DNA of 62,276 nucleotides, the filler included, from Stramenopiles sp. TOSAG23-2 (Eukaryota): NCBI GenBank assembly GCA_900128395.1. It is 25 parts of 25 records of this genome, joined end to end, with 100 filler letters (N's around TTAATTAATTAA, not from the genome) between each part and the next. Parts side by side here need not be neighbours in the genome. Positions count along the whole stretch, not along the records: positions 2,511 to 4,919 come from LT651767.1; 24 more parts are not named here. One strand, written 5' to 3'. The position numbers and the translations under genes are program-made. The notes under the pieces were generated by a model. That model made no database searches. It was given only the letters and a program-made list of their open reading frames with translations, and was not told the DNA's origin. Positions 1 through 62,276 of this stretch are shown one piece after another. Every line of letters starts with the position of its first letter. The first letter of the stretch is position 1.

Positions 1-52
1 TTTGATATTGTTACAACTGGTTTAGCTGGGAATTAATACAACGTACGACTTC

Positions 53-83
<31 letters not shown>

Positions 84-343
84 AAGAAATTAAGAGGGGG
101 GAAGAGAATGAAAAGTTTTTTATATTATTTTTATACTCGTATATATATCATAGGCGAAATAATTACTCTCGAGAGATAATATAAAAAAATAATAATAAAA
201 CCATTACCTCGAGTCGTACCGAATTCGTACGTATATATATTACAATTAAAATGCAATAACTTTTTATTTTTTAATATTTAATTGTAATATATTATTCGGT
301 ATTTAATTATCATTTTAGAAGAGTGTGTAAATTATCCGGCACT

Positions 344-2011
344 CTACAACTTTGCACTTGTTAAATTATTAACACTTTGACGAATGGCAAGGTAAATTGG
401 ATTTGTTCTTTCTGCATCACCATTTGCAACACCATCGTTACCACCAGTTACAGTATATGCGAAACCTATATTATCATGTGGATTAAACCAAAGAGATGAA
501 CCACCAAATCCTCCCCACCCGTAAACATTCTTCCCATACAAACGTTCTAATACGTGTCTACGATCTTTAAATCCAAATTTTTCACAATGATTGTCAAGTC
601 CACAATTTGTAAATGCCGTATCACCAACAACGCCTAACCAAAATGGATTTACCAATGCCTCATTTCCTCTAGCTGCATTTTGAACTGGATTACCAATTGC
701 ACGTATAGCACCTTCATGACTTATAATTTCACTACCATTTGTATTATTACATGCCATACTCATTGCAGACATAACTTTAGCCAATCCTTTGGCACTTGCA
801 CGTCCAGATGCGGAAGGAGAATCATAATTCATAGAACCAGGAGATTGTGTATAAAAAAAGCCATCTTTCACTTTTTCCCATTCCCATGTTTTACCATGTA
901 TTTCATAGACTTTTTTTTGATCCAAAGACATCGTGTTTATCGATTTGTTTGATGGATTTAGACTTGGGTGTTCTTTACTTGCATCGGAATTGAAAAATTC
1001 CATTCTACTTTTGCCAGTTTTCGACAATGGCTTCTTCTCTGTGGTGGAAGCTGCCGCCATATGCTTTCGTACAATTGGTGGTACCATTAAATTTGCAAAT
1101 CTCCAACCTTTTGGAGGCCCTTGCAAAATTCCTATGGATACCTCTTTTTCCCATCCAAATGGATGTCTGCCACAATATGCCTGTGCATTTAATTTGCTTG
1201 AAACTTCTTCATGTAATATCTCACCAATTGTTCGTCCTTTTGGATCAGCTCTTATTGTAATTTGATTTAATATTAATCCACGACTCAAAGCATGATACAA
1301 TCTTGGTATTTTTCCCTTATCAGGACCACTGCTCCATCGAAATGGCGTTTGCCTTGCAAGAATTGTACTTAAACGCCCTTTTCTATTTTTTTGATCAAAC
1401 ATATCTTCATAGGTTACTGTTTCTTTCAATTCATGCATACCACCATCATGTCTCAATATATCAGCAATTGTTAAATTTTCTTTACCATTTTGAGCAAATT
1501 CTGGCCAGTGTTTGCTTACCTTATCGTCGTAATTTAGCCAACCACGATCTGCGCAAACTGCCATGCATACACTAGCAAGTGCTTTTGTACTACTGAAGAC
1601 AATTTGTACAGTATCTGAATTATAACCTCTTGGTGGTCCAGTATTCATTGTTGCAACTTGATTGGTTCCATAAATGTCAACTACCAGATTACCTTTATGA
1701 AAGATACAACATTGAGAATTTCTTTCAAGTCCTTTTTGAAAGTTTGATTCAAATGCTTTACGTACTGGTTCCCATCCAGGTGCTACATTTCCACCAATAG
1801 TATATCTTGGTTGTTCTTCCCCATTACTAAACGTTCCTTTTCCAGCCTGTGATATTGCATCCTTTAAGTTCAAGTTTGGCATAGCATTGACGTTGCCACT
1901 TTTACTATTTTGTTTTAAAATTTCATCAATAATAGCAGTTTCCTGTTCTGTTGATAAATTATGAAATCCAAGTGTTTTGAATAATGTTTGAAATTGTGCA
2001 GTTGTGGACAT
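344..2011 (-). CDS. Beta-lactamase-family serine hydrolase (class C / esterase-like), probably peroxisomal
   Basis: 555-aa complete ORF. SxxK motif (FSSTK), the family signature LNYDDKVSKHWPEFAQNGKENLTIADILRHDGG, YHAL and GWGGFGGS motifs. C-terminal AKL is PTS1-like. Confidence 0.88.
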   Translation of the reverse strand: MSTTAQFQTLFKTLGFHNLSTEQETAIIDEILKQNSKSGNVNAMPNLNLKDAISQAGKGTFSNGEEQPRYTIGGNVAPGWEPVRKAFESNFQKGLERNSQCCIFHKGNLVVDIYGTNQVATMNTGPPRGYNSDTVQIVFSSTKALASVCMAVCADRGWLNYDDKVSKHWPEFAQNGKENLTIADILRHDGGMHELKETVTYEDMFDQKNRKGRLSTILARQTPFRWSSGPDKGKIPRLYHALSRGLILNQITIRADPKGRTIGEILHEEVSSKLNAQAYCGRHPFGWEKEVSIGILQGPPKGWRFANLMVPPIVRKHMAAASTTEKKPLSKTGKSRMEFFNSDASKEHPSLNPSNKSINTMSLDQKKVYEIHGKTWEWEKVKDGFFYTQSPGSMNYDSPSASGRASAKGLAKVMSAMSMACNNTNGSEIISHEGAIRAIGNPVQNAARGNEALVNPFWLGVVGDTAFTNCGLDNHCEKFGFKDRRHVLERLYGKNVYGWGGFGGSSLWFNPHDNIGFAYTVTGGNDGVANGDAERTNPIYLAIRQSVNNLTSAKL

Positions 2012-2410
2012 TTTTATAAAGATATTCTTTTTCGTTTGTTCGTGTTAGGTTGTCTGTTTTTATTTACGATATATCTATCTATCATCTACGAGAAGGTCTA
2101 AGCGTATATATAGTAAAAGGCAATAGTAATATTAATATGTTGCATATGGTATATATGTGGAAAAGAAGATAAGACACACATCGATTGGTATATATGGAGG
2201 GAGAAAAGAATAAGAAGATAAGACACACATCGACACATCGTAATTCAACTACTGCTGTTTATAATATCCGATAGGAGAAATATAGTAATAGTATATACTG
2301 ATATAAAATATAAGTATAAAATTTATATAGCTGTATATAGTTTAATTTCATATATATTTGATTCCTTTGATTTTTTTTCACCTTCTTCTTGCACTTCTAG
2401 GACGCCCAGC

Positions 2411-2510
2411 NNNNNNNNNNNNNNNNNNNNNNNNNNNNNNNNNNNNNNNNNNNNTTAATTAATTAANNNNNNNNNNNNNNNNNNNNNNNNNNNNNNNNNN
2501 NNNNNNNNNN
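2411..2510. other. Artificial contig-joining spacer (first of 24 identical ones)
   Basis: 44 N + TTAATTAATTAA (stop codons in all six frames) + 44 N. Repeats at 4920, 7429, 9937, 12444, 14951, 17455, 19957, 22458, 24957, 27456, 29954, 32450, 34943, 37432, 39921, 42408, 44895, 47380, 49865, 52348, 54831, 57314 and 59796. Contig lengths fall from 2410 to 2381 bp without increasing. Confidence 0.98.
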
Positions 2511-2678
2511 CTGGTGCTGCCATTTACAATGGATATATGGTATATCATTGAAGATTGTGGTGTCCAAGATGCGCAATGTCTTGGAAATTAGTGGAGTTGG
2601 TGTATTAAAATAATGTGTGTGGTGTGTAAAAAACTAGAAAAATATCTCGACAAACTTATTTTTTTACGTTACATAATT

Positions 2679-4919
2679 TTAAACTTGTTGCATCTCAGCA
2701 TTGGCATTATTATCTCCATTATTATCTCCATTTTTCATATCATGTGCAGCTTTCGCTAACATTTTGGAAGCATTACTTGTTGATTTCCATCCTTGTCTTT
2801 CTGTTTGAATTAATTGTTCAGAGGATGAAATTAAGTCATCAATATTGCGAGGTGCCATCCTCTCTACTTCGGGCAGAGCAAACCACCACATTTTTAACAT
2901 CTCTAAGCTTGATATGGATGCAGAATATCTTTCCATTTTTTTCCCGACGCCTTCAAACTCCGCCCATGCGATAACAGATGAAGTAACAACACTTACAAAT
3001 GCAACCATTGTACCAAGTCCCATGTATGCGAGCACTGCACCAGATAAGCTCCCACAAATTGTAATTATTTGTACAGCTGCACGGAATCTTGAATATGCTG
3101 GAATTCTTTTTTTGTAAAATGCTATGGATTTTTCCAAACGTGTATTAATATACAAGCTGGGTTTTACTGGGGAATGGTGATTATTGTACATTTCTAATTT
3201 TATACTAGGGTTGATTTTTTTTTTATGTAAACATTTTGTGCATATTTTTTCGAAGCAAGTTTTTGATGTTTTCTCAAATTGGCCATGTTTGTATCTTGGA
3301 TTATACCCTGATCTATGAGACTTTGCATAAAATGCTGTGTGTTTCAGATCCGCTGATTCTAAAATGCCTTCTTCTTGTGACTTAATCATGTTTTGTAACA
3401 TTGTTTCTGCGTTACGATTTACGTTACTTCTGCCTTCTCGATATGGACCAGTCCGTGTTCTAAATTCCCATATCTGGGATTCTATGTCTAATGCAGCAGC
3501 CCTTAATTCTTGCCATCTCCATGCTGGGTTAAGATAACCTGTAAGACCAGCTATAATGGTGCCAAATAATGATAGGCACAAAATGCTGGCATTAAACATC
3601 GAGTCTGTGAGTGAAACATTATTGAGACTCTGTAATATTGTAATTGCTACTATTACATTGCCTGAAAGTAGAAGCAGTGCATAAAAAGTTTTTGCTAATA
3701 TTTTATAATTTGTTGCTGTTGCATGAAAATTGTCGCACATGCACCAAGCCCGTCGTAACAATTTTAACGCTTCCATAGAATGACTTTCTGGTAAATTATC
3801 TATCTTTGCCACTTGACTCATAATACGAGAAATTCCATCAACTTCATACAAACTTTCTGAATAACAATTTTCTGCTGTTAAAAGTTCGTATACAGCCAAC
3901 CAATCTTCTGCACTTCTTTTTGAAAACGCTTTATATCGAATAGAATTGTTTTCACCTGTCTCGTCGCTTTTCCGTTCTTTGGAGAAATTATTATTTTGTT
4001 TTTTTTTCCTACTATCGGAAGTATTATTCTTTTTACCGTCAATCGGGTTAACTATAGCGTATTCCTTTTCGACAATGTATTTTAAATGTGATTTTGCCTC
4101 GTTTTCAACCTCATTTGCTTCCTTCAGTAATTTTTGATACCTAGACGTGTGGGCAAATTCACCATTGCGATTGCGTATTGTCAAATTAGCTTTAAAATTG
4201 TTTATTTGTTTGAACAATACGTCCATATTTTTAGCAGGAACCATTTCAAAAAATATATCAGTTAAAAATTTTCCCACATCGTTTACACTTTCATCCTCGC
4301 CAAACGTAACTATGGCTCCCTTCTCTTCTTCAGCGAGTTTTAATGCTTTCCATAAGGGTGCGTTTCTTTGCCTGTTGTCTTTTTTGTTTACTTTATTAGC
4401 AACTTCAAACATTCCACGTAGATATGCTAATGTTGCTGCATCCCAATGTTCACGATGACCAACAATCGTATCATCATTTAAGCAATTATCTACATTTCCT
4501 ATTGTATTCAAATGCTTAAAAAGCCTTTCCCTTGCAGTGCTTACGACAGTTTGTGACAATTTTTCCTTGCTCAAGTCTTCTGCAAGAGATTTTTTTCTAC
4601 CGGAACCATCTTTAGAATCAATATTTCTATCGAACACTTCTGGTACTTTTAATGCTCCAGTTTTCACTGCTAGGTTGGTATAAGGTGTCTGCATCAAACC
4701 CATATGAGATTCCTCGGTCAACGGCCATCGTTCTCTGGCGTCTAATAAAATGACAGGTATATCACGGCGTAATATATTTACTAATCCACGAATTCCTATG
4801 TTTATGTGGTGTGATTGTATAACAACTGATGGTAATGAGGAAGTGCAGCATTCCACAAATGTGTTTTCAAATCGCGTTTTTGGTGCTCTTCCCAGCGTTA
4901 CAACGCCATCTTTGCTTCG
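2679..4919 (-). CDS. Protein with two tandem SLATT (SMODS/SLOG-associating 2TM effector, DUF4231/SLATT_1-like) domains and a probable N-terminal SLOG/LSDAT remnant; 5'-truncated
   Basis: Frame is open to the contig end. Domain 1: AW..DNFHATA..2 TM..NPAWRWQELRAAALDIESQIWEFRTRTGPY. Domain 2: SPVKPSLYINTRLEKSIAFY..2 TM..ERYSASISSLEMLKMWWFALPEVER..LISSSEQLIQTERQGW. N-terminal SVVIQS..ILRRDIPVILLD resembles the end of a SLOG fold. Confidence 0.75.
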   Translation of the reverse strand, partial: RSKDGVVTLGRAPKTRFENTFVECCTSSLPSVVIQSHHINIGIRGLVNILRRDIPVILLDARERWPLTEESHMGLMQTPYTNLAVKTGALKVPEVFDRNIDSKDGSGRKKSLAEDLSKEKLSQTVVSTARERLFKHLNTIGNVDNCLNDDTIVGHREHWDAATLAYLRGMFEVANKVNKKDNRQRNAPLWKALKLAEEEKGAIVTFGEDESVNDVGKFLTDIFFEMVPAKNMDVLFKQINNFKANLTIRNRNGEFAHTSRYQKLLKEANEVENEAKSHLKYIVEKEYAIVNPIDGKKNNTSDSRKKKQNNNFSKERKSDETGENNSIRYKAFSKRSAEDWLAVYELLTAENCYSESLYEVDGISRIMSQVAKIDNLPESHSMEALKLLRRAWCMCDNFHATATNYKILAKTFYALLLLSGNVIVAITILQSLNNVSLTDSMFNASILCLSLFGTIIAGLTGYLNPAWRWQELRAAALDIESQIWEFRTRTGPYREGRSNVNRNAETMLQNMIKSQEEGILESADLKHTAFYAKSHRSGYNPRYKHGQFEKTSKTCFEKICTKCLHKKKINPSIKLEMYNNHHSPVKPSLYINTRLEKSIAFYKKRIPAYSRFRAAVQIITICGSLSGAVLAYMGLGTMVAFVSVVTSSVIAWAEFEGVGKKMERYSASISSLEMLKMWWFALPEVERMAPRNIDDLISSSEQLIQTERQGWKSTSNASKMLAKAAHDMKNGDNNGDNNANAEMQQV

Positions 4920-6043
4920 NNNNNNNNNNNNNNNNNNNNNNNNNNNNNNNNNNNNNNNNNNNNTTAATTAATTAANNNNNNNNNNNNNNNNNNNNNNNNN
5001 NNNNNNNNNNNNNNNNNNNAAATTGATAAATATTTCCGCAAAAATGATTGATTTTTAACCTCATTTCATACTTTTCTATCAAATTTATAGTCTATCAAGT
5101 ATAAATATAAAAATAGCACTGAATATCACTAACTTGGGTTGTTTTTACTGCCACTGCGATTCTATACCCTGGTATCTGCAACCACCTCTGCATGTGGCAA
5201 CATCGAGTTTGGCAAATTTATCCTCACCGACGATTTTCCAACACAACAACGCAACTATATTTTGATAACTTTGGCTAGTTCCCTTAATTATACATATATA
5301 ACATAGGAATAGCACTAAAAAATCAGTTTTACATTTAGACATCAAAATGAACGAGTGAAACTGTAATGCTATCTATATGCTAATAGATTCTGACGCAGCT
5401 GGCACTGCAATGGCAACTGGTCGACTGCTGGACTGGTCGGATGGAAGAAAAAATAAGAGCAAGAAATTAAAAAAAATGCCTACGGCGAGGACCCTGCTGG
5501 GCCCTAAGCTAACGCCTGCTGCAATAAAAATTAAGTGTTATCAGGAAGTTACCTGTATTTTGCCTATATAAAAGCATACTTTTTTTTGTTAGGAGGTGAA
5601 CTCTATAATGCGGGGAAATAATGAGAGATGCTTCAACAGTCGTCTAATTGTATACATACAAGCAAGGCTGCCAGGATGTTCTTGCAAATGATGAGAAGAT
5701 ATTATGTACGAAGCCTGAAAGCTCACCAAAACCCTTGAAAAAAAACAGTTAATCGAAAATAACCACATTTAACAAGGAGCCATCGTAAATGTAACTTTAA
5801 GTAAAGCAACGTAAATATAATTTTAAGTAAAGGAACGTAAATAACAAATTTCAGAAAATTGCAAGGTCATAAAGATGTTTTGTTATACAGAAATTTTATC
5901 AAGAATAGTTATATGATATAAAGATCATTTCCTGAGACAACTTCTATCAAATTACTTCTGGCTTTACTGAATAAAATAAGAATAAAATAAAATAAAATAT
6001 GATCATTTTTGGCATGCCGTATGTCTGAAAAACTTGTATAGTC

Positions 6044-6556
6044 TTATGACCATAATAGTTTCGATTGATATTTGTCACAGTCTCCTAGATAAGCTGGGGC
6101 ATTTTGCTTAAGACTTAAACAACCATGGTATCTGAAAAGTGGGTAAATGTGAAAATGTTCTTCAGCATGATTCGCACTTGATCGTTTTGCCCATAATAGA
6201 CCTCTTACTAAAAGGTCTGAATTGGTAATGCAAGAAACCAAGTTTATACTACTAGATTGAAAATTGTACGCAAGACACATGCGTATTAATGGGTTATATA
6301 GAACAAATGCATTATATACTACATTGGATCGAGAAACTTTCCAAATAGATCCCCGATAATTATTATTACAACTGAACCCTATTGCCTTTATCACTTTACT
6401 TATACCAATAGAAAGGCATAGATTTGGTGTTTTTGTTGTTGATGATGCTGGAATAAACACTCTGCCATATAACATACGATTTGTAAGTGGAATATGATTA
6501 ATTGATTTGTAAAAATTGTTGTCAAAGCCCCCAGCAGTATCCCCATCCCCAATCAA
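6044..6556 (-). pseudogene. Possible decayed coding remnant (weak glycosyltransferase-like N-terminal motif)
   Basis: 170-aa ORF without a good ATG, surrounded by stop-interrupted coding-like sequence. GGFDNNFYKSINHI..GRVFIP weakly recalls the fucosyltransferase GxxNx start motif. Confidence 0.2.
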
Positions 6557-7528
6557 TATCGTTGGATCATTTTAATTAAAAATTCTCTTGTATTTAACAA
6601 TATATCTACTTTTTATAAAGTTTATGAATATGATAGGCAGAAAGCTTTTAAATGTTCCAATTCTGAATGGATTGTTTTAACTATTCCCAGTCTCAAATTA
6701 TCTCCAATTTAGTATCTACCTTTTCTTCCATTGGTCTTGGAAGTGATGTATCTTTTGCATGTATTTAGCATGTATTAAATATTTTAACCCACACAAGGAA
6801 TATATTTTGGCCGAGGCACGTTTTTGCAGGAATTTGAAAAGTTTTAAGGGATTCACCAAAAAATACTAAAATTGTTCCTCCTCTTTTGAAAAAACTATCA
6901 ATAAATATTGATAGAATTAACTAAAATCACATATCACAACACAAAAATATTTATATTACTTATAAAAATATTAAAAACACAATATATTAATACACCAATG
7001 ACCCACTTTAAAAGATGTTTTAGTTATTAATAATACTTATTATGATACACCAATAGCGTTTTTTTGTAAATATACAATTATTATATGTTGTATATGAAAT
7101 TATTTATATCAAAGTTATATAATTGCACAACATCATAACTAGCGTGTTTGGCAGGAATGTTTTAGTTCATTTGTATATCCAACACTATCGATTTAAAAAA
7201 ATCCCAACAGAGCATTTTTAATAAAACATTGATTTTTAGTTACGTTAGTATATACTATTGAAGAAAACGACAAGTTTTGTATATGGTCAACGTTGACTTT
7301 TTTGTGTAAAATGTATTTTTTTGAAAGTTATACATATTACATTATGGAAAATATTAGGAATCTAGCATGATTATTATCTTTATATTTTGGTAAATTATCA
7401 TCGTATGGTGAAAAAATATATTTAATGTNNNNNNNNNNNNNNNNNNNNNNNNNNNNNNNNNNNNNNNNNNNNTTAATTAATTAANNNNNNNNNNNNNNNN
7501 NNNNNNNNNNNNNNNNNNNNNNNNNNNN

Positions 7529-9936
7529 TTATGAGCCCAACAATCTATAATGAATTGTTTTTCGGTATCTTCTAGACTTATTACTGGTGCTAAATCTACA
7601 TTCGATACATTCAACATGGTTACCTTAGGCACTATATAAACGTAATGCATCGGCTCAGTTTCTAATCGTACACCATATTGTATAAACGTACCTTCAGGGT
7701 TACATAGCGGACCTACAAACTTTACATCAAATCCATATGTATTTTCCTCTGTATCAAATGTCCATAGCTTTGCATCTGCAATGTCATCGTTGACTACGTT
7801 TACGTCCATAAAGCGACTTGGAATATCCCTGTACTGAGGGTCAGATGATACAACGGTATGGGTAACTTTGCATGGAAAAGCAACTGCATTTGTACCTTCG
7901 TCAACTTGGTTACCACCTACTCTGACAGTTATTGCCTTGGATGTTTTATTGTTGAATTGGATTTGCGATGGTGATACCGTGCATGTCATGGTTGGATGGG
8001 TGGGCATTCTCAATACGTTTGCTACTAAATTTACAAAAACGTTTGCTGTTGGATTCAATGTCAACGAAATGCTATATTCAATTGTGGTATTTTCATTCAC
8101 ACGTTGCACATTACTTGGCACGCCAATTAAATCACCTCGGTCCGAGTAGTAATGTATGTACATGCCATTGCTCGTTTGTCCGTCGACAGATACCTTGACC
8201 AATTTCTTATCATTTTCACCCTTTATGCCAACACCATTGTATTGGCATTGTAGTTTGGTATCTGAAATAACTTGAATATTTGAACAGGGGCGTACACAAC
8301 CATCTTCGTAAACGTCAACGACAACATCTTGTTCAACAAAATCTTTTCCTAAAATTTCCATGGTTCCACCTTTCAACGGTGGCGATGTTATATTGACAAT
8401 ACTTGGTGGTGTATATGAAAAAGAAACATTGGATCTCCCAACAATACCATCAATTTTAATCTCAATCATTAAACCTTTCCCAGAGCCGAGGGAGGACCAT
8501 GCTTGTATCCATGTGCTGTTCACAACATTTGCTTGCCATATTTTTCCATCAACTTTTAATTCAATGGTAGAATTAGACATACCAAAATATTCTCCATAGA
8601 AGGACGTGTTGACACCTCCTTGCGTAGTAGTATTATCTGGCGTTAATGATGTAATTCTTGGCGGATACAAACAATCTGAGATATCATCATGAAATGTCCT
8701 TATTTGTATTCCAATTGGTTTAGTAACTTTACCAATGGGACAATTTGTACAGTTGCTTTGGCCAGTAATATTTTGAAAAGTATTGGCAAGGCATATGGAA
8801 CAAATATTTTGATTTTCCCCGTAAGTGCCACGTGAGCAATTTCTACATCCATCAGATGCAATGCGTGCCCCTGTTTTAAATCCATATTTTCCAAGTGGGC
8901 AAAAATCTGGACAACCAATTTCTATTGTGGGGCTACCTGATACATCTCCATACCTACCAGTAGAACAGTTGTTACACCCGTGTGATTCATTTTTCCCGCC
9001 TAAGAGTACACCATATCTACCAGCACCACAATTGTGACAATTTATTGCTCCAATTTTATTTGAATATTTACCAAATGCACAAAGAAAACATCCACTTGAT
9101 TCCGTTTCAGCACCAGTAACATTTCCATAGGTACCAGATGAACAATTTTCACATCCATTAAATGTACTTGTTGCGCCAATTTTGTCGGATTTCCCATACA
9201 TACCATGAGGGCAACCGAAACATTCTGTTGATATACCAGTTATATTGGCATACCTTCCATTTGGACATAATGCACATGATTGTTGTTCTGGTAAATATTG
9301 ATTATTAGTATTTGATATATTTCCATGTTTTCCAATTGGACAATCGATGCAATTTTTTGTAGTAAAATTATAATATTTTCCACGATTACATGTATAACTT
9401 TTATTACATATTACACCTAACTTTGGATTTGTATTATCTACTGCATTGCATGTACCTGTAAATGGTTCTTCGGTACATAAATTATTTGGACATGTTTTCC
9501 ATGTTGGTGATCCATTTGCTGTGTTTTCATAAATATTATTATTATTATTTGGATTGTTGAAATATGTATTTATTAATGATATGGTTGGTGAGTCAGATGT
9601 ATATATTTCATCACCATTATCAGTTGCATCATTATTGATGAATGATGATTGACGGAGCGTGACTGTAGTGCTATCACCTTGTATATAGAGGCCGCCTCCA
9701 TCATCACCAGCATCATTATTTGATATGATTGTATTCTTCATTGTTACATCACTGCTATGTATTCTTATACCACAACCATCATAACTAGCTTGATTATTAT
9801 CTATCGTTGTATTGTATATAGTAGCAACAGCATTAGCCATATAAATACCTCCACCAGACCCATCACTAGCTTCATTATTATGAATAATACTATTATATAT
9901 ATTCATAATCGCATTCTTATTCGTACTACTAGCACC
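7529..9936 (-). CDS. Large cell-surface protein fragment: parallel beta-helix (GGGI/GGGL) repeats, Cys-rich ephrin-receptor-like (GCC2/GCC3-type) repeats and IPT/TIG domains; open at both ends
   Basis: NNEAS..GGGIY and NNDAGDDGGGLY repeats; about 9 CxxCxxG(K/R/T)Y repeats; PRITSLTP..TTQGG..FYGEYFG and PPSIVNITSP..GG.MEILGKDF IPT motifs; many NxS/T sequons. Confidence 0.8.
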
Positions 9937-10404
9937 NNNNNNNNNNNNNNNNNNNNNNNNNNNNNNNNNNNNNNNNNNNNTTAATTAATTAANNNNNNNN
10001 NNNNNNNNNNNNNNNNNNNNNNNNNNNNNNNNNNNNGCAACTGCCAACATCCCATCACTCCAAAATGCAACATCCATTGGGGTTGAACAAAGTTATTTTG
10101 GAATAAAAATTCCCGCTCACTTACAATGCTCTCCATATCATGCAAATTGAAAAAGTGTAGTGAAAGAAAAAAAAACCGAAGAAAAAGTGGAGGAGAGGCC
10201 AGAGAAAAATGGGAGGAGGGAGGAGGTTGTTTTTTGTGTTTTCCACAGTGTTATTTTTTACAGCAGCAGTGTCAATATATATAAGCCCAGAATTACAGAA
10301 AAAATGTCATGAGGCTGACACAGGATGGAAAATACCTGATATTAGGACAGCCCCTTACAAACCAGAGAGAGAATCTCTCTGACAATATTTTGAAAACGCG
10401 AAAA

Positions 10405-11943
10405 ATGAATAAGAACAGCGATGACGGTGGTTTAAAAGATATTGAGTTAACAGACAAGATTCCTGCTCATCGTAACTCTTGGGATAAAAATCAGAAACAT
10501 GGATTGGCGAAGAATGTAAACGTGAAAAATAACGACGATAGAAGGTTGTCGCGTTGGTTTGTATCGCATCAAAAGCGACAAGAATGGGATGCAAAAAAAT
10601 TAAATTATTTGCATATTATTATTATTATATTAATGGTGATCGTATATGTATGCCATGTCCTCGCAAGTCCATTTATAAAGTTCACTACCAATGATATATT
10701 TATTCTGATTATTAGAATCGTCGAGATATTATGTTTAGTTATTGCTATATTGTGTTGGGCGAAATTGTCTCACCTTAACGGTAGCTGGACAGCAACAAAA
10801 ATGATGTTTACCACCAAAGAAAGTGTCAATACATACATATACATATTTTGGATTGCTCGCTCGTTTGCCACTGAAATTTTGAAAGGTCAACTAGTCTATA
10901 GCTTCGTACACGTATTCCATTCGGTTCTTATTTATTCAACAGATACATGGTATTTATGCAATCGAAAGACACTGATCGTAAATATTTTGATGCTGTTAGT
11001 AATGATAATATATGAATTTTTTGTTTCTATCTCCCCAGTTGCGCCAAGGGAGCCATCTTGGACATTTTTAAATGTTTTAGTGACTGGAAATAGCATTTCG
11101 AGGACAAATTTATTCAACTTGATGGTTATTTTTCTTGAGGCTTTTATAGTTGTTACTATGGATAAAAAGCGATCTAAATACGTTATGCTCTACAAAGTAT
11201 TGAGAAGGAATGTGTTTGAAATGCCAATAAAGACTAGAAAGATGGTAAAACGACTTTGGATCATTATGGCCACAGTTAACACTGCCGGGGTAGCGTTCTT
11301 TTTATCAAATTATTTTTTAAAGTATAACGATATTTTATATAATCTTGTTTTAGGATTTATGATGGCGCCAAACATTATGATATATTGTATGATTGTAAAA
11401 TATTCTGGAAATAAAGTTGGATTTATCCTTTGCAATCTAATAAAGGAAGTAAATGTTGTGTTTGTGTTAATACTTCTAGCAATGCTTTTTTATATAGATA
11501 ATATTGTCACAGGATGGTCTGCCCCAGGTGTCCTTTTTCCAATCATGATATGTGCTTATATATCGTTCGATGTAATTGGCGGATACTTTCCTAAACGATT
11601 ATCCCAAGTCATGCTTATTCTTACTTGTTTGTTACTGTGTTGGAATATATTTTCCAACACTTTTTTAAAAACAGATTGCGATGTATATATGCTGAAGTGG
11701 GGAATATTTGGCGAGACGATCAGCTATTGCACTATTAAAAGGTTAATTTATCAAAGCATTATGTCATTAATGATTCCAGCTTATATTGCAACAGTCACCG
11801 GACAAATAGAAAACTTATTTTTTTGCAATGGCAACTTATACCGATCAAGCGGGACAACTAACCGGGAAGTTGTGAATGAGGAATATGTCGGATGTATGGA
11901 AATTGAAAGAAGTAAAAGTAGAATTACAATCGTAAATATGTGA
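10405..11943 (+). CDS. Multi-pass membrane protein of unknown function with apparent internal duplication
   Basis: Long ORF (544 aa from 10309; the ATG at 10405 follows an A-run like other starts here). About 12 hydrophobic segments in two similar halves. Family not recognised. Confidence 0.7.
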   Translation: MNKNSDDGGLKDIELTDKIPAHRNSWDKNQKHGLAKNVNVKNNDDRRLSRWFVSHQKRQEWDAKKLNYLHIIIIILMVIVYVCHVLASPFIKFTTNDIFILIIRIVEILCLVIAILCWAKLSHLNGSWTATKMMFTTKESVNTYIYIFWIARSFATEILKGQLVYSFVHVFHSVLIYSTDTWYLCNRKTLIVNILMLLVMIIYEFFVSISPVAPREPSWTFLNVLVTGNSISRTNLFNLMVIFLEAFIVVTMDKKRSKYVMLYKVLRRNVFEMPIKTRKMVKRLWIIMATVNTAGVAFFLSNYFLKYNDILYNLVLGFMMAPNIMIYCMIVKYSGNKVGFILCNLIKEVNVVFVLILLAMLFYIDNIVTGWSAPGVLFPIMICAYISFDVIGGYFPKRLSQVMLILTCLLLCWNIFSNTFLKTDCDVYMLKWGIFGETISYCTIKRLIYQSIMSLMIPAYIATVTGQIENLFFCNGNLYRSSGTTNREVVNEEYVGCMEIERSKSRITIVNM

Positions 11944-12543
11944 AAAAAAAATATAATTTGCTATGTGTGTGTTAAAAAATCTCAAAAAAATATTGTATTC
12001 TTAGACTATACCTGGCTGGCTGGTATATATCGTTTTCTAAAATGCCAATTTTATTTTTCATATAATTGCAGTTGCAATTAGAATAATAAATATTTTTGTA
12101 AAAATAGCAAATATCATTTTTATACCCCAGAAACCATCATTATCTTATTTTCGTAAAACTTTATTTAACATACAAATACTATTATATAATACTACCCTGG
12201 CACAACGATAATAATATGTATTTTTATTATCCGTCTAACCTGGCTAACCCGCCAGAATATTAAATATAAATAAACCCCATCGTTGCTTGATGAATATATG
12301 TATACAGTATATATATACGAATCGTATTATATATATATTAGAATGTTTATACTTATAAAACGGAATATTAGAACATAGATACTTATATAAAAAAAAAGAG
12401 AAAGAAAAGGAAGGAAAAGAAGAAAAATTTAGCGTGTTTTGCANNNNNNNNNNNNNNNNNNNNNNNNNNNNNNNNNNNNNNNNNNNNTTAATTAATTAAN
12501 NNNNNNNNNNNNNNNNNNNNNNNNNNNNNNNNNNNNNNNNNNN

Positions 12544-13077
12544 CATATAACAAAACATCATGGACCAACAAATAAAAAATTAAGAGTCCATTTGCCTTTG
12601 ATTGTTCCAAATGACGATGATGATGGGACTAATAAAGATGGAGATACCGATACTACTACTAAAAGCAATAAGAAATCATGTCGATTACGTGTTGGTGATG
12701 ATATAATTAACGTAACTGAAGGTAAATGTTATATATTTGATGATTCATTGGAACATGAAGCATGGAATGATCATTCAAATCAAGCACGTATTGTATTAAT
12801 TTTCGATATTTGGCATCCAGATTTAACGAAAAAAGAAATTAAATTCTTATCTTTTTTAAGGAAAGCAGAAATGAAATTGGAAAAGAAATTATGTGAATTA
12901 GCTGCAGCAAATGATCATAACTTAAGAAAGGATGATGGTGATAGCAATAATAATAATAAAAGTTCGATAGAAGAGGAAAATAAAGCAAATGAAAATTTTT
13001 TTCAAATATTAGAAAAAGCACGAGATTTAAAAATTGAACCGTCTGATTTATGGGGTGTTCATGACTCTGCAAAATAA
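12544..13077 (+). CDS. Aspartyl/asparaginyl beta-hydroxylase-domain (2OG-Fe) protein, 3' part
   Basis: Frame is open from the contig start: HITKHHGPTNKKLRVHLPLIVP..EGKCYIFDDSLEHEAWN..RIVLIFDIWHPDL, the Asp_Arg_Hydrox signature. Confidence 0.9.
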   Translation, partial: HITKHHGPTNKKLRVHLPLIVPNDDDDGTNKDGDTDTTTKSNKKSCRLRVGDDIINVTEGKCYIFDDSLEHEAWNDHSNQARIVLIFDIWHPDLTKKEIKFLSFLRKAEMKLEKKLCELAAANDHNLRKDDGDSNNNNKSSIEEENKANENFFQILEKARDLKIEPSDLWGVHDSAK

Positions 13078-13649
13078 TATCAATATACTGGATACATATA
13101 TTATGTTTTATTAATATTATAATAACCGATTTTTATAAAAATACTTTTGTAATAAAATATGATAAGCACATAATGTCCGTGTGAGTAAGAGAGTATATTA
13201 TATTATATATTTATATTTGATATGTTATTATACGTCGTTTTGTAATTTTAAGTACTGCTGTACAGTAGTTGTTCTTATAGGTGGTGCTCGGTTGCCGGCA
13301 AACGTTTTGTTTTTAAGGGAAATATACCAGGTAATGCAGAAATGCCTGATGGAATGCTTACAAATACTGTACTAGGCGTACAGTATTACTAGTCTAATAC
13401 GTACGGCGTATAATACGAAATGACGACAGTATATTATACTTTAGCACTTTATAAAAGTAGGGCCAAAAATATTAATAATACTTTGGTAAAAATTTATATA
13501 TATATAAAAAAAACCAGCCTCCTTGGTATGATACATTTTTTTAAAATATATTAAAAACTCTTTTTTCTTTATTGAACGCACATATCTTAAATAGTTTTTA
13601 CGATCTTATATATGTGTTAAATATTTTGCATTTTTATGAGATATGCGTG

Positions 13650-14714
13650 TTATAATAATTTTTCCGTCTCGTCATCAGTTCCATTTTCTAAACTTCTCAG
13701 ATGTGGATACGTATAAGTATCCTTTACTTTAAACCATGATAGTGCAATTAATTCAAGTAATGCAGCAATTATACCTAAACCTAAAAAAGACCACACTGGC
13801 AAAAATATTAATCCCGCTGTAGAACTTGGAACAAAATCACCTAAACCTACTGTAGTTGTTGTCACAATACAAAAGTAAAATGATTCTAATAATGTCCATT
13901 TTTTTGCTATTTCCGTGAAATGAAAGACAATTGTACCAAGTACAGTGTGTACAATAGACAAAGTTATAATAAATCGATATTTGAATTGTTCATCAGATTC
14001 ACCAAACTTTGTAATATGTAATTCCTTACAAGCTGCACGAAATTCATCGTAATCGACCAAGCCATTTGAGTCTTTATCAAATATTTTCCACTTTTCCTCC
14101 ATTTCATCTAAATTCAATTTGAACCCAACTTCATTTAATGCTTCATGTAACTCCGTCTTGTCCAATGTCCCATTATGGTCTGTATCGAATTTTTCAAACG
14201 CGGCTTTTGATTTTGCATTATTAGGAAGTAAATATTCTGTACACCAATCTAATATTTCTTCCGCGACGCTGGCAAACACATACAAAGAGAAAGGCACTGT
14301 AAGTATGGTATATAATGTGGTAAAGAATTGACCGGCTGGAGTTATTGGACAAATTGCACCATAACCAATTGTAGTAACAATTGTATATGCTAAAACCCAC
14401 ATTCTACCATATACATACGAGCTACCGATTTGATCTTCACTAGGATCACCAAGCTCATCAATCATTTTCTCATATGCTTTTGGTGGTAAATCCTTTTTCA
14501 ATTCTTTGAACATAGCAACTTTTTCCGCCTTTGCTTTAACCATCGCTGGCCACTCCATTGCCTGATATATGCCTGCACCAACAGATATTAATATAAGCCA
14601 AATTCCAAGGAAGAATAAATGTTTACTATGTGGGTTGGCCATAATACTTTGATAACATGATAGTTGGCCATTCCCGTTTTTCTTTCTCTTTAGCATTGGC
14701 TTGGAGGTCTCCAT
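13650..14714 (-). CDS. Two-pore-domain potassium channel (K2P/TPK-like) with two EF-hands
   Basis: Selectivity filters TTIGYG and TTVGLG; 4 TM segments; EF loops DTDHNGTLDKTE and DKDSNGLVDYDE. First ATG at 14714 (the ORF track starts at TTG 14804). Confidence 0.9.
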   Translation of the reverse strand: METSKPMLKRKKNGNGQLSCYQSIMANPHSKHLFFLGIWLILISVGAGIYQAMEWPAMVKAKAEKVAMFKELKKDLPPKAYEKMIDELGDPSEDQIGSSYVYGRMWVLAYTIVTTIGYGAICPITPAGQFFTTLYTILTVPFSLYVFASVAEEILDWCTEYLLPNNAKSKAAFEKFDTDHNGTLDKTELHEALNEVGFKLNLDEMEEKWKIFDKDSNGLVDYDEFRAACKELHITKFGESDEQFKYRFIITLSIVHTVLGTIVFHFTEIAKKWTLLESFYFCIVTTTTVGLGDFVPSSTAGLIFLPVWSFLGLGIIAALLELIALSWFKVKDTYTYPHLRSLENGTDDETEKLL

Positions 14715-15855
14715 AATGTATGTATTTTGTAATGCTGGTTGTAATCTTTTATTTATAGAACTTTTGCAGTTGTTTACACAATAATAACAATTTACTCTCT
14801 GCAATTTAGGTATATATATTAATCTTGTATAGTTTGGATCTTTTTATTGAGGAGGTTATTAAATGCAGTCCTGGCGTCCTGGCAGTGTTATAATAATAAT
14901 AATAAAAGTAGACTACCAGACTACTATTATATTTAATAGATGATATTATTNNNNNNNNNNNNNNNNNNNNNNNNNNNNNNNNNNNNNNNNNNNNTTAATT
15001 AATTAANNNNNNNNNNNNNNNNNNNNNNNNNNNNNNNNNNNNNNNNNNNNTGCTGTTGTTGTTGCTGTGGGATCTCAGACACGATACCTTTAAATTCTTC
15101 TTGAAATTCTTTTAAAAGCGCATCTACCCCAGATCGTTCGGGCACCGATGGTAATGATTGACGGACAAAGTCAACTTCTTTATACATTTCTACGCAATGC
15201 GATAATGCTTCTCTTAAATTTGCAAGTGATGCACGATATGCTTCAGCTGGTTTTGATAAGCGTAAAGCTCCTACAGCTAAATTTTCATTGGAATCCCCGT
15301 TACTCTGTTTGAAACTTTTACTACTTTCACGTCGTTTAGGTGAAGCTGATGATTTAGGTGGTTGCAATGCTGATTTTATCTTGACACCCTCAGTTTCTTC
15401 CATTTTCTTGATTGGGGAGGACACTTTAACTTCAATAGTTGGTTTATTATTAGTACCTGAACTTGATACTTTTTGACGACCTTCGTCATCAGCAATGGTA
15501 ACAGAGTTTTTCAAATCTTTCTCTTCTACGCCATCCAATATTGAAGTCACATCAACCGATGTATCTACAGATAAATCAACAACAGATATATCGGTTGATA
15601 TATCAGTAGTTGCAACAACTACTTTTTCTACCATTTCCTCCGGCTTCTTCTGAATAATTTTAGCTGCATCAACTTTTCGCATTTCACTTTTCGCGTCATT
15701 TTTACCTTTCTCTTGCACAACGGGGAGTATACCCAACGCACTTAATCTAGCCCTCATATCTGCAACAGCTGCACTTGCTTCTTCCCCGCGTTGCCGTAAT
15801 GCTAATGCGCGTCTTTCTTCTGCAAGACTACGTGTGTTTATTGGCCGTGGTGGTG

Positions 15856-16077
15856 AATCAACAAAAAGAAGATCAAAAGCAAAACAATAATATTAATAAT
15901 GATGCAGACGGAGAAGAAGATTCAGAATCAGAAGAAGAGTCATCATCATCAGAAGATGAAAATGAATTACAAATGTTATTAAGTCTAGCGAAAAAACTGA
16001 ATAAAAAAAAGAAAAGAAAGAAGATGTTGCGTTCCTCAGGTAAATTAAAAAGACGAAGTGCTAGCCATAATGTGTAA
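15856..16077 (+). CDS. 3' end of an acidic/basic low-complexity protein (mirror copy at 16428-16649, minus strand)
   Basis: NQQKEDQKQNNN..EEDSESEEESSSSEDENELQMLLSLAKKLNKKKKRKK..* followed by an AT-rich 3' flank. No credible 5' end. Confidence 0.45.
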   Translation, partial: NQQKEDQKQNNNINNDADGEEDSESEEESSSSEDENELQMLLSLAKKLNKKKKRKKMLRSSGKLKRRSASHNV

Positions 16078-16645
16078 AATAAAAGAAAAAGTGTACAGTA
16101 AAAGAAATTTATATAAATACTCGTATATGAGTTAGAGAATATAATATATACGGGGGGTATATTATATATATATTCTCGGGGGATAAAAATAAATATGTTT
16201 ATCAAACTATTATATCATAATATGCATATTATAATAATATATATCATATATATATATATGATATATATTATTATAATATGCATATTATGATATAATAGTT
16301 TGATAAACATATTTATTTTTATCCCCCGAGAATATATATATAATATACCCCCCGTATATATTATATTCTCTAACTCATATACGAGTATTTATATAAATTT
16401 CTTTTACTGTACACTTTTTCTTTTATTTTACACATTATGGCTAGCACTTCGTCTTTTTAATTTACCTGAGGAACGCAACATCTTCTTTCTTTTCTTTTTT
16501 TTATTCAGTTTTTTCGCTAGACTTAATAACATTTGTAATTCATTTTCATCTTCTGATGATGATGACTCTTCTTCTGATTCTGAATCTTCTTCTCCGTCTG
16601 CATCATTATTAATATTATTGTTTTGCTTTTGATCTTCTTTTTGTT

Positions 16646-17454
16646 GATTCACCACCACGGCCAATAAACACACGTAGTCTTGCAGAAGAAAGACGCGCAT
16701 TAGCATTACGGCAACGCGGGGAAGAAGCAAGTGCAGCTGTTGCAGATATGAGGGCTAGATTAAGTGCATTGGGTATACTCCCCGTTGTGCAAGAGAAAGG
16801 TAAAAACGACGCGAAAAGTGAAATGCGAAAAGTTGATGCAGCTCAAATTATTCAGAAGAAGCCGGAGGAAATGGTAGAAAAAGTAGTTGTTGCAACTACT
16901 GATATATCAACCGATATATCTGTTGTTGATTTATCTGTAGATACATCGGTTGATGTGACTTCAATATTGGATGGCGTAGAAGAGAAAGATTTGAAAAACT
17001 CTGTTACCATTGCTGATGACGAAGGTCGTCAAAAAGTATCAAGTTCAGGTACTAATAATAAACCAACTATTGAAGTTAAAGTGTCCTCCCCAATCAAGAA
17101 AATGGAAGAAACTGAGGGTGTCAAGATAAAATCAGCATTGCAACCACCTAAATCATCAGCTTCACCTAAACGACGTGAAAGTAGTAAAAGTTTCAAACAG
17201 AGTAACGGAGATTCCAATGAAAATTTAGCTGTAGGAGCTTTACGCTTATCAAAACCAGCTGAAGCATATCGTGCATCACTTGCAAATTTAAGAGAAGCAT
17301 TATCGCATTGCGTAGAAATGTATAAAGAAGTTGACTTTGTCCGTCAATCATTACCATCGGTGCCCGAACGATCTGGGGTAGATGCGCTTTTAAAAGAATT
17401 TCAAGAAGAATTTAAAGGTATCGTGTCTGAGATCCCACAGCAACAACAACAGCA
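16646..17454 (+). CDS. Partial protein; C-terminal helix region resembles the WDR62/MAPKBP1 C-terminal coiled coil (mirror copy at 15051-15859, minus strand)
   Basis: Open frame DSPPRPINTRSLAEERR..DMRARLSALGIL..low complexity..YRASLANLREALSHCVEMYKEV..ERSGVDALLKEFQEEF, similar by eye to the MAPKBP1 C-terminus. Coding is likely; the identity is tentative. Confidence 0.45.
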
Positions 17455-17578
17455 NNNNNNNNNNNNNNNNNNNNNNNNNNNNNNNNNNNNNNNNNNNNTT
17501 AATTAATTAANNNNNNNNNNNNNNNNNNNNNNNNNNNNNNNNNNNNNNNNNNNNTGAAAGTTTCATATTTCCTACCCC

Positions 17579-17942
17579 CTACCCCCGCCGACTACGCGAC
17601 CCCGAGAATAATAAATAATCCAATCCAAAAAATAATAATAATATATATTTACATGAAGCGTTTTATAATGTACAAATGGGTATATACTTGTTTCTGTTCA
17701 AAACTAGAACTTTGTTTAGTATAGCGAATCATATATATATATAAAAATAATTATTTAAATTGATCTACCCCCGCCGACTACGCGACCCCGAGAATCCAAT
17801 CCAAAAAATAATAATAATATATATTTACATGAAGCGTTTTATAATGTACAAATGGGTATATACTTGTTTCTGTTCAAAACTAGAACTTTGTTTAGTATAG
17901 CGAATCATATATATATATTTAAAAATAATTATTTAAATTGAT
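17579..17942. repeat. Imperfect tandem duplication (about 180-186 bp x2)
   Basis: Copies at 17579-17764 and 17765-17942 both start CTACCCCCGCCGACTACGCGACCCCGAGAAT and differ by small indels. Confidence 0.9.
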
Positions 17943-17953
17943 TGGTGTGTGAA

Positions 17954-18746
17954 ATGACGTCAATTGTATCCCTTTCAACACCTTTGCCGAAGAATAAGAA
18001 TAATATACCATCATTTTCATCTTCACCAACAGCTATTAAAATATCTGACGGTTCACCATGTCAAATTATAAGAAAAGATGATATATGTTATTTAATAAAA
18101 GCTGATAATGGAAAGGAAGAATTTGTATTTGAAGATGAAATCAAAATAATTGAAAGCCCGAGCCAATCATCAAATCTTCAATCACCAGCATCTATTAGTG
18201 ATGATAACGATAATAATGATAATAATAATAATAATAATACGAAAGAGGTTGGTCCTGAAAAAGATAATATTGTAGATAATGTTGTAGAACAAGATGAAAA
18301 TAGGACATATATTGAATCTGTATATAATGGAGGAACTTTTGGTGTAATTAATAAAACAATTTTAGACCAATGGAATACTAGTGATATGAATAATGTTACA
18401 AGAAAGAAGAGTAATAAGAAGATAAGTACTCCAGTGGGTAGTTTCAAAAATGTTGAAAAGCCCAATGATAATAATAATAATAATATACAAGAAAGCAACG
18501 ACGATAAAAAAAGTAGCATTAGAAAGAACATTAATAAGGAGGAGGGGATAAAGAAGAAGAAGAAGAAAAAGAAAAAGAAGAATATAAATAGTAATATGTT
18601 CTTACCTCCAAAATGTGGACCAAAATCTTATAAAAACGATATGATATTAACAAATTATAATGTGGAAAAGCTAAAAGTAACTAAGAGATCACCTCCCCGT
18701 TTAAGAAGGCGAACGGATACTGAAAATAGTATTGACCTTGAGAAAG

Positions 18747-18809
<63 letters not shown>

Positions 18810-18817
18810 TAATATAA
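17954..18817 (+). CDS. Hypothetical low-complexity (Asn/Lys-rich) protein
   Basis: About 287-aa ORF from ATG 17954 with poly-N and poly-K tracts. It ends in an (AAT)n run, so the 3' end is uncertain. Confidence 0.5.
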
Positions 18818-18921
18818 TCAAATTAAGAATAACATTTGTTTTTTTTTAATAAACTATAATACTATAGATAATAGATTTAATAATAATAATAATAATAATA
18901 ATAGGAACAATATAGTAAACA

Positions 18922-19473
18922 ATGGTAAAACATCAAATACGTTTAAGAAAGTTAGGTAAAAGTACAAAGCACAGAAAAGCTATGTTACGAAATATGGTAA
19001 CATCGTTGATACACCATGAACGCATTGAAACTACTGTACCAAAAGCAAAAGAATTAAGACGAGTTGCAGAAAATATGGTACAATTAGCAAAACGTGGTGA
19101 TATGCATGCAAAGCGACAAGCAAATGCTTATGTACGTGATCATATTGCTTTACATAAATTATGGTCAGTTATTGGACCAAACTATGTTGATAGAAATGGT
19201 GGATATACAAGAATATTAAAAACAAGGAATCGACGTGGCGATAATGCCCCTATGGCGTATATTGAATTTGTTGACCGCGAAGATGAATTAAGACCAGCTA
19301 AAAGACCATGGGATCCAAATTGGAGAGCAGCAAATAATACAACATCGACATTTACTGATGCAACAATTATTGATGTGCCAATAAAAGAATATAATGTAAT
19401 TGAAGAAGAGGCTATGAAACAAGGTGTTGAATTAAAAGGAGATGGAAATGACGAAGTTGATGATAAAAAATGA
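18922..19473 (+). CDS. MRPL17: Ribosomal protein bL17 (nucleus-encoded, probably mitochondrial)
   Basis: [65 protein letters not shown] is the L17 signature, with an acidic C-terminal extension. Confidence 0.95.
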
Positions 19474-19956
19474 AAAAGAATATGAAGCGTGTATATAAAT
19501 ATATAAATAATAATATATATATATATACGGTAAAGAGTACCGAATAAAAAAAATACGGTGGAGTGTAATATAATATATAATGACGAAGTTGATGATAAAA
19601 AATGAAAAAGAATATGAAGCGTGTATATAAATATATAAATAATAATATATATATATACGGTAAAGAGTACCGAATAAAAAAAATACGGTGGAGTGTAATA
19701 TAATATATAATATACGAATATATACTTCGTACGTAATATGCACACTCGTAAAAACTTTTTGTAATACAGATCATCAGGCATCACAGGTTCCTTCTGGTAG
19801 ATTTCAGGCATGAGTTCCTTCTGGGGTATTTTTGTATTTTTACCGAATAAAAAAAATACGGTGGAGTGTAATATAATATATAATATACGAATATATATAT
19901 CATACTTCGTACGTAATATGCACACTCGTAAAAACTTTTTGTAATACAGATCATCA
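19447..19956. repeat. Nested direct duplications of the bL17 3' end and flank
   Basis: About 132-bp unit at 19447-19578 repeated from 19579 (includes the stop codon). About 110 bp from 19668 is repeated again at 19841-19956. Confidence 0.9.
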
Positions 19957-20056
19957 NNNNNNNNNNNNNNNNNNNNNNNNNNNNNNNNNNNNNNNNNNNN
20001 TTAATTAATTAANNNNNNNNNNNNNNNNNNNNNNNNNNNNNNNNNNNNNNNNNNNN

Positions 20057-20105
20057 TTAACATACAGGAGGTACATTTACATTATATAATTACTACAATG
20101 GAAAG
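20057..20105 (+). repeat. 49-bp element, inverted copy at 22210-22258
   Basis: TTAACATACAGGAGGTACATTTACATTATATAATTACTACAATGGAAAG is the exact reverse complement of 22210-22258. Confidence 0.92.
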
Positions 20106-20152
20106 GCAACATATATAGATGATAAAAACAATAACAAAACAAAACAAAGACG

Positions 20153-20725
20153 ATGGCGGGAATAGCAAGCAAAAGTAATGCGATAGAAATGGCAGAGACA
20201 ATACAAGAAAATAATGTGGAACCAGGGGATGTATCGTATGAGCAAATATTGTATATGTATGATATGGCAAAAAAAGAATTAGATATTAGACGTATTGAAA
20301 ATAGAAAACAAAAAATATTAATAGCAAATTTACAAAGTACCATTGCAGGGCATGATCATGCATGGGATATAAGAGAAGGGGAATTGCGTGAGAAATTCAT
20401 ACGTGAAAGTAGACGTTTGAAGAAAGGTTTGGAGCAAAATAAGGAAGAGAATGTAGAATTAAAAAAGTCCGTTAAAGAAAAAGATGAATTATTAAATAAA
20501 TATTTAAGTGATAATAATAATTTAAAAAATGAAAATTCAAAGTTACAAATGTCGAATAAAAATGTTACTGGGAGACATAGAAAAGAAATAATTGAATTAA
20601 AACGACAACATGAAGAGGATATACGTAAAACAAAGATTGATCTTGCACGTGCAGTGAAAATCAAAATTAATTCATTGGAAGTAAAACATAAACAAGAATT
20701 ATTTGTAGCTTCGAAACATGGTTGA
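20153..20725 (+). CDS. Hypothetical coiled-coil protein
   Basis: 190-aa ORF, ATG preceded by an A-rich leader, E/K/L heptad pattern throughout. Confidence 0.65.
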   Translation: MAGIASKSNAIEMAETIQENNVEPGDVSYEQILYMYDMAKKELDIRRIENRKQKILIANLQSTIAGHDHAWDIREGELREKFIRESRRLKKGLEQNKEENVELKKSVKEKDELLNKYLSDNNNLKNENSKLQMSNKNVTGRHRKEIIELKRQHEEDIRKTKIDLARAVKIKINSLEVKHKQELFVASKHG

Positions 20726-21140
20726 TATATTTAAAATAATATGTATATTTTTTGAGTATATTTATATTGAGCATATATAGTATGCATATTTTATCATGGG
20801 TATTATTTAAAAGCATATTTGTAACTTAGATTTTAACCATTCACATGATGTGTGATTTATAATTTTTTTAAATTAAATTGACCCTCTTTGTATATTAATA
20901 TTTACTTTTAAATACGAACACGCGGATGTATCGATGATAAACATATTTATTATGAAATAATGCATAATTATGGATGTAACACATTAAAACACGTAAATAT
21001 AAATTCACTTTTAATTAATTGATAATACGAAGTACTCAAAAAGCATTTTTCCACGTAATATATACCGTATCATACTTGAGTATACTTATCATACATATAT
21101 CATAAACACACGCACAAATATTAATATTTATTTTAAATAA

Positions 21141-22136
21141 CTAATTACCTAAATATGGTAAAATTTTGCCTTTCCAAAATTCATTGGAAAAGCGTAGATG
21201 ATCACCAATAAAATGATACGTATCGATTTTCTTTCCTTCATTTAATGTCTTTAAACCTATAAAATCTTTTTTATATCCTTCAGTCTCTTCCATTGGTACG
21301 ATCGATTTCGTTTGACCCCATTCCCAGAATCCGAATAATTCTGATGCTTTTGGGACAACTATTGTATCATTCAATGCTTGAACTAATACTAATTTTTCCA
21401 ACGATGCAAAGTTTTTCTTATACATTGATGAATTAGTTGATGTTTTATCATTATCTAAATATGCTAACCATCTTGATTTTGATAAATATGTTTTCTCATC
21501 GGTAGCATCTTTCCAATAATCAGAGAATGCTAACTTTGCTGTATATGGACCAAGCTTCCACAATGGGCAAATTAACTTGTACAAGAAATTATCTGGGCAA
21601 GTTCCAATACCGAAGTTAGGACCACAAATATTGATAAATTTTTTAACTGGCGGATCATTATAAGCTTCAATATAACCACGAACGACTAAATTACCTTGTG
21701 ACAAACCAACAACATTAAATCCATTTGCTAATTTTGGATCACCTTGAACTAATTTAGCAAACTCATCAACTTGCGGTCCTAGTTCTGTGAAGATTGACGC
21801 TGCACCGTTAGCAACATTAGCACACACAGAATACATTCCTGGATATTTAGATGGAGCACTTGCACATAATGATTTCATACCAGGATTTGAACCAGAATCT
21901 CCCATACCATGCATAAATACAACAGGTGTATATTGTGCTGCATTTTTTACATCACTAACTGCTTCTGGCATATTGTCCAGTGTTGGAGCTAATACATTTT
22001 TAGATGCTTCAGCTATTTCATATATTTGTTCATCTGTTAATTTTGTCACATCAATATTATCCATAATAGTGGATGCATAATTCATATGAGCAAACATATT
22101 GATACATATTGATAATAGTATTAATTTTTTCATCAT
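21141..22136 (-). CDS. PPT1: Palmitoyl-protein thioesterase 1 family (lysosomal)
   Basis: Signal peptide; PVVFMHGMGDS; nucleophile GFNVVGLSQG; DTIVVP (Asp); GDHLRF (His). Confidence 0.93.
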   Translation of the reverse strand: MMKKLILLSICINMFAHMNYASTIMDNIDVTKLTDEQIYEIAEASKNVLAPTLDNMPEAVSDVKNAAQYTPVVFMHGMGDSGSNPGMKSLCASAPSKYPGMYSVCANVANGAASIFTELGPQVDEFAKLVQGDPKLANGFNVVGLSQGNLVVRGYIEAYNDPPVKKFINICGPNFGIGTCPDNFLYKLICPLWKLGPYTAKLAFSDYWKDATDEKTYLSKSRWLAYLDNDKTSTNSSMYKKNFASLEKLVLVQALNDTIVVPKASELFGFWEWGQTKSIVPMEETEGYKKDFIGLKTLNEGKKIDTYHFIGDHLRFSNEFWKGKILPYLGN

Positions 22137-22738
22137 TTTATTTCTTTTTTTCCTCTTTTAGTATATGTCGTTACCTTATATATATATATATTGATATATA
22201 TGTTTATTTCTTTCCATTGTAGTAATTATATAATGTAAATGTACCTCCTGTATGTTAATGTATTTATTATTAATAATAATAATAGTATTATTATTATTAT
22301 TGGGATATATACATATATATTAATATACCTAGGAAGGTATTATAACAACAACAACAATAACAACAACAATAACAACAACATTATTAATATAATTATTATA
22401 TATATATATATATACACAAAGTATATGAACAAATAGAAATCAAAAACATACTGTAGCNNNNNNNNNNNNNNNNNNNNNNNNNNNNNNNNNNNNNNNNNNN
22501 NTTAATTAATTAANNNNNNNNNNNNNNNNNNNNNNNNNNNNNNNNNNNNNNNNNNNNGACAGAGATAGTAGATGTAAATCAAGAATTTAGGTTGAAAATG
22601 CTAGTTTTTATGAAATTTGATGAAAAATATGCGAGTTGTAATCCAGGTAGTGGTATGTAGTGTTAAATTTATTTAGCTTTACATAGCGTAAATGATATAA
22701 ATCATGATTAAAATAAAAATATTACTAGTCCAAATAAA

Positions 22739-22858
22739 TCAAAATTAAAGTTCAACGACCAAGCTACCACAATGTTGTTATACCTTACCGTCTTCATTTT
22801 AGCGACGTGTCAAAATTAAAGTTCAAAGACCAAGCTACCACAATGTTGTTATACCTTA
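22739..22858. repeat. 49-bp direct repeat x2
   Basis: 22739-22787 and 22810-22858 (TCAAAATTAAAGTTCAA(C/A)GACCAAGCTACCACAATGTTGTTATACCTTA), one mismatch. Confidence 0.88.
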
Positions 22859-23173
22859 ATATGATCAATGAAGGGAGCAAAATGCCCCATCAATGCACCA
22901 ATAGATCAAATTTACGATGATGTGTTTTTTATATAAAAAGGGAGGAGGGCCGTAGAGGAAATTAGAGATTGTATATGTACATATATTGTATACAGTTCAA
23001 TAGAAATGTAAAAAGTATTAAATGGAAAAAGTGTCATATATTGATTGATACATGATATAAGATTCGTAGACAAAGAAAAAGAAAGAAGATAAACACACCA
23101 TGAAAACATTGCAGATGGAGACATGTATACAATACATATTAATCATCATATGTACGATTATGAAGAAATATTA

Positions 23174-23410
23174 TTAAAAGTAAACCGGGTTGGTTTGGTA
23201 TCTTGAATGGAAAAAGGTTGCAAACTGGATGTCGGGTCTTGTCATCCGTGTCAAGCGAGATAATGCTCCTAGCACGTTGCGGTACGGTACATTTTTCATA
23301 TATTCCGCTTCTTCTAACGCCTCTTTTGCTAACACATTATATTCCTCCATATTCGTAGAGTTCAATTTTGCCTTGATTAATTTTTGTTCTGGACAATTCC
23401 TGGCATGCAC
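23174..23410 (-). mobile_element. Ty1/Copia LTR-retrotransposon reverse transcriptase C-terminal remnant
   Basis: EYMKNVPYRNVLGALSRLTRMTRPDIQFATFFHSRYQTNP matches the Copia RT motif PYRxxVGxLxYL..TRPDIxFAV..LSRF..NP. Truncated on both sides; no LTRs seen. Confidence 0.8.
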
Positions 23411-23717
23411 ACCAGGCCTACCACTGGTGGTATTAAATACGACCAGTAAGGCAGGCACACATCATCAGAAGTGAAATGATCATGAAATTTTCACCTTTGT
23501 AGGGTTTTTGTAGTGCCACAACAATATTTTTAAATTAAATAATAATTATTGCAACAAAAAGCAAAAAGGCACCACAAAGCTGGCCTGGCTGGAAAGCAAA
23601 AAAAAGATACGACGAATTAATACACAAAAATAAATATATATCTACATTGATATAAAAAGTATATACTATCCCAACAACATATCATGAATACATGTATAAA
23701 AAAACAATTACAACAAA

Positions 23718-23987
23718 ATGAAAATCACTCTTAGTCTTCAACCAGGAAATAAAGTTCAAATACCATTGGAAATTCCAGATGAGGAGTTGAAAGCATTAAC
23801 AGTATTAAATTTGAAAGAAAAAATTATGGAATTAAATAAACAGAAAAAATTAGAAGAGCTTCATGTTGTATTTGGTTCAACTATATTAGATGATGATAAA
23901 ATATTTATGGAATATAATGTTACAGAAGGTAGTATTGTAAAATTTTTGTTTGCACCTGTCATGAAAGGAGAAAGTAATAAAAAATGA
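23718..23987 (+). CDS. Small ubiquitin-like (beta-grasp) protein
   Basis: MKITL..TVLNLKEKI..LHVVFGSTILDDDKIFMEYNVTEGSIVKFL parallels the ubiquitin pattern TIxxVKxKI..LIFAGKxLxDxxTLxDYNIxxxSxLHL. No C-terminal di-Gly. Confidence 0.75.
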   Translation: MKITLSLQPGNKVQIPLEIPDEELKALTVLNLKEKIMELNKQKKLEELHVVFGSTILDDDKIFMEYNVTEGSIVKFLFAPVMKGESNKK

Positions 23988-24205
23988 TGTATTGTTTAAT
24001 ACATTTACATGCTAATTTTGGGTATACATCTATAATACGTACGAGTATATCTATATATACTATTATTAAAAATGTAATATATCATTTTTATATAAAAATA
24101 TATTAATAAATTATAATTATATTATATTTTACAAATCTGTTTTAGTAGGTTGTATCTCTCTTTTTCAACATATATATATATGATTTTGACATATCACTGT
24201 AAACA

Positions 24206-24955
24206 TTACAAAAATGTATGTACACTTGTATCATTAAATGCTCTCTCTAAATTTCCATCTAACGAAACTTCATAATCTACAATATATTTATATGACGAAG
24301 ATGTACTAGTCTCATAATCTTTTTCATCATTATTAAGTGTGTTCGAATTATTATTTGCAACTTTTGAAGCTAATTTATTTCGATGTAAGACATATTCAAC
24401 CATAGATGGTAATACATTGTTTGCAATGGCACTTATAAAAGATTTGTTTTTATCATTTTGCGAACCATTATAAAACAAAGCATCGTTTATTACATATGAT
24501 GATAAACTATTACCAATTAATATAATATTTGATAATGTTTTATTTGTATGATTCACATTTAATAAATTGCCATACATTTCTAAGCTCCCATGTGGTACAT
24601 AAAATATACAAGACTTATTTGCCACGCGTTTGCATTCCTCATTAGTTGATAATGGATTGCAGTTAAAAAGCTTAATTATTTCAGAATCAATTTCATTCAT
24701 TACAGGATCATACACATCTATATTTATTTTATAATCGTCGTTATTGCCGTTCTTCTTCTTATTATTAAAATATTCTATTAATAAATCTGAAATAAATAAT
24801 AGGCCAGCCATTTGTAAAATTGCATTATTGCTTGCAAAACTACCTAAACCATAGGCAACTATGTCGTGCACATCAACATTGCTATCACTATCGTCAAAGC
24901 ATTCAAAAACAATGTTTAAAGCGTCTTTTATCTTAGCGCCGAATTCATTTGATTC
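24206..24955 (-). CDS. SRRD: SRR1-like protein, 5'-truncated
   Basis: IVAYGLGSF..AILQMA..VYDPVM..NEECKR..IFYVPHG..MYGNLL..LIGNSL..AFNDTSVHTF is the SRR1 signature. Frame is open to the contig end. Confidence 0.88.
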   Translation of the reverse strand, partial: ESNEFGAKIKDALNIVFECFDDSDSNVDVHDIVAYGLGSFASNNAILQMAGLLFISDLLIEYFNNKKKNGNNDDYKINIDVYDPVMNEIDSEIIKLFNCNPLSTNEECKRVANKSCIFYVPHGSLEMYGNLLNVNHTNKTLSNIILIGNSLSSYVINDALFYNGSQNDKNKSFISAIANNVLPSMVEYVLHRNKLASKVANNNSNTLNNDEKDYETSTSSSYKYIVDYEVSLDGNLERAFNDTSVHTFL

Positions 24956-25057
24956 CNNNNNNNNNNNNNNNNNNNNNNNNNNNNNNNNNNNNNNNNNNNN
25001 TTAATTAATTAANNNNNNNNNNNNNNNNNNNNNNNNNNNNNNNNNNNNNNNNNNNNT

Positions 25058-26539
25058 AAATTGTCATATGAGAAAAAAATCGATGATTATCTTGCCACTT
25101 ATTTAAATGCTACATTGGCTTTAAATGCATTTATTGCACTTCATAGTGCTACTCATGAAAGTATGTCACAACATAATGAAGAACACTTAGCATTTGAAGG
25201 ATTAGTATTTCGTATGGCTGCATTAGTAGCTAATTTTGATGATGGGTACAAAGAAAACCACAAGAGACACCATAATAAAACAAACTCACCAACCGAAGAT
25301 CCTGATTATGCAGCTGCATTTGCTACGTTAGCGGAGCTTGGTTTTGCATTTAATCATGGAAATTCAAACCCATTAACATTTGCGCCAAGGAGAGAAGAAA
25401 TGGGAGGAAACTGGAATTTTGAGACAAGTAGAATAGCAGCAATGTTGATGACGAAATTTGCTATCTCAACACCAGAATATTCAAAAGTGGGTGAGACGCT
25501 AATGAAAGTATGGAGGCAAAGCAATTCAATTACTAGCATGTTGCTGTATTTATTCTTTGCACGATACCCACATCGTAAAGGCTATGATCCATTTACCGGG
25601 AAAATGAGAAATGAAATGGATTCATTTTATGAAAATACCTATCGTGGACAGGGCCAAGTAGACTTATGGATGATGGGTGAAGGATTTCATAATGCACACC
25701 ATGCAAAAAACGATATACCATATACAGTCTTACCTCGGGTTGGAAAAGAAGTGGAAGAAATGTATCCAGAGATTAAACAGAAATCACGCGGTAATTTTAA
25801 AATTTTGGAAATGGAAAAAGAAGCTTCGAATGAAGGGAATGACGTATTTGCACCTGAGCTTATGAATGATGGTGACCGCGAGCCAATGCAATTTCCTTAT
25901 GAACGTACATTGAAAGTAAGGCATGGCATTGATTTATTAACTACCCATCAACGTCCAAAAGAAGCCATTGTTACCTTTGCAGATGCTGTTATCACCTCTG
26001 CATTGCATGTGAGCGGTACAGCAGATTTAAGTATGTTGCGTGATTTACATCAACAAATGTGTAAAGGAGTCGATTCAAACACTTCGAAAGGTGTTATTCC
26101 ATTTCACAAATGGGGTGAAACCATCTTTTCAGATAAAAATCAACAGTTATTACATAAAGAAAGTGAGAATATCAAAGCTGAAATATTGAAAGTGGCAGGA
26201 CAAGTTGGTGATAAATGGATTGCTAGTAACATAGCAATTAAATCAAAGGAGGACATTAAAACAAATTATTTGTCATTCTTTAAAGCAATCATGTTGACTT
26301 TTGCATCTGAAGATGATTACAGCAAATTCTTTAAAGCATTTGCATCAGAAAAAGCAAATATTTTACCAAGAGCTGACCCTTCATACAATGGTGAAACATT
26401 GATGGAATATTTAAATTCAGAGTTGCCAAATGAGTTGATACCACCAGCAAACAGAGACTTAGGATCCATGGATAAATGTGTACAAACAATTGCTAATATG
26501 ATACATCCATATGTTGCTGAGACGAAGGCAAGGTTATAA
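25058..26539 (+). CDS. Membrane di-iron fatty-acid-desaturase-superfamily enzyme, beta-carotene hydroxylase (CrtR)-like, with an extra C-terminal domain; 5'-truncated
   Basis: His boxes HSATH, HKRHH(NKTN..DPD) and HNAHH; LFFARYPHR and GEGFHNAHH..IPY resemble CrtR LFFDYLPHR and GQNYHLIHH..IPW. Ends in ARL (PTS1-like). Confidence 0.75.
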   Translation, partial: KLSYEKKIDDYLATYLNATLALNAFIALHSATHESMSQHNEEHLAFEGLVFRMAALVANFDDGYKENHKRHHNKTNSPTEDPDYAAAFATLAELGFAFNHGNSNPLTFAPRREEMGGNWNFETSRIAAMLMTKFAISTPEYSKVGETLMKVWRQSNSITSMLLYLFFARYPHRKGYDPFTGKMRNEMDSFYENTYRGQGQVDLWMMGEGFHNAHHAKNDIPYTVLPRVGKEVEEMYPEIKQKSRGNFKILEMEKEASNEGNDVFAPELMNDGDREPMQFPYERTLKVRHGIDLLTTHQRPKEAIVTFADAVITSALHVSGTADLSMLRDLHQQMCKGVDSNTSKGVIPFHKWGETIFSDKNQQLLHKESENIKAEILKVAGQVGDKWIASNIAIKSKEDIKTNYLSFFKAIMLTFASEDDYSKFFKAFASEKANILPRADPSYNGETLMEYLNSELPNELIPPANRDLGSMDKCVQTIANMIHPYVAETKARL

Positions 26540-27691
26540 CTTGTGTGTTATTTTTTTCATTTCTGTTAAAGTATACTTTGTACACGAGGAGAGTACGAAA
26601 CCACTCACATCTGCCGTTCGTGGTTCGTTTTTTTTTTTGCTTTTCCGTGGATATAAAACTACTGTTTAAAAATATGTAATTATCATACTCGTACGAGTAT
26701 CATATTCAAATGTTTTTATAAAAAAATAAAAAGTTTTTTAAAAAAATAATACAAGAGAATGAATTGATGTGTTTAAAAGTCAAAATCTAAGTTTTTAAGT
26801 GCTGAACGATATGATATATATATAAATAAAATAATTTAATATATTAAAAATCATATATAATATCATATGCATATCATATCATACGATATATCATAATATG
26901 TATAAAATTATTATTATATATATTATATATGATATTTTATTATAAAAAAAAATTGATGACAATAATGTGTATTTTAAAAAATCTGAAAGAAAGTACGCGA
27001 AATGGTTTGTAAAAAAAGTTTTATTTTTTAAATTGTGATACACGAAAAAACACACTCTTTCGTAATGTTTGATTAATAAAAACACACACTGCATTAAATA
27101 TGAAAATATAGAGACCTATGATGTAGATGATGGTTAAAATCTAATGATAAGTTAATATATAAAATTATATGATCCTAATGGTGTAGATATGATATACAGT
27201 AATGCACATACCTAATAATATAATATAATAATAAAATACGGTATTAATTACCGGTATCTTTTTGTATTCGAAATTCTGCTATACTCGTACGAGTATATTT
27301 TTGAAAGTAATTTATATTAATATTATATTATTATTATTATTGAAATTATATATAGCAATAATAAAATAATTGATATTATTATATAATATGAGAAATATTA
27401 TTATTATTATTATTTTTAAATTATACCTAGATATCTATTTTTTTTTTTTCATAATNNNNNNNNNNNNNNNNNNNNNNNNNNNNNNNNNNNNNNNNNNNNT
27501 TAATTAATTAANNNNNNNNNNNNNNNNNNNNNNNNNNNNNNNNNNNNNNNNNNNNAAAAAAAATCATAAAATTAATAATCCATATTTTCCCATTTTGGGT
27601 TTTATATCCATACAAAAACCAATTTATCCGCAAAAAAAAAAATTCAAATAGTCGATTTAAGTACAAATAAGAATACTAAATTTTCATAGGT

Positions 27692-27775
27692 GCACACCAG
27701 CACACACCACAGCACACACCAGCACACCAGCACACCAGCACACACCACAGCACACACCAGCACACACCACCACGG
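27692..27775. repeat. CACACCAG/CACACCACAG degenerate micro/minisatellite in a 5' flank
   Basis: About 9 units of (CA)nCCAG-type repeat 230-310 bp upstream of the CHCHD gene. Confidence 0.85.
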
Positions 27776-28004
27776 CAACAACAATGCTGGCCTTAGGGCT
27801 GGGAATTTGCCAATGCACAACACACAACAAGCATTGCACAACAACCAATATTATAAAATAATCGACACGTGCATTTTTAGTTAAGATTACTTCGATTTGA
27901 ATCTATATATGTTGAAGAGAATATTGAATTATATAGATATATCATAACATTATTGTCACATTCGAAATACAAGAAACATATAGTCATAATATTTTATTAA
28001 CAAT

Positions 28005-28535
28005 ATGGGAAGAAGAAGAGGTGGCGGTGGACGCTCTGGTGGTGGTTTATTTGGTGGCGGATCTAAAAAACGAGGTGGTGGCGGTGGTCTATTTGGATCC
28101 AGGAAAAAAGCACCAACAGCTACTAGAACACCACCAAGATCAAGAAATATGCCGGCTAAACGTCCAGCACAACAAAATAATGCACCAGCGCAACAACAAC
28201 AAGGTGGTATGTTTGGTGGTGGTGGTGGCATGATGAATACTATCAAACAAGGCATTGGCTTTGGTGTTGGTAGTGCTATTGGACATAGGGTTGTAGGCGG
28301 TGTTGCTGATGCTGTAACTGGTGGTGGTGGTGACGGTGAAGAAGTGCAAGAAGAAGGCCAAACACAACAACAATCATATAACAACAATCAACAGCAAGGA
28401 CCGTGTTTTGATCCACAGCAGCAATTATATAGCTGCTTGAATACTAATAATGGAGATGCACAAGCGTGTCAATGGTTTTTTGATAGTTTAAAAACTTGCC
28501 AAGAAAATGTTAAATATGGTAGTCAATCACAATAA
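28005..28535 (+). CDS. CHCHD2/CHCHD10/Mix17-family mitochondrial intermembrane-space protein
   Basis: Gly/Arg-rich N-terminus; MMNTIKQGIGFGVGSAIGHRVV helix; twin CX9C (CFDPQQQLYSC..CQWFFDSLKTC). Confidence 0.9.
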   Translation: MGRRRGGGGRSGGGLFGGGSKKRGGGGGLFGSRKKAPTATRTPPRSRNMPAKRPAQQNNAPAQQQQGGMFGGGGGMMNTIKQGIGFGVGSAIGHRVVGGVADAVTGGGGDGEEVQEEGQTQQQSYNNNQQQGPCFDPQQQLYSCLNTNNGDAQACQWFFDSLKTCQENVKYGSQSQ

Positions 28536-28805
28536 GAGAAGAAAAAAGATATATCGATGGATATGTAGTATATCTATATGTATTAAGATACATGTATATG
28601 AGATATTAAATATATTTTGATACGCGCGTACGAATATGTGTGTATCGTAATACGACGATTCGTATTGTTTTTTAAATTAAAAATTATATAAAATAAAATA
28701 TAAAAATTTATATGATTACGAACTATCCCCTCTAATGATGTAACACACGTGTATCCGAGTCAATAAACTATCATAGATATAATTGTATATTTTTATAAAT
28801 TAGGA

Positions 28806-29573
28806 TTATTCTTCCAATATTAAAACTCCAAATCTTTTAGGCACATGGAATGAACCACATTCTGTTGGACTCCAACCACTTAACTCATACTGATCTCTAC
28901 CTTTTGGATAATCATATCGATAAAAGTTAGCCCTCCATATTTTACTTTGCTGATATTCAGGTGGAAACATTTTAAATGGTACCGTTAAATCTACGCCCCA
29001 TCCAGTACCAGTAATATTATGTGCTTTTGCTATTAAATTTGGGAACATTTCAAAATGATCTAATCCATTACATTCAATTGGACCTTCTACACAGTGATCA
29101 TCTTGATGGTTGCAGTTACTCCAATTTCCCAATGAATTATTCTTATGTCCTACCCAGACTGCATTTGACGGCGAAGTGTCCATTTCATAATACCATTCAG
29201 GTGCATCAAACGGCGTTGCAGTTGGTGCCATGAAAACTTCCAAGACATCACTATTCACCCATACTTGGCTATTGCATTTTGTATACGGACTGAAAACATC
29301 AATATCATCAGCTATAGTATGGACTTTAAATGCATATCCTAATGAATCACGTTCAACAAAACATATACTAACCTTTGTCTTTTGAGCTGCAGTCCCATCT
29401 GTCATGGTTACAAAATTTTTTAATGTTGCATAGTGTGTCTTTTCAACACTATCACATTTTGGGACGTCAGTACAAGGCACATCTAAGTCATAATCTTTAC
29501 AAGATACAGCAGAAATATATTGTAATTTAATAAATAAAAGTAGTAATGTAACAAAATATATATTATTGTTCAT
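28806..29573 (-). CDS. Secreted carbohydrate-binding family 9 (CBM9-like/DOMON) protein
   Basis: Signal peptide; VW..DVLEVF, WYYEMDTSP, WGVDLTVPF, WRANFYRYD..LSGWSPT..SFHVPKRFGVLIL motifs. Confidence 0.8.
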   Translation of the reverse strand: MNNNIYFVTLLLLFIKLQYISAVSCKDYDLDVPCTDVPKCDSVEKTHYATLKNFVTMTDGTAAQKTKVSICFVERDSLGYAFKVHTIADDIDVFSPYTKCNSQVWVNSDVLEVFMAPTATPFDAPEWYYEMDTSPSNAVWVGHKNNSLGNWSNCNHQDDHCVEGPIECNGLDHFEMFPNLIAKAHNITGTGWGVDLTVPFKMFPPEYQQSKIWRANFYRYDYPKGRDQYELSGWSPTECGSFHVPKRFGVLILEE

Positions 29574-30053
29574 GGGGTGATATTTATTTAAAATATTATT
29601 GATAATTTCTTTCTTCTATATCTAAATATTAAATTGTCTGATTATAATTATAAAATAAAAAATAAATTTAATATATATAGAGCGTATCTATGTATCGTTT
29701 TTGTTTCAGTTCATTAATATCTATGTGATATGATACTCAGTATAAGATATTAATGGTATTTACATTGACATTATATATATCCAGTGGTTTGCTGGTTTGC
29801 ATCGTCGTTATTCAGGCCAGCAGGAGGGAAAAAAGTCAGAAAAAAAAAACAATTTTTTAACAAGAAGAGACAATTTCATGGACATCAATTTTATCTAGTA
29901 AATACAATTTCAACGCCGATTTTGGTTTGTCGACTCCAATTTTTTACTCTTTGNNNNNNNNNNNNNNNNNNNNNNNNNNNNNNNNNNNNNNNNNNNNTTA
30001 ATTAATTAANNNNNNNNNNNNNNNNNNNNNNNNNNNNNNNNNNNNNNNNNNNN

Positions 30054-52604: not shown

Positions 52605-54593
52605 TTACTGGGCATTACTTCGCTCAATTACAGCATTCATTAATTCTCTATAGTCACTACCATCATCTACAACAACATCTTCATTCATTGGTTTTAAAGC
52701 CGAATAATCCTCAGCACGGTTGATATTATTATATTTTTGATCTAATTTTGACCGAGCTATGGCTGCTGCTTCTTCATTTTCCTCTTCCATGATTTGATTC
52801 TCTATGAACATATACTCAGCGTCAGAGCTTAAAAACTCATCGGAGGTATCTATTAATTTTCGTATTTTCAATTTGTTTTCGATGAAATTTTTATGTTCGA
52901 CTCGATCGTTTCCATTTTTGCTACTATCATTATTATTGTCGCTCATAAACATCACATAATTTTTTTCTGTGTCACTTAATTGACTAAAATTGTTTATAAA
53001 ATTCCACAGCTTGTTATTGCCACCACTATAATCATCTCTAATTTTATCTAAAATTTCAGGTACATAATCCACGATCATTATGAGTATCTCATGAGCAACT
53101 TGTTGACCATGGTAATTGCGAACATTCAACAAAGTTGTTAACAAATAAACAAAAGCATCACATCGCACCAGACAATCTATAATATTTTCAAAGGCTTTAC
53201 AAAGTTCCAATAGTGCTTTGGACGCTGACGTTTGCCATCCATAGCATGCACGGCATTTTCGATTGTATGCATTTGCTTCCTCTATATTTTCAAAGTTTTT
53301 TTTAATGGCTACTTCAAATCGAAAACTATTTTTCTCATTGTTTTCCACAACAACAGCTTCATCAGTAAAATTGAAATCATTATCATTTTCTTTATAATTA
53401 CCCTTTCCATCCCCCTTGACACTTTCTTCTCTTTCGCCGATTATTTCAATGGTTTCTAACAGCGGCAATAAACCGACAACAATTGATGCACCGAGTTTAC
53501 CTTCGCGAACTAAAGTTTTTAGCATTTCGATAGCTTCATATTGCACTTGTAAATCGATACTTCTTAACATGTCAATAGCAACAGGAACAAAGGCTAACAA
53601 GGTATTGTCACGTGTTTTACGCCCACGAGAACCATCATTCCCGATATATTGATGCGGGGAATAAGACGATAGTAACATACGAGCAGCTTGTGCGCCAATT
53701 CTTCTGGCATGAGAGTTTTTACAAGGCAATAATCGAAGCAATCCACGAAGAACAACATGGGCATGTCGTGGATTTCCTGTACCTAATTCAACCAGAAGCG
53801 CGCGGCTGAATTCGCATATACTACTATCAGCTTGTTCATTTAAACAGTCAACAATCTTCAAAACCGCATCATTTTCACACAAAATTTCTTTATAAACACG
53901 CCCAGTAGCTGCAACACGCCGCAACATCTGTAGACCAGCAACTATGTCTTCCTTTTTCACCAATTTTCGATCCAAAGAGAATAGCTCTAAAGAAGTCATA
54001 ATGACACCTGTTTCCAATAACTCAGACAAATACGTTGAACCACTCGAAGCAACAACAAACGTACTTAAAACATTTAATTGCAAAGCAAGCTCAAAGCCAC
54101 TTCGATAACTCATTTTTAAAAAAGAAGAAAAACGCGATAATAGTAGACTGCCGCCGTTACCAAAGTCAGCTTCTATGGTTGCGCTTGTTTGCCTGGAATA
54201 TTGATGTAAAAAGTTTTCCAATATTTGCTTTCTTGTATTTCGGTTCCCAGTATCCCATTCGTTTAAAATATTTTGTAATGCACTTGGTAAATTGGCTGTA
54301 AAATTTACATGAATGTTCTGCTTGCTAATTTTTTTTGTACGAGGAGATATTAGGCGACTAACATTAGTGCTTCTACTGCTACGACTTCTTGAAGAATCAG
54401 AACTAATGGATATTGGGCGTTGATATTGTTGTACTGTTCTCATATTTTTTGCAGCTAAATTTGCATTATTAAACTTTTTAAAGTTTGGTTCTCCATTGAA
54501 TAATCTTGGAGAAAAAAATCGCCCAGCACGTCGATTTTGATTCTGCCGTTCGCTTGGAAAATCAAACAACTTTTTTCCTTTATATGGTTTCAT
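52605..54593 (-). CDS. ARMH1: Armadillo-like helical domain-containing protein 1 (C1orf228/DUF5578 family)
   Basis: LNEWDTGN..RKQILENF..QT..IEADFGNGGSLLLSRF..YKEILCE..GNPRH..V.RGL..LLPC..LQVQYEAIEMLKTLV parallels human ARMH1 throughout the core. Confidence 0.85.
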   Translation of the reverse strand: MKPYKGKKLFDFPSERQNQNRRAGRFFSPRLFNGEPNFKKFNNANLAAKNMRTVQQYQRPISISSDSSRSRSSRSTNVSRLISPRTKKISKQNIHVNFTANLPSALQNILNEWDTGNRNTRKQILENFLHQYSRQTSATIEADFGNGGSLLLSRFSSFLKMSYRSGFELALQLNVLSTFVVASSGSTYLSELLETGVIMTSLELFSLDRKLVKKEDIVAGLQMLRRVAATGRVYKEILCENDAVLKIVDCLNEQADSSICEFSRALLVELGTGNPRHAHVVLRGLLRLLPCKNSHARRIGAQAARMLLSSYSPHQYIGNDGSRGRKTRDNTLLAFVPVAIDMLRSIDLQVQYEAIEMLKTLVREGKLGASIVVGLLPLLETIEIIGEREESVKGDGKGNYKENDNDFNFTDEAVVVENNEKNSFRFEVAIKKNFENIEEANAYNRKCRACYGWQTSASKALLELCKAFENIIDCLVRCDAFVYLLTTLLNVRNYHGQQVAHEILIMIVDYVPEILDKIRDDYSGGNNKLWNFINNFSQLSDTEKNYVMFMSDNNNDSSKNGNDRVEHKNFIENKLKIRKLIDTSDEFLSSDAEYMFIENQIMEEENEEAAAIARSKLDQKYNNINRAEDYSALKPMNEDVVVDDGSDYRELMNAVIERSNAQ

Positions 54594-55288
54594 GATAAAG
54601 CTTCTATATGCATTTATTGATTTTTTTTCTTGGTTTAAGATGGTTGTTATTGTTGTTGTAATATTGTAAATATATTATTAATAATGATTTATTGTTTTTA
54701 TATTATTATAGTGCATTATTATATTAATGATAAATATTATTCTGTAGTAGTATCGTGTAACGTGCTAACGTCTCAACAATAGTAAAAAAAAAAAATATTA
54801 TTATATTTTTTCCATATAATAATACCAGGTNNNNNNNNNNNNNNNNNNNNNNNNNNNNNNNNNNNNNNNNNNNNTTAATTAATTAANNNNNNNNNNNNNN
54901 NNNNNNNNNNNNNNNNNNNNNNNNNNNNNNGATAGTTTTGAGATGAATGCTGCTGTGTAAAAACTAAAACTGTAAAAACTAAAAATATGTTACGCGTATT
55001 TTTTTAATATTTTTGAAAAAGAGTATTGATACGAAAAGTAATTTTATTAGTTTATCAGTATGATACATATAATATTATAATTATTGATAATATTATAATA
55101 CGAAACTATGAATATAAAAATAACTTTCATATCCTTTTCACCAGTGCATCGAATTTTTTTGGTTTAATAAAATCAATTAGAGAGATGGTCGTATTATTTT
55201 TATTTTTTTTTATAATGGTATATTTTACCTAGTATACGACTTCGTAATTAAACATCTCAAAACACATCGGCATATAGAATTTTAGGGT

Positions 55289-56743
55289 CTATGCCACTTT
55301 TAGTGTAACACCTGGGTTTGCAATTTTATCAATAACTCCATTTTCATAATATGTAACAACTCGTTTAAGTATACGTTCATATGCTTTTAATGTAGCAAAC
55401 GTTAACGTTTCGCCTTTACCAGTATTGTCTTTTTTGCATTGCTTGTCCAAGTATTTTGGTGTGAATGGCAATTTCATACTACCTATGATGGTTATGATTT
55501 GTGATGCCCAAAGATGAAAGAACTCACTTTGAAAATATTCGTATGTATATGTAGTTGAATCAAATGATGAGTTATCTTTTGAATGTTCACATAACGCATC
55601 GTAGTAAAGACGTAATGCATCCATATCAGCTTGAAAATTACTACCATCGACTGACATGGCAAAGAAATAAATTAAATCCCATGTTGGCCGCCCACCTCCA
55701 ACGAAGCCGAAGTCAACTGATTTTACTTTTGCCAAACCAGCATTGTCTTTTATATCGTCTCTTAGAAACATATGATTCCAACCGTGGCAGTCTCCATGAT
55801 TGATAGTTTGTATTTCTACAGGTGGAAACAAGACACGATTTCTTACCTCATCGTTTTGCATTACATTTATAAAATATGCAAGTGCTTCTTGTGTTTTTGG
55901 ATCACTAAGCCAATTCTTTCCACAATATTTTGTCCAAAGTTCATTTCCAAGTGCACTAGAATGTGCTTTCGTGGCATCTCGTAAAGTGTTGTCTTTATAC
56001 AGGGTAAGTTTACCTTTGAAAAACGGAGACATCGAAGGATCAACTGTTATTTGTAGATTGCGCAACCAGGTACAAAGCCTATTTTTACTTCCATCGATCC
56101 AATCAAAGTCACTTTGTTTTCCCCAATATGATGCATGTAATATAGCAAAATTATTTAATGCTGCTGCTATCCGGTCTTTACTTAAATTAGCTTGTTGCGG
56201 GGGTGATTTATAATCTTTCATGTCTTCCATTATAATACACGTCCTAAAATTTTGCCTAGAGTCGCGCATAACAAATTGCCTTCCAGATGGAACTTTAATT
56301 TTGTGATGACTTCGTACCGCACAGTATGTTTTTGGCATTGAATAACCTTTGTCAACTGCTATCTTATGATTTATTGCGTACCAGTTTGCTTCATTTGCTT
56401 GCATTTCAACCATAATGAAGTGACAAGCCTGCATAATAAGTCGTGTTATCATTGGGAACGCAGGATCTTTTAGATTATCTTCTGTTTTCAATACACACGA
56501 TTCAGGATGTTCGTCCGTAAATTTGCCGTCTGACCATGTCAATCTAAGCCGTATGATAGAAGGCCCTGATGCCCCACCACCATCTTCTTTAAATACTCCC
56601 TCTCGAGTTTCCGCCATAACAGGCTCAATTTTAAAACTGTCTATTTCTGCAGACCAATGTTTTCGTAAAAATTCAAGTGTTACTAACTTTCCATGCCACG
56701 GTATGTCGTTGACAGGTTTTCCTAATGAAAGGTTTGCTCCCAT
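55289..56743 (-). CDS. Ecdysteroid-kinase-like / choline-aminoglycoside phosphotransferase (APH/ChoK-fold) protein
   Basis: CVLK, EANWY, IIMEDM, FAILHASYW, Brenner-type HGDCHGWNHMF, VDFG, DLIYF, LRLYYDAL. Likely start MGANLS at 56743. Confidence 0.85.
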   Translation of the reverse strand: MGANLSLGKPVNDIPWHGKLVTLEFLRKHWSAEIDSFKIEPVMAETREGVFKEDGGGASGPSIIRLRLTWSDGKFTDEHPESCVLKTEDNLKDPAFPMITRLIMQACHFIMVEMQANEANWYAINHKIAVDKGYSMPKTYCAVRSHHKIKVPSGRQFVMRDSRQNFRTCIIMEDMKDYKSPPQQANLSKDRIAAALNNFAILHASYWGKQSDFDWIDGSKNRLCTWLRNLQITVDPSMSPFFKGKLTLYKDNTLRDATKAHSSALGNELWTKYCGKNWLSDPKTQEALAYFINVMQNDEVRNRVLFPPVEIQTINHGDCHGWNHMFLRDDIKDNAGLAKVKSVDFGFVGGGRPTWDLIYFFAMSVDGSNFQADMDALRLYYDALCEHSKDNSSFDSTTYTYEYFQSEFFHLWASQIITIIGSMKLPFTPKYLDKQCKKDNTGKGETLTFATLKAYERILKRVVTYYENGVIDKIANPGVTLKVA

Positions 56744-56824
56744 TATATCAAAATATCGTAGTTTTTCTTTGGTTATTTTATATGAACGTGTGTGTGTATG
56801 TGTTATAAACAATTGTAGCCAATG

Positions 56825-57313
56825 CATTACTCAAACTATGTATGGCTATGTATCCATTTTTTTTTCATTTTTTGTGTTGTTGCGTTGTAGATATTATTTA
56901 CTCGTTTCCAATTAAGGAAAATTTTGAACTAAGTTGCCAAACCATTTATATAATATTTTAATTTATTTAAGCTTACCTAGTACACTAGTACACTAATAAA
57001 AGAGTCTGACGACGCAGACGACTAGCTTACACTATCATATTATTATTTAAATACCTTAATTAAATTTTTATTTACATTACTCAAACTATGTATGGCTATG
57101 TATCCATTTTTTTTTCATTTTTTGTGTTGCGTTGTAGATATATTTACTCGTTTCCAATTAAGGAAAATTTTGAACTAAGTTTGCCAAACCATTTATATAA
57201 TATTTTAATTTATTTAAGCTTACCTGGTACACTAAGAAAAGAGTCTGACGACGCAGACCGACTAGCTTACACTATCATATTATTATTTAAATACCTTAAT
57301 TAAATTTTTATTT
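56825..57313. repeat. Imperfect tandem duplication (about 250 bp x2) upstream of the kinase gene
   Basis: Copies at 56825-57074 and 57075-57313 both begin CATTACTCAAACTATGTATGG; several indels and substitutions. Confidence 0.9.
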
Positions 57314-57413
57314 NNNNNNNNNNNNNNNNNNNNNNNNNNNNNNNNNNNNNNNNNNNNTTAATTAATTAANNNNNNNNNNNNNNNNNNNNNNNNNNNNNNN
57401 NNNNNNNNNNNNN

Positions 57414-59576
57414 ACCATAATGCGAGAAGATAAAATTGACTGTATGTAACCGTACGAAAAAACTAATAGTAAATAAAATAAATCCAAAATGAAAACAAAA
57501 TCGAAATCCAATGCATTGCCATACGCTTGCAATGCTACCAGCATTAGGTGGCAATGGTTCAATCAACTTTAACAAGGTTGCTGTATATATAAAAATACCA
57601 CCAGTCAACATTATAATGGCATATTTCGGTTGTGTCCTAATAATCGCTTTTTTTTTCTTATTTATCCATACATATATAATCGCACCGATTGTAGCAACGA
57701 TTGATACTACTACTACAACTATTGAAGTAACTATCCCATACATCACTGGATCGCTACCATGTTCTCTTCTTGCTGCCAATGTTACAACCGTAGTGTTGAG
57801 GTATTCGTTTGGAATTGATCCTTTTAAAATATTTATCAAATCTTCATTTAAGGATTGACATGCAGCATGACGTAATAGCAAAGGCTGTCGTTCCATTTCA
57901 TTTTCGTAACCATCTTTATCAAGGACATCTTTCATAAAGTTGGAAAACAACTGATTCATACGGTAATTTTCAAATTGAAAGTTGTCAATAAATTGAAACA
58001 TCGAGGCAGGCAATTGCGTCATTTCTTGATCAACAACTGGAAATTTTTTTCCATTCTTCACTACACTTGGTGCTATAATTGAAATTAAATTTTCAACATC
58101 ATAATTGCAACTACAAATAATGTCATGGTTATGGTTAATATCATTGTTTACAAATAATGACATATGATCTTCAGACCAACATCGGTTACAATTTGTTTTA
58201 CATGAAGTTGTTTCACCATTTTTCGCTTTAAATTCTACATCCAATGGAAATTGAATTTTCATCCGTTGTTCTCGACATGCTTGATTGTAATGTGAAAATT
58301 TAATATCAATAAATTCATATTTTGTATTAATATATTCAAAATATCGCGGGTCAGGATACCACCACCATATCATAACTGCTTCCTTGTTTTTTTCGCCAGC
58401 TTTATATATTTGAATCATAGCATCTCTAGATTTATATCCTCGTGCTTTATCTCCATTTCCCATTCGTTTAATAGTTTTATTGTAAAACATAAATGTACTA
58501 AAATCATCAACATTGCATCCATCTAATGAAATTAGCGCACCAGCACATGTTTGAGGGTATAATGTACAATTGTTTTCCTTATCATTTGCAAAATATCCTT
58601 TGTATAATATATTTGAATTACTACTTGTTTTATTATTAGAACGACTTTCATAATAATATGTATTATCAAATATTTTTTTCTTTTTATCAAGATGTTCACT
58701 ACTATCAGTATCGGTAATACTAGATAATCCTGGTAAAAAATTAAGTGTTGTTGGTATTGGGCATATTCGTTCAGGATCATCTGCTACTTTCCCAAAATAT
58801 GAATCACAATATTCTTGCCAACTTACTGGGCGTTTAAATGTATTTGCGATAAATTCTCTATTTTTATTATTTTCATAAAAATCAGAATTTGATAAACGTG
58901 GATTTTTTGAAACAACATCTTTTGGTACAAAAAAACCTTTTTTACCAATCAAACCTAACAATGACGATCTTAATTCAGGAGTCTCTACAACTTGGCTTTT
59001 ATCTGATGTCCAACCTTCCATTTTTATATGAGCGCATCGATCTTTGCAAAAACCTATATTTTCATCACAAAATTGATCCTTGTTCGAACAAGTTGCTTTA
59101 TATTTTTTACCTTTTGCAAGCGTTTCCGCATATTTATCTTCTTTTAATAACGTTCTTAGATCTTGCTCTGTTGATGAGTGTCCATTCGTCTCTTTATGCA
59201 ATGGTACATCATGCAAAAGTTGATCATAAAATCCACGAGATAGGCGATTATTAATTAAAATATTTGTAGGTTGATGAAGTATTTCCATAGCAAATATTTG
59301 TGCCATAAATGTTGTCAATGTTGGTGTTATCCATGATTGTGATAAAAATGTCACATTCTGTTTATATATTTTTTGTATTTCTTCTGACTTGGAAAATTTT
59401 GTAAGATTAAATGTTGATAAATATGCTTTTGTCCTTGCATTTGTAATTCTATTGATGTGATTGTCATCATCATTTTCTTTGCCAAAAGAAGAATTTGATG
59501 ATGTTGCAACGAAAGTATTAAGACAACCATTACGATATGGATTTAAACATCTTCCATCTGAGCAACACGACGGGCA
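57414..59576 (-). CDS. Class C (7tm_3, GABA-B-like) GPCR with a periplasmic-binding-protein-like ectodomain; 3'-truncated, 5' end unresolved
   Basis: TM1-3: IIYVWINKKKKAIIRTQPKYAIIMLTGG..WQC..FCFHFGFILF..FFVRLHTVNFIF. Ectodomain motifs SWIT, EIL, MEGW, LGLIGKKGFFVP, WWWYPDP, AACQSL. Frame is open up to 59576 (CSDGRCLNPYRNGCL). Confidence 0.72.
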
Positions 59577-59895
59577 TTATGTGTGTGTGTGTGTGTGCGT
59601 GTGTGTGTATATATATACATGTATATATATAAATGATGGACAATACAACCAAAGGTTTGTGAAGAGTATACCATATGTGAAAATTACATTCATATGTTAG
59701 AGTGAAATTTGTTGATTATAGTTAGGTATTATATGTATATATATGTGTGATACTTACATGTTGTATCTTCATAATAATTTTCAGCATTTATAAACNNNNN
59801 NNNNNNNNNNNNNNNNNNNNNNNNNNNNNNNNNNNNNNNTTAATTAATTAANNNNNNNNNNNNNNNNNNNNNNNNNNNNNNNNNNNNNNNNNNNN

Positions 59896-60714
59896 CATAT
59901 CTAATTTAATTGCTGGATTGGTTGCCTCCTTATCTACATAATCAAAAAATTGAAAACAAAATGCACAAACTCTTGTCATCTCATATGCCCTACAACCTCC
60001 ATTTCTCATCAAATGTGGTATTGTATCTTTAACGGGTACTTTAACATCAACTTTGTAATTTCGTTCTTCGTTTTTCTTGTTATTTTTTTCCCGCAACCTT
60101 GCTATAGACATTCTAGATACACCACCTGGTAAATTATCTAACTCAAACATTTGTCGGCAATAGCCACATCTTTCTTTTTTTATTTTTACTTTTCTTCCAT
60201 TAATCATTCCAGGTTGTGATTTCTTCTTTCTTTCATTTTTTTTATTTCGTTGATCCACTTTTAAGATTTCAATGGGGCGTATGGATCCATCCCCTAACCG
60301 TACCATACGCCAAGAAGTTTCATTACGATAAGTAGTTAAATTCAATGTTTCCCATTCGCGTTCATCATTTATTTGGGATAATGAATTTTTCCGTTCTCGT
60401 TCCTCTCGTTGTGCAGATGGTGATTGTGGTTTTCTTGATGATGGATTTGGAGATAGATCTTCATTTAACATTTTACTATCTAAATTAAAACTTGTTGGTG
60501 TATATTTAAACCATTGTCTTGGTGGTGGTTTCTTTACATCATAAAACATCGTATTTCGATTGTGTGCCATGGCTTCACTTACACGTCGTTGGGATGCACC
60601 ACCTACTGAACTTAGCATACCAAATGCATGTATAACAGATAAATATTCTTCTTTTGATAACGAAGCTTTTTTACTACCTTTACGTTTTTTTGTTTGTATC
60701 ACTACACGTCCCAT
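59896..60714 (-). CDS. Hypothetical basic protein with a putative CxxC..CxxC zinc-binding motif; 3'-truncated
   Basis: ATG 60714; CGYCRQMF..LPGGVS..LR..Y..VCAFCFQFF. Confidence 0.65.
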
Positions 60715-61614
60715 ATTTATTTATTTTTATTTTTAAATAATGTTATATATTACAATTAAACTTTAAATGTATTATCTTTTATATACATATATATATATAT
60801 ATCTTTTCCATGTAATCTTGTCTGTTGATAAAAAGGATTGATAAACGACGAGGCGATGCGATACAGTTGCCGGTCAATCTGTTCTAATCTACGTGTTATA
60901 TATTTTTATATAAATGTGTGTTCGTTCGGGTGTAACAACAAAACATGTAACAGCTAAAAATAATTAATATTCTTAGCACCTTACGATTTTGATGCCGCCG
61001 CCATGCCAGGCATGTAGCTACCGTATTGTTCTCATTGTGGCATATGGTATACCAGGTATAGTTTTTCTGAGGATAAGGTTTTAGGTTTTTATGGACACAG
61101 CATAGTACTAGCATATAGTCGTCTATACGCTCTAGTTAGGATATTATTAATACTGTATAGTAAACCCCAATTTTAGTTTCGTATAAATTGAAATAATACA
61201 GTATAGCTGCCCTCCAGCCTCCAGCCCTATTCACTGGTGGTATCTATTCACTACATATTCACCTGCTAAATTTTTGTTTGAAGTTTTTGGATATTGGTGC
61301 ATGCCAGCCGCCAGCCAGGGCAAGCCTTAGGCATGCTAAGGCATGGTGCATTGTTGTTAGACTAAGACTACAGTATCACATCATCATGTTGTGCATAAGT
61401 TACAAGTATATAAATACTATAATAGTTATTTTATTATTAATAATAGATTTATTTTAAATACGATCAACAATAAAATAAGATAGTATAAGATATATGTATA
61501 TACATTAATCATAGCGAACGATATTTTACATAAAGGACACACAAATCTAACAAAAAATACAACAACGCAAAAAAAAATTAAATAACAACAATCAAAATAA
61601 AGTTCAAAAAAAGA

Positions 61615-62276
61615 ATGACGAGATATATCAAGTTATTCATCACGATTTTAGTAGTAATTTCTATTATTACACTTGTAACTGTCGTTGACGCAAAAAAAAA
61701 AAACAAACCAAAAATTCCAAAGAAAACCATTGACGAGAAAATGGATGTAAAGAAAGATATGGAACAAAAAGCTGGTAAAGCTGGAAAAGAATGTTTTGAG
61801 GATACTAGCAAAAATGAAGCACAAAAGAAAAAATGCTCGTTAGACAAAACAAAGGAAGAAATGAAGAAATTAAAGGGTGTAAATGTTACAGACACGGAAG
61901 CAGAGGAAATGTTATTACAAGCTGGTAAAGACCGGGCAGCTGCTGTCATTAAAAACTGCACACGGGATGCTAATAATCCTAACGCAAAGAAATCATGTTT
62001 CACTAGTTCGGCAGCAAAGGAAGCATGCAAAGAATATAATGGTGGAGATGATTGTTCCAATACACAAATAATGGAAGGTATAAAAGATTTGACTGTGAAA
62101 GATGTTCAGGATAAAGTTTCCAGTTGTACTAAATCAAAAACCACTAGAGCTGAAAAAGAAAATTGTAGAAAAAATAAGCAAAAAGAGTTGAAAAAAGATA
62201 TTGCAGATTCACTCGGAAAAGGTAAAGAGAATATTAAAGATAGCGAAGTACAGGAAGTAATCAAGAAAGGTGCTAC
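61615..62276 (+). CDS. Secreted Lys/Glu-rich helical repeat protein with paired cysteines; 3'-truncated (absent from the ORF track)
   Basis: Manual translation MTRYIKLFITILVVISIITLVTVVDA/KKKNKPK.. is open to the window end. Repeats ECFEDTSKNEAQKKKC, NCTRDANNPNAKKSC, SCTKSKTTRAEKENC at about 50-aa spacing. Confidence 0.8.
   Translation, partial: MTRYIKLFITILVVISIITLVTVVDAKKKNKPKIPKKTIDEKMDVKKDMEQKAGKAGKECFEDTSKNEAQKKKCSLDKTKEEMKKLKGVNVTDTEAEEMLLQAGKDRAAAVIKNCTRDANNPNAKKSCFTSSAAKEACKEYNGGDDCSNTQIMEGIKDLTVKDVQDKVSSCTKSKTTRAEKENCRKNKQKELKKDIADSLGKGKENIKDSEVQEVIKKGA

What the first reader, a model, noticed from the sequence alone, without database searches (positions are those of the whole stretch)
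2679..4919. Eukaryotic SLOG-SLATT-SLATT protein: candidate nucleotide-gated membrane effector related to bacterial conflict systems
Seen: two successive 2-TM units with the W..LR.AA..IES.IW.FRTRTGPY and Y+..RL...+.FY / Y....L.....WW.AL...E motifs, behind a soluble region whose truncated start resembles the last strands of a SLOG fold. Established: SLATT domains are predicted pore-forming effectors linked to SMODS/CBASS nucleotidyltransferases and SLOG sensors in bacteria, and SLOG domains also occur in TRPM channels and Thoeris ThsA. Inference: this protist may use a self-contained sensor-plus-pore module in antiviral or cell-death signalling. The SLOG call is weak because the 5' end is missing, and uncharacterised homologues may already exist in databases.
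Basis: partly seen in the sequence, partly recalled or inferred. Interest (0 to 1): 0.72.

Follow-up and report, generated by a model that had tools for sequence, protein, structure and literature searches.

The report
Protist TRPM-sensor membrane pore protein
A marine single-celled eukaryote encodes a protein that joins the nucleotide-sensing head known from animal TRPM ion channels to the membrane units of bacterial cell-death effectors; it belongs to a widespread, unstudied protist family that probably opens a membrane pore in response to an NAD-derived signal.

Summary
Window 2679-4919 (-) is a 746-codon, 5'-cut frame with DUF4231 and SLATT_1 above Pfam cut-offs. The missing 5' part lies on another contig of this genome; the gene is about 1,074 aa. 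A full-length relative folds onto TRPM MHR1/2 (Z 20.8-21.6; LOG/ThsA 9-11) and aligns to bacterial LSDAT (HH probability 96.6%). Pfam misses it in 68 of 68 relatives. Bacteria have the same domain order. The protist family (1,574 clusters hit; named members in dinoflagellates, Picozoa, a green alga; haptophyte-rich Atlas clusters) adds a ~230-270 aa helical insert inside SLOG and loses the glycine loops. It keeps an arginine at the position of TRPM2's ADPR-binding R358 (43 of 53). The genome has at least 30 TIR matches and no CD-NTase hit. Best reading: an NAD-metabolite-gated oligomeric pore (0.45). Ligand, pore and immune role are untested. New variant of a known kind; interest 0.6.

The parts
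2679..4919 (-). 3' 746 codons plus stop of an approximately 1,074-aa SLOG-insert-SLATT-SLATT gene; the first 331 codons lie on contig G000:C6773 (L020:1520-2512)
   Evidence: 89% identical relative P0175 runs across the junction; 24-base loose end of an independent DNA contig matches the end of C6773 exactly
4722..4919 (-). C-terminal part of the TRPM/LSDAT-type SLOG core (aa 1-66)
   Evidence: Profile match E 6e-14; fold of relative P0002
4728..4742 (-). D-x-R-x-R motif (D60, R62, R64), in place of the TRPM E/D-G-S-G-R loop; R64 sits at the position of human TRPM2 R358
   Evidence: D 49 of 53, R 39 of 53, R 43 of 53; same spacing from the preceding proline as P349 to R358 in TRPM2; role of R358 from PMC6759353 section 7. 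The mapping is by ungapped sequence register, not by superposed coordinates
3918..4721 (-). Helical insertion (aa 67-334) inside the SLOG domain, the most variable part, with a low-complexity K/N-rich loop
   Evidence: All-helical in the P0002 model, residues about 330-550; 23-27% identity to three paralogous relatives against 39-59% for SLOG and SLATT parts
3765..3917 (-). Last SLOG strand and helix plus conserved linker to the membrane part (aa 335-385)
   Evidence: SLOG structural matches end at model residue about 576-589; 51-59% identity to three relatives
3429..3719 (-). First SLATT unit (DUF4231), two membrane helices
   Evidence: Pfam 38.5 bits
2787..3152 (-). Second SLATT unit (SLATT_1), two membrane helices rich in small residues
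   Evidence: Pfam 50.9 bits; NCBIfam 80.5 bits

Best explanation
A single-chain, ligand-gated membrane effector. Shown: a cytosolic TRPM-type SLOG domain with a large helical insertion, joined by a conserved linker to two SLATT hairpins (four membrane helices), in the same order as bacterial LSDAT-DUF4231-SLATT_1 proteins. Inferred: (1) an NAD+-derived nucleotide (ADPR or a cyclic ADPR isomer), most plausibly made by one of the host's many TIR enzymes, binds the SLOG cleft, with the conserved arginine holding a phosphate as R358 does in TRPM2; (2) the last SLOG strand and linker pass the movement to the first membrane helix; (3) several chains assemble or open a pore lined by the small and polar faces of the SLATT helices; (4) the ion leak acts in infection or stress signalling, up to cell death. 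The insertion probably tunes the threshold or binds a partner.
For: Fold match to TRPM MHR1/2, Z 21.6 and 20.8, rmsd 3.1-3.4 A over about 280 residues, well above LOG/ThsA at 9-11; Foldseek top hits all TRPM. HHalign to 12 bacterial LSDAT domains: 96.6%, E 6e-10. Membrane part to a bacterial LSDAT-DUF4231-SLATT_1 protein: 99.9%, 318 columns. SLOG region kept in 58 of 58 relatives of at least 900 aa among the best 150, including 16 of 16 not used for the profile. Arg at the R358 position in 43 of 53. At least 30 TIR_2 matches over cut-off; 6 of the 8 read show C-[IV]-K-E, the other 2 C-R-R-E, at the catalytic glutamate position (motif recalled). Precedents: TRPM2 MHR1/2 binds ADPR and gates the channel (PMC6759353, section 7); type VII Thoeris pairs cADPR-making TIRs with a SLATT effector (10.64898/2025.12.03.692087, passages).
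Against: The four glycine-rich loops that line the cleft in TRPM2 and bacterial LSDAT are altered. No conserved equivalent of TRPM2 R302 (K or R in 15 of 53 at the column matched by eye) and none identified for Y295. 10 of 12 bacterial relatives have Gly, not Arg, at the R358 position, so the arginine is not needed family-wide. The contig carries no neighbouring gene, so there is no linkage to a TIR. 0 of 22 hand-picked neighbours of 11 bacterial loci had a TIR hit. PADLOC: 0 of 4 family proteins matched. TIR-rich genomes need not use this receptor. Other TRPM channels keep the fold without ADPR gating (recalled), and a SLOG protein is a structural part of the Tetrahymena ciliary tip (Z 17.2; 10.1101/2024.12.02.626492, passage).
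Confidence: 0.45

Rival explanations
1. A domesticated, non-immune ligand-gated channel or transporter: the same sensor-plus-pore mechanics used for redox, NAD status, osmotic or other sensory signalling, as TRPM2 is in animals.
For: Very wide and deep spread in protists with conserved core motifs; SLATT parts 93-97% identical to the 89% relative; pieces present in polyA and oligo-dT assemblies of seawater; most of the 11 bacterial loci lie among housekeeping genes; unchecked scan notes describe SLOG-SLATT genes in two-component operons.
Against: At least three deeply diverged paralogues in this genome, variable add-on domains and a fast-changing insertion fit conflict proteins; the SLATT effectors in the passages read belong to defence systems, apart from one DUF4231 gene needed for motility in Agrobacterium.
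Confidence: 0.25
2. The SLOG domain no longer binds a nucleotide. It is a scaffold; the helical insertion senses a protein, lipid or viral component and gates or assembles the SLATT part.
For: Loss of the glycine loops and 0 of 68 LSDAT Pfam hits; insertion of 186-651 aa including linker in 58 of 58 long relatives; P0186 carries SLOG plus insert fused to LRR and kinase instead of SLATT.
Against: Acidic and basic residues at the cleft (D250, E262, D322, R324, R326 of P0002) are among the best kept positions of the domain; the insertion is the least conserved part.
Confidence: 0.2
3. Bacterial contaminant contig, assembly chimera or pseudogene.
For: The gene is split over two contigs, one a fold-back palindrome; two paralogues lack their middles in this assembly; one relative is labelled as from a Parcubacteria MAG.
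Against: GC 0.36 and GC3 0.28 lie within the range of the other contigs and genes; 150 family rows form one side of a fully supported branch against 11 bacterial rows (32 against 8); named relatives are eukaryotes; intact 89% relative; another fold-back contig in the same window shows the artefact is general.
Confidence: 0.02

Closest known systems
Bacterial LSDAT_prok-DUF4231-SLATT_1 fusions (PF18171 + PF14015 + PF18181; e.g. WP_341472297.1 Ca. Chlorohelix, WP_243803067.1 Hymenobacter), predicted as nucleotide-gated pores by Burroughs et al. 2015 (paper not available here; known through citing passages and recall)
   Same: Domain order, four membrane helices, alignable membrane part (99.9%) and SLOG (96.6%)
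   Different: About 1,000 aa instead of 580-720; helical insertion inside SLOG; glycine loops replaced; Arg where 10 of 12 bacterial rows have Gly; eukaryotic hosts; separate branch
TRPM channels, MHR1/2 (LSDAT_euk) domain, especially TRPM2
   Same: Closest solved fold for the head (Z 20.8 to 7aov); acidic residue and Arg at the E354 and R358 positions; sensor N-terminal to a membrane part
   Different: No six-helix TRP pore domain (no such Pfam hit); two SLATT hairpins instead; no NUDT9-H; R302 and Y295 equivalents not conserved or not found
Type VII Thoeris (TIR ThsB + SLATT effector ThsH, canonical cADPR; 10.64898/2025.12.03.692087) and type I ThsA (SIR2-SLOG)
   Same: SLATT membrane effector; SLOG as receptor of a TIR-made signal in type I; TIR enzymes present in the host
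   Different: ThsH is described with a SLATT domain only in the passages read; ThsA's SLOG is far more distant (Z 9.4); no operon or linkage in a eukaryote; no signal or defence shown
SLATT proteins of polinton-like viruses and the SLATT-annotated Gephyrocapsa huxleyi gene EMIHUDRAFT_256646
   Same: SLATT domains in eukaryotic settings; the G. huxleyi gene changes sharply in virus-infected cells (10.64898/2026.09.30.755861, passage)
   Different: The viral SLATTs are reported without SLOG (PMC12220804, passages); whether the G. huxleyi gene belongs to this family was not tested

Membership tests
SLATT superfamily (SLATT_1, DUF4231) | Profile score above curated cut-off | tested here: met
   DUF4231 38.5 > 24.7 and SLATT_1 50.9 > 26.3; NCBIfam 80.5 > 41
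SLATT superfamily (SLATT_1, DUF4231) | Two membrane helices followed by a helical cytoplasmic part, per unit | tested here: met
   Model pLDDT 91 with both hairpins; hydropathy called 3 of 4 segments
SLATT superfamily (SLATT_1, DUF4231) | Oligomeric pore that breaches the membrane | not testable with these tools
SLOG superfamily, LSDAT (TRPM-type) clade | Pfam LSDAT_prok or LSDAT_euk hit | tested here: not met
   None in the window protein, the C6773 part or 68 of 68 relatives; but Atlas clusters of similar proteins carry LSDAT_prok in 16% and 64% of members
SLOG superfamily, LSDAT (TRPM-type) clade | MHR1/2 Rossmann-like fold | tested here: met
   On relative P0002 (50% identical over the C6773 part): Z 21.6 and 20.8, rmsd 3.1 and 3.4 A, 280 and 278 aligned; HHalign 96.6%
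SLOG superfamily, LSDAT (TRPM-type) clade | Glycine-rich cleft loops (GGA, GGTxxG, GG, GSG) | tested here: not met
   Replaced by L-x-x-S, G-x-x-x-C, Q-T and D-S-R-x-R in the 53-row alignment; present in the 12 bacterial rows
SLOG superfamily, LSDAT (TRPM-type) clade | TRPM2 ADPR contacts R358, R302, Y295 | tested here: inconclusive
   R358 position Arg in 43 of 53; R302 position K or R in 15 of 53; Y295 not mapped; sequence register only
SLOG superfamily, LSDAT (TRPM-type) clade | Binds a nucleotide | not testable with these tools
   Needs binding assay
Bacterial LSDAT-DUF4231-SLATT_1 fusion | Domain order and homologous membrane part | tested here: met
Bacterial LSDAT-DUF4231-SLATT_1 fusion | Compact, uninterrupted SLOG | tested here: not met
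   Median 288 aa between SLOG core and first SLATT in 58 relatives against about 25-55 aa between the Pfam matches in the two bacterial proteins
TRPM channel | Six-helix TRP ion-transport domain | tested here: not met
   No such Pfam hit; four SLATT helices instead
Thoeris type VII / CBASS | Linked TIR or CD-NTase gene | tested here: inconclusive
   No other gene on the contig; genome has at least 30 TIR_2, 2 DUF4062, 0 Mab-21, 0 SMODS matches and is incomplete
Thoeris type VII / CBASS | Signal-dependent antiviral defence | not testable with these tools
   PADLOC gave no match for 4 of 4 family proteins; needs infection assay

The most novel reading that the evidence does not exclude
Many protist lineages run a complete Thoeris-like circuit: TIR receptors make an ADPR-type messenger on virus infection, and this family is its cell-killing pore. 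The family would also be a living counterpart to TRPM origin: the same sensor head kept on its bacterial SLATT pore in some eukaryotes and moved onto a TRP pore in others.
Probability: 0.2. Interest if true: 0.85.

Novelty: new variant of a known kind. Interest (0 to 1): 0.6.

Why it matters
Protists have many TIR enzymes but few known receivers for their products (own knowledge). This family offers a concrete, widespread candidate that standard annotation hides, because Pfam sees only the SLATT halves (0 of 68 LSDAT hits). It makes two open questions testable with one protein: whether SLOG-SLATT fusions are ligand-gated pores at all, and what the ancestral ligand of the TRPM head was. If it acts in infection it would bear on virus-driven death of marine plankton.

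Tried and rejected
Sequence search of solved structures with the 53-row profile: 0 hits at E up to 10. Fold search of the membrane part alone: best Z 9.3, generic helical bundles, no informative match; this does not show a new fold. Viral structure library: 0 matches at E up to 0.001; weak ones only (Terrestrivirus E 0.011). Viral contigs: 26 pattern matches, 0 confirmed. LSDAT_euk in the own genome: 0, and the control rang nowhere. The oligomer prediction was never run (tool not available): no verdict. Synonymous against non-synonymous differences in environmental contigs (4/12, 7/6, 1/0, 0/1 codons; 7 of the 12 in one low-complexity loop) rest on single low-depth contigs and were not used. 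Runs with a small share of words were not taken as evidence of habitat. The palindromic contig was considered as a real head-to-head duplication and rejected as a likely amplification or assembly fold-back: arms differ at one position pair, there is no spacer, and window 15051-17454 shows the same. A prokaryotic member (P0073) was considered; it nests among the other family rows and is probably mis-binned, not tested further. No earlier scan note matched by sequence or all words. Literature searches listed no paper on a eukaryotic SLOG-SLATT family; I saw listings and passages only, and Burroughs 2015 and Burroughs and Aravind 2020, with their supplements, could not be read and may mention it.

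Full report
Observation. The window is a row of 25 short contigs with spacers; the finding fills contig C7277 (window 2511-4919). Its minus strand holds 746 codons without a stop, open at the contig end. Pfam gives DUF4231 at aa 401-497 (38.5 bits, cut-off 24.7) and SLATT_1 at aa 590-711 (50.9, cut-off 26.3); SLATT_3 stays below cut-off and no SLOG model hits. A model of aa 335-720 (62-row alignment, pLDDT 91) shows two helical hairpins; hydropathy called three of the four segments.

The missing 5' part. Searching this genome with relatives found it on contig C6773. That contig is a 2,512-base palindrome whose arms differ at one position pair; each arm carries a frame of 331 codons from the first Met that ends in the three residues with which the window frame begins. 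The join is backed by an 89% identical relative that runs across it, by the two parts matching adjoining positions 1-231 and 235-293 of one profile, and by a 24-base loose end of a contig from an independent DNA run that matches the end of C6773 exactly (shorter than the 31 bases the tool asks for to call a bridge). The whole protein is thus about 1,074 aa. The palindrome is probably an artefact, since window 15051-17454 is also a fold-back.

It is a eukaryotic gene. GC (0.36) and GC3 (0.28) fall within the range of the other contigs (0.277-0.37) and five other frames (0.18-0.35). The stretch or part of it occurs in 20 runs of 17 studies, 3 with half or more of its words. PolyA and oligo-dT assemblies cover 15 and 6 of 30 bins; the tool warns that this does not prove transcription.

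The family. phmmer found 1,574 clusters at 50% identity (819 at 1e-10, 265 at 1e-30); only the best 150 were listed. All 58 listed proteins of 900 aa or more carry the N-terminal region; 42 of them built the profile, the other 16 all hit at 8e-11 or better. Atlas clusters of 920-1,080 aa with SLATT_1 and DUF4231 are mostly eukaryotic, commonest Haptophyta, one mixed with Pseudomonadota. This genome has fragments of at least two more paralogues and one distant SLATT_1 end.

The head is a TRPM-type SLOG. Pfam finds no LSDAT in 68 of 68 relatives. But the model of full-length P0002 (53 rows, pLDDT 86, pTM 0.78) returns TRPM channels as all top Foldseek hits (best E 6e-9) and, against 48,161 chains, TRPM5 (Z 21.6, rmsd 3.1, 280 aligned) and the TRPM2 MHR1/2 crystal structure (Z 20.8, rmsd 3.4, 278), then a ciliary LSDAT protein (17.2), LOG (10.8) and ThsA SLOG (9.4). 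The matches span model residues 43-582 with about 280 aligned, so the domain is interrupted by a helical insertion of about 230 aa (268 in the window protein). Language-model features point to LSDAT at 0.89, a lead only. HHalign of the family head to 12 bacterial LSDAT domains gives 96.6%, E 6e-10.

Bacterial counterpart. tblastn of plasmids gave 3 records; two are LSDAT_prok-DUF4231-SLATT_1 proteins of 625 and 669 aa. The membrane parts align at 99.9% over 318 columns. Eleven more loci came from GTDB. In trees of the membrane part the family (150 rows, or 32) and the bacteria (11, or 8) fall on two sides of a fully supported branch. The bacterial sample is narrow, the trees are unrooted, two partial bacterial rows were left out, and 'family' rows are mostly unnamed, so one origin is not ruled out but not shown. 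Of 22 neighbours picked by hand from the 11 loci, none had a TIR hit; four in three loci were conflict-type (TPR-S, Roc-COR, nSTAND1, AlbA_2). The Chlorohelix gene lies among toxin-antitoxin genes.

The cleft. The glycine loops of bacterial LSDAT and TRPM are replaced. In human TRPM2, ADPR phosphates contact R358 (PMC6759353, section 7). Counting from the proline that opens the last core strand, R358 is at +9 and E354 at +5; the family has Arg at +9 in 43 of 53 and Asp at +5 in 49 of 53 (R64 and D60 in the window), whereas 10 of 12 bacterial rows have Gly at +9. R302 and Y295 have no clear counterpart. This favours a nucleotide ligand but not necessarily ADPR; it rests on sequence register.

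Possible signal source. The genome has at least 30 TIR_2 matches over cut-off and 2 DUF4062, but no Mab-21 or SMODS match. The 8 TIR regions read keep a glutamate in the catalytic motif (motif recalled). Unchecked notes of this scan describe many TIR-kinase-LRR and NLR-like genes in the same genome. None of this ties a TIR to this protein.

Mechanism. Most likely a single-chain receptor-pore: NAD-derived nucleotide binds SLOG, the last strand and linker move the first helix, and SLATT hairpins of several chains open a leak used in infection, stress or death signalling (0.45). Rivals: the same mechanics in ordinary sensing (0.25); a SLOG scaffold gated through the insertion (0.2); artefact (0.02). 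Architecture and homology are shown; ligand, oligomer, pore and role are inferred. The oligomer could not be modelled, and no solved relative of the membrane part was found.

What is known. I read passages of PMC13143021 (MHR1/2 is the LSDAT SLOG; fusion to TRP in early eukaryotes), PMC9503650 and PMC7159879 (SLATT predicted as nucleotide-responsive pore), 10.64898/2025.12.03.692087 (type VII Thoeris), 10.64898/2026.04.29.721553 (DRT10 SLATT), PMC12220804 (viral SLATT), 10.64898/2026.09.30.755861 (a SLATT gene of G. huxleyi shifts during infection), 10.1101/2024.12.02.626492, PMC9812332, PMC13276650, 10.64898/2026.06.15.732245 and 10.1101/2022.09.19.508568, and section 7 of PMC6759353. None of these passages describes a eukaryotic SLOG-SLATT-SLATT family, nor did the listings. 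Burroughs 2015, which predicted prokaryotic SLOG-SLATT fusions (recalled), was not available, and automatic annotation already shows the three domains together in some eukaryote-containing clusters. It works like a bacterial SLOG-SLATT effector with a TRPM-type head; it is a SLATT protein by profile and a SLOG by fold, not a TRPM channel and not shown to be Thoeris or CBASS.

Verdict. Real, correctly read, and a member of a large unstudied protist family: a new variant of a predicted bacterial kind. Interest 0.6.

Noticed in passing
window 40121-42459 (+): MLKL_N four-helix domain over cut-off (30.6 bits, cut-off 27) followed, in another frame, by a protein kinase: an MLKL-like gene with an intron, frameshift or assembly error between the parts.
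   Followed up: partly
window 15051-17454: Second fold-back palindromic contig (2,126 inverted 31-mers), the same artefact as C6773.
   Followed up: partly
L022:4829-5074 (G000:C3701): Paralogue whose first 51 residues are 100% identical to P0180 and are followed directly by that protein's last 15 residues; about 850 codons are absent from the assembly. Deletion allele or chimera.
   Followed up: partly
L021:4468-5275 (G000:C2939): Third paralogue: 201 aa of the SLOG start directly followed by an 82-aa C-terminal end in another frame, middle missing.
   Followed up: partly
L023:2380-3189 and L024:13-585 (G000:C3570, C4281): Distant SLATT_1-only C-terminal fragment present on two contigs that share a neighbouring gene but differ in between.
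   Followed up: partly
L025:1330-2550 and L026:1231-3279 (G000:C756, C3627): Two soluble LSDAT_prok SLOG proteins without SLATT hits: one with a charged low-complexity N-terminus, one fused to WD40 repeats.
   Followed up: partly
protein P0186: SLOG plus insert of this family fused to LRR and a protein kinase in place of the SLATT units; one contig on record, could be a chimera.
   Followed up: partly
proteins P0025, P0133, P0137: Add-on domains in relatives: ankyrin repeats; C2HC zinc finger; ubiquitin-like plus Tudor-like.
   Followed up: no
G000, 30 places listed: Large TIR_2 expansion in frames of 232 to 1,757 aa.
   Followed up: partly
window 344-2044 (-): Beta-lactamase-family serine hydrolase on the neighbouring, unrelated contig (97.2 bits).
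   Followed up: no
L031:7181-11867: In one Sphingobacteriales locus the bacterial SLOG-SLATT gene is followed by a TPR-S protein and an LRR-Roc-COR protein.
   Followed up: no
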